64,000 nt of DNA, taken from assembly GCA_003693705.1 (NCBI GenBank), contig RBZT01000286.1, positions 1 to 64,000 on the forward strand, given 5' to 3'. Each line of letters starts with the position of its first letter. Position 1 is the stretch's first letter. This DNA is from Polymyxa betae A26-41 (Eukaryota; Protista; Endomyxa: Phytomyxea). Shown in pieces: positions 1 through 64,000 of the stretch. The notes beneath the pieces are model-generated. The model was not told the origin of the DNA. It was given only the letters and a program-made list of their open reading frames with translations, and searched no databases. Position numbers and translations under genes: made by a program.

Positions 1-599
1 TGTCGGTCCGTGTCGAATCGTGCATTACCGGTATCCGGATCGTTCGAGCTGACTAGCGGCCCAGGCTCTCTGTTCTCTATGGAGCCGCTCGCTGTAGATT
101 CTGTGTTTTCCTCTGTATTCTTTGATAAACATTAATTGTTTTTGACCCATAATTGAAACGGTATGGTTTCAACCAGAGCTAGAACTGCTGCGGGCCGTGG
201 ACGACACGCCAAACAGCAGTATCTAGAACGTTATGGATTCACCAATAATCGCCCTGGGCGTCGTCATAGTGATGCTCCTGTGCTACGTCGTGTTGACCGT
301 CGTCAGAGTGATAGTGGTTAACGCTCCGCTATATATAATACTACCGGGGGCTGCGCACCGCCGGTGGGATAGCGGAGCGTTGGTCGGGTTGGCATACCCT
401 CGGCGAAAAGCAACAGGCCGAGGCGCTGACGCGCCGGGCCTGAGGTGCTGCCGCACGGCCGGCCGCACCCCCTGCGGGGATAGCGCGCTGGGAGTGCCGA
501 CCGGGCACCCACTGGTGGCGTCGGTCGCACTCGCCGCCGCGTGACAGTCCGCGCGACTGCGCGGACTGGCCATCTCCCTATGCGATCTGTCCTTGTTAT

Positions 600-727
600 A
601 TCCAGTGGACAACAAGATAGTCTACTGATCCAGTGGACAACAAGATAGTCTACTGATCCAGTGGACAACAAGATAGTCTACTGATCCACTGGACAACAAG
701 ATAGTCTACTGATCCACTGGACAACAA
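600..727. repeat. 28-bp tandem repeat (about 4.5 copies)
   Basis: Unit TCCA(G/C)TGGACAACAAGATAGTCTACTGA at 601, 629, 657, 685 and a partial copy at 713; no spacers between units. Confidence 0.95.
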
Positions 728-737
728 ATATATTTAT

Positions 738-1642
738 TTGCATAGGGATTCAATATATTTTCTTAAATCTTTGCCTAGCTTGGAAGGAATTAGTCGGCCT
801 TTGTTGCGGGCAATATGGACCTTGACGACAGGGTCTTATGCGCAGGTCTTGGAGGACGGACGCCGCGTTCATCACCATCCCACGACGGATTGGGACCTTC
901 CTGCGTCTGCGGTTCGGAACCCTTTGTACAATAACAGAAGCAATTCCAACGTGAATGCTTGTACGTTGTCTTTTTGCCGCACGGCAACACGTTGGTGACG
1001 ACGTCAAAATGCGCGTCGTCTATCCCAAGCGCAGCCTTGACCGTCCGACCACGCTTGCCTCCATTTAACTCCAAATAACATTGGAGATGTTGCCATCAAG
1101 TTTGCGTCGTTTGATGTTGGGTATGTGAGCTAAAACTCGAAAGCCAAAGACGCGGATATGGGATATATCTGGAACATGTCCGAGGAACAGCTCGTATGGG
1201 CTCCGTCTAGGGCTCCGAGCGGGTCAGGTACTACCGATGAATCGGTGCCCGGATCGGACCCGGGTTCTGGCCCGGAAGTATTCCGCAAGCTGTTGTCGCG
1301 CGCAGCTGTGGTCGTGGCGCAGAACGCGGACCTCTCCGAAGATGAAGTCGTCGAAACAAGCAGACCGCCACCGAAACAAAGACGCTTGAACGCGTCGTTC
1401 GACATCGAGGATCGAAAACAGCTGGCGACAGCGATGTCGGGGTCGATGACATGGTACCAGCACTTCGCAGTGCCTGGTACTCTGTTGTTGACCCTATCAT
1501 GAACTGTCTGCAGCGCCACTGCAATGACAGTGTCGAAGAATTTGTTCGGCTCTGGGGTGAGCGGTTCACCCACTCCAACTTCGGAAGGGAGAAATGCCCG
1601 GGAAAGCAGAGCGACAGGCTGCAGTGCGGTCATTCCAGCTAA
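738..1642 (+). pseudogene. degenerate, frameshifted ORF relic (possibly transposon-derived)
   Basis: ORFs 1158..1502 and 1451..1642 read like one protein split by a frameshift with no evident intron; upstream frames contain stops; adjacent to the tandem repeat. Family not identified. Confidence 0.3.
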
Positions 1643-2272
1643 AGATCGAGTCGGTTATTGATCTCAATACATAAAATTGCTGCTATCTCATTGATCGTAT
1701 GGTACTCTCATGTTAGATTTGCAAATTGCAATGACTGGTCCACGCACTCCGCGCACTTTGAGGATTGAAACCCGCTCTTCCCCATCTACAGTAGCGTTAC
1801 ACCACATTTCAGCAATAATAAATTTTGCCAAGAGTCCAATTCTGAAATGTCTCTCCATCTCCATGACCTTAGGAATAGATCCATTGCTTTCCAGTTATTG
1901 AAGAGGAAAAGCTGTCCTCAGACCTTAAAGCAGTTGCGAATCGTAGCCTCGCTCGCAGACTGTCTGACGCTTTCTGACGCTCTAAGCACTATGGCGCGTA
2001 CTTCAGACCTTATTGCATAGACAAACATCGAATCGCATTCAGCTCTGCTCGAGTGCCGTTCCCGATCGTATATACACTTGATCATATCATTGCGAATCGA
2101 TGTTTCGTAAGGAAAAAAAGGGATTGAAACCCTGTTCGGCACTTCCATGCAAGTGGCTCGAGAACGTTGCCTGTTGCTAATTGGGTTCTGGAAGATTCGA
2201 GAAGCTGTTCCCGACCATGATTTTATCATCGGCGGGACCCGCCATTTCCATCATAATTCAAATTTCCAATTC

Positions 2273-3400
2273 ATGCTCCAATTACTAGCTGCATGCTTTC
2301 TACTCATCTCTGGTAACGTCTGGGCCTGGAGCCCAACGGATCCCGCCCAGACCATCTCGGTCGCGACGGCTTATTTCGACGCCAAAACCGTCGTTCAATA
2401 CTACAAATTGGGAACGAATTCCAACTATAGCATTGAGGATCCAACAGCACCTAATGACAACCCAGTCTGGATTCTGATCAGGGGTTTCCAGCCGAACACG
2501 ACCAAGCCGATTCTGGTAGACAATCTCAACACAGTCATGGATCAATAACGATTATTTCAGGTCGATGGACAAATCCCAATTTTCGGCAACCTTCCGGGTC
2601 AAGCAGGATATTCCGACATTCGACGAATCTCGTGGGTGCAGGTTGATGGTAGTCGCATCCTCGTTTTACAATCGACGAATCATGACATTCTTGCAGATCG
2701 TTACGTCGCCGGGACATGGACGGCGTTAGAGCAGATCGCCGGGAACGTCTCGATTTTCCAGACGCCTCAGATCTTCACCAATATGGCCATGGTCCCGAAT
2801 GGTACGACACTCCAAGGGCCATCTCCATTCCCGGTCCGCCTTGGATACTATCGGAGCCAGAAAATCGCTTTCGTGTCTGCAGGTACGGGCTCCTCTATCA
2901 GCGGTGTAGTTTCAGCTTATCGGATTGTTTCAGGCGTGACGTTGCCCATCGTATCGCCGGCGTTTCTGTTCTTCAAACCGGGATCGACCACGCCCAGCGG
3001 GCGGCCTGTGGTTTCCGTGATTCCGGGTCATGCCAACTACACGGGTTTCTACGACATCCATCACGTCAGCGTTCCCGCCGATTACGTCGACGACTCGATC
3101 AAGACTGCCGCCGACGCTCTCAAGTTGCCACACAAATCGAGCGGACTGATCGCCAACTGGCCAATCGTCGCCATGTCTGACGGCAGTCTAAACGCAACAG
3201 CATCGCCATCGCCCGGCGATCCGTCTCGATCGCCTTTGCCAACTCAATCGTCGGGTGAGGCGACAACGGCCCCATCGGGATCATCGGGATCATCCGGTTC
3301 TACAGGCACAAAGACGTCGGCTGCAATGTCGCCGACTTCCGCTCTTCCCAGCCTTCTCGCGTACATTCTCCTATTCGTTCTCGCATTCGCATCACTTTAA
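2273..3400 (+). CDS. secreted, probably GPI-anchored surface protein with a duplicated GQxPI..PG..GY domain (2 exons)
   Basis: Signal peptide MLQLLAACFLLISGNVWA; intron 2516..2560 (GTAGAC...TTTCAG) joins TKPIL to VDGQIPIFGNLPGQAGYSD; Ser/Pro/Thr/Gly stalk; hydrophobic C-terminus LLAYILLFVLAFASL. Confidence 0.85.
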
Positions 3401-3623
3401 ATGGCGTTGATCGATATTGGTTAGCAATAAAGATCACCAACGTCCGATTCGTTGATTTCTTTTCGATTCATACTGCCTGCAGCCTTTGGCAAACAATAAC
3501 GGTACCATAGCAAACAGCAATGATCAAAACCATTATCGAGGCATTGGTTACTCTCCGCAAAAATAGGCAACATTAGTCTCAGGTGCAGATAATTGATTTC
3601 GCATTGATCATAGAAGGGACAGG

Positions 3624-3642
3624 CTAACCCTAACCCTAACCC
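3624..3642. repeat. interstitial telomere-like repeat (CTAACC)x3
   Basis: ctaaccctaaccctaaccc, the complement of TTAGGG repeats. Confidence 0.7.
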
Positions 3643-3758
3643 CATCTAAGATTAGGATAGGCCGGCGAACTGGAAGGATCGTGTATGGACGAGAAGGAGT
3701 CTAGAAAAAGCCACATCTTTACGGTCTGTCTTTGGACGTGAAGCATCTTAGCATTGTC

Positions 3759-4106
3759 TTAATCACATCTCAAGTAAACTTCATCTCCTGGGGATGCCAT
3801 AAATTCGAAACATTTCGACCAATTTTCCATGACCGACGCCATTTCTAAGCAGAAAAAAATATCAGTTTGATCAAAGCCGCAGTTGATAACAATATCAATT
3901 CAATTGCATGAAATACAAGATCAAGAGATAACGAGATGATTCAACATACGTCGGGTCTCAGCGGCCAGAGATTCCATTGATTGCTGAGCAGTCTTTAACT
4001 GGTCATGAAGAGACTCTACAGTATCAGCCAGCGACTCGATCAAAGACCGCTCACGACGCCTAACAGATAGCACAGAAGTTTGTCCCGATCTAAATGTCGA
4101 TGGCAT
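3759..4106 (-). CDS. DAD2: DASH/Dam1 complex subunit Dad2-like protein (2 exons)
   Basis: Exon 4106..3950, intron GTATGT...CTTAG (3949..3845), exon 3844..3759. Product RRRERSLIESLADTVESLHDQLKTAQQSMESLAAETRQMASVMENWSKCF resembles the Dad2 pattern LADGTEAVASVLANWQNVF. Confidence 0.65.
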
Positions 4107-4323
4107 CGGGCCGTTGGACAATTCGAAATGGCGCCCTCCGGTGGGCGTAGCTCGCTCCGTGACCGACCACAATCGAACCCTTTCTAGACAATTCGTTTCG
4201 AACAATTTTCGTGAAAATCCTCAGGTGCTATGCTAATTTTTTTTATAAAACATTTTTATAGGAATGTTGATGCAAATCTTAGATAGCAGTTGTCAACACA
4301 CAATGTGGCATTTTGGGATTATA

Positions 4324-5853
4324 TCACGGCTCCTCTGGAACGGACGATTCCAAATACTGTCTCGAAACCAATTGCCTTTTCCGATGGTCATTGTTAAAGT
4401 TCTGCAGAGAAATATACATTGAAGAGAAATTCGAAATGGTAACCATTGAGAAAGCGGTCATCTCGCAGGATTTTAGTCGTGTCGTCGTCTTCGAACACAA
4501 CAACGGATCAATATCCTCATTATTGCCATTCATAGCAGCGTCGGGATGACCCTATCAACCATGAGGTTGTGATTCAATCTGAATTGCCAGTTTGCAGTTA
4601 CGGGCGTTAGCAGTCCCACACCGAAGACGACCGCGATCAGTCCGATAATAAAGCTCAATGCTTCTGTAATTGTAACGTCTACGATTTCGTCAAAGAATAT
4701 GATTCCAGTAACAACCGATGCTAATAGCCACTAAGCATGTATCACTTTAGAGACCCAGGACACAAATATATCCAAAGATTCACGACGGACCGTTGTCTGA
4801 AAGATAGGTAGAACGTAAGATGAATCGAATCTACTGAGGCCGGAATTCAGCCAATGTAATTGGCCTAATATTGTTGAGCCCAGCGAAATGGCAATCAAAT
4901 ACGTTTGCCACATCTCGAAAATCGGAACCCCCAAAGTCGCCCAATTCATGATTAGCTCTGACGCCACCGTCAAATAGTTAATCTTGCCAAATTCACTGAT
5001 TAACCTGCTGTGCACTTTGCGAACAGAATATTTTGGCTGCCAATCAGGCCGGCAACAGATGGATACAAAAACATGTGATATCTAAAAGCACCCATTCAGA
5101 ATTTTCGTTCGAAACAAAGTGGTCACTAAACCTGACTATATCCGCATAAGCTTTTCTTCTGGTTCTATAATCGGATTCTGTTTCAATAATTAAAAATCTT
5201 TTTCGGGTCGGTTTGGAGTTCAGATACCTGAGGGATTCGTTTCGGCGCTGATTCGCATCGTCTCGAAAAGATGAATGAAAAGCATCATCCTGAAATCGTC
5301 ATTCAACGAAATCGCATTAACCCATAACAAGGCGTTCACATGAGAATCAAAGCCAGCATGGCGACGCCATAAGCAACGAATGCGGGCCTGGTGAATAACG
5401 CCATCAGCTTTGGCACATTATGGAGCACATCCCTATGAGATGCGTTCATGACGGCCAGAGCCGACCCGGCCACGATCACGCCGATTGCAATACAATCACG
5501 GCGCCTGCACGGCTCACGAAGCAAGACGGGCGCGAAGACAATATTAAAGACCAGAGTCAAGGAGCCAAGAGGTGCAATCAGCGATTGTGATGCGAATCCC
5601 AGCGCCACGAAATCCAGAACGCTGCCGGTAGCCAGAAGCGCTAAACCCCAGATCCATAACGACTCCCGATAGACCCCTTTAGTTGACCCAGGAGTCGACG
5701 AACATTTATGGGCGAGTTTCTGCAGATTAACGCCTGGGAGACGAGCTGTTAGCGATTCAGAAATGATGGCTATGGACGCCGACCTAGATTGGATAGAGCT
5801 GAGGCTGTGGTCGCTAGCCCGACACCAATCAGCCAGCCATTTGGCCCATGCAT
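4324..5853 (-). CDS. NIPA: NIPA-family magnesium transporter (multi-exon)
   Basis: GVGLATTASALSNLGVNLQKLAH; ALGFASQSLIAPLGSLTLVFN; QLHWLNSGLSRFDSSYVLPIFQ. Confidence 0.9.
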
Positions 5854-6301
5854 CGCTGGACGTCCTGCAAACAACTCATCAGCCGTTCCGGTCGCTACTA
5901 GTCACACGTCAATGAAAACCTAAACCCTAGTCGCAGCGGCCGATTGAAACTATCCAGACGCTGGGTTGGCTGGCGAACTCATCAAAGTGAATAATTGCTG
6001 ATGGGCCCAGACCAGGTTGCCGCTACTTGGCAAGAGCTGCAGGCCAAAATTCCCTGATTTGTTCTAGAACATGGGCCAGGAGACGACAACCTGCATGCGG
6101 ATGTATTAATGAAGGATATAGCCGATGCCAGGACGAACACGACAGGTCCCTAACAGATACAAAACACAATCCGTTATGACATAAATGTAATGTTCGTATC
6201 TTCATCGACTGCAGCCCTTTGTGGCACTGCCTTAACCACTTCCACTGTATTGGTAACTCCTAGTTCCCCTCATTGATCAATTCCATGGCTTGACGCCGTT
6301 C

Positions 6302-9300
6302 ATGTCGTCGTCGTCGGAGCCGTCCTGGACCTGGATCTCCCATCCTGAGCTTCTTTGGGTCCCGGGGAGTAATGTCAACGGTGACACGTACCAAATCCAG
6401 GATGGGAAGTCGTCGCTGTATCAGGCATCCGAAGTTTCAGGCGCTGTGGAATGCATCGATGATAATAACAATGACGATCTCGCCCTTGTTCTCAGTACAT
6501 TTTCTGATCGTGATGTCTTGCACCATATTCGAAGTCGCTATGAACGTAACTGTGTCCATACTTGGCTTGGTCCGGTGCTAATCTCTGTGAACCCGCGCCG
6601 TCCAATGCCAATCTATACTTCTGGGTTTATAGACAACATTAGACGACATCAGGATAAACGTAATGATCCACATCCATTTGCAGTGGCTGCCAGAGCCTTA
6701 GACAATCTTCTTCAGCAAAAAAGGTCGCAGTGGATCTTTGCTGTTGGATTGCGTAAGTAATAGCAAGATTTCTGAGTTTCTATCTTCAAATTATAGCCTT
6801 CTGTTTTTTAAGTCACTTTTCTGTGGTTTGCTTGGGTGACAATTGACAAAAATTTCAGCCACATCTGGGCGGCAGCATTTCAATCGAGTCGTTACTCAGT
6901 ATTTAGCCCAATATAATGGGTCGCCAAATAGCGACCCCGCTTGCGAGCGAATCGGAGTGAAGACTTTGAAGGCGATAGAGATTTTACGGTCGTTCACAGA
7001 AATCTCAATCGATAACTACAGAGCATCTCACATCTCCATGTACTTGTGGTTCGATGATGCTGGGAAGTTGATGCAAACGGTAAATGGTTTGCAAATCGAT
7101 TACCACGCCACGCTTCTTACAAAGTGCATTTTCCCTAGACTTTTGATTTTTGTTGGATGGTGTTTAAAAGGGCATCAGTTTCCGTAAACCGATCGTTTGA
7201 CATACTTAGCTTTTTGGAGAATGGATCGGATGCTGTCTTACGAAAAGAATTGGGGCTGCCTTGCGATTCCCTATCAGCCTCGGCTGTGTCCGGGTTTGAA
7301 ACCGTCCTGCTGTATTTTTCCGATCTGGGAATTAGTACGAAAGAAAGCTCTGCACTTCTGCAACTCCTGGCCACAATTCTCAAGCTGCGCTCATGGCCTT
7401 TTCAATTGAAAGCCGATGATTCCATCCAATCGATTCTTAGTGTAATCGATTTGGATGCCATAAAGACCTTAACAGTTGATGGCATCACAATATCTGAAAA
7501 GCGATTTAATGATTTGGTCGAGAATCTCTACGCCATCGCTTTTAACTGGGTGCTGCTTAAATTAAACCAATGTATGGAATCGATGTCGGTAGTGGCATCG
7601 AACTGCAATTATATTGCAATTCCGGACGTGCTGGGGTTCCAGTCTGACGATCTGCTGATCCAAGTGTTTTCTGCATTTAGTAAGGTCCATGTGCAGCAAT
7701 TGTTTCACCAACATATCATTCGCAGCAATCTTGAGAAGATGCAGAAAAACGAAATCACGATCAATAGCCAGGCTTTTACAGATGACGATTCGATATCGGC
7801 TGAGAAAGCGATGCTTGGGCTCATGAGATTAGCTGAAGGAGAGGAGTTTGCTTGTGAAACTGTGACCCAGGAATCTCTCTTTCAGACATTTTCTGAAGAT
7901 CTTGATGACATCCGAAAGTGGAACCAAATTCCAGAATTAGTCTTTGATTTCAAATCATCTGAGTTTCTGCAATCGGTATTTCATTTACCCTGTGAACAAA
8001 TCTACTCCAATGACAAGAAGGGACTTCGATTCTATACACAGCTCGTGAAAACAGCTAATGATGCCAGAGCCAAGAAAATGCTACAGTGTGATCTACATTT
8101 CGTATCGTGCATTAGCCCGAATCTCGAGCCCGAACGGTCTGAACTATCCAGTAGATACGTCGCGGAACAGCTCTCACAGTTCGTTTTCCCTGCTGCAAAA
8201 TTTCTCACCTCAACATTCGTCAAGCATTTTGATCTTCAGGTCTTTCTGAAAGAATTCAAGCCCATCTTGCCCAGAACGAGCTATTCTCTGACAAGTTTTC
8301 TTTCTAACCTGCAGCTTGCGTTCCATATTTCTCTGGATCAGATTGTCATAGGCAGGAATCATGAAGTTGTGTTCTTTAAACCTAAAGGGTTGCGGGTGCT
8401 TTATGCTCTACGAGACAAGCGTCGAGACATATCAGCGCGAATAATTCAGAAACGGTTCCGGCAGATTGTTAGCAAGCCTCGGAAGAGGAGGATATTGACA
8501 TCAAAAGGGTTCATATCATCACCGAAATCGATTCGAAATGCAAGCTTTCAGAATCTGAATCAGCTGCTGACTGTACATGAGGTGAAACAACCTGAAACCA
8601 ACGACAGGCCTTTATTGGTAATGTTCAAGCTCCTTGTTAACATTTCCCGGCGATTAACTAATTGGTACAGAATGCCAGTACTACGAATGATGAACGTGGA
8701 TTGGGTCTTCACGTCTGCAAAGTGTATCACTATGCTGCCAATATGAATATTGCTTAATCGTGATTTCCAGGATTTGGAATCTCTTCTGTCATACTGCAAC
8801 GATACGAAAAGCGATCCGGCGAAACTCTGCTCTTCTCAGTTATTGCTGGCAATTCGTACATGCGCTCCAAGCAAGGCGAAATTATGGTTACAACGTTGCC
8901 GTGATATTGGCCATGGTTCGTCAATTGAATGTTCGCCAATTTCTTACTTAACATCGTTTACATAATAAGACATTGGCGAAGTCAGATTAGAACATGCAGA
9001 GAGATTCATTACGAGTGCCGCTTTCAGGCTCGTCGACAACATCTGCAGCGATGGCGGGAAAATTCAGTTTCGAAGTTCACCTTCAGTTCACTGCAATCGG
9101 AAAATTCATGATCGATTTTGTACCGATTTTACCCCTGTAGTTGAAATGGTTAAGGGTAATACGAAGACTACCTACAACTTCCATTTTTTGACTGTTTCAG
9201 GAATCAACCAGTTCAAGAAATTTTCGCTGCTTCGAAAGCAGAGGTCCGATATTCGTTATTTGCCATTTGTTTTGTTTTTGCCATCATTCGGTTTTAAATC

Positions 9301-10751
9301 ATTTCAGGAATTGGGCTCGCCCAAAGGGTCTGATATCGCTAGCGAAAGCCCCTTCTATGTTGGAGTATCAGGATGTTTCGCTCCATAAAACCCTGATCAA
9401 AGTTGCGTCTTGGAGATTGAACGGAACTGGCAAGGAATCACGACTAAAGCGCGATGCTCTCGAAATTTTTAACGGTAGCTTTAGCGAGAAGCAGCGCTGA
9501 TTTGTATTTATCTTCTTAAAAGATTTGCTTGGATTTATCAAAGCCAGACCGCAAGTATGCCCTGAAGCATTAGCAAACGAAATCTGTAAGAAAGGAAGGA
9601 ATCAAGTGTAAAACTATATATACTGCTTGTCAAATTCACTTCTAAACTTGCCATAGGCTACTGAGGGATGAGATTTACTGCCAGATTTTGAAACAGTCGA
9701 ACCGACCGCCGAATCGGTAACCAGTTTGTATTAAAATTTGTAGAATCAAACAGACTATAGACAAATTGAAACGCAAGTTTGGAAAATGCTTCTGATCTGC
9801 TTATTGAGTTTCCAGCCAATGACTGAAGATTTGGGAAGGGCTGTTTTCTCTCATATCTGCTCTCGTCTATCATCTCCTGTAAGTCAATGCCGATTATTTG
9901 GTTTTGGTCTAAACTCCTCTCAGGTGATCATCGAAAGATATCATGTTCTCGACAATGTTGAAGATATCGCCGCTAACTGTTTCAAAGCATTTCTGGCCAT
10001 GCATAAAAGGCAAGGTATAAGAATACGAAAGATCAGTCAATATTCATGTCTGTGTTTAGCTCTGTCAAACTGCCCCCAGTTAGCATTCAAACAATTCAGC
10101 AGATCAACCATAGTGTCAAATACTCATTTCGTGTGTATATCTTCTGTGTTGATAGGCATTTGGAACTGGAACGGAATGCAGTGCTCTGCCCGAAACTTTC
10201 AAATGATTGCAAAGACAGGTTCGGTCTCAATGGACTTAGGCGTTCGACATATGTTGATATTCAGGTATGAAAATGAATCAGCGTGGCAATCGTCCCTGAT
10301 GTACCCTACAATAGATGCCAGGTTTCGAAAACAACATCTCAGCCAATGAGTTGATTAATTGGATAATAGCCAAATCTGATTTGGTGAAGCGCATCGGAAC
10401 AGCTAGCGATCAGCTAATAATTGCGATCCAAGATCGTCCTGACAATCCAATACAAAGTGAGCTGTTTTAGATGAGATGGCCTTCTGATCTAAAACTTTCA
10501 TCTTATAGGGTCTGGAATCGATCAATCGATGAACGTTTCAGAGATGTTGGCAACAGTCTCATATCGATGCTCGAAACAGGTAATTTTCTGCTCAGTCTTT
10601 CAATGTGAATCCGATCGATATTCTGTAGGGCTTAAGCTACTGGATGGAGCTGTATCCTGGCCCTCCCGTTGAAGATCCGAACTGGGATGTCTCGGTCAGC
10701 AGAAGCAGCTTCGTCGAGGATTCGAAACTCGACTTCAGTGAAGTCGATTAG
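6302..10751 (+). CDS. highly divergent myosin heavy chain with IQ and MyTH4-like tail (multi-exon)
   Basis: DDLALV..VLHHIRSRYE..HTWLGPVLISVNP..PHPFAVAARA; HFVSCISPN; IQ-like SARIIQKRFR; MyTH4-like LRDEIYCQILKQ near 9660. Confidence 0.8.
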
Positions 10752-10915
10752 CAAATAAATTTACAAAAATTTCCCATCCGATGCTTTGCTGCTATGTGTT
10801 CTATCAATCTCCATGATTATGCTGCATTTGCGATAGTTGTGAATGACTTAAAATTAACCGCGATGAGGCCACCTTAAGCTTCATACTATTACAGGTCTTT
10901 TGCATTTTTTCGCCC

Positions 10916-12327
10916 ATGGATCCGTTAAGCGATGCCGACCGAGAGGCATTAGACGCCTTGCTCGATATGATCAGAATCGACACGATCTCGGCTCAAGGTC
11001 CCGTGAATGGGTCATACGCTACCATAGCCAATCTGCTGCAAAACCAATGCCAACGAGCAGGTCTCAGCACAGAAATCCTGGAGCTGGCTCGTGGCAAACC
11101 GATAGTCGTGGCGACCTGGGTCGGATGCGAGCCCGATCTGAGCTCTCTGCTGCTAACAGGCCATTACGATGTCGTCCCTGTTGTACCAGAAAAATGGAAT
11201 TGCGATCCATTTGGTGGAATAGTTCGAGATGGCCTCATTTTTGGTCGCGGGACTCAGGATATGAAATCGTGTTTAGCCGCTTATATCCAATGTAATTGAC
11301 GACTTCATTCGACGGCTGTATTCTGTACAAGATTTAGAGGCTAATTTCAGCATAGGTGTTCGCCAGTTGAAGCATTCTGGATTTAAGCCCAGAAGAACTG
11401 TACATTTATTATTCGTGCCTGATGAAGAAATCGGTGGTAAAGATGGCATGGAAGCATTCGTCAAGACCGAACGGTTTCGCCAGCTGAATATCGGATTCGC
11501 GATTGATGAAGGCTTGTGTTCTCCAAACGAAACGGTACCGGTGTATTTTGGTGAAAGGGCAATCTGGTGGATCCGTTTGATTGCTTCAGGTGAAGCGGGC
11601 CATGCTAGTACATTTCTCAAAGAAAGTGCTGTGCAGAAGCTTCATTTGTGCCTGGACCAAATATACGGTTATCGTCAAAAGCAAATCGAAAAACACCCAG
11701 AATGTGATCTCGGTGGTACTTACTTTTTTTTGTTGAAATTGATATGTGACCTTCTGAACAGACATTGTTGCTATCAATGTGACTTCCATAACAAGCGGTA
11801 GCGAATCTGCATTGAATGTAATTCCAGAGAAAGCTATAGCGGGTGTAGATATTCGTATTCCAGCAACAGTGGATTTGGCCCAGTTTGAAGAGCTGTTGCG
11901 GGAGTGGACTCAACAGAATGGGATTCAGATTGAAAAGTTGGTATCATGTGATTCGAATCCGGTCACAGATTTGCAGAACAATCTTTGGTGGAATGGTTTA
12001 CAGGAATCATGCGCTCGAATGAATATTCGCATAGAACCGAAGATTTTCCCTGCTGCAACTGATAGCCGCTTCTTACGGAATCTTGGCATCCCGTAAAGCT
12101 ATATCACCGCTTGTTTGTAGAATTGTAATTTTGTATCAGGTGTCTGGGATTTTCACCGTTCCCAAATACCGAAGTCAGGTTAGTGTATTGTTGTTCGTGA
12201 ACTCTGATTTCAAAATTCAAATGAGTTCTCTAGATTTCACGACCACGACGAATACATATCCATAAAGGCGTTTCTTGCTGCCATCCCAATTTACTCCACA
12301 ATAGTGAAATCGTTATCCTGTTTATAA
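10916..12327 (+). CDS. ACY1: aminoacylase-1 (M20A metallopeptidase; multi-exon)
   Basis: GHYDVVPV, GRGTQDMKS, FVPDEEIGG, IFPAATDSRFLR, HDHDEY. Confidence 0.93.
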
Positions 12328-12340
12328 ATATTGTATGCCA

Positions 12341-15300
12341 TTAGAACGAGTTGGAAGAGCACGAAGTATTGAACACTTGACTCAAGTGAAGAGGTTTTTG
12401 ATCCAGATATTGTGATAGCCAGTCAATTAGCTTCACACTACTCCCGATATCTGCAATTCCAGTAACTTTGAACAAAAGATCCAGGTTTACGACACCGGAA
12501 GCAGGTTGACTTCCCAGAAACCCTGCATAATCAGTTCCAGCTGCACGAGCTGTTGACAGTGCATTGTTGTGCAGTAATTTCAAAATCGGGCAAATTACTA
12601 CAGACAATGAGAACTGTCTCGTTCCGGATTCTCCAGTTCCACGTCCAGAAACAGCTCCAAATTGAGCATATAATTGTGTCATACTTATTCCTGCATCTTG
12701 CAGAAAGTCGGCAATCGCTTCGGATTCACTCAATACAGATAGAAAAAAATCGGACAGTTCCTTGGAGTGCACCGAATTAAATCTAGCAATAGCGAGCTTC
12801 CCCGATAACGATTGCTGTTTAGAAAGCTCAAGGAGTACCCGTTCCGTTGACCTGTGTTTGTCTTTAACTAATATGAAAACTCGTAAAGATCATTACCAGA
12901 AAGTTGAGTCTGGAACAGCAGATTTGAGCACCAGCGGCACTGAAGTGGATTGATTTGTAACACCCCAAGATTTGAATGCTTGTTGTCGCCATTCATCCAT
13001 TGCAGATCCTATCAGTTTAGAGACTTGAATCCCTTCTATTGTGGAATTGCCGAAATTTTCACTACTATCGAATAATCAGTGTCTGTTTGAAGCCCTTGAA
13101 TGAACGAACCTGCTGAAATCAAATGCGTTATCAGTGACCAAGGTAATGTCTGCATCAGGGTACAGCTGCGAAATCGCCTGCGTATGAAAGGCGGCACCGA
13201 TTGCTCCATTTTGCCAGCCCGTTATTACGACCTGTATCTAAGATTAAAAAACTATCACATGCACGTGGCAAGTAAACCTTCTTGGGCGTTAGATGTGCAT
13301 TGTTTAGCCATTGCAAAACTCGATCAAAATTTGCAGAGCCCCAATGGTAAATTTCCATGCCGGCATCATAGAACGCTATCTGCTTGCCCAGAAACGGATC
13401 CGCTGTGCTATTATAGGACATAAATTGCACATAAAATAATCATCCACAACACCAACCATAACGGGACGTACAAACTTGTCCAGTGATAAAATGGGTTGTC
13501 CAAGGAAGTGCTGAAAACACCAGATATCGTCTTATGCTTGAGAGGATCTGTTATCTGTGTAGTAATAGAGTCGTTATAGGTTCCCGTGCCGAGAGTCGTC
13601 GAACACGTTAGCAAATTCCAACATATCCCACCGCCTTGAAAATTGATGATCAAGTTGCTGTCAGAGCCAGGTCCTGGATTCACAAAAAATGAGAAGGGGT
13701 CTCCCCGAGAGCATTTTGCCACGTTGGTTTTGGATTGGAGCTGAGTGAGTGCTCAGTGTTATCGGAAAATGCTTACAATCGGAAGGTTACCTGCGACCAA
13801 ACAAAATTCGGGAGGGCCGAAAGTGATACGTCATCTGGATAAATTGTCAAATCGGCAACCGTATTATTGCCTTCATGTTGCTTCTTATAAGCAGCTGCTG
13901 CAATAATGATAATGAGCAGTGCGAAGAGGAACCCGTATTTAATGCTGTGTCTTTTGCAGTGACTTTTTCCTCTGTCAGCTCCCCGAAGCAGCGGTTGTTC
14001 AGGATCAGAAACTTCTTGCTCGCCTACTCTGTCGTCATGTTCGCCTAGCCCACCAATTTGCAAAAACACCTGTTAGAGAATGCCATTTAATACCGAAATC
14101 ATAACTGCTGGAAAAGTTTACACATTACTTCTTCTAAAGTCGATAAACTCAATTGGATGTCTTCAATGCCCAATTCTTTTCGTTTGTTCGTAAGAATAGT
14201 GAACAAAGAAGGGAGCTGATCCGAGCTGCTCCTGGGGACGTTGAATTTCTGGCCGCCTTCTTCAACGGAGAGCAAAGTTACTCCTTTCAAGGAATCAATC
14301 ATAAAGCGACCGATTTATATTGAGAACCTTTCAGAAGGTGTTCGAATAGCTCCTTAGTTTTGACATGGAACTTCTGATGCGAACGAATGGTGATTCGATA
14401 CCCCGACCCCTTTGAACCCGATTAAACGTGTCGCAGATCACGGTAAGAACAGTTTACAAATTTTTGCTTCAGACGAATCGAGTTGCCAATGCAAGCAAAT
14501 CGACCGGAGTGCATAATACCTCAAAAACCATTACAGCAAATAGGGCACAAACTGGAGCAGAACTGACCAACTCTGTCACCAAGGACATCAGCTTCCTCCA
14601 TACTATGTGTCTGTGGCAAGCTTATCAAGAGATAGTGTAGAAGTGCAATGGAAAAGCCTACTGTCAGAATTGTGATTCGGTCGTGTTTTACTCGCTCGAT
14701 TAAGTTCCAAACTTTTCGGCGTGAAACAGGGTCCATACCTGAACCAAGCCAAATTATAGACATTCAAGTAATAGATGAGGTTGCTACCTGTAGTCGGTTC
14801 ATCAAGATAAACAATTTCAGGATTGCCAATCAGCGCAATAGCAACTGACAGGCGGCGTTGCATTCCACCGCTGAAATTCCCTGAAGGATCGAAAGTCAAA
14901 AGGCAATGCAAAAATTCTCTTGAAAAAAAGACCTGCGAGATTATCGGCATCATCAAGCAAATCGACATCTTTTAAGCGATCCACAATCTCTTGATCAACC
15001 AGTTCTGCTTCAACTTGCTTAAGACTAGCAAACAGCTGTAAGTGTTCGCGGGCTGTCATCTGTTCCCACAGAATGTCATATTGAGGACAGACCCCTAATT
15101 ACTGACATCATGACACAAATCCACAAAATAACCGATCTACCCATAGATTTTTGAACCGAAGACAATGACGTTCTGATTGACTTTCCTACATTTCATGTTA
15201 GGAATTAAGCAACTCATAGACAGTTAGTCTAACCTTTAACGAAAGCATCCCCATCTGTGGGTCGAGTTAGCCCCGTTAATGCTGAATAACATTAATTAGC

Positions 15301-17521
15301 GGTCTGGAATCCGGCTTTAGGACGTTACCGTTGATAGTTGTGGTTTTTCCTGCCCCACTAAAAAACATCCCAAAGTAAGACATTAATAATGACAATCATA
15401 ATGTCCACCTACTTATGGCCGAGCAGACAGAAAAGTGTTTTCGGCTGAATTGAAAGAAAGACACCGCGAACGGCGTGGAAATCTTTCGAGGGATCGCGGC
15501 GAAAACCGACTGAACTTATTCAGCAATGCATCGACAAAGTCATAAAATAAACAACTGACATTTGTATCCATAAAATGTTTTCTGAAGATTAACCATTCTA
15601 AATGGTGCAGTATTGTTGGGCTCCATTGCTTCCTTCATTTCCTGGCGAACATCTTCGTCGATGTCCTGATACTGATGAGAGTTGAGGTCGACTTCGGACA
15701 CGATGGGAGGTTTTGCAAGTGAAGGGAACCAGTATGATGGCAACAAGAAAAAGTAAGGTGGCTGGCACACCCCGTTATCGTCAGGAATGACCTTCAAACC
15801 TTGGGGTTCGCTTACTGCAATTGGCCAGTTTAAAACAATCTTACTTGATCCAAATAAATTGACAGCAGAAGATAAGTTGTCGCATCAATAAGAAGCCAAT
15901 AATACGACGACGTCATTGGGAAAAATGAATCATTGTCGCCACGTTGTGACCACCTCATTCCTGGAGAATCCTGTGTATTTGAGGTGCTTGAAAGATCCCC
16001 CATCCCTAAGTGGAGGTCAATTTCGCAGATGCCAAGAGTTTATCTAAAATACCCTTAGCAAGGAGAGCAAATGGTAGAAATGAGAATGGAATCCGATAAT
16101 ATTCAGCAGTAGTTTCTGTAAATACAAGAGAAGCGAATCCCTGAATGATAGAGCCCACAAGAAAGACTCCAAATCCCAAAACTATTGAAGACTTAGTAAT
16201 CATTACACTCCTAAGAAATGCATACCAGTGGCGGTCCTTGATCTGGATACAAAGGCAGCTAACAGAAGAACCAAAGGTGTCATTGAAAGGCCGAAGAGGA
16301 AAAACAGGACGAAGTACAGACTAAAGTCGTTTTTCATGAAGAATTTCATCTGGAAAGCGAGTCCCGCAAAACAGAGTGAGAACGTTGATATGATGTTGTA
16401 TCCGAGGACGATTATAAAACCAGCAGTTAGATAGACTGAATCTCGTAGACCCATCTGCTTCATCGATGACCGCAACTTCAATTCTTTTTCAGACACCTGC
16501 AAACAGGGCGCATTTTAGAATTAGCAAAGTGAAAATATAAATTGCCATACAAGCCTGCCGAGCTGAATAACAAAATTAAACATCAGCGCCCCAAAGAAGA
16601 AAGACGGCCCATACTGAGCAGCCACTGAATCAGCTTAGTAAGGCTTTTATAACAGGAACACAGGCCAGACCATCAAGTGGAAGCGTTTCCGGATGAGTGA
16701 AACTAATAAAGTCGTAATCTACTGATATCTGTCTATCTGATATCAGCGTGGTCACTAACAGAAATCAGAGTACCATATTGAGGATACGGATTCCCGCTTA
16801 CTGATTCCTTTGTCTGCTGCTTTCTGCATCGGCAGCAAAACATTATAAACAGGATCGTAATTCTTGCCTCTAAATGTGGTCGTCGTCATGTTATATTGGA
16901 CGGCATATCGAGCGCCGACCACATTCGATCCGTCTTTAACGAGGAAGAAATTGTATGCCGCTTGCGTAGTATTTGGATGATCAAATAAATACCGATCCAA
17001 ATCGGCACTTGTGTCGAACCCCTTTATCTGCATATCCAGAAATATGAGCTTTGATATGACAGAGTCACAAGACTGACGTCAGAATCTGTAAGATCGTTTT
17101 GTGAAGTGATGGTTCGCATGATATCTTGAATGACAGGCTCGGCTTGTGGTGCATACGCGATCGTGATGCAATCCGTTGCTGATGTAGATCGTCCAACAAA
17201 ACACTTCGGGATTTTAGCGATGGGAGTGACCGAACTAGTTCGAACTAAGTAGAGCGATTTCAGTTCATTATAACCCAGTACCTATACCATTTTCTTACCT
17301 GGACGAACAACATCAGAGAGTCGTTCATTATGCTCGAAAGCAACCTGTAAAACATACAGAAACAGGACAAAAATCACAGGAACAAGGATAGAGATGATCG
17401 TCGATCGATAATTCCGCCTCTGCATCAAATTGAGTTGATATTACAGCCTAACACCTTTCCCAACCGCAATGATCAGATCCTTTCTCAGAATGATGGCCAG
17501 CTGCTGAAACCAAAACCCCAT
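12341..17521 (-). CDS. ABCA-family half transporter fused C-terminally to a TM-anchored pectin acetylesterase/Notum-like domain
   Basis: ABCA part: [30 protein letters not shown], Walker [42 protein letters not shown]|VFL. It continues in frame through a TM helix to [27 protein letters not shown]. The confidence refers to the single-gene model; each domain identity alone is about 0.9. Confidence 0.75.
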
Positions 17522-17965
17522 CCTGGTCCAGGACGAGTAGGGAAATGGGACCAAAAGGCAGGCCGGGACACAGCAGCCATCAACGGACTGAGAAACGATG
17601 CAGAGTGGCTGCACCGCATCTAGATGATTTTGGGCTGATGGGGTCATAGGGAGATGGGGTGGCAAATGGCTACTTGTTATGCTGCTGGATCATAGGTTCG
17701 ATTATTGGGCATGACATCTGGGGTTCGGACCCTTATCCAATTTCTCAGAACAGCAGTAACAATCAGGTTAGGATACTCGCCCTGTTCTAATTCGTGTACT
17801 TTTGACAAATGCGATGGTATGTATTGGCATAAAAGCAAGGTCGGAGTATCAAAAGAGCCGGTTTTATCGAGCTCGATGCCGCTGAAAACCTAGTACGAAG
17901 TCTTGAGCGACACATGGCACAGTAATGTGGCACATCCAAGAAGATCAATACTGAGTGAAGGGATC

Positions 17966-18568
17966 ATGGATATAGATAGCGGTGTTCGTACCGAAATTAG
18001 AAGTTACGATTCTATTCGTAGGGAACACGAGTGGTTCTGCTTGAATTTGCTCAGTACTGTACTCGATTTCCAGTCGATGACAATATCACCATTGCGATTA
18101 CCGCAATCACATCCAGCTGGTGATGGCATGCGTTTTGAGTCCGAACTGGAAGTGCAGGAGCCGAAAGCTGAGAGCGTTTCAATGCGATAGGTGCCAAGGT
18201 GCCTGAATAAACAGCGCTGATGAGGTACTGCATAGTTCGGATTGAATCAATCTGAGAAACGAATTGGACGATGGAGGAAAACTGTTTGGCGTTATAGAAA
18301 TATTAAATGAATGACGCTGGTTTAATCGGAAAATCTGGGTTGTGAGAGCGCCAAGACATCTGAAAAATGCCTGCAGCAATTGAGCAATTTTAGGAATATC
18401 AGTGATCTCAACATACAAAAGATCGTAACTTCAGCGACCTACACTATTAAAGAAATTGAAAAGTTTGCCCAGATAGGTCTATGCATCTCTACCATGAGGA
18501 TAATCTTGGCGAAAATGTTTCGCGGCGAGACCTCGGAATGTGTAGGTTTGGCACGATTTATTCTATAA
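17966..18568 (+). CDS. possible small hypothetical gene; exon structure unresolved
   Basis: ORFs 17903..18190 and 18380..18568 fill the gap between ABCA and CSN2; AATAAA follows the second stop; no recognisable motif. Confidence 0.25.
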
Positions 18569-18590
18569 TAAATAGACAAAAAATACTCAA

Positions 18591-20512
18591 TTAAAATGAA
18601 ACAGTTAACGATGAGACGACAATGCTATAGATGGCATCGATTTTCTCGGCCCATTCAGCAATAGCGTCGTATTTCGTATCATTCGACGTTTGCTGTAGAT
18701 TCAAAATCCCTCCGATTTGGTCAATTCGACCTTGAATTTGATCATCCAAGATTAATTTAACAACCAAATCTTCGACCTAGCGAATACAGAAAGTAAGAAT
18801 TTGATTGCCTTTCATTGCAAGTGATACCTCGCTCGCACAAATGTTCAACATTCTACCCAGATCCTTAATATATACACGCCTATAAGGCTTGATGAAATGC
18901 AGCAACGACTTTCCGCGAATTTCTTGTAGCAAAGGTCCGACATTCTTGTTCATGAAAGGATCCGTTAATAACGTCGTCTGACTATTCTTCAAAACCGCCA
19001 AAAAGTTCTGAATATCGCTGGTATCATACGCCTCCCGAAGTGTCACTAATCACAGTAAAACCCCTGAGCGAAGTATAAATGCCAAGAATCCATACTGAGA
19101 GTTTCGATATCCGGATCGGATTGATAGGCTTTCGCTTCAGTAGCATCGAACGGATTCATGGCTTTCGACGACATCATTGCTGCCAACACAACATACTTCA
19201 AACACTGTTTAGCTCGATCATTGCCGATCTGTTGGAATTGCAGAAACGCATCCCAGAATTCTGTTTACAGCAGTTCATATTCAAAACTTCAGCAGAGCAC
19301 AGTGATCTGACCTGTATAAGCTTGGTCCCAGAGACCTTCTGATGCATAAGATTTCCCCCAGCATTCCTATATATGAAAATCGGGAAATAATTTTGGTACA
19401 CAAAAACTAGCCAGACCTGAATGACAGACATTGAACGAGGGTCGCGGATCTCTGCTGATAAGTCTTTAGTTTTGGAGAATAATTCCTTCAGTTTAACGCT
19501 GTCGTTTTGTGCCTCGAGAAGCTGCACTTTCAAGGCATAGACTTCCAGCAGCTCAGAGCCTTTCGAGCGGTCATCACTTCCATCAGACAGCTGACAAATG
19601 GAGTGCAGATCTTTCAGCAAGGCCTCGGCCTGGGCCAGGTCGTTACGGGCCAACAAGCATCGGCAAAGCTTCGATGCCACAGAGAAGTACAGCCTCTGCA
19701 AATCCGATCAGAAGTTGGATACAAAGTTTATAGATGCAGCTACAATCAATATACAGATACAACTACACAAATACATTGTTAAAAAAAGTACATGCAATAT
19801 TAAGTCTATAAAATATATATACAAGAAGTCGAAAAGAACATTCAAGACTTAATTGATACGAAGGAATTAATATACAAAAAGCCCATTGAATTTTTTCAAA
19901 GGCAACAGCTGAAAAAAACAGAGCTTGCTAGGTGCATGAAAACGTTTACAATAAAACTTGAAGCCAAAGAATCTTACATCCTGATTACCGAGATTCTTGA
20001 GATGGTCCAATGTCAGATTGTAGACTTTCATTATTATGCCCATATCGTTTGATTCCGAAACAGCATTCAGAATCGAGTTGATAGCCTGCGACCGGTCATT
20101 GGAGGTGACTTGGGCATCATTCACAATCGACATCAGCTCGCCAAATCGGCTGATCATCGGCTCGAATCGGCCCAAACTGAAGTTCAGCGAAACGATATGC
20201 TCCAGGGCCTTGAACCGTTTTGAAAACGTGCTGCCGCTTTGCTTTTCCAATTCGATGCAGCGCTCGAATTGCTCCAAAGCGACAGCTAAAGAAAGTCAAG
20301 AATAATTGGGTTTTTAACGAAATAATATTACTCGGATTCTTTCGTCGATTGTCTTCGGCTTCATAGAATAGGTTCTCAACCTGGACAAAAACGTCGCCAT
20401 CACCAGCATCCTGGTCTTCGACGTTTTCGGCGTCCTCGAAATCTCCCCAGTCGCCGTCGTCTCCATCAAAGTCGTCATTGCCGGATCCCCAATCAGCCTC
20501 TTCGTCAGACAT
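18591..20512 (-). CDS. CSN2: COP9 signalosome subunit 2 (multi-exon)
   Basis: Acidic N-terminus; VENLFYEA; FKALEHIV; DGSDDRSKGSELLEVYALKVQ; IKPYRRV; LILDDQIQGRIDQ (PCI domain). Confidence 0.92.
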
Positions 20513-20965
20513 GCTTCGAAGTTTTAATGAGCTGCGAACGGAGCTCTATGGGCAAATCGGAGATAATAGGCGCATCATTCGATCCTTTAATAACATTCCG
20601 ATCATTGCTAACAGTAATTTAACTTAATCACCATTTGACGAGATTCAGTTGACAATCGAACCAGACAGAAATGGGATACATCAGTAAACAGTAATCATGC
20701 ATATGTATATATCTTTCCACAATCTTTTGTCATAATTCATAATGGGAAATTCGTCAATGGACTGTGTCGCAGGCCATGAGAAAGCTTCGAATCAACGCCA
20801 AACCCATACTGCACCATTCCGGTTCAAAAATCGTAGATGATTTCCACTGTGAGCAAATTTCGAAAGAAATGGAAGTTAACAAAGACATAAATTCCGTTTC
20901 CGGCTCTCCGGAGGCTTTCACAGTTCACTGTTTAATCAATTTGATCGAGGTCTGCTCATTCGAAA

Positions 20966-22751
20966 ATGGAGTCGTTGCGATTTGATTCGGATGCATTCTT
21001 GGGCCTGCTGCGAGTTTTAATCGGCCATGCCGAGAGTCTGCAGAACAGCCCTCCCGATTTGATTCCTCGAGTGCGTTTGTTTCCTTGCTTGTACCGATTA
21101 GCTTTCAAGTGTTTCTTTTGCCAAAAGCGCATCGCTTCTCTTAATTCGTCATGTTTATAGGAAGATCTAGCTGCAGATGCGGTTATCAGCTTTTTGGCTC
21201 CCTATACAAAGCCAAATGGACCAATCGAAGCTAGAAAATGCACCTACCATGAAGTACTCCACCCTTCAATGCTCATTATCAGCAACTGAGAACCCTATAG
21301 AATCGCTCTAATCTTATTCTGAAATACAGCCCTCCTGGGGCAACCAAGATCATTTCTTTTGTCGGATCTCACTTGGTATATTGCAAGCTTTTTTAACCTT
21401 ATTATCGCTCTGCTTTGCTTTAGAATGTTTGGCTCTATTGACTTATCGTGCCGCTTAACAGGATGTTGTTCCAGCGAATCCTGAAGAATGGACGGTTCCA
21501 CCATTTGAATTGACCCAAGAAGGTCTTATAGGTTCCTATTGCGTATTTGTGGTCTCACTTTGCCATTAGGCGATAAGCTGTACGGTCGTGGTGTCACTGA
21601 TTGTTTGGGCCATGTAGCTGTTATCGCCGAGTTCTTCCGCCAGCTTGCCATCCATCAGCCGAAGCTCGACACAACCATTGTGTCGGTGTTCATTGCCAGC
21701 GAAGAGAATTCTTCAGTTGCTGGCGTCGGTGTTGATGTCTTGGCGCAGAAAGGTAAAAGACGTCCTCGACGCTCTGATATTCAGTAACCGTCTCGAAAGG
21801 CGAATTGGAACCACTAAAAAGCGGCCCGGTATTCTGGATCGATTCTGCAAACTTTGGTCCCACGCTAGGAACAGCTGGTGTTATTGCCTGGCAAATGGAT
21901 CTGACAGGAAAGCTGTTCCATTCTGGTTTGCCTCATAAAGCCATTAACTGCATCGAATTCGCATCGGCCGTTGTTCAGCACGTCCAGAAACGAGTATGAT
22001 TTGTTTGGTGCTCTGACTTCTATTTGGCATTATAAGATCGGCTGGTTCTGATTATTGTGTGCAGTTCCATGATGATTTCGCCGCTGGAAAGGATGAGGAG
22101 CGCTATCGCTTCATTACTGGCTGCTCTTTAAAACCGACTCAGATATCAGTTCCGAAGGGCGGCCTGAACCAGGTCAGCTTTGAAAATTCGGGAACTTTCT
22201 TTTAACAAGGTGTAGATTCCTGGTGAATGTTGTGTTAAAGGCGATATCCGAATGTAAGCTATCCCAATAACTCTGAGCTCATTGTTTTTCAGCACCTACT
22301 TTTCAGAACGCCTTTCCACAATCCTCGACACGTGATGGCTCGAGTTGAGCAATATCTTAACGAACTCGATCTGTCCAAACTACCCGCGTACGGCTATGGG
22401 CGCTATGAACTGCCTGATGAGGGAATTCGCGGCATGGTTAAGTTGAAATGGTTGGGAGAACCCTGGGAGGGAATCGCTTGTAATTTAGACTCTCATGGGC
22501 ATGCTGCGCTTTGTGCGGCCATAAAGGATGTTCGAGGGCAGACAAATGAGTTCTCGTTGACAGGCTCGCTACCTTTGGTTGGTGATCTGCAGAAAGCAGG
22601 GTTCGATGTGCAGATTACCGGGTTCGGTCGAATGGAGGCATACCATGCCAAAGACGAATTTGGCTACCTCAGTGAATTTGGTCAAGGTTTCGAAGTCCTT
22701 TCCCGCCTTGTTAAAAATTTCCATGTGAACAGATCATTCTTGAATTTATGA
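20966..22751 (+). CDS. argE: acetylornithine deacetylase-like M20A peptidase (multi-exon)
   Basis: LQNSPPDLIPRE; GDKLYGRGVTDCLGHVA; FIASEEN; GKLFHSGLPHKAIN; GSLPLVGDLQ..GFG..AYHAKDE. Confidence 0.9.
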
Positions 22752-22874
22752 TAAATGTCAACTTGTATTTAACGATGGTTCCGTTTACTCCAGAGCCATA
22801 AATAAGCATCGTAAATTGCACATTATGTTAATAACTGGGGAATATATTAGCAATAAATATTAATTATAATGAGT

Positions 22875-25635
22875 CTAAGAGCCGCACGACAAGCATTCGT
22901 CACGGTTTGTTAAAGAGCAAACCATCGCGCTTCGGTTATTTGCGGTCTCTTGAGCAGCTGCCAACGCTTTCTGATCAAGAGTAAACTTAATAGCATCGAC
23001 AGCGGCTTTCGATCTCAAGTAGTACAATCCAGTCTTCAACCCACAACTCCAGGCGTAGAAGTGCATCGATGTAAGCTTGCCGAAATTGATATCAGTCATA
23101 TGAACATTGAAGGATTGAGACTGGTCGATAAAGGCTCCTCGATCCGCCGCCATATCAATCAGAGCCTTCTGCTTAATTTCCCAGACAGTTCGATACAGGA
23201 GCTTGAGATCATCTGGAATTCGATCTATATGCTGAACGGACCCATTCATGGCCATCAGCTGCTGACGCATGTCTTCATCCCAAAGGCCACGATCAATGAG
23301 ATCATTGAGCAGATGCTTGTTGATAACAGTGAACTCTCCAGCAAGCACACGACGGACATAAATGTTGCTTGTGTAAGGTTCAAAACACTAAAAAGTCATC
23401 AGACCCCTAAAACATTGGATTTCGAAAAGTTGAAATCACCTCATTATTGCCCAAGATCTGGCTTGTTGACGCAGTAGGCATGGGCGCAACCAATAGGGAA
23501 TTTCTCATTCCATATTTGGCGATATCGTCCTTCAATGATTTCCAATCCCATCGATCAGAGGGAGTGACATCCCACATATCAAACTGCAAGAGGCCTTGAG
23601 AGGCAGGGCATCCATCCCACGTCTCATAGGGGCCATTTTTGACAGCAAGATCCTTTGACGCCGTACATGATGCAAAATAGATCGTTTCAAAAATGGCTTT
23701 GTTCAGATCACGAGCTCCTTCCGAGTCAAAAGGCAGCCGCATCAGGATGAAAGCATCGGCGAGACCTTGAACACCAATTCCGATGGGTCGATGACGAAGA
23801 TTCGAACGGCGAGCCTCAGGGACAGGATAGGAATTTAAGTCAATTACCTAGGCAACTCAATAACAATCAAAAAGACAGTAACAAATGTTTTACCTTATTT
23901 AGATTCAAGGTCACAGTATAGGTCACATCATACAATCTAGTGAAGTCGAACTGACGATCAGGAGTAACAAATTTGGAGAGAGCGATGGACGCCAGATTGC
24001 AAACTGCAGTTTCCTCGTCTGACGAATACTCCACAATTTCCGTACAAAGATTGCTGCTTTTGATAGTACCTAGGTTCTGCTGGTTCGATTTACGGTTACA
24101 TGCATCTTTGTACATCTACCAGGAAATCAGATCTCAGACATTCTGCATCAAGAAAGTTTGCTCACCATATAAGGTGTACCAGTTTCAACTTGCGCTTGAA
24201 GGATGGCGAACCAGAGGTCTTGGGCTTTGACGGTTTTTCGAGCTCGACCTTCTTTCTCGTACTTTTCGTAAAGTTCCTCGAAGGCCTTTCCCCAAACGTC
24301 AGCCAGTCCAGGGGCCTCGTTGGGGCAGAACAACGACCACATCCCGTCGTTCTGAACTCTTCGCATGAATAAATCAGGTACCCAGAGACCATAGAACAGA
24401 TCACGGGCACGATCTTCTTCTTTTCCGTGATTCTGTAAGAGCGATATAAGCCAACAAAAAATTGCTTGGATGAGAACCAACCTTTTTTAAATCCAGAAAT
24501 CCAAAGATGTCTGAATGCCAAGGTTCCAGGTAAACAGCAAATGCGCCTTTACGCTTGCCGCCGCCCTGGTCGACATAACGTGCTGTGTCACTGAATACTC
24601 TCAGCATGGGAATAATTCCTGCCAGTATTTCAGAATCTAAAGTTGTTTTGACTATGTTTTCAAGGCTACCGTTGGACGTTCCATTGGTGCCTCGAATGTA
24701 TGAACCAGTAGCGCGAACGTTATGGATATGAACGCCAATCCCTCCAGCAGACTTCGAGATAATAGCGCATTCACGAAGTGTATCGTAGATACCCTCAATC
24801 GAGTCATTTTTCAAAGCCACCAAGAAACACGATGACATTTGTGGGTTTGGTGTTCCTTTCCCAAGAGTCAGTTTAATTTCGCTAAGAGAATACATGTGAA
24901 CGTACCAGCGTTGAACATGGTTGGCGACGCATGAGTAAACCATTTCTCAGACATGAGGTTATATGTATGAATAGCTGATAAGTACATTAGTATCCAACAA
25001 CAGTCATTAAAGCTGCAAATAAGCAATACCTGCATCAATGTCGTCCTTATGAATACCGACAGCAACACGCATGAGCATATGTTGGGGACGTTCCACAGTT
25101 TTGCCGTCAATTTTGAGAAGATAGGAGCGCTCCAGCGTCTTGAACCCGAAGTAGTCGAACTCGAAATCCCGGTCGTAGATGATGGAAGAATCGAGTCGGG
25201 CACCGTTCTTCTCAATAATCTCCCAAACATCATCGGCTATCAGAGACGACGGCAATTTAGTTTTCGGGTTAACCCAATTGTAGAGTTTCTGAGCTACAAT
25301 TAGTGACGAAGAAACTTAAAGGATCGCGTTTTGGTTACCCGGCAGGTTTCGACAAAGGATTTCGTTGTTTCTTTATGAAGATTTGAAACAGAAATGCGCG
25401 AAGCCAAGAGAGCATAATCTGGATGTTGGGTAGACATATAGGCAGCTGTCTGTGCAGCCAGCTCATCAAGCTCGGCTGTGGTGACGCCCGGGTAGACGCC
25501 CAGCACGACCTTCTGAGCGACCTTGACCGGCTCGACATAGGCCTCGTTCAGCCCATAGCAGAGCTTCTTGATGCGTGACGTGATTTTGTCAAAATGGACC
25601 TTCTCGTGCCTTCCATCGCGTTTGACGACATACAT
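22875..25635 (-). CDS. RRM1: ribonucleoside-diphosphate reductase large subunit (multi-exon)
   Basis: ATP cone [16 protein letters not shown]; [11 protein letters not shown]; SSNLCTEI; VCNLAS; [14 protein letters not shown]; [10 protein letters not shown]; C-terminal CLSCGS. Confidence 0.98.
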
Positions 25636-25767
25636 GATGAGAGTGTCAAGGGGAAATGAAGTATGAGGTTCGTGGCTGGTAGAGGTCGATGGGGGCGAGG
25701 ACTGCTTGCCAGTCCAGCCTGAACCCCGCGTCGCACTCATGACACTACCCGTGCCCTGATCGGATCT

Positions 25768-25783
25768 GTTTTGGCGCCAAAAC
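25768..25783. promoter_or_regulatory. palindromic E2F-type site upstream of RNR large subunit
   Basis: GTTTTGGCGCCAAAAC is a perfect 16-bp palindrome with TTTGGCGC on both strands, about 135 bp upstream of the RRM1 ATG. Confidence 0.65.
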
Positions 25784-26376
25784 GTTGCGTGCAGCTGCGG
25801 CAGCCTCGCCTTTGAAACAGCCCAAGATCTTGGGAGCTTTCTATACAAATCTATGAATTTCTGGGAGTAATATGTATGGGTTATGGATTGTAAAGTTAAA
25901 GGGAAAAATTCTTTTGAAGAAACGATGGAGTCAGTGAAGGCTATGTCTGTATAGAGTGTAGGGTCAGATATTGATGAAAGTCTATATCTGCGGTGGTCTA
26001 TAATGACGATTGATTTGGTGCTAGGTGTAGTTCCATTTCATCAGTGGCAGAAATCATATTTCTTCGGTAGAGCACCTCATGGATTCGCATAGCTGTAATT
26101 GTTGATTGATTTGTGTGATTCTGACTCCGATTGATTCCTTGTTGAGCGCCGGGCCAACGATCAGTTGTGATCAAAAGTACACGCTCAACAATTTAAAAGA
26201 TCACAAATTTAGGGGAGAAGGCGCTGAGCAGAAAGCTAAGAACGAGTCTAATTGGAATGAGTAATTTTAACGTAATCGCAGAAGGTTGAGGAAGGTGGTA
26301 AGGAATAAAGAGGCGCACTTTTATTAACATAATCGTTGCATGATGAACTGCTGGCGAAGTGAATGATGTGATTTCA

Positions 26377-27993
26377 ATGAGTCTCCTATTTAAAGGAAAG
26401 CCTTCGATATCGCTGTTGGCATCAGCTCTGAACCTTTTTCCGGATTCAGCTCATGTGCTGGCGCCACAGGTTATCAAGGCGATCCAGTCCAGTCAGACTA
26501 ATCGCTTTGATTCGAATCCGATCGACTCCATCATTTATGCCTGCTCGCATATCAATATGACATCATCAACTTCTATTCTCCCACATCTTGCTGCCTTTAT
26601 CAATATCCGATCTTCTCCTGAAATCGTTTCGCGATATCTTATTTCAGTTGCCCGAATTCGACCTGTGTCCGTTGAAAGCGAATATCTTCGGGAATTGCTT
26701 TCAAATATTGATCTGAACCGATTAGATAAGCATGCTGCACGACTGTTGTTCGATGCATGTGTCGCTCTGGGTATTGCTGAGCGCTTTGATGTCGCCAGGT
26801 TCTGTCGTCGTATGGTTGCGTCATATCAAAATATTAGTCCCACGCATCTCGCCCGATTTGTCTGGCAATCGGCACGAATAAAGAGCGTTTCTTATGAAGA
26901 TATCAGCCCGCTTTTGCAATTAATGAGAACTTCTAAAGTGAATCTCTCAGCCCGCGATTTACGTCTCGCTGTTTCTTCTATCAAGGCGCTCGTGAATGGA
27001 CGTTATTGGTACCGATGCATGTATGAAAGAGCTCTACAGTCATTATTCGATGACGACGTTCGCCAATGGGAAGTAATCGCTGTCATAACAGCTGCTGTTC
27101 GTGCTCAAGCTTATGATGACTCTACATTATCGTCTTTGTCGCCATTCCTACTGAAACAGTTGCCATACTTGAAGGCTAACGAGCGCCTGCAATTAGTATG
27201 GGCTTTTGCTGCTGCCAGCCAGTATGATAGCCAGATTTTTACTGAAACGGCTAACTTGGATGCTGACGATATCAAATCTTTTCCTCCAGGAAACGTCAGT
27301 GTCCTTATATGGTCGTTTACCAAGGTCGCTCATTTCGCTCATGCGGATTACCTTTACCAAGAAGTATTGGACTATTCCGAAAGTCGAAGTCAGGATTTTA
27401 CCCTGAAAGAGCTGTCTACTGTTATTTTATCTCTAGCTACGTATAGCCTTATAACTGACAGTGCACATATGTCTAGTCGGGTTGCTAAGCTATGGCAGTT
27501 AGCCGTCAATCATATTTTCTCTAACGCATCTACGATGACGCTCGACGATGCTCAGCACCAGGTACTATCCATGCTTGATCAAGCCCGTCTTGCGTTAATC
27601 CATAATGGCTGTGTCTTGGATCACGACATGGCTGAGCGAGTTGCAACAGCCGCACCATCTCAAACCGCTTCCATTAAGAAAAGCCTTATGCGTGACTTGA
27701 TAATCGAATCTCTTCGGCAGCTGGATCTAGGCGAGGATATCAAAGTCGACGTCATGTGCGAACGATCAGGAATTGCAGTCCCGCTGGCCTTCTCGAATGT
27801 TGCAATCGAATGCCTTCTACGAAATGATTTTATAGATGAATTACAGTGTCAGCCTAATGGAGGAAATAAGCTCCGCTGTCAACTTTTAGAGCGAAACGGA
27901 TGGAAAGTCGTGATTATTTCTGAACAAGATCTCTTCTACTGTAAAGTGGCGTTTGACCGTTTTCGTCTACTGGTTGATAAACTTAATTTATGA
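26377..27993 (+). CDS. RAP-domain, helical-repeat (FASTK-like) RNA-binding protein
   Basis: Repeats such as LARFVWQSAR, LQLVWAFAAA, VSVLIWSFTKV; C-terminal VAIE..KLRCQLLERNGWKVVII. The 5' end is uncertain. Confidence 0.75.
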   Translation: MSLLFKGKPSISLLASALNLFPDSAHVLAPQVIKAIQSSQTNRFDSNPIDSIIYACSHINMTSSTSILPHLAAFINIRSSPEIVSRYLISVARIRPVSVESEYLRELLSNIDLNRLDKHAARLLFDACVALGIAERFDVARFCRRMVASYQNISPTHLARFVWQSARIKSVSYEDISPLLQLMRTSKVNLSARDLRLAVSSIKALVNGRYWYRCMYERALQSLFDDDVRQWEVIAVITAAVRAQAYDDSTLSSLSPFLLKQLPYLKANERLQLVWAFAAASQYDSQIFTETANLDADDIKSFPPGNVSVLIWSFTKVAHFAHADYLYQEVLDYSESRSQDFTLKELSTVILSLATYSLITDSAHMSSRVAKLWQLAVNHIFSNASTMTLDDAQHQVLSMLDQARLALIHNGCVLDHDMAERVATAAPSQTASIKKSLMRDLIIESLRQLDLGEDIKVDVMCERSGIAVPLAFSNVAIECLLRNDFIDELQCQPNGGNKLRCQLLERNGWKVVIISEQDLFYCKVAFDRFRLLVDKLNL

Positions 27994-28435
27994 CTACGAA
28001 TTCAGCTTTCACCAGATCGTACTTGATCTTTCATCTGCTCTCTAAACGAGCAGGCGAAAAGTCAACAATATGCCGAGGCTTATTAGGATTGTTAGCTTGA
28101 CATGACCAGGCTCATCTGGACGATGCTGTTGACGGGAGATAACCAACCCATCAGCTCAGGAGTTTTCTCAGCTACGATCATTCGTTTGCATCAAGAAAAT
28201 TGTATTGCAAACAGAAAATGTGTAGCCAAACAGACTACCTTTCTGCGTTCTACACCGTCATATGGGCCCGCTTAAAACAGTAACTCATGTAGCGGCACTA
28301 GTATACTTAATTATTCAGAAGACTCATCAGTGTGAGTTCATTGGAGCCAAGCGATTTTGGAAACCAAACAATTGTTAACAAATTAGAAATTTGAGTATGT
28401 ATTTTGCATTAGATAGCGTCGTTTAAAAACCCACT

Positions 28436-29353
28436 TTAAGACATGTTCAGCAGGATAGCAAGCAAAGATGCTAGAATGACAGACACTAAGTAGGACGAAC
28501 TAGTTGCCGAGTTTGGGGGCGTGAACGTCAGCGATGTCGAATTAAGAGCACCATTGTAACCAGCAAGTCCTGGGCCGGCAATACCACAAGTATACTGAGC
28601 CACCAGAGTATACTGGTTGGTTGTCGAGTACGGGCCATTGTTTCCAGTTAAGCATTGCTGGCCGTTGTTGCTCGGTGCTCCCAGGATGTTCGGCTGGACG
28701 GTGACGCTGCATTGGTTCTGGCCTCTGCATGACTTTTGGATCAGCTGGGTGACGTTCAGAGTACAGACTGGTGTCATCGTGTTAACACTGGAAGGACATG
28801 ATCCTGGGGTGTTTCCATAAGCAGCAGCCAAGACGCTGATAATAACGTTTCCGCTAGGGCAGCTAAGCGTAGCGTTTGTCTGACCGACTGTCGTTGAAGT
28901 ACATTGAGTGCTGGTCACCGTACCGGCAAGTTGACCTTCTCCGGAACCAATGAAACCGCCCATTAATCCTGATGACGAATAGGTGCTTGAAGTGGTGTAC
29001 CAGTTACCGCTGTTGTCTTGGTACCAGCCGTTGCCATTGCTGTCGTACCACCAGCCGTTGGCGCCCTGAGTCCAGCCGTTGTATTGACCATTCCAAGGGC
29101 CAGAGCCCATTGGGGTTGGACCGACGTAGACGCCAGTGCCGTAGTTGGTGTTGCCGTTGAAGCCCCAGTTGTTGTAGCCGTTGCCATAATTCGCGTTGCC
29201 GTTGCCGTTGTTCGTGTACCAGTTTCCGCTGTTGTCCTGGTACCAACCGACGCCGTTGTTGTTGTTGCTGTACCACCAGCCGTTGTTCTGGGTCCAGCCG
29301 CTGTATTGGCCGTTCCAAGGGCCTGAGCCACTGGGGCTTGGACCAACATAGTA

Positions 29354-29384
<31 letters not shown>

Positions 29385-30805
29385 TTGGTGTACCAGCTTC
29401 CGCTGTTGTCCTGGTACCAACCGACGCCGCTGTTGTCGTTGTTGTACCACCATCCGTTGTTCTGGGTCCAACCGCTTAACTGACCGTTCCATGGCCCAGA
29501 GCCACTGGGGCTTGGACCAACATAATAGCCGTTGCCGTTGCCGTTGTTGGAATACCAGTTAGAGTTGCTGCTACCCGAATACCAATTGTTGTTGTTGTTG
29601 CCGTTGTTGGTGTACCAGTTGCCAGTGTTGTCTTTGTACCAGCCGACATCGTTGTTGTTGTTGCTGTCGTACCACCAGCCATTGTTCTGGGTCCAACCAT
29701 TGATATAGCCGTTCCAAGGACCGGTACCGGTTGGCTGAGGGCCAACATAGACGCCATTGTAGTTGGTGTTGGTGTTGTAGTTGGAGTAGCCATTGTAGTT
29801 GGTGTTGGTGTCGTAGTTGGAGTAGCCATTGTAGTTGTTGTTCACGTACCAGTTACCGCTGTTGTCCTGATATGAGCCGACCCCGTTGTTATACCAGACG
29901 CCATTGTTCTGAGTCCAGCCGGTGTACTGGCCAGACCAAGGACCAGTGCCTGAAGGCTGAGTCCAGCCGACGTAAGAGCCAGACCATGGGCCCGATCCAG
30001 ATGGCTGCTGGTAGTAAGGCTCAGGCTGAGGGTTGTAGGTCTGGTAGGTGTAGCCATTGTCATTGCCATTGAGCCAGTTGGACTGCTGCCGTCCATTGAA
30101 TGTGTTGGAGAGGCCGCTGTTCTGCTGCAACCACCCGTTGCCGTTACCCTGAGTCCATCCATTCAGAAAGTTGAGCGAGTTCAGAGCGTTCAAGTCATTG
30201 ATGGAGTTCAGCGAGTTCATGGCGTTCATGGAGTTGAGAGAGTTGAACGCATTCATCTTCTGCTGGGCGCATAGGATCTGGGCCCATGTGTTCCACTGGC
30301 TCTGAGACGATGCATCGACCCAGGATGGCAATTGGAACTGGACCGGGGATTGTGATAGCCAGTCACCGACCCAGGCGTTGTTAAACTGCTTGCTTGCCCA
30401 TAAATCGAAGTTCGTGTTGCTGCCGAGGTTCCATGCACCGGTAGCGAACTGATTCCAGTCGGCGAGCGAGTTACCAGCCAGGCTGAATGGATAGGATGAC
30501 AGACCAGAGGTGGTCGTTAACGCCGAAGCAATTGATGCAGACTGGGCAGCTGCAGCGGAGGCAGCCTTGGCAGTAGTGGCTGCCTGCGATGAAAGAGCGG
30601 CAGCTGCATTGCTACTTGATGCAAGTAGGGCTTCAGCTTGCGTCTGAGTCTGAAGCGTCGACTGCTGCTGATAAGTCGATGCCAACAGAGCTGCTTGCGT
30701 TTGCTGAAGCGTGGCTTGCTGCAGAGTCGGCTGTTTCTGGTAAAGATTGGTACTTTGAACGAGTACGCTCAAAGCATGAAGGATTAGGATTAGATATAGA
30801 CGCAT
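28436..30805 (-). CDS. secreted, GPI-type Asn/Gly/Trp/Tyr-repeat protein with C-terminal SUEL (galactose/rhamnose-binding) lectin domain
   Basis: Intronless 789 aa ORF: signal peptide; about 45-aa GPW..GWTQNNGWWY..GWYQDNSGNWY repeats; LSCPSGNVII..AAYG..C..CRGQNQCSV..LG..C..LVAQYTC; hydrophobic tail. Confidence 0.88.
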
Positions 30806-30893
30806 GAGCGCGTGGGTTGGGATGTGTTAAATTAAACGACGAGCTGCTGTCAGCAGAAGGCTTATAAAATGAGTATGAACCTAGTCGCTTCTG

Positions 30894-31005
30894 TGAGTCA
30901 TGATTTCGACATATACATCGTGATGTTGTTAGTGAGTCATCAACTCCTCCAACCCATCACAATCTGACTCATTGTGATCATACGCATCGCATTGTTGATG
31001 ACTCA
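30894..31005. promoter_or_regulatory. cluster of four AP-1/Gcn4-type TGASTCA sites
   Basis: TGAGTCA at 30894 and 30933; TGACTCA at 30965 and 30999; TATA-like TATAAG on the minus strand at about 30861-30866. Confidence 0.65.
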
Positions 31006-31422
31006 TCTATTGTTGGATGTTCGAGTGGAGTTAAGTTTTGATGATTGCGGAGCTTTGGCGATCGAAACCGATATCGGTAATATCTGGGAAATCTGTTGTC
31101 ATTGGTTGATCGATAAGGTTTCTAAAAATCTAATATAAATCCAGTATGTTTCTTACCGAATCAGTTTACACACACTGCCGCCACTATTAGACTTTAACCA
31201 ATGCAAGAGTGTTGCAGACAATTATCTAGTAAACACAAATTATTTCAGTTCTGTAGTGCCTCAAACAGTCAAACTGTTTACTGTTGGCTGTTGCTGCAAA
31301 GCGCGGCTATTTCAGAATATGCGTTCAATTCAAATTTGGTCTCCTGTGCACTGTAGACAGTAGTGTGCGTGTGTGTTACAACATCCCCATAACGATATCG
31401 ATTCAAGGGTAGCCAGGACTTC

Positions 31423-32225
31423 ATGGCGTCGTTGTTGCGATCTCGACAGGTCACGAGTGGATTGGCTCGCCGTTTAGTCCATTCGTATAGTCTGCCTCCG
31501 TTACCGTATGAGTACGATGCACTGGCCCCAGTCATCAGTAAGGAGATCATGGAATTGCATCACCTGAAGCACCACCAAACATACGTCAACAATTTGAATA
31601 ACTTGCTGCAATCTTCAGACAAAGATGATTTGTCGGCTTCAATCCGTAAACAGGCTGCGATCAAGGTGGGATTCATACTGATCTGCTGCGCCATGTTACG
31701 AACGTTATGCAGTTTAACGGCGGTGGGCATCTAAACCACTCAATTTTCTGGACCAATTTGGCGCCTCCAAATAAAGGTGGCGGTGAGGCTCCTAAATCTG
31801 GCGAGCTCTTGGATGCCATCCGGAATGCATATGGTGACGTTTCGGAACTACAAAAGATCATGAATGCCGAAGCCGCTGCTGTTCAGGGCTCTGGATGGGC
31901 TTGGCTTGTTTACAGTAATAGGATTTTTCCATTAAGATCATCACTGGTTCAAAATTTTCCAGATCAACCGAACAAAAAGTTATCTATCATGACCACTAGC
32001 AATCAAGATCCTGTCGTGGGCGCCGGAGTCGTTCCATTGCTCGGAATTGATGTCTGGGAGCATGGTAATGTTCAACTAGTAGTTTTAAGCCTTCTTGCTA
32101 AGTTTAGACATTCAGCTTATTATCTGGACTATAAGAATGTCCGACCCGAGTACCTGAAGCAGATTTGGAAAGTTGTCAACTGGGCCAACATTGAAGAGCG
32201 ATTTGATGCAGCAAAGTCCAGCTAG
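31423..32225 (+). CDS. SOD2: mitochondrial Mn superoxide dismutase (multi-exon)
   Basis: Arg/Ser-rich presequence; [13 protein letters not shown]; [14 protein letters not shown]; [13 protein letters not shown]; QGSGWAWL; DVWEH|AYYL. Confidence 0.97.
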
Positions 32226-32399
32226 GTTGCTTAGTGTCTGAACTACGTTATGTTCATTGAGCAGTGTCATAAACTATTTCTCACTCAGGTTTTACTGATT
32301 TTGATTCTTGCACTCAACGGTAGGAACCCTAGACCCTAACCCTCTTGGTCCTTAGAGAGAAAATTGCGCACAGGAAATGATTTACAGGTTGCCTTTATC

Positions 32400-34248
32400 A
32401 TGACCAATGCTGCTTCGTATCCGCCTGCACTTGAGTCGATTCTATCTCTGCTGCGCTCCAATCAAGACGAGCGTAAGCTGGCCGGGCTGTTGCTGGTAAC
32501 CAAGGTCATAGTCGGCCAAGACTGGTCTGTAGAAATACTCTCTCTTTTGGCGGATGCTGTGGGCTCGACATTTTTGCGACGGCTATTACGCAGCACCGAC
32601 AATGAAGGCGTCTATGTTGATCTAGCGATCAATGTCATCTCCGCTTTGATAACGTCTCCGGATGTTGCCAAACGTTTCGCTAGAGATGGCTTGTGCACTG
32701 ATATTATGGCTGTCCAAAAAGGGCCGTTGACTTCCGATCTCCTCGCTACTTACACATCGTTTATTAATGCTGGAGATCTCACACCTTTTTCATTGATGAG
32801 CTCTATTTGGCAAAATGACAATCAACGTGATTTGATGAAATCTGTCGTCAATAGCTGGATACGGCCTGAATATGCACAACAAATTTTATTTAGTAAGCGC
32901 GACAATATTATGGCTGTTCTTGGTGAAGATTTGAAATCGCGTCAAGATCTGCGAAAATTCGAAGCTCTGGAACTCATTGTATCAATTCTATCACAGTTAC
33001 ATCCGTTCAGTGATTTGCCGGTCGATGCCTATGATTGTTTAGGTAATGGTGGTATCGGATCATGGTCCACCGCCATCCGAGACGGTCTCGTCCAGATACT
33101 GTCGTCTCGTGTTAATGCTCAGCAAAGACGGCTGGCGCTTCTAGCGTCCTGGTTTCTGCTTGATTTATTCGGATATTCTTGGGCATCCACTGGAGAGCCA
33201 ATCAACGCCCGCTTCCCGACGCTCCTCATCACGACCGTGGCGGTCGAATCGCGGCTTCTTCTTGAGTATTACGCCGAACACCCAACAATCAACGAGGACA
33301 TCGAAACGTTGCGCGCCTGCTTTGTCATTGCCAATATAGCCATAATGTTTCTGGTGGAAGACGACGCCACATTCGATCAGTGTAAGCGCAATTCAGAATT
33401 TCATTGGTCGCTTCTGCCACCTGATTCGCTCATGTTAATCCATTCTCGTCTAAGCGAGACGATTCGCACTCTATTCGATTTCCTCGTGGAATGCGAGTCT
33501 CAACAGCGATATCGGGATCCCATCATGCCTCATATCTGTCGCGTTCTTGGCACCTGGGTTAGTGAGGGTAATGCACTTTCTCACAATGCAGCAATTTGAG
33601 GCTGACAGTGTTTGCTCAGATTCGGAATCTTTCCAATCCGATTTGGAGACGAGCTGCGCCTTTCTTGTCAAAGTTTGTCAAGAGTCCAAAGACCCTTTTA
33701 ACCCTTTTGTGTATCTAGTACCGGCATTCGCTCGTTTATCGATAAATTTACAGGGCGCCGAACGTCTTGTCGAAAGCGGGCTTTTAGACCAGTTATCAAG
33801 ACTTATTTCACTCATATCGGAACGTGTTGGTGATTCCGTTGCATTGATGGCTGGCGATGTTTGCCATATTCTCATCAACATTATTGAGTGCATTCCTAGC
33901 ATTACTTCCGAGCCAGCTCTGCAGAAAATCATGCCGTATTTGCCATCAATTTTCGACAATCTTTGGTCGTCCCGTGAGAACTTGGTTCCATGTTTACAGA
34001 CTGTATGCGTCCTTCTAGCTGTTGGCTGTGATTCGCTCACGCCGTCTGTTATCGACAGAGACGCAGAAGATATCTGGCCAAAAGTCGCCTCACTGCTTTT
34101 CGACTATACCGTCGACGACCAAGATTTGCAGGACCTACGTCGAGTGACCATGAAACATTTGACTTCCTGTATGCCGCGTTTCAGAATGTTATCTGACGCT
34201 TTGAGGTCTTCAGACTCAGTTCCAGAATCGATTCAAAAACTCCCGTAA
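32400..34248 (+). CDS. NCDN: neurochondrin-family protein (probably 2 exons)
   Basis: LLRSNQDERKLAGLLLVTK; AVGSTFLRRLLRS; IRDGLVQILSSRV; VAVESRLLL; RVLGTWVSE. Confidence 0.8.
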
Positions 34249-34360
34249 TAAAATGAATTATATTGAGAATCCCAACTTAACCTGGTGGTTCATTATTTGG
34301 GCAATGACGAATCCAGCTTCGAATGCACATTGGAAAGTACATCATACAATCAAAAAGGTA

Positions 34361-34434
34361 AGCCCACGCAGGGATTCGAACCCTGGTTTCGGGATTCAAA
34401 GTCCCGCTTCATGAACCAACTAGAACACACGGGC
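34361..34434 (-). tRNA. trnQ-UUG: tRNA-Gln (anticodon UUG)
   Basis: GCCCGTG TG TTCT AGTTGGTTCA TGAA G CGGGA CTTTGAA TCCCG AAAC CAGGG TTCGAAT CCCTG CGTGGGC T folds as a cloverleaf with U discriminator; TTTTT Pol III terminator at 34356-34352. Confidence 0.92.
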
Positions 34435-34759
34435 TGTGGTTGTCTTCATCCTGATGGCGGAACATTCAAGGTCTTCAGTTCGAATTTCCCTTGTTTAATT
34501 CTCGCTCTTGGCAGTTGAAATCCAGAAACTGATCTCGAAGCTTCAATTAGTTGGGAAAGCCGGCAGGAGAATCAGCAATCAATACTCCTTCCGTTCAATA
34601 ATGATCCGATTTGCACACTTTTGAAACTCAAGGAGGGAAGAATTCCAAAAACCCCGTGGAATACAAAACAGCGTTCTGCAGGTATCCATGTTCCCAGAAC
34701 CCGGGGAAATCTCCAGCCTCGTTCGAATTTGACTGCATCATAGTCCTGCGTGGTTGAAA

Positions 34760-35870
34760 ATGGAATCCAGAGGGTCTGAGAAACCGAATTTATCAGATGA
34801 AGCTACAAAGTTCCGAGCGATCAGTTGCGGACAGCTCATCATCAGAATGGGCAATATTGAAGGAAATCAACTAAATATATCTGATTAATTTGAACAGTTC
34901 GAGTGGACTCCGATTCAGCAAGCTTGCAAAATACCAGCATCGCAGACATCGTCATCCGACAAATCCTTCCTCCATCTCTACCAGATTCCAGCCGCATCTT
35001 GTTTCAACTGATTGCTAAACTTGCGGTTTCATTCCAAGAAAACAATCGCAGTGCGACATGTTTGAGAGATTCGTCAATTGTCATGCACAGGCAGCTGTAT
35101 GGACGTCGTCTCAAACGTCAAGCTGATGTCATGAAGATCGTGTTCAATTGAGATTTGAATCTAATGGTTCAGGATTCTATAAAAAATCCTGTATTCTGTA
35201 TCACTGCAATCCCTGATCTGCGAGTCGAGGACGGAGAGATCCATCGCTGGTTCTCGTATTTATTTGTTTTCGCAGTAGATTTTGAAGTAAAATCCGTCAC
35301 GAATCACGAAGCTATGGTGCACTCCAACTCAGCGTATCAATCGATTAGAAGCGAAACTTGTGTTGACAAGGCCTTCCACAGATAACAGTCCAGGTAAGAG
35401 AAATCATCGTTTCTATCGCGATTTCCATGAATAGTATAGCAGCCGATAGCGATCATTTGCAACAGTACGGCGATCGCTTAATGTTGACGCCGAAGAAGAA
35501 TGTTACGTTCGCATCGCCTCCAGCCAGGAAGCTGCAGACCGATCGACGAGAATCATCAATCGTTGATTTTCTGCATCCTAGACGGCTGCATAACCCGGCC
35601 CGTATCGAATCTGTTAAACCCGATAATCGAGGCGAACCCGACGACGAATCGACGTCACAGATCCCGTCCCATTCAAGGCCAGGACCGAGACCAAGAGAGG
35701 GATGTCGGCTACGAGCTTGGTATTCGATATCCAGCACAGACAACACAGGGACGAGCGAACAGATCGAAGAGACCACTGATCTAACAGCAAGGCAATCCGG
35801 CTGGTTCATGAACATGATCACCATGCCGACACAGTTCTGTTATGGAAGCAGAAAGGAGCGTGATGGCTAA
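34760..35870 (+). CDS. hypothetical multi-exon protein
   Basis: Series of plus-strand ORFs (34903, 35155, 35427) with plausible splice sites; low-complexity Ser/Pro/charged C-terminus; no family recognised. Confidence 0.4.
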
Positions 35871-36315
35871 AGGCGATCACCGATTGTCAAGAATAGAAAT
35901 CATAAGAGTTTGATTGGCAGTCAGAACTGACCACGATTTAATTTTTGTATAACAGCTCGAGCAATTAATTTCTAATAACAATTAGAGCTGATTTATAGAA
36001 AAAACCAACGTTCGAATGGATAGCCATTTCGGAGCAGCTTCCAAAGCAGGAATGATGATGCCAAGTCCAGTATCAAATCGATTGAATGGCTTAGAATGTC
36101 ACTATATAGATACCATCAGACCTGCTTAGAACCAGGCCTAAAATGGCGTTTGCTGAGTATGTGACAGCACCAGCCAGCTCATCAGAGGCAATTTTTTTTG
36201 AATTTTTTCGAAAAAAAGTCCTTCAAGGCCGTTGCGGACTTTGACCTGTAGATCATTTGCTCCAAAGGGTTCCGCTATGGCGAAGAAATCTATTCGATCC
36301 CAGGCGGATTCAGCC

Positions 36316-37395
36316 ATGGTGGTAGACCAGGAGGTATCTTCTGCATGCCAATTGCCCGAATTTGATGAAATCAACAAATGTATTTGATCTTGCGTCCGAA
36401 ATCTGATCCCGAAAAAACTCACTGGAAATATTTTCAGTTTTTGAATCCGTTCTGAACACGATTCCAGCTCAAGTCTATTTCGCATCGCCTGCTGTTCACA
36501 TTCAACCGGCAGTAAAGAACGTCCGTTTACCGATGTGGTACTTCCTCGTTCATTACTGACTATCAGCTTAGAACCGATATATTCATAAAAAGTCCGGCTT
36601 GGATCCCAGCGAGCACAAATTTAGAAAATCTGGCAAGGAGAAGGTACCACCAGGCTATGTCGAAAGCGTGTATTTAACCTATGACATTTGTAGTGCGTTG
36701 AAAAGTCCATCGTCGAGATCCAGAAAGACGCTTTTCTGGAAGAGGCCGAGCAGAAACCGTCGGCCTCCAAGTCTTCAAACCCAGAAAATCTTAAAGAACG
36801 CCTACAAGAAAAGATCAGAGAGCTCAGTGCGAAAAGGCAGCGAGATCCTTCGAAACCCGAAAAAACACGCCAACGCAACAAGAAGCAGAAACTCTCTGCA
36901 ACTGAAAAGGCGGAACAGACCGCATCCAAGAAAGCAGCGAAACATGGCAAGGCTGAAGACGCAACAAAACAGTCTTCAGTTGAAGCTCCAGAGAAGCCTC
37001 AGAAATCCGCGCAATCTAAGCAGAAAGATAAGGCCATCGATATCACAATTGCTAATGTTGACGTTGGCGATTGTAAGAAGCGCAATAAGAAGGCGAACGG
37101 CTCCAAGAAAGTTCGTCTAGAAGTGGCTTTAAAACGTGCCGAAAACGAGAAAGCCGAATTGGAAAAATTGTCGCCGGCCGAAAGGATCACGAAGCAGACC
37201 GAAATCAGTACGAAGCTCGCGCTGCTCAAGGCTCAAGGCGTCAAGATCCGCAACGATCCGAATCTGATCAAAAAATCACTGAAGGCGTATGACAGCAAGA
37301 AACGCCATAGTGCCAAGAAATGGAGTAAAAGGAAACAGAAGCAAGCTAAGGAGTCGGAGCAGAAAGCTAGCGCCATTCGCCAAGCGATCGATTAA
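36316..37395 (+). CDS. SURF6: SURF6/RRP14 nucleolar ribosome-biogenesis protein
   Basis: Spliced N-terminus INK|FFESVLNTIPAQVYF (RRP14-like); NLKERLQEKIRELSAKR; KAQGVKIRNDPNLIKKSLK..KKRHSAKKWSKR. Confidence 0.88.
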
Positions 37396-37540
37396 TATAC
37401 CTCCATATTTCCTGAGCTGTTGTTGCCTTAGAGCAGTTGTGTTCTTTAATTTCAGCCATGTTTGATATTGCCTGTGAGAGCCTTCTACGTTCACGTTTGT
37501 TCACTGACCTTGTTGGGATTGCTTATCCAGTATACTATGT

Positions 37541-39010
37541 TTATTTGGATTCTAATATCGAGCTACTGAATGTACTAATAGAATCATGCAGCTGAGATTT
37601 GGAGGATTTCATGGTGTTGGCAGGGGCGAACACCACAGCCGAATGTGCACCAGCAGATGCCATCGGTGCCGACGTCTGCTGCTCTGGCCGATATTCGGAA
37701 CAGATCTCGTCAACTTCCAAGATCCGGTCGCCAATCTCGTCCAGCAGCCTTGAGAGAAAATCGATATTCTGCCTGTCTTTATCGACAATGGCCGGATTCG
37801 GTTCGATCATCTTGGGCCGTCTCTGTTCGTAGGATATCAGGACGCGATTATACAGGTTCATGGTTGACATCTGAATCTGGGACATTCGTAGAGCCTAGAC
37901 ACTCCCAGTTAACCACATCCGAGTAGTAACTGACGCGAATCGTCCTACAATCCCAATGTTGGTCTGATCCAGTTTCAACGCCTCCATTTCGACCTGCTGG
38001 ATACGATTCGCAGATTCTTCTAACTTCGTCATGTACTGGGCGACTTCACTGTTTTTCACGAGAATTTCCTGAAGGCGCCTTTCAAAACCAAAGCCATGTA
38101 ATCGATCAAACAAAGTTACATTAGTTTTCTCCTTGAGCAGCTTCTGCAAGTTCATTTGCGCCTCCTCTAACAGCTGATGGCTTTGAGCGGCCGATTCCGC
38201 CAGGTCGTGGTTGGCAGAGACTAGAACTCGATGCCGATTCAGCAGCTACATCGATGTCATTATCCTGAAATGGCAGCTATGTCTATCGAACCTCATCGAT
38301 ATTATGCCAATGAGGCTCTGATCGAACCGTTGCCATCAGGTAGTTTTCATATCGCTTCAGATGCCCTATTGCAAAGATTCAGCGACATCTATATTAGCCA
38401 CAGGAAAAGTTATGGATTAATACGCAGCTGTTTTGACATGGAGTCTCTCGTTCCTTTCACTTCCTCGAAGGTTTCTTTAAGCTTTTCGAGTTGGATCTCT
38501 TTCTGTTCGCGAATCTTCCTTTGTTCTGCTGCCTTCTTCATGGCCCTCAGACGTTTGTTGTCGCTGTCGAGAATATACGACTCGAACGCTTCAATGCTCT
38601 TCTTGAGTTCAGCTTGCTGAAAATGGTCAATTTCCATCAGATTCTAACGTACTCACAAGCAACCTTTTTTATAAAGCGCTTTTCGCCTTCTTTCACGTTC
38701 CTCAGGCGCTCAGCACAGCTATCCTTCATAGCAGCTAATTCATCATCTGTCTAACCGAAGTTTAATTCTATCTTTCAGGTAAAAATCGTATTCAGTACTT
38801 CTTTCACTTCCTGCAGCTTTTTATGCAGAAGTGACGAAATTGAGGAAGCTTTGTATTTGACTTCATGCCCCAAAAGAACGCCGACTTCTTTCGGGCTGCG
38901 TTGCAATCAATGAAAATCAACATGCTGTCATGAAGTTCATCATACTCTTGAGTTAAGAATGTGGCAGCGTTCGAGACCGCGGCCGCATTCGGCCTCAATC
39001 GATCGTCCAT
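37541..39010 (-). CDS. CCDC42/CFAP73-like (DUF4200) flagellar coiled-coil protein (multi-exon)
   Basis: QAELKKSIEAFESYILDSDNKRLRAMKKA; RHRVLVSANHDL; QIQMSTMNLYNRV. Confidence 0.75.
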
Positions 39011-40050
39011 CGTTCCAGGTTCCCAACTGAGACCTCCGCAAGTTCAAGAGCAGAGAGGTACCCCAAAAATCGATCGCTGCGATGTATTTGGGATATAGTT
39101 AGCTTTGGCGCCGGTCAGGTTGCGTCAAAATAGTCGAATGGTGCAACATTAGAAGTATTAAAAGGACGGGGCGATGGTGTTGGAGCTGATATGGGCAGCC
39201 TTGGTAAAGGGAAAAGCGAAGCTGATGGCAGGTTAGCATAGCCACACAGGAGCCATATGACAGAAACCTTGTCTGAGCTCTTGGCGGTGCCTGAACTCTC
39301 GATGCAGCTCAGCTAGATTCAGTGACGTCTGGGTGTTCGCTGGTCGAGGATTGTCGGTGTACGCGGCATCAGCATGGTCCAAATCACGTGACGCTTGAAT
39401 TCCTACCGGCAAACGTTAATCCTTATTGCAAGCGACTTAGGTGCTTACTGAGGTCCTCTAATGGCAGCAACAAGCCGGCCTGGTCTTCACATCTCTTCTT
39501 CGACGGCGGCGACGATGATATGGATTGTCGGGAGCGCTTTAGAGATTTGGTGACATTACCATTGATATGAACAGGAGGATCACTAGGACCAGGCTGTTCT
39601 GCATAACTGTCATTGCTAAACAGACGTGACGCTGCATGTGTGGGTTACGGTTGCACAGAAACGTTTCCGCATACATGTGTTGATGGAGTTGCTTATAGCC
39701 TGTCCCAAAAGATTAGGTGATTGCCGTATGGATCACTCTAACTCGGGTTACCATTGGGGTCTGGATGACGGGCTATGGGGTGACGGGGCCCACCAAACGA
39801 CATGCCATTATCGGTGAGGCGATGATCTCCACTGTTCATGACGCCTCATATCATCAGTGTTGCTGCGCAGCCCCCCACCCCATCATGTCGCATTCTTCTT
39901 TGAGCCAGATTCAGACAAGTCTCGAATGCTACCAGGTATTCTCGTTGGACCAACAAGTATGTTGCAAAGGGCGGTAGGAAGCAAAGTCAGTGAATTTCGG
40001 CTGCTTAAGAGTCATTCTAACAAATAGGTCTTGCTGGTCCGGACAGAATT

Positions 40051-40089
40051 CAGTGTTCGTAGATCCTGTCAGTGTTCGTAGATCCTGTC
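40051..40089. repeat. 19-bp tandem duplication
   Basis: CAGTGTTCGTAGATCCTGT x2. Confidence 0.9.
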
Positions 40090-40411
40090 CCTGCATCAAG
40101 TGTGTTGCCGCTACAGTAGAGTCTAGGATACGATTATTTTCGTTCAGATACAGTTAGCAAGTTATAATTTAGGAAAGAACATTCAGTTGGCAGTTTGTCG
40201 CAACATCGGGTCATAATATATCCCAATGGCCTGATGAGAATTCACCACAATATCCGGATATGCAAAGATAAGCTTTCTGCGTTTCAGACGACTGTTCTTA
40301 CAATTATTGACCTCTTGTTATGGTCATGGATATATCCCAATTTGAAAAATGTCGCATCTATGATCGTACCCTCAGATCATCATTGTACAGTGAATCCAGA
40401 CATTCATTATT

Positions 40412-40663
40412 ATGTCTGCGATTGATCAGAAGCCCACTGATTCGTTCGCAGCTCTAGTCGCCCAAATAAAGAACGTTGTCTTCCAACTCGGCTATCTATG
40501 TATTTGTAATATGTCCTCTCTGACACCGGCTTTGTCTATCGGCCTCAACTTGCTTGAATTTCTCCAAGTCACTTCGTTCGCTTTTGATCCAATTATGGAA
40601 TATCCATGGCCGGCATCGGGCTCCATTTCTTTTTGCGAACACCCAGTATTTACTCGCGTTTAG
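40412..40663 (+). pseudogene. orphan N-terminal fragment of a multi-pass membrane protein
   Basis: IKNVVFQLGYL..LNLLEFLQVTSFAFDP..YPW looks like the start of a large protist membrane protein, but under 500 bp remain before the convergent nucleoporin gene. Confidence 0.35.
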
Positions 40664-41148
40664 CATTTCTTGACGCGTCGTCGACGTTTACTATGTCACT
40701 CGGATGGGCAGTCGTTGACATCAATGTCGCCATTACTATCGGACTGTGACAGGAAAAGATCATCTGATCTGGTACCATTTGGCTTTTTGCTAAACCTGAA
40801 TCAAAGGCATTCTGCTCCAACGGGATCCCACCTGCTCATTTATACTTTACTTGGCGAACAACGTTCCCTATGTAAAGATGTTCTTTCCTTAAATCTAGCC
40901 AGTAAGCCGGTTCACATCTGCAAATCGAATCCAACTAAAACGAAATGCCTGACCGCCATAAATACTGTAATTGCAGCACTGTATCCCACAGCTAGTGCAT
41001 CTTACAAACAGATTTCAGCAGTCTTTAAAACCAAGCATCAAACTGCATAAATCGAGATGGATGTGCTCATTCAAGAGAACAATTCTGGTTGTCAATGATG
41101 TCGGATTGTAGCCAGATTGAAACACGACAATTATGATAGATAGGTGTA

Positions 41149-44100
41149 TTAATCATCGTCTCCTCTCCTACCTCTGAAACTCGAAGTGTCAAAAGTGAAC
41201 TGTGTTTGACCAAAGGATGAACTCGGGTTGGAGTTATTCTGGTTATTAGCCTGCCCGAATGAAGAGAAAGACATGGAATTTGAAGAAGAGCCAAACGGGT
41301 TTGAAATTGGCTGGCTTCCGGAAGTGTTACTGGCCGAAGCAAAGTTACTGCCAAATGGTTTAGATGGAGAGCCCAAACTGGCGCCACCGAAGCCCGTCAA
41401 TCCCGTCGATGCAGAACCAAAGGTGCTGCCAAATGAGGAGCTTCCTAAAGCACTAGCTTGCCCGAATACTGGCAGCGAAGCAGGGGCTGGCTTAAACGGG
41501 TTATTTGAAGATGAAGTGACAGAAGAAGCAAAAGGATTAGACGGTGGAGTTGAAGAAGATCCAAAAGCATTTGATGCCGAACTAACGGCAAATAGATTTG
41601 GAGACGAAGTGGAACCTGAGGCAAATGGATTCGATACAGCTGGAGATGCGGACGTCTGCCCAAATACACTCTTGAACGATTGACCCGTTGACTGCTTTGT
41701 GAACGGATTTTCAACTTTAGGCAATGGACCGGATGAGATTGCAACTTGGGAGGCAACGATACCGAATGGATTCGTTGCAGGAGCTGAATTCGCAGGCTTA
41801 CTTTGATCAAACCAGTTTGATCCCAATGTTGCTGACAGATCAAGAGACGGACGACCTTCTGATGCTTGGCCTTGGATGTCAGAAGACGACATAAGCGAAT
41901 CGTTGTTAGCTTCAAACGGCTTTGAGCCGAAAGCCAAGCCATCAGAAGCACCAATGGACATTGAGTCCTGGGAACCAGATATTTTGGCCGATTCTGATTG
42001 AGATGAGAATGAGGAAAATAAAGACGGAGCAGCTTGCGAAGATCCAAACAAATTTCCAGTAGACGGCTGCCCTCGGATAGAGAAAGCATTTTGCGAAGTA
42101 GGAAAGAAGGCGGGCCCGTTTTCAAAGAGCCTCGACGGTGAGGATGCAGGAGCATGTTGATCGGAGGTAACGTGATCTAATCCAGCACTTGGAAGAACTT
42201 CGGCGATTGCAGTTGCTGTCGCACAAATTCCACCTTCACTAGGTTGAGCGGATTCTTCGTTGTCTGGGAGCGTAGACTCGACTCCATCAGGTTGAGATGG
42301 CAAAGCAGAGGTGAGTTCAGCAGGCACACTATCAACTGAGTTGGGCTCCTGAATCTCACTCATTGAAGCGGGCTCTGAAGGCTCCGAAACTTGACGATTG
42401 TTAACCAAGGATTCTGTTGCCTTGGAAGAATTGGAAAACAATGGAGATTGAAGCGGGCTCTCGGAAGACGCTCCAGAGATATCTGAATAAGAGGCAGAAA
42501 GAGCAGTAGATGATGGCAACGGCGTATCTGCAGACTTAAAGTCGTTAGAAACCGAATCGGCAGGTTCCGAATCGTCGATAGTTGAAGTGATTGATTCGCT
42601 GCCAGCAGATTCTCGGGATGGCGACCTACGGACAGGTTCTTCACTAGCGACACCAGCAGGTTCAGAATTTTGACATTCAACTATTGGCACAGATTCTGCA
42701 GGCTCCGATGCGGTGCTATTTGCAACAGCTTGTCCTTTGGACATAAATAAGCCAGCAGAGGGAGCAGAAGCATCAAATGATTGACAAGCGTCCAAAGCTT
42801 CGCTATGAAATGCAGAAGATGAAGCAAATCCTGAATCCTTGCTTGCTTCAGAAGGCTTTGATCCGAACGCAAAACCAGAAAATGCATTTGGGGCAGTTGA
42901 AGCCTGGAAACCGAACGCATTGGTGGATTTTGATTGAGACGGAAACAAAGAAGATGCAGAAGATAAAGAGGGTCGAGAGGACCCAGAGATATTACTAGTA
43001 GACGGCTGTTCACGAATAGCGAATGGACTTTGCGAAGAGAGAAAAGAAGATTCATTAACAGAACGCTTCGGGGATGGAAATGCAGGAGTACTTTCAGCAA
43101 GGGAACCATCGCTAGGCCCACGAATAGAAAATGCATTTGTCGAAGCAGGAAAGGAAGAGACGCTGCCAGAAAGCTTCGGGGATGAAGTTGCAGCAGTAGG
43201 GAAACCTTCACCTTCTTGAGTACTGGAGTCCAACGGTAAAGCATCTGCGTTTGATGAGGCATCAGACACCGCATGACCAGAATCAAAGCTGCCACTCGAA
43301 AATATCGATTCAATAGCAGACAAATCCTAGATTGACAAAAATGAGGAAAAAGGAGGTCAATTTTGTAAACAGAAAACAATTAATTAAAGCACAACATTAG
43401 AGATCAGAAATGGAACGAGAAAAAACCAAATTATTACGTCGTCAGGGAAAGAGAAAATAGGCTGGGTATCGGAAGGTTTCCTTTCCAACTCTTCCATCAA
43501 CGCCTTCGATTCCTTATCAACCTCGTCTAGATCTAACGACATTTCCCATAAATCGTCTTCTTCGGTGGTGACGGTAGGAGGGACTTTCTTTCGCAGGCGG
43601 CTCAGATCATCCTGAAGACGAGACAGAAACTGGTCCAACTTTAAAGAAGAGTCAGCCACTTCCTTGGGCGCAGTCAAGAGCTTAGGACGGAACGTTCGAT
43701 GAATTGCAACCATTTCGTCGAATGAAGAAACCAAACCGTCTAACTCCCCACGTAGCCTTGCGATCGTTTCTGCGTTTTGGTTGATGGTACAATAAAGGAG
43801 CTGCAGAGGCCGCTGCGACCGATTCAGCCGACGACGGTCAATTTCAATTCGAAGCAATTCGATGTTATCCCCAATCATTGCAATATATTCGCGAAGTTTC
43901 TCTCGAATATCAATCGAGGAGTCGTCCAGCGGACGGCGACGAAGCTCTTCAATGTAACGTTCATGGGCATTCAGTTCCGCACGAGCAAGCTGGAATATGC
44001 TGTGTGCTTCATGTAGATCGTTTTCAATTTCGGTAACAGAGCTGGATGGTAATAAGCCCAATATACCACAAAGGCGTGATTGAGCGGATTCCGTTTCGTT

Positions 44101-45853
44101 CACGAGCGTATTGATGTCGATATCTTTTGACACAACACGAAAATTGACCGATGAGCGAAGGGCATCGTCGATTATACGCATTCCTTTCAAGAAAGCGCGT
44201 TCTAAATCTGATTGCGGCACAAAGTCTTTGTAATCGACATTGGTATGATGGAACCCGGGATCCGCTTGGTCTGCTAGGTAAGACACGGAGCCACTCTTTC
44301 CGGACGACGAAGGAAACGTGCTATGAAAGTGAGCCGATGAAGGCGAGACCAAACGCGTCTGAAAGCCGTTGATAGAGGATTTAGGCAGTTCAGCTGAAAG
44401 TTTGATGGGGGTAGATATTGCTTCAGAAACCCCTTTGGATAATCCAATTATACTGTTCTCTTTTTCTCCAGGCAATGCCTAAGAAACAAGTTATACTTCA
44501 CTGTAAATAGAAACGTATACATACCTGAACCAGAGCTCGACCACAAACATAATCGTCAACATCAAGCGATGGGTTCTCGGTATTTATAACGTTAAAAAAG
44601 TCGAGTTTACCCTCGGATGAAAACAATAGGACGATTGGTGCTGCGGATCCGAATCGATCGCCCTAAACCAAGATTCAGTTTAAAAGCAAATGTTCAGTAT
44701 TACAACATACAGCACTCTTAGCATTATAATAGTCAATGGCCAAACTATTAGCCGGAGAAGCAACACAGTTTGTCACCGATTCGAACAGCAAGGGGTTGCC
44801 TTCGACATCGGTTGCTTCTTTCAAAGACAAACCGTTTCCAGCGTCACTGCTCAGATGAAATGCAGTGGTCTCTGTCAATGTCGATGTTGACAGCATGACA
44901 ATATTCCAATGGGGTATTCTGGCAAACAGAATTCGGCATCCGGGTTCAGGCGATCCAGTAAACCAGTCATCAATTGATTTGAAATTAGAGACTGATAACT
45001 GCATTCAAATGTCAATAAATCATGGTTTCGATAGGAGATTGTTTCGCCTACCGGATCACGAAGATTCAATATTTTTACAACAATATCGCCGTCTGGAGGG
45101 TGGGCAGCAAAAAGTAAAACCGATTTGTCGACTGCAGATGAGAATACAACAGAAGACGGAAAGACATCCGGCCACGCTTGAATGGCCTTTCCGGTTGATG
45201 ACGAAACGATAGACACTGCACCGTTACGGTGACCACAGGCTAGCCAAGCTGAAGATTTCAGCGTCCAGCAACCTAAAATATCGTTTAAAATTCTCACCTC
45301 TCGCCGCAATTAAAGTGAAAATTAAATGCAAATAATCCTACACGAAGTGACATTCAAAGGCCATTCAGCACGCTTATTCAGATTCAAGTCGCCGATGTGC
45401 AAGTGACCATCGCTAGTAACGACTGCATATCTTGAAGGGATCGATACACTCCAGTCAAAATCGACCAATTCGGATGAGAAAGTTGCGGTTGACGAGTTCA
45501 AAGGCGATAAGGAAGCATTGGGATTAACAGAAAGAAAGGATATCGAGCGAGAGCCATATACTGCAACGATAAGACCATCTAGCGATACTTTTACACCACA
45601 GATGTCCTACAGAAATTGAAAGATTGTCCACAACAAGCTTTCTCTCTAAAAAAACCTTAGTCGGGACCTGCGCCATTTTGAGGTTGGGTGCATTCGGTGC
45701 AGCTTTCAATACTTCAGCGATAGGAACAGAATGAATACATTCTTGATCGGGATCGGCAATCACAATAATACCGGTGCTTTGGGATACTGCGACGAGAGCC
45801 TTCTCGAGATCTAGGAGAGACACCTGGCCGCCATGCACGACATTAAAGGGCAT
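41149..45853 (-). CDS. NUP214: Nup214/Nup159-like FG nucleoporin (multi-exon)
   Basis: N-terminal beta-propeller-like exons, central coiled coil (43384..44475), long Ser-rich tail with FG, FGQ and NPF motifs. Confidence 0.75.
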
Positions 45854-45903
45854 CGTCGTTTACGAATAGCGCCTTGGTAATCTTCGGCCCCGTATATTTT
45901 CTA

Positions 45904-47430
45904 ATGACGTCGCTATTGGAGCGATTTCCGACCAGCAGGGCAGTGATGCCCAACGCTCCTGCGATCTGCAGAATCAATGGTCCCGGGCTAGCGCAACTCT
46001 TTACGCCTGACAAAGTTGACCTGCTTGATCATAATTTTGCATTTGTTTGCAAAATGCAGCGAATAAGTTTGTTGTTGCATCACGTCAAGAAACAAAATGC
46101 AATTTGTGTCTCTATTGCCGTGGTAGCTATCAAAAAATTTTTAAAGATTAAAAATAAGCAAATGTTACTATATATGTGATCGTGTTTGATATTTTCTGTT
46201 GTAACTTCGTCCGCACCAAGCTTGTCACATTCAAACAAGTTGAACTAGCTGTTTTCAATAACACCAGAGTTTTATCACTTGCTACGAATCCCGGTCTACT
46301 CATATGGTATTCAAATTGAAGATTCAGCAGAAGGCAGCGCATGTGAATCCAATCCCGAGCAACAAACCAATACAGTATCATTGATGATAATCTCGGTCAG
46401 TTGATGTATTCATTCGCAGATATCGAAGATCCTTTCAGAGGAAATCGATGACAGTGTTGAAGCAGAGGCTCATCATGATGAATGTAATAGCGAGATTTCT
46501 ATTGCAGAGCCAATGACTTTGACCTTGTCAAAACATGAAAAGTTTTCCATATTGCTGATGTTGAACCTGAAAACCTGGCTTTATCTGCAGGTTGAGGTCC
46601 CAGCGTCTCTTAAAATCAAAAGGAACGAATTGGTGAAAGAAGTATGCTATTCCTAGGCGACCGTTGGCGATAGCAATGGATTTTCGAACTCCCACAAGAT
46701 TTTAACAGTGACAAATCACGAAACTGGTGGCAACTGATTGCATATTAACAGGTTGGAATCGATGGTTGGCTGCAGCTCTTGGAACAACATGCACCCTGAT
46801 GGGCCAGAGCTTCTCTAGCTGAATTGGCCCCCCGACACAGCACCTATGTGGTTATTTCCTTCTAATTCCGACGACTTCTCGTGGAATATGAATTCGTAAG
46901 GAGACTGAAGATGATTCGCTTGGCCCGGTTTCTTTGAGATAATGTTGCCTGTGCCGATGAAGTGGCTCCTGACAGATGGATGGCTCTTTGAAGTCCAAGG
47001 ACCTTCTGCTTCGACGTTGCAATCAAAAGCTGAAATTTGTCTTTTCAATCGGAATTGTAGTAGATCCCTATCAGCTAAAATGAAAGCAGCAAACAGGTTA
47101 TCCAGTACCTATATGCTTTTTCTCTCCATCCAGGTTGATTAGTTTGAAATCCGATTTTACATCTCAATAACAGGAATAATGTCGATAGGACTCCTCTCGC
47201 CAAGTTTGTTGCCAAATTATCATATAGGTTTTTGTAGTTCTTCTAATAGCATTTCCGCCACTCGGCTATCTTTGAGGTAAAACATCAAGTTCGATCTTGC
47301 TACCTTGCGCTCTATTCCTGGGAAGCACGACAGAAGATGTTAATTTCAGAGTTGGGGGAAAAGTTCCACAAACGACTATTAAACGAGGGTGCTTGGAGAA
47401 ATCAAGAGGTCTCTGTCAACCCCAGGTATG
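45904..47430 (+). CDS. hypothetical multi-exon protein
   Basis: Open frames bounded by plausible splice sites (e.g. YGIQIEDSAEGS..|ISKILSEEIDDSVEAE; LNWPPDTAPMWLFP); both ends uncertain. Confidence 0.35.
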
Positions 47431-47798
47431 TATACTGGGTTAAAGAACGGCAATGAACTCCAGAAGGATCAACTTTGGTTTTAAATCGAATTTTCTGGCA
47501 AAATGTTTACTGAAGTTGATGATTATGCTGGAGGATTTGGTTCTTCATGGATATCCGTTCCACATTTCTACTCTCTGCTGTGATGCGCTCAGAATTCTCT
47601 TGTAAAAAATTGAACAACTTACTTATCTGTCGTCAGAAAGAATATGCCTCCGATAATCCGCGGCGGCTTTTGATAGAGCTTTTCGCTCATACTAAAATAA
47701 CCTTTGTCTTTGATAACATTACAACTGATGTACTTGCCGCTATCTCGCTGATTGCAAGAATATACAATCACTGCACTAGGTCTTCGTAACAAACGACC

Positions 47799-50700
47799 AT
47801 GTTCATGTCAGCCACAATCACAAAACGTGACGACAAGGCAATACTCGAGGCTCAAATTCAGCTACTAGCGACAGGAGCAGCTGCGATTCATGAATCGCAA
47901 TCTCTTGTCGTTCCTGTATCCTATATCTCTCTTCGGGATCGAGCTGAAGCCTTGGGAATCAGCAATGAATGCGACAGGGTTTTCTCTCAGGCATTGGTCC
48001 GGCGCCTAGTGGCCTCCGAATCTACGAAGTCGGCGATTATAGTCGGAAAGACCATCATCGAATGCATTCGATGTGGCATTATGGATAACGATTCCTTGTT
48101 TCAACATTTGTCAGATGCCATCATAGCGCATGCCCCTGCGTCTTATTCTGTTTGGAAAGTTATTCATGCCGTTATTGCTTCCATTGATGCAACTTGGCCG
48201 GCTCAGTTGAATTTATCATCTGCGATAATTGAAGCTGGGTTTTCTCAAACTCTTCCGGATTCGGCAATGGTGGACACTCTTCCCACCCTTCCTTATCCAT
48301 CAATGATCACTATTGAACAATCGGGCAAAGCACCCACTCCAATAACGCTGTTGGCGCTTGGTCCTTCTAGTGTTCCAAGATGCATACGCTCAGCGTTATC
48401 AGGCATCCGGAAGCGTGCTTATCATTCGAATTTGTTGAAGTCTACTGCTGGGCTCCTTAAGACTTGTGCTGGGGCTCGCAGCCCGCGATCTGAATTAACA
48501 AAAGGTCTTTTATCGAGAACGCGCGACGTTGCCATTTGGACACATTATAATTTGTTGGTTGAAAGAGCACCACTATTTGCTTTCAACGTCGATGTCGAGT
48601 TCGATTCAGTTCTGAAACGTCGGTGTGTATGCGGTGCCATTGTTCTGAGTGAGTCTGCGTTTGAATGTTACGATTCGGCTTGACTTGAAGATTGTTCGAT
48701 TTCGATCATTTTGTCTTGCTGGAACAAATAGGCTTTCTGGGTTGACTGAAATACAGGAATTCTTACGCTTGCGGCCTGGGCTAAGAATAAGGACTCGGAT
48801 CAAAGTGATCATGCAATTCCTGCCCCAAACGCGTTTCCAGTTCAAACCCCAGTTCCCTCTACTCCTCTATCTGCAGGACAACAATCAACGCTGTTTCCTC
48901 TGACTGCTGGTACATCATCTGTTGATGAGACGCGTAGCGGTAAAAGCGTATTCAATGCTTGGAAAGAATTCTGGGGTGAATGGCTGATCTTGGCTGACCA
49001 GTTCAACGCCCTTTTGGTCTCTGGCCTTGTGGAGTTTGAAGAGTTCGTTCTCATGCTTGCTCACTCTGGCAAATCCTACTTCGGCGGTGCTCCACTTCGT
49101 AGTAATGCTGTCCTGTGGCTCATTACACAAGTGATGCCGCTCGACATCGTCAAAAGTGCAATAGCCAATAGCTTTACCAACCAGAATTCAACTCTTGCTG
49201 ATAATATTATTGGAATTTACGAATGTAGGCGGCAGTCATCTGATAATATCACCGAACTTTTCAATGCTTCTATTGCTTGTATGGTTTGGCGTTTACGAGC
49301 AATCCGAAAAGATTTTTCATCGAACGCTCTTGACGGCCTCAACAGTAATATCCTCCAAACTCGTTTCTAACTCTCTGATCATCCCAACCAGTTGAACACA
49401 TTCATGAGACGTACGGCGCCTGGTGGAAACAAACTGTGGCATCTCCGAGTAGCATCGATTTTTTCAATCTTGATGATCCGTCTTGCATCAAGGTCGCAGT
49501 TGTTAGCAACATCTCATCCCAGGTTGTTTCGGATCGCCTTATTCAATTTTTGAACGATGAGCCTTGCGATTCCAAGCTTGGATGGCAAACGCTGCCAGGT
49601 ATGTCATAGTACTGCTCGTTTGCCATTCCCAACTTTTTCATCTCGAAAAACTTCGTTCAACACATTAAAGGTGCCTAGACATCCTGATCTAATCTATTGC
49701 TAGGGCAACTCGTTTTTTCTGGTCATTCCAAACCATTACCAACCGCATTTCTAATTAACCTGAATTCCCAATGCCGGAATCGTTTCGCTCAAACGCTCCA
49801 GGTAGATTTCGCTTTTGATCTAATTCCTGTTTTCTGAATGAGCATTTTAGGATCGTTTGTTCAGTGGTGCCAGTACGAAGCCATCTATTGCTCCTCCCGG
49901 TGTCGTTGAAACCTACGTTCGCTTACTTTACATCGCACCATATTGCATGCAGCATAACCTCAAAAAACTATTCTCATTCCTTGACAATAGTTCTCCTACG
50001 CTTCCGGCTCATCAAATGCATACGTATCTGCTATCACTTTTCTAATAGCACCATTTAATATTCTTCTCTAGATTACTGGAGATGTTCAATTATCGCCTTT
50101 TCCGATTATTATCACATCAAGGGGTTCTTACTTCAGTGTTTCGTATAACAAGCACCGGTGCTGCGTTAGCAGCTACCCACCCTCTCGTAATTCGTTGTTT
50201 CGTCAGCAGAATTCCTTCTGATCACCTCTGTTAGCTGATTGATTCTGCTCATTCTCTGCTTCTTAAAATTGCACTGATGACCGCGTTACCATCTGAATGT
50301 ATTCGTGAGGAAGGCGCTCCACTGCCTATTGTAATCAGTCGTTGTATTTTATTGGGAATCGCTTGGCACTGGAACGACCAGTTTCACGGGACCTCAATTC
50401 AGCTCTTTTTGAAGAAATACTGGAAAACGTGTCCACACAGCTTCTCTGCTCAGACGTTGCGCTGGATGCCGAGACCAATGCAAGACTTCTTTCGAAATCG
50501 GAAATCATCATTTGTGACAATCTCTTGGTCGGACGCTCAGGCGCAAGCCAGACGCCCCGATTATGCTAGTCTGTTGGATTTCCGTCCTCGAAATGATGAC
50601 GTGTCGAATCATTTGTCTTCAAATCCCTTAGCCCGGCAGCAGTTTTACTGTATTGCTGCTATGCTCTGGCTTCAAAATCCGACGTCTGTAACATTTTTTC

Positions 50701-52608
50701 ATGCTTCTTGCTGATTTTGATCGTTTACAGGAACTTCGAGACCTATGAGTATAATTTTCAAATGGCCGTCTCTCGGATCCATTTCACTGAGATCACTGAT
50801 GCTACAGCTGCTCTTGTCCAGTTCCTCTTTGACGCTTTAGACTCTGGACGCTTAAGTCCTTTTAACGATTGGACTCCTGTGGAAATCGTGACGAATCTTC
50901 TCTTCAAGTTCGCCTGGCACTTCCGTCTTGTATCCGCAGACACTGTAAGGACGATATTGGAACTGTGATGCTTGGCACATTCTGATTTTAACAGTTGATA
51001 TTGACGCTATGTGATTTTGACGGCCATCCCGATGTGTTTACGGTCCTAAGAGCGTTATTGTTTGGTCTTGGTGATGTCGACACTTTCGGCCCTCGAATTG
51101 AGGCTCTTACCGGATGTGATCCCGGTGTCGAGCTTCTTCCTCACTGGGATGATCCGGATTACTTCTCTCGACACATTGATTATTATGCCTCCTTTCCCGA
51201 GGTAACATCGTGTTAATTGATTTAGGCTTCAGCTCAGTAATCTGTTAGACCTCTATTGGCGCCGGTTATGAATCGCTTTTGAATTCTGCTGATGATGTCA
51301 TGTTGCCAATCTATTATGGCAACGTTTGTCTACGAATTCTCCCCATTCTCGATGTTGTCATCAGTCGCTTAATCGAGCATGACCAGACTGTTTTGTTTAT
51401 CGATGTTGCGAACAGATTTCAAGCGCTGTATCCGCTATATCATCATCAGCCAATCACAACGATTCTAAAATTATTCAGGTTCAATTCTCTCCCTAGTGAC
51501 TGTTGTTGTTCTGACTACCATCAGATACTATGACGGCGCCTCTGCTTTAGATTTGGATGTTCGACGAGCTCTTTTGAGACTGGCCGTTGGTCCACCGTGC
51601 TTTGATGATTCCATTTTTTCACCAGGATTTCTCTTTTGGGCTCGACAGTCCATGTCGGATTTCCCAGAGTCAGAGCTTTTCTCTGCCTCCTATTATCAGA
51701 ATGTAAGATTACAGCTTTTTTGAATGTGATCTGAGAGATTATTTTCTAGTTACTTCTCCGGTTAGCAGATAAAATCACAATTGTTTCGCTCTCAAGCTCA
51801 ATTGGACATCGCTGCGCTCAGTTTTTCTATGAATTCCGAAGTGATTATGATCAAGCATTGTCAGTATGCTGCCTTGAAACAATAACGCTGCCTGTCCATT
51901 CTCGCGTTCTATTCAAAGGGTTCATCGATTTTCTCTTGACTCCATTTGAGAATGGCAATGTTAATTCATCTGTAAAAGTTATGCAAGGTACTACCAAACA
52001 TGGACCCAATGCTTATCATGATTGTTTAATTGTTTCTAGCATTTGCCTTGATTTCGGCGCAGCTTCCATCAAGATTCCATGACGACCTCGTCCAAACATT
52101 GATCAGCTCCATTAGCTCTCATTGCCTGGCTATTGACGAATGTTCGCCATTAGTCGTCAATCTTCTCGATTCCGATTGGAAGTCATTGACAAATTCGATC
52201 ATGGACAATTCTTGCAGTCGTCTGCTTTCGATCACCCATCACGTTTTTGAAAAGATGCCATCGCTCTTGGAAAAGTTTGTTCGGGGCTTGTTCTCTATTC
52301 AGATCGATTTCACATCTCACCCGATTCGATTACTGTATCTTTGTCGAACATTTATTCCTTTTATCGGTCCATCAACACAACCATATTGTACTGTTTCTGA
52401 TGCAATAAGGTTTTTGTTCCGCTGCTTGATTGCCGTTCGTGAAAAGGAGGATTTTGGTCCTCTACAGATCATTCTTGATTGGCTTTCCACAGAATTGCCC
52501 ACTCTCGTAGCAACAATTGATGCTGCTCGGCTTGCTGAGTTAAAGCTTCTGTCCCTGGAATTACCCAAATGCTGCCCCCAAAGAATCCTAATGTCGCTTA
52601 GGCCTTAG
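47799..52608 (+). CDS. MED23: Mediator complex subunit 23 (multi-exon)
   Basis: APPGVVETYVRLL; LLEMFNYRL; PHSFSAQTLRWMP; LPIYYGNVCLRILPILDVVISRLIE; LYHHQPIT. The 5' end may extend to about 47500. Confidence 0.88.
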
Positions 52609-53274
52609 GGACATTCAATGTACTGACATTTTTATTGTTTTATCACGACTGCACAGACTATTTAAACGCTGTGCTTTTACGTAAGGTCGGATCATGCTAT
52701 TTACACAAATCGCACAAGAATAGACACAGCGGATGGTCAATAATCTAACTTACTTCCATGTTTATTAACGTCAAAAATGACAATCCGAACTGATCTGACT
52801 TACCGCTTTACGATTTGCTGCGTAGCGACTTGGCCAAGAAAGGATATCATCAGATGACCGCACAGGACCAAACTATTCTTTCCCGAACCAAGCAATCTTA
52901 ATTCAGCTTACACCCTTTCTATGCCGATCGCAAGTGTTTCTTCAATTACTTGTTTAAACCGGTATACCGCCGTTTCTTCATGAATGGGATAGGAGAACCT
53001 TCCCCGTTGTCATCGTCAAACAAATATTTGATAAAGCGCGTAAAAGATTCTGCAATCCAGAGCATTGCCTACTCCGATGTGTTCATTAGACAGAAGAAAG
53101 ATGAGGTTTTGTTGGAGTCCTAGAACAACCACAACACCAACATGAAGCATCTGTTCTGTTGTTACTCTGAAGGGCGGCGGCCTCTCCATTAAGTGATCTT
53201 CACAGAAATCCATTTCTACAGGGCTACAGGCCACAGCGGCACAGATCTTCGTACTGTCATTTTAGATTTCGTTA

Positions 53275-56200
53275 ATGGGCAATGTGCTTGATAACGAACG
53301 AGCTGAGGTCCCGGGTCAAACCCAATGGACACTTTCGTTCGACAGTCGTCCCAACGTTCTAGCACCGTTTCTGTTCTGTCATTCCAAGCGCGTCATCTTA
53401 TCCCCGAAGGACATAGCCGATCTTGTCAGAATTGCTTCCGCCGACCAAACGTAAGTATTTATATTTTTTCGCATTGCCAAGAAGTTTTGAGTTTTTTGAA
53501 TAGAGCGAAAACTGTTGAACGCTATTGTGACTTGCCGCCGTCCTTACTACAGCGAGCGGCTTGCCTTCGCGCCTCGCAATATCTCATACGCGATCGCATA
53601 CATGTCCCGCTGGATCGTGATGCAGCTGGAATCAACTCCGTTCCTGTCTCTAGTGCAATGGCACTTTATGACACGAACTTTGGGAAGCTACTGTTTGAGG
53701 TTATTGCTCGAACTAGGCGTATCCAGCTGGATATTGTGGGCGCCCGTGTACGCAGAGCACTGCAAAGCAATTCTGGTGCACATCGTGGAGATAGCTTGCG
53801 TTTGAGATTGATCACAAAATCTGATGATATCTCGCAGCCGCCATCGTTGAAGCGGCTTACAACACTTATCGAGCGTGAGATGAATTTGAAGTCGAAGTAC
53901 CTTATCACGGAAAGCATGGCCGTCGAATTTGAAGCGCTTCCTGTTGGTGAATTATCATCATCATTTGTGGCTGCTACAAGCAGCGGGATCAAACACGATG
54001 CGACGGTGAAATATCTGGCCACGTTCTGGGATTACTTATGCACTACCTCTGCCTATGGGTCATTGGCGCGATTGCTAGCCACTGATAAAAAGGCTGTTGG
54101 AATCCTGTGTCGCATACTATTGGCATTTTCCGCTGCTACTTCATCATTCGCTGCACTGATCCAAACCGCATCCACTCTGATGCTGATTAGTGCCAGCGAC
54201 CCAAAGCATGATTTTGAGCTTCCTTGGCAAGCAACGAATACATTAAATCGTATTCGACAAGATCCTGTTGACCCTGTAAACAAAAATTCCCAGCCTTTGT
54301 TGGCTGGTGCTGCGCACATCGAAATTATCTCGTTGCTGTCACGAGGTGTCCTTCATCCAGGGCTTCAAATTGGTTTTGATCATTCTTCTCTGACTGTGCT
54401 TTTACAGCTGTTATCTCGCTGTCTTTATTCTTATTTTGCCCGCGTCAGAGATGAGGATGAAGGGGCTGAACTTCGCACTACAGTTCGTCGTCTGCAGGAG
54501 GGACCTTTGCACGACCAGATATCAACCGCAAGAGCACTGTCACGTGTCTGTGATACGGTGTGGTCCGATCCAAGACAGTTTCGCACATTGCACATGGATA
54601 AAATCACGAAGAGCCCTGAAGCCTTACGGCTATTGGGATTGGTTGGCTTTGAGAACGTGAAGGATTACTTCTTGGAAGCCAACCCCGTTGACGTCGAGAC
54701 TTTGGCTATGCTGAGGTTTGAGCTGCAATTAATGTTGCAACAGATCTGGTCTCAGCTAGTACCTGATTTGCTGCGGATTTTGCACAGCCAATTACTGTTG
54801 GCCGCCAGCCATCGCATTCATCCTGCTCCACGAGAATTCAAGCGCAAAGGTTCTTGGAATTTGCACGTTTTGAGCAACATTTTTTTATGACATTGCCACT
54901 CGACTTTTCGCATTTTGTTTGTGAAATATCGAATTTCCCATTCTCGGATACAGATTTGTTATGCTGTATGTTCGACGATTTACTGAGAGTCGTTGCTCTG
55001 GGGTTCGACCAATTTGAGAAAAGTTCTCATGCGCTCCGTTATGATACCGCATCCTTAGCAATTCGTGTGCTATGTGATGGAATGCCCTTATTTTTGCCCA
55101 GAGCCAGTCAGCAGGTAATCGAATTGCCCTTTGCTTTCTTTAGAGTTTGAAAATGCTTGCTAGGTGTCTTTTCTTTCTCGTATTTTCGACTACACAATGC
55201 CGTTAACCCCTTCATCGACTTTTAAACGCGATTTCATATTAACCGCGCCAGCTCGCAATGCAATTTCTAGTTATATATTTTGCCATTCACCAGTCATCAA
55301 AGATACTGGTTATCTAACGGATCTTGCGTTCGGTCAAGATGAAGGTGGGATCCAGTCTCGAAGATTCGCTATGGTTGTTTATCGTGATGTCTCTTTTTCA
55401 GATGTCTGGTCAGAGTTGATTTCGGAGTTAAAGAAAAATGCTCCCGAGGGTATAGCATGGCGTCGCGTATGTCGAGTCCTTGTTGATGCTCAGTCCAACG
55501 ACACCGAATATGCCCGTTACAAAAATGATCCTGTTATTTCTCCGATTTTGAATGCCATTATGCGCGCTGACAAGAACGACGTTGCGCCCCTTAAGATGGG
55601 CACAATCAATCAAGCGCTGATCCGGTTTGCCCTTCCATATCCCGATTTGCTTCAAGGGTTAGAAACGATTCAACTACCAGGTTTGTTGCCGTTTACTCAA
55701 GTTCATTTCCCGTAAATAAACATCAGTGCTGATTTGACTTCTTAGGAGCAACATTTACAGATGATGAACGTTTTGTGGTTGCCGAGCGTTCAGCAAAAGT
55801 TCTGTAAGTTAGTGGTCGCTTTCTTCTGGAGCGCGTTCAAATCCGGCTCTTAGGTTCTGCTTTCAGCGCGATCTTTTTCAGAGATCTATCCTTGATGGTG
55901 CCCGCATCGATGCTCATCGAAATCATCCGGCTTTAGAGTTAGGCAGAACGTTCTTGCAGCTAACGTTGCAGAAGGTTATGGAAGTTTCTGATACATCCGA
56001 TGGAATTCGCAATAACGTCTCAGCAACAAACTTTCGGACGTCATTGCTAGGAGGATTCTTGCCTCATGTCCTACTAGGCCTGGCTGCAGTTCTGCCCCAA
56101 TTCCACCCTGAGAATGCATCTTTAGGTAGAAAACTTGATCTTGTTTATTTTTGTTTGATTTCGAGGAGCTTTTTCCTGATCATATTTAGCTTTGAAGATG

Positions 56201-59200
56201 CACAAAACACTTATTTTCTCTATAGCGGAGTTGCATCTACAAGTGATGACATTGCATCAACTGCTGGGAGGTTACGAAAATATTGATTCGGATTGTTTGC
56301 GATCTCTCTGTGTCTCATCCAAATCTGAGCAATCAGTCTCTTACGATTACGCTGAAATCGAGACAATACTTGATGCAGGGAATGCTATTCATGACGTTTT
56401 GATCCATCCCAAATTCGATCTGAATTCCGGAGACGAAAACGACGTAAGTATATTGGATTCAATGCTCATGATCTGACACATATTTAGCGCCCAACACGGA
56501 TTCAAGAAGCTCGTGACCATATGATCGCACTGCTACATGCTAACAATGCATCGCAATCACTTGTAGATAAGTTTGATTGTGATTGTAATAACATATTGGA
56601 ATTACTGTCAACTTTTCAGAAAGATAATCATGTTGGTGACTATGAAACTAACTGTTACCGTATCTGATATCAGCACAGACTTTGGATACGGTTCTGCAAC
56701 AAAATGAGACTCTATGTTTAATTGTATCGGAATTGGTTTTCAAGAGGTCGCATGTGGAGAATTTACAACAAGTAGGGATTGTTGATTGGTGTTTTCTCGC
56801 TTGCACTCGAGCGGATTGCGATCATCTTCCATTTGCTCACTAATTACTGACTTCCTCAACCAGGTTGCTGAAATGCCTTCTTTATATTTATGCCCCTTGT
56901 GTGGTATATCTTGCTCACAGATATCAGAGCTAATAGTTCACACTCTGGGTCGCTCAACAAATTCTGAGTCGCCCAAAGTCGTCTGCCATTCGTCGAATTC
57001 CGCCGTGTGGCTGCAATTTGTTCGTCACCAAGTTGTTTTTCTGTTGGCCAAAATCGCAAGGAAACTTGTCGCAGGTCTTCTTTGTAATTCACAGGCTTAG
57101 ACCATTCTTATTTGTCTCGAAGGTTTACCAATGCCAAATGCTATTTCGACGAACACTTCCAGATCTGATGCCGAATTTGCCTTGACTCCCGAAGCAAATC
57201 TGATTGATTCGGGTTCTCAATGGTTGCGCTCAGTGCTTTTCAAGGTCGATTTCTGTTCACCGATTATTGTTCTGTGAATTCAAGGCATTTCGGCGGTTGC
57301 ATAGAGTCGGTTCTAATGATCGCAATAGGGTGGGTTTGACCGGCCTGAGTTATCTTCGGATTCCCGTGGTGATGCTACCTCCATATCAGTTCGGCTCAGT
57401 ACTTTGTCTGAAGATCGCATATTCTTTGATAATTTAATTGACGGATGCGGATCCGCTGGACGACTAAACGATTCTATCCTGAAGCTTCCACAATTTCGAC
57501 TGTTTGTCCACAGAAAATCTGGCGGTGATGCCATAGCGCACGCTACCCGGATGATTGTAGCGGCACTGATTAAGCACGGTGGACTAACTGCTGACGTTCG
57601 AGCTCTTGCCGATAAAATCACTGAAGAAGCAGCGTTGGTTTTCTTTTCTGTGGTTTGTTTGGCTGATTGCGAGCAATAGGTCCCAAATTTTGCTGCAACC
57701 AGTACATTCTAATATTTTAAAACTGTGGTCTGTAGCGGATTCTCTCAAAGCTCATTGGGTCTCGTTGCATCAAGAAGGCATCCAAAGCATCTGCCTGGAA
57801 CCTTTGTGTAGACAAACTGTTGTATTTGATTCAACGAAGTATCGGTAAAACTTTTTTTTCTTAAGAACTTATTGCGGGTTGAGATCACATTTTGCAGAGC
57901 AATGTTTCGAATGACCAGATTGCACTACTGACTATGATTAGATGTGGGAACGGACATGAGCAAAGTGATTGTGAAACAATTGATAGTGCCCCCTATTCCC
58001 AGATTCGTGATCAGATTCTCTTGAAATGCGAGCTTCTATTGGAAACAGAATCGGCAAGCCGGCTATCGTTGCGACCAACTTTCCTGCGTCAGACGTCTCT
58101 CACAATCAAGAAGCTGCTCCGCCACCGTTCTTTGGAACAGAACTCAGGTGCTCAATCTCCCACTCCAAACAAATCAAAATGGGATATGATCCGGTCAACT
58201 TTCCGGGGACTCGGTTTTCAGTTTCGATCAATGAGGAATTCTAAACTTCATCGCAGCATAAATGATGCAGTTCTTGATTTCTTAAAGGTATGATGTTTTC
58301 GCTAGCTCGGCCAGAACGTTGCTCTCAAAGAGCTATTGTAGCAGCTTTGTAAAAAGATATTACTGCTTTACTTATGTTCTGGCATAGGACGATAAAGTGG
58401 ATGTTCACAGCTTAAGGAAATCCCTGGAGTCTCTCGTTTATCGAGCGAAATCTCGAATTCAAGGCTTTGATTTATTCGCAACTTTGCTGCATAGAGCTCC
58501 CACCGACCTTTCCATTGTTCCCGTATGCGAACTAGTAGCAGCTCAAAGAGATTTACCATGCAGCACTGACCAAATCGGTACCCATTTCTTGGATAACATT
58601 GAATCTGCTGGAGTCTCTTTGCTGGCTGCGGTCAGGAGCTCATATGCAGTTGTAGCAGGACGTATGACATCTCTGTTATCTAAAACAATTAGGGAATATG
58701 GTTGGTCAATCCAAGAATTTTTGACAACAGAATTAATGTATTCCGGCAGGCGTCGATAAGTCCCTGCTTCTGCTTGTTCTTTTCGATTTCTGGAAGATGG
58801 GTTTCTCTTCTGGAGATTTTGTGCTTCTTCGCAGCTTGAAACTTCTAAGTATCATTCGAGTAGCTTTAGCGCTGCCATCAGCGCTGATATCATGTGCTGC
58901 ACGCCGCTTATCGAACGCTATCGGGCTGATTTGTTTCGGTCCTGATCGCAATCACGCGATGTCTAGCTTTCCCACATCTCACCTCGATCCATTCCAAGTC
59001 TCCTTGTTGGACGAGATGTTAGATGACTTATCGCGCCCATGGCCATCCTCTTCTGAGAGAGCCTATTCTTCGCATGAAAACGCTGTTTCCGAGATCTTCA
59101 GCGTTTTGATTCTAGCTTGCAATATTTCGTCATCCAAATTATTGGAGTATTTACGCTCCAGTTCACCTTGGATCTCAGTGCTGATATTATATGTTCGAGA

Positions 59201-62200
59201 TGGCTTTTGTGGTGAATCAAGAGACCTGTCACCTCGTGTCCTTCGCCTTATAACTACTCTGGGCACCATGATATTTCCCTATGTGTTTCCGGATCAGCTC
59301 GCTCAGATCTATTTCGATGCACCTGATTCCACGCCCACGAGATTCGTTGAGGAAGTAGTTCGAATCGTTGGTCGGAATACATCTCCCTCCCCAAACCCTG
59401 ACCAACTGTCTTCTACTTGGGCCATGTTTCGTGCTCGTTCAGCGTTATGCATTTTGCGCTCGTTGCATATGCAATCTCTATGGTCGCCTTTGATTTCACG
59501 GATCTCATCCTCTCACCTTACGTTGCTCCATTCTGCAATTCCTGCGATCACGAAAAACAATTTTGGAGCGGATCAACTGCTCGATCTGTTGGGAATCCTC
59601 CGGTTTTTAAGCTCTGATGCTGATTGCATAACGCATGGAGCCCGTGTCCGGGTTTCTCTTGCGCGGAAGGGAACTGACCAAGTAGACGACGTTGGCACTG
59701 TGGTTGATATTGCCCGAACTAAAGCTTGGGTTATCCGTGACAATGACCTTTCTTTGCAAGCACTGGAACGCGATGTGCAAGACCTCGAAGTCGTTCCTGA
59801 TACCGTTTATTTCGGTGAACTTCTGCTCACAAGACAAGCTTTAAACTCATTGCTATCTCTCGTGATTTTACGTCCGACTGGAAGCTCAGACCGAAGAAAA
59901 TCTAGTGCCGAAGGTATTCGATTTCATTTTGCAGTTTAAACTAATCTGAATTTGGTCATATTCCTAATCCACGTTTGCATTTTACTTACAGCTCATTTAG
60001 GAATTTGTTTGTTGAGCAGTACTGCATATCTGCATCCTGAGAATGCACTCATACTGTCGCAATTGCAGTCCCTTGGTATTAAAGTCATCGCATCATTGCT
60101 TGGAAGTATGCCATCGATTGTTGCTCAAGACACTTTGGCGGCAATCGCTGCAAATCCATCAAACGTTATGCAGCTTCTTCAGATTGCCCGGATGCCTATT
60201 CCTTTACATGAAGCTTTAGATATTAGAAGTTTGGAAGGAAAATGCGTCCGATTAGCACAGTTAGTTCACGACCAGCAGCGCATTGAGCTTCAGGTATCTT
60301 CGTTTGCAACATTCTTCAATGACCTGAATTCACGAATCAGTTTGCGTCAACTGCTAGTCTAGATAAAGAGAAGCTCCGACATGATTCAGACGAGCACGTT
60401 GATTGGTGTTCTAAGGCTATACAGGTAATTCATATTTCTTAATGATGCCTTGCATATCGTGATTGTTGTGCAGATATTCCATAATGAGCCAGATGCCAAT
60501 TCGAAAGCCATTGAATGGTTGTCTGCTCGACGTAGTGAAGTGAATCGTGCTGAGGTTTGTCGCTACAACCTTCTCGCTGAAGCTGTTTCCCCCAAAGTCT
60601 GTATCACTGTATCGAGCTTCGCCTGTTTTAAATGTCTATAGAGCCAAACAGGTGACATGGTTAACCGCCTTTCATCTATGGGATTTCCCATTGCGATTTG
60701 CGAATCCGCTTTAGAACTGAACAACAACAATGAAATCTTAGCTGTGCGCTTATATACATATTGTTGTGATATCTCAGTCATAATTGTTCATTTTCTCTAT
60801 AGGCCAATTGGTTAATGGACCATGGAGTTAAAGAATTGGAACGAATGCAGCAAAGCAGTCAATTAGCATCTCCAAAGTACGATTCCGAATCAGAATGGGC
60901 GGCTGAAGGGGTGGATCATTTCCAGGTCAGTTTGTCGAATTGTTTTCTCGTGAAGTTTGTCAAATGAAATTTCTGAAGGAAATGGGCGATGGAGATGTCG
61001 CTCTAGATTTGATGGTTCGTGGTCCTGCAGATATGTTGGATGGGAATTTCGAACAATTCAGTGACGTTTACAATCGCTTGACTCTAGAACCTAATCGCAT
61101 CCGACAGCAGAAGTCAGTCAGATTCTCACCTCTTGCCCACCTCTGATTTCTTTGCCTTAGTCTCTCAAGTGATGTTCGAGATGATCGGGGCAAAGCAGGA
61201 AGCTCAAAGTCCAGCCTGCTCAAACGCAGTTGCCTGAAGTTAACAATCGATGATCTTCGCGTAGGGCAGGTAACAAACATCTGGAGTTCTCTTCGGTCAA
61301 ATAAGCGCCAACCTGATTCCTGTTCGCAGACTGTGAGAGTTTCTTCGAGTTGGGTTGCCGCTCGCAGCCATGTTTTAGGAAAGTTGGGATCAGCGGGGGG
61401 GACCGGCCGTGCCTCATACCAATGGTATCTAAACTCAGTGCAAAACACATGGGAACCCTTCGACGGCAATGTTACTGCACAACTTGAAGAACGCTGGAGA
61501 CAGGGCGAATCCTTCTGTGCCGCGATTCTAGACTCAGAACCATTCATGGTATCCGTATAGAACTGACTTGATCAAACGTTTTAATATCGGGTTCCATCGC
61601 TATAATTTTATCCAGCATCATTTCTTCATGATCTTAACGCTCAACTTTAGTTTCGGTTGGATCGCATGGCCATGTATCACAGCCTAACTGGTTATATGGT
61701 ACGATTACGACGTCGGCGGATTGAAAAATCGGTTGCATCTCCGTTTCAACGGGTCTCCTTGAAAGCGGTCGATTCGACCGAGGATTCTCCCAATCAAGAA
61801 CGCATAGGTACTACCTCCTCCTGACACCAATACTTGCTAAATTTGTTTACAGATCGTGATGATGGTATCGTGGAACCTTCAAAAAGGCTGGAACTTTTGA
61901 TGGAGTCGCTAACCCCTTCGCAATCAGCTATCTTAGATCAGGTAAAGTTTATGGGTTTCGTCACCCTGGCCAGATGCCGAATGTATACAGGTGCAAGCGG
62001 TCGTCCCAGACACACCTCGCCATTGGATTATTCAGGCTTTACAAAAGAACGCATTTAATGCGAATGCCGCTGTCGAATGGCTGTTTGCAAACACATCTAT
62101 TCTTGAGGCCCTCGACAAAGTAACTGCCGCTTAAACGTCACCGTTGGGTGCTCATGCACTGTAGGAATACGAAACCAAGTGGAAATCAAGAAATTCGGTC

Positions 62201-64000
62201 AATCTAGCAACTGAACCAGAGGATGTCGGTGATGACAATGTCTCCGAGTCCGATCTGTCCAGTTATGCAGCGATTCTTGATTTTGGGGACGCCTTGGCAA
62301 CCGTTACCCAGATTGATGGCAACCTCGGCGAAGTCTGTATCTCGTTACCTCTCGAAGCTTCAGATTCAGGTTTACAGGTGATTTTATTCATTGATTCTCT
62401 GCACCATCTTACTGTTAGCAGAATTTTGACAACAGTGGTTCTTTATTATGTCCTGTATCTGCTCTTGAATGGATTGACTCCTGGGTTGACGATCATATGC
62501 CGAACGAAATCTCCAAACGGCGAAAGCTGGGGGCCCGGGGCTTGCTAACTGATACGTTTGTTGCGCTTGCAATTGTTTATGCTCGACGGGCAGTATTAAC
62601 ATTAATGTATCTGGCTCTTCAACAGTCAACCAACGATTCTGAAGATTCCGACGAAGGATTATCTTTAGCCCATTTGAACCTAAAAGTAACCGATGTTATT
62701 TCCATTTTAAAATTGATGGCGAATGATGTCCCGGGAGGATATATTCATGGAGGATCGAGCAATATTCAAGGCGGGTCCTCGATTTGGTACCTCTTAAGAG
62801 CTCTCTCTCTGCACCCGAAATACGCTAGTGAAATGATGTCCTTTATAATTGATGACTGTATCTGGCACTTGCGAAAGGCATCATGCAGGGTTTTCGAAAC
62901 CGCATCTGCCCATCCGTACCCAGATTCAGCGCAAACGAAAGAGGAGGTACCGCAATGTGTATCTCAGCTTGAGTGATTCCTGAACTTGAAATAGGTCTAT
63001 ATTGAAAATGCCAGCGAGCTGGTCGTGGAGTTTGACCGACGATCGCAACTCAAAGAAGGCCATGCAATGGTCTCATTTTGGTCCGACCCTGAATGCAGCC
63101 AGGAGATTGCAATCATGTCTGGTACCGGGTTTCAGTCACCAGAAAACCCGACCGGAAGTGGCTTTCGTTCTTTTATAGTGAGGTCGAATCGATTCTTCAT
63201 CACCTTTGGCAGTGGACAATCTCGTCCAAATGGCAAAGTATGTATCATGTGACCGCCATCTACATTTTATGATTGTTTATACATTCGCTTTAGGTGGAGT
63301 TTGGATATGCTCTTCGCGTACGTCCTGTTGGATATCGGTTTGAAGACGAAAGGGATATATTGAAGGCACCGCTTGGATGGCCTCTGTTATCGTTGCTAAC
63401 GAGTTCCGTTTTGGTGAACTCCTGTATAATGCATGACACCTCTCCCAATCTCATCGTTGCTATCATCCGATATCTGCGTTGTGCTAAGTCCCCATCCAAG
63501 GTTTATACTACCATGGCTCTTGAGAAACTATTGGTTGCATATTCCAATGCGTTGCCTTCATCCAAAGAAACCTTTCTGGAAGCGATCGGTGGAAAAGCGG
63601 CGATATCTCATCTGCAGACCATGCGCGACAAGATTCGCGACATGAATACCCGTGCACCTGCTGGATCGCTGTTTTCTCCGTTCCTGAAGGCGCTCGAAGA
63701 TCTTCTCAGGGCAGTACGGCTCATATTCCCCGCTGTTGCGTTCCAGACATGCGAAATTGAACTACCAACTCCAGCCTCATCTGTAGCGTCTATTAATCCT
63801 TGGGAAATACGCGCCCCTATTGGCAAATCTACTACTGTGGACATTGCCCGAGTAGAAGACGTTCTAAATGCATTACATGACGGTCGACGGTTACCTTCGC
63901 CTCAAGTAGTGGCGCTTGCGTATGAACATTTGAATAGTGAGTCTCGAGCTTTCGGTATGCATTTGTCGCCGATATGACTAATGCGTTTCAGGTGTTCAAC
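53275..64000 (+). CDS. giant multidomain ubiquitin-pathway protein (PUB-, UBA-, WWE- and CUB-like domains; probable E3 ligase), truncated by the window end
   Basis: MGNVLD start then GTAAGT donor at about 53451; PUB-like DPRQFRTLH..EALRLLGLVGF; UBA LSSMGFPIAICESAL..ANWLMDH; WWE YQWY..WEPFD...LEERW; UBA-like IIQALQKNAFNANAAVEWL; CUB-like SAHPYPDS..VEFDRRS. Confidence 0.7.

Follow-up and report, generated by a model that had tools for sequence, protein, structure and literature searches.

Gene Structure of the Fused Locus

The window analysed here comprises 64,000 nucleotides of contig RBZT01000286.1 from Polymyxa betae A26-41. Its minus strand harbours an open frame that extends, in the gene model built, from an ATG at 17521 to a stop codon at 12341 and includes 27 exons with 1302 codons plus the stop (Table 1). 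The frame begins as an ABCA transporter and ends in a domain of the pectin acetylesterase (PAE)/Notum type. Among the 26 introns, 15 correspond directly to joints of an assembled contig from run X1, another eight are defined by the anchors of contig pieces together with the constraint of an open frame, and the three 5'-most are placed by frame and consensus only. A single intron is ambiguous and lies either at 16625-16670 or at 16614-16659. By arithmetic on the piece coordinates, the X1 contig ends at approximately 17630 and does not reach the next in-frame ATG further 5' (17647). All searches with the gene were run exon by exon, and the joined translation served only for frame, hydropathy and motif positions.

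Table 1. Coordinates of the fused gene and its features in the window.
Feature	Position	Strand	Remarks
Fused gene, full coding region	12341..17521	-	26 GT..AG introns, 44-59 nt each
Start codon	17519..17521	-	MGFWFQQL...; N-terminus typical for ABCA
ABCA membrane part, exons 2-9	15845..17464	-	TM1, ectodomain and TM2-6; from Pfam and hydropathy
NBD and putative R1-like regulatory segment, exons 10-21	14129..15791	-	ends ...STLEE
Intron 21	14070..14128	-	59 nt, phase 0; GTAATG...CTAACAG; splits TLEE/VFL
Exon 22, junction exon	13791..14069	-	93 codons; contig piece 13791-14067, 0 mismatches
TM7, seventh TM helix	13887..13937	-	17 residues; Kyte-Doolittle maximum 2.22 (19 residues)
Intron 22	13741..13790	-	50 nt, phase 0; X1 joint 13740>13791
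PAE/Notum-like domain, exons 23-27	12344..13740	-	aa 899-1302, ~400 residues
First in-frame ATG 3' of TM7	13356..13358	-	residue 1010, inside the esterase domain, 112 residues in
Nucleophile elbow GWQNG	13205..13219	-	Gln (codon 13211-13213) at the catalytic Ser; consensus GcSAG, E 1e-10
Ser at the catalytic His position	12497..12499	-	exon 27 against the profile, E 0.005; low-confidence alignment

The ABCA Transporter Part

Judged by its sequence, the N-terminal part is a half-size ABCA transporter. Exon 7 matches PF12698 (ABC2_membrane_3) with an E-value of 2e-10 and 40.6 bits (cut-off 31.6). In the local hydropathy model, TM1 comprises aa 27-45 and the next hydrophobic segment aa 264-282, and the ectodomain of ~217 residues in between has no family match in Pfam; a phmmer search of the PDB with the TMD exon also gave no match. 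Walker A, signature, Walker B and H-loop are all intact in the NBD, and Pfam finds ABC_tran on the upstream exons. All 13 solved structures matched by NBD exon 15 are ABCA7, ABCA4, ABCA3 or ABCA1 (E 2e-9 to 5e-8). Exon 21 aligns with residues 815-855 of ABCA3 (E 0.012), PF23321 (R1) scores E 0.02-0.03 on the window exons, which is under its cut-off, and the TLEEVFL motif is complete once intron 21 is removed.

The window gene shares ABC2_membrane_3, an ectodomain after TM1, a full-motif NBD, TLEEVFL and, putatively, an R1-like segment with half-size transporters of the plant ATH/ABCA2-12 type and with the halves of ABCA1, ABCA3, ABCA4 and ABCA7. These known ABCAs end in the cytosol 26-40 residues past the motif, whereas the window gene adds a linker, TM7 and a domain of ~400 residues that is predicted to lie across the membrane. 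The expectation that half-size ABCA proteins normally end soon after TLEEVF agrees with the paralogues: frames that reach a TLEQIFL- or SLEQIFI-type motif stop 26-40 residues past the aligned end, compared with ~495 residues in the window gene.

The Junction and Its Transcript Support

Exon 22 starts with the motif end VFLQIGG, followed by an acidic/basic linker with DPEQPLL, TM7, a juxtamembrane stretch and a conserved Trp with which the PAE-type module begins. Beyond intron 22 the frame proceeds with a stretch of 14 residues and leads to FQGGGICW. Six Lys/Arg and two His are located within the 15 residues before TM7 and KK follows the helix, flanks that suit an N-in/C-out orientation. The 3' half of exon 22 is weakly similar to the TM-proximal parts of two relatives, P0012 (E 0.015) and L017 (E 0.010). 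Exon 22 is open in the joining frame alone, and only 0.4% of 20,000 shuffled versions stay open.

The original prediction had placed STLEE, a phase-0 intron, VFLQIGG, DPEQPLL, a TM helix and a second phase-0 intron on the minus strand, and each lies at the coordinates given for it. The prediction was likewise right that the exon carrying the TM helix has no in-frame ATG, and all ATGs in the interval 14128..13741, whatever their frame, open ORFs of at most 15 codons. Met 1010 sits after the GGG oxyanion motif, and hence a start there would give no complete domain. A separate membrane-anchored esterase has no usable start codon at this locus.

The intron-free contig of run X1 (5252 nt) spans the whole locus, from 12232 to ~17630. 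Run X1 is taken as RNA, since introns are missing from this contig. Aligned to the window without a mismatch, the contig shows skips of the CT..AC (= GT..AG) type only, including 14070-14128 and 13741-13790; the joint at intron 21 reads 14067>14127 (cut +2), and its GT..AG sites were checked. Both junction introns are therefore cut out at exact GT..AG sites, as anticipated, and exons 21-23 show neither mismatches nor gaps. In runs X1-X4, the share of 31-mers is 0.61-0.62, and 0.606-0.619 is expected from the fully spliced model. The X1 contig also extends into the transcript of the convergent neighbour gene, which means that contigs at this locus do join overlapping transcripts. As a Logan contig may merge such transcripts, the continuity of single molecules from ABCA to PAE is what we infer. 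Three raw-read RNA runs with the same species label as X1 (X9, X12 and X5) contain 0 reads at the locus and are informative neither way.

The C-Terminal Notum-Like Domain

Exon 23 matches PF03283 (PAE) with an E-value of 1e-6 and 28.6 bits, compared to a cut-off of 26.6. A profile of 83 homologues matches exons 23-27 colinearly, at profile positions 80-164, 167-212, 213-248, 252-272 and 337-396, with weak matches for exons 26 and 27 (E 0.02 and 0.006). The closest relative of exon 23 is P0001, at 60% identity. Within the PAE family the domain appears nearest to Notum. The domain profile finds Notum in the PDB (E 5e-20), and a fold model of the corresponding domain of a relative (P0012:150-580; pLDDT 77) has exclusively Notum structures among its best 50 Foldseek matches, with TM scores of 0.4-0.6. 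A search of the ESM Atlas found nothing beyond PAE clusters.

The GGG oxyanion motif and the invariant Cys, Gly, Asp and Asn positions are kept, as read by comparing the exon alignments with the columns that do not vary in alignment A2. The codon of an invariant Cys is split by intron 23, which also supports the splice there. The catalytic Asp is retained, too. At the catalytic Ser column, however, where 76 of the 83 homologues have Ser, the window domain has Gln, and at the column that is His in 75 of 83 the low-confidence alignment gives Ser. The predicted sequence thus replaces the nucleophile by Gln and, probably, the His by Ser. With the Ser exchange firm, the Asp kept and the His exchange weak, the domain is not to be filed as an active esterase. 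Five N-glycosylation sequons are present in the C-terminal domain.

Notum, the de-acylase of Wnt and ghrelin, and the plant pectin acetylesterases (PF03283) resemble the window domain in the PAE match over cut-off, the GGG oxyanion motif and the conserved Cys. These enzymes, however, are secreted and hydrolyse with an active Ser-Asp-His triad, whereas the window domain would be tethered by the membrane to a transporter and has Gln for Ser and probably Ser for His.

Conservation of the Join in Relatives

In a distant relative (L002), ORFs with ABC_tran and R1_ABCA1 are followed by a phase-0 intron of 143 nt and then, in one open frame to the stop, by EEVFL, a linker, a TM helix and a PAE-like domain. 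The same join, which the original prediction proposed to seek in related genomes, is hence present in a second organism. The ABCA piece of L002 is 54% identical to exons 18-21, while eight paralogues from the genome of the window gene reach 28-36%; on this comparison, the ABCA part of L002 is assigned as the orthologue of the window gene. The L002 piece also matches NBD-R1 of ABCA3 (1e-27). The identity of the PAE-like domains between the relatives amounts to ~39%. On a third contig (L017) the same module of TM helix and domain is found, with the frame open upstream of the called Met into the TM end.

The triads of the ABCA-type members read Gln/Asp/Ser in the window gene, Gly/Asp/His in P0012 and Ser/Asp/Asp in P0046. 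P0046 thus keeps the Ser, in the nucleophile motif GWSGG, P0012 keeps the His, and the Asp is found in all three. In P0012, an in-frame Met is located ~10 residues ahead of the TM helix, and therefore an independent anchored form is possible in this relative. P0018 is seemingly a standalone TM-anchored PAE protein, 215 nt from its contig end. A search for homologous proteins with P0012 matched P0012 alone, and a scan of JGI metagenomes with alignment A1 yielded four loci, none of which has an upstream ABC match: L004 is a standalone ORF of 381 aa amid a bacterial-looking ORF density, and the other three loci are short.

A Parallel in Patched/Dispatched-Like Proteins

Protist Patched/Dispatched-like proteins (SSD, RND) also end in a PAE domain, preceded by a cytosolic linker, an extra TM helix and a juxtamembrane stretch of ~60-90 residues; records named for Hondaea fermentalgiana and Durusdinium trenchii are examples. 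As in the window gene, the PAE domain is the tail of a lipid transporter and would be put outside by an odd extra helix. The transporters belong to another superfamily, however, and each of the three Patched-fused domains checked (P0064, P0083 and P0031) has an intact triad. In a quick tree, the Patched-fused PAE domains form a clade of their own (SH-aLRT 96) with the ABCA-type domain outside, and because of this separation the ABCA and RND fusions look independent. A literature search found no description of either an ABCA-PAE or a Patched-PAE architecture, in line with the original prediction, which had considered the ABCA fusion undescribed.

Interpretation of the Fused Protein

The proposed in-frame fusion of ABCA and PAE is supported by the spliced junctions of the X1 contig, by the missing start codon for a separate product and by the join conserved in the L002 orthologue. 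It is likely that the locus encodes a real fused protein, in which a half-size ABCA transporter continues through a linker and TM7 into an exoplasmic pseudo-esterase that binds or receives lipid. One gene would then give rise to one membrane protein of 1302 residues, composed of TM1, the ectodomain, TM2-6, the NBD, the R1-like segment, a cytosolic linker of ~33 residues, TM7 and a Notum/pectin-acetylesterase-like alpha/beta-hydrolase domain. Since the NBD is cytosolic, TM7 would lead the chain across the membrane, and the C-terminal domain would come to lie outside or in the lumen, beside the ABCA ectodomain. Half-transporters are usually homodimers, and such a pump would bear two C-terminal domains.

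The domain is predicted to have kept a Notum-type fold and to cleave esters no longer. Its proposed role is in lipid binding: as a lipid/acyl-binding module, the domain may accept, retain or select whatever lipid the ABCA core moves. Its occupancy might be reported back to the NBD/R1 region through TM7 and the linker. The earlier suggestion of acyl recognition, as opposed to hydrolysis, fits the Gln at the nucleophile and the probable Ser at the His position. Extracellular binding by an alpha/beta-hydrolase fold without its nucleophile, as a module of membrane proteins, is also found in the cholinesterase-like pseudoenzymes, i.e., neuroligins, gliotactin and the C-terminal domain of thyroglobulin; these differ from the window gene in that they belong to another hydrolase family and have no transporter.

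Alternatively, the fused protein might be a precursor that is cut in the linker to yield an ABCA transporter and a type II anchored PAE-like protein, which would act as separate subunits and might stay associated. A long, charged linker with poor conservation compared to P0012 speaks for this, as do standalone TM-anchored PAE proteins such as P0018, which seem to exist. Yet, no cleavage motif was identified in the linker, the fusion is kept between relatives whose domains are only ~39% identical, and the tail stays attached in three independent transporter lineages, all of which renders cleavage unlikely.

According to another reading, two overlapping mRNAs mimic continuity: an ABCA mRNA that terminates within exon 22 or shortly beyond it (or in which intron 21 or 22 is retained), and a PAE-like mRNA with its own start in this region. 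The merging of the X1 contig with the convergent neighbour and the Met shortly before the TM helix of P0012 are in keeping with two products, as is the stop reached nine codons past STLEE upon retention of intron 21, which would give an ABCA protein of normal length. However, an mRNA starting between 14128 and 13741 would meet the short out-of-frame ORFs and find no in-frame Met before residue 1010, which lies within the domain. Moreover, the splice at 14069 is needed for TLEEVFL, and beyond it there is no stop before the PAE part unless intron 22 is retained, in which case the frame ends five codons on. Retained introns do not fit the word shares of X1-X4, and L002 keeps the join in frame. 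Two products are thus quite improbable.

An equally poor prospect is that the domain is still an esterase that employs non-canonical residues. Single triad positions do persist among the ABCA-type members (the Asp throughout, the Ser of GWSGG, the His of P0012) and the Patched-fused relatives have full triads, but every member of the ABCA-type clade lacks a complete Ser-Asp-His, each having lost a different residue, and the nucleophile of the window domain is Gln. Such scattered losses are to be expected after selection for catalysis has ceased. Finally, the probability that a deletion or collapse in the assembly put two genes in frame is close to nil, given the RNA-derived contig that matches exons 21-23 without mismatches or gaps and the independent organism with the same join.

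Implications for Lipid Export

The general view of ABCA transporters is that their C-terminus is cytosolic and that the lipid is passed on either to soluble acceptors or to the transporter's own ectodomains. An ABCA C-terminus that re-crosses the membrane with a Notum-like pocket would be a natural model of a transporter with a covalent acceptor, and the fused protein may suit structural work on how cargo exits from the pump. The ABCA-type clade also bears on the evolution of pseudoenzymes, as its three members have lost different residues of the triad.

More tentatively, Notum/PAE-like domains may be recurrent exoplasmic partners of lipid exporters, captured independently by ABCA transporters (in a dead form) and by RND proteins (in an intact form), each time with an extra TM helix. 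The esterase family would originally have handled exported acylated or esterified lipids, and the ABCA version might have become a built-in lipid acceptor that alters cargo release. The occurrence of the same tail on two unrelated lipid exporters would suggest that a branch of the PAE/Notum family without an assigned function has a role related to lipids, and the parallel between ABCA and RND proteins provides a testable hypothesis for both types of fusion.

Structure and Transcription of the Fused Gene

All junction elements of the original prediction are present at the stated coordinates on the minus strand, which was read directly (see table below). Upstream exons match ABC2_membrane_3 and ABC_tran (Pfam), and the exon 3' of the second junction intron matches the pectin-acetylesterase/Notum (PAE) family PF03283 (E 1e-6, above the curated cut-off). 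Nowhere else in the 27-Mb genome does the PAE family match, whereas ABCA-type loci are many, with at least a dozen matches to ABCA-type nucleotide-binding domains (NBDs). The 5' end of exon 22 encodes the final ABCA-signature residues, and its 3' end encodes the TM helix, a juxtamembrane segment and the Trp that is conserved in the PAE-type module.

Elements at the junction of the ABCA and PAE-like parts
Feature	Position	Strand	Remark
ABCA end ...STLEE, then intron 21 (GTAATG...CTAACAG)	14128..14070	minus	followed by VFLQIGG
Exon 22	14069..13791	minus
Acidic linker containing DPEQPLL	between VFLQIGG and helix	minus	read from sequence
Hydrophobic helix (TM7)	13937..13887	minus	read from sequence
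Intron 22 (second junction intron)	13790..13741	minus	exon beyond reads ...FQGGGICW

The RNA evidence consists of one contig of run X1 and word shares from four public runs of one study (X1-X4); three raw-read RNA runs returned 0 reads and were uninformative. Run X1, whose kind is not on record, behaves as a transcriptome judged by its contig over the locus. This contig (5252 nt) covers 12232 to ~17630 with 0 mismatches, and its gaps relative to the genome are short segments only, CT..AC on the plus strand and hence GT..AG for this gene. Among the 15 joints listed are exactly both junction introns, each removed at the GT..AG sites that had been predicted. The remaining introns were solved from the anchors of contig pieces and the requirement for an open frame, yielding a model of 1302 codons in 27 exons, whose 26 introns measure 44-59 nt. 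One of these introns has two possible placements 11 nt apart, and the three most 5' introns were placed by frame and consensus alone. The share of sampled 31-mers found in X1-X4 is 0.61-0.62, compared to 0.606-0.619 predicted for a fully spliced transcript, and therefore these runs contain the spliced form with essentially no introns.

The X1 contig runs on (12146-12343) into a convergent plus-strand neighbour (M20 peptidase-like), whose last intron (~12176-12231) is removed too; the 3' ends of the convergent transcripts therefore overlap. At the other end (17485-17630), the presumed 5' UTR contains an ATG at 17619, which opens a 44-codon ORF in another frame overlapping the main start codon, and an in-frame ATG lies at 17647, just upstream of the contig end.

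Since contigs here merge overlapping transcripts, the X1 contig is no proof of a single molecule, and the esterase-like part could in principle be a gene of its own. The sequence of the junction makes such a separate gene unlikely. Exon 22 is open solely in the frame joining both neighbours (0.4% of shuffles stay open) and, as originally noted, lacks an in-frame ATG. Within intron 21, exon 22 and intron 22, no ATG of any frame opens an ORF longer than 15 codons, and the next in-frame Met (residue 1010) lies 112 residues inside the domain, beyond the GGG oxyanion motif. Completing the conserved TLEEVFL ending requires the ABCA mRNA to splice to 14069, and once it does, its first stop is the one that ends the PAE-like domain, except in a form that keeps intron 22; with both introns removed, the frame is uninterrupted as claimed. 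Retention of intron 21 would add 9 codons and a stop (14099-14128) to STLEE, i.e., a normal-length ABCA protein without the tail. Regulated retention could switch between tailed and tailless forms; no sign of intron retention was seen in the word shares of X1-X4.

Conservation of the ABCA-PAE Arrangement

All searches with the fused gene took single exons as queries. A phmmer search of 1.84 billion representative proteins with exon 23 gave 303 matches. One of them, P0012 (580 aa), starts ...EEVFLSVGALHDD and then runs through a linker and a TM helix into a PAE-like domain. On its contig, L002, which stems from another sample, ABC_tran and R1_ABCA1 ORFs lie directly upstream on the same strand, and a 143-nt GT..AG phase-0 intron links ...QLSLTTL to EEVFL..., after which the frame is open to the stop. 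The in-frame join thus recurs in a related genome, here with one exon encoding everything from the ABCA motif through the linker and helix to the end of the PAE-like domain. Compared exon by exon, the NBD-end/R1 piece of L002 shares 54% identity with exons 18-21 of the fused gene, versus 28-36% with eight paralogues in the genome of the window, and therefore the two fused genes are orthologues. The paralogue frames at four loci (L009-L011, L014) reach a TLEQIFL/SLEQIFI-type motif and stop 26-40 residues past the aligned end. Three of these tails (L009-L011, at C2:680-994, C955:21069-21383 and C93:5074-5367; ATLEQIFLSIA...) are near-identical, which points to a recent expansion of ABCA genes.

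P0046, a protein of a second relative, groups with P0012 (SH-aLRT 99). On its contig, L017, which lacks the region further upstream, the open frame extends beyond the called Met as far as the contig end and reaches the tail of a TM helix much like TM7 of the fused gene. The ABCA-type domains share ~40% identity in the best-conserved exon; the arrangement therefore survived long divergence. Elsewhere in the window (32364-33596), a 411-codon open exon matches the Pfam neurochondrin family (E 2e-36). A word-indexed protein search found no relatives of this exon, suggesting that the lineage of the organism is poorly sampled.

A Predicted Pseudo-Esterase

Exons 23-27 match a profile of 83 homologues in colinear order, exons 26 and 27 weakly. 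Read against the invariant alignment columns, these exons retain the structural Cys, Gly, Asn and Asp residues; intron 23 interrupts the codon of one such Cys. Among the homologues, the catalytic Ser is present in 76/83 and the His in 75/83. In the fused gene, the Ser position is Gln (in GWQNG), Asp is kept and the weakly aligned His position is Ser; P0012 has Gly, Asp and His, and P0046 has Ser, Asp and Asp. The triad is incomplete in every member of the ABCA-type clade, and each lost a different residue. Judged by these residues, the domain is probably a pseudo-esterase, and the differing losses suggest that catalysis was dispensable already in the ancestor of the clade. The sole clear solved relative of the family profile is Notum (E 5e-20). 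For the P0012 domain, that of the relative, the AlphaFold model has a pLDDT of 77, and Notum accounts for all of its 50 best Foldseek hits.

A Parallel in Patched/Dispatched-like Proteins

Among the long matches obtained with exon 23, several are SSD/RND proteins of the Patched/Dispatched-like type that carry a PAE domain at the C-terminus. A region-restricted search added about a dozen, including records automatically named for Hondaea fermentalgiana and Durusdinium trenchii. In this protist family (P0064, P0083, P0158-P0161, P0163-P0166 and P0170), the extra helix is the 13th TM; all six members inspected carry one extra TM ~75-95 residues before GGGxC, the same module as in the ABCA fusion. 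Unlike in the ABCA-type domains, the triad is intact in 3/3 checked. In a quick tree without bootstrap, where the ABCA-type branch is long, one clade (SH-aLRT 96) unites 12 of the 13 Patched/Dispatched PAE domains, and the ABCA-type pair falls outside it. Two unrelated classes of lipid exporters therefore seem to have gained the tail independently of each other.

Topology and Putative Function

A full-text search found no description of either architecture, in agreement with the original prediction for the ABCA fusion, and the relatives are unannotated contigs or automatically named records. Both components, the ABCA transporter and the PAE/Notum fold, are of known kinds.

The gene is well supported, and the mechanism partly so. 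ABCA transporters have their NBD and R1 in the cytosol. The linker that leads into TM7 is Lys/Arg-rich, and the C-terminal domain contains five N-x-S/T sequons and six Cys. The single extra helix would place this domain on the exoplasmic/lumenal side, where the ABCA ectodomain is located and PAE/Notum enzymes usually work. The protein is accordingly read as a half-transporter, presumably dimeric, that carries a Notum-like pocket domain of its own; this domain would be non-catalytic and may bind, accept or select the lipid moved by the transporter.
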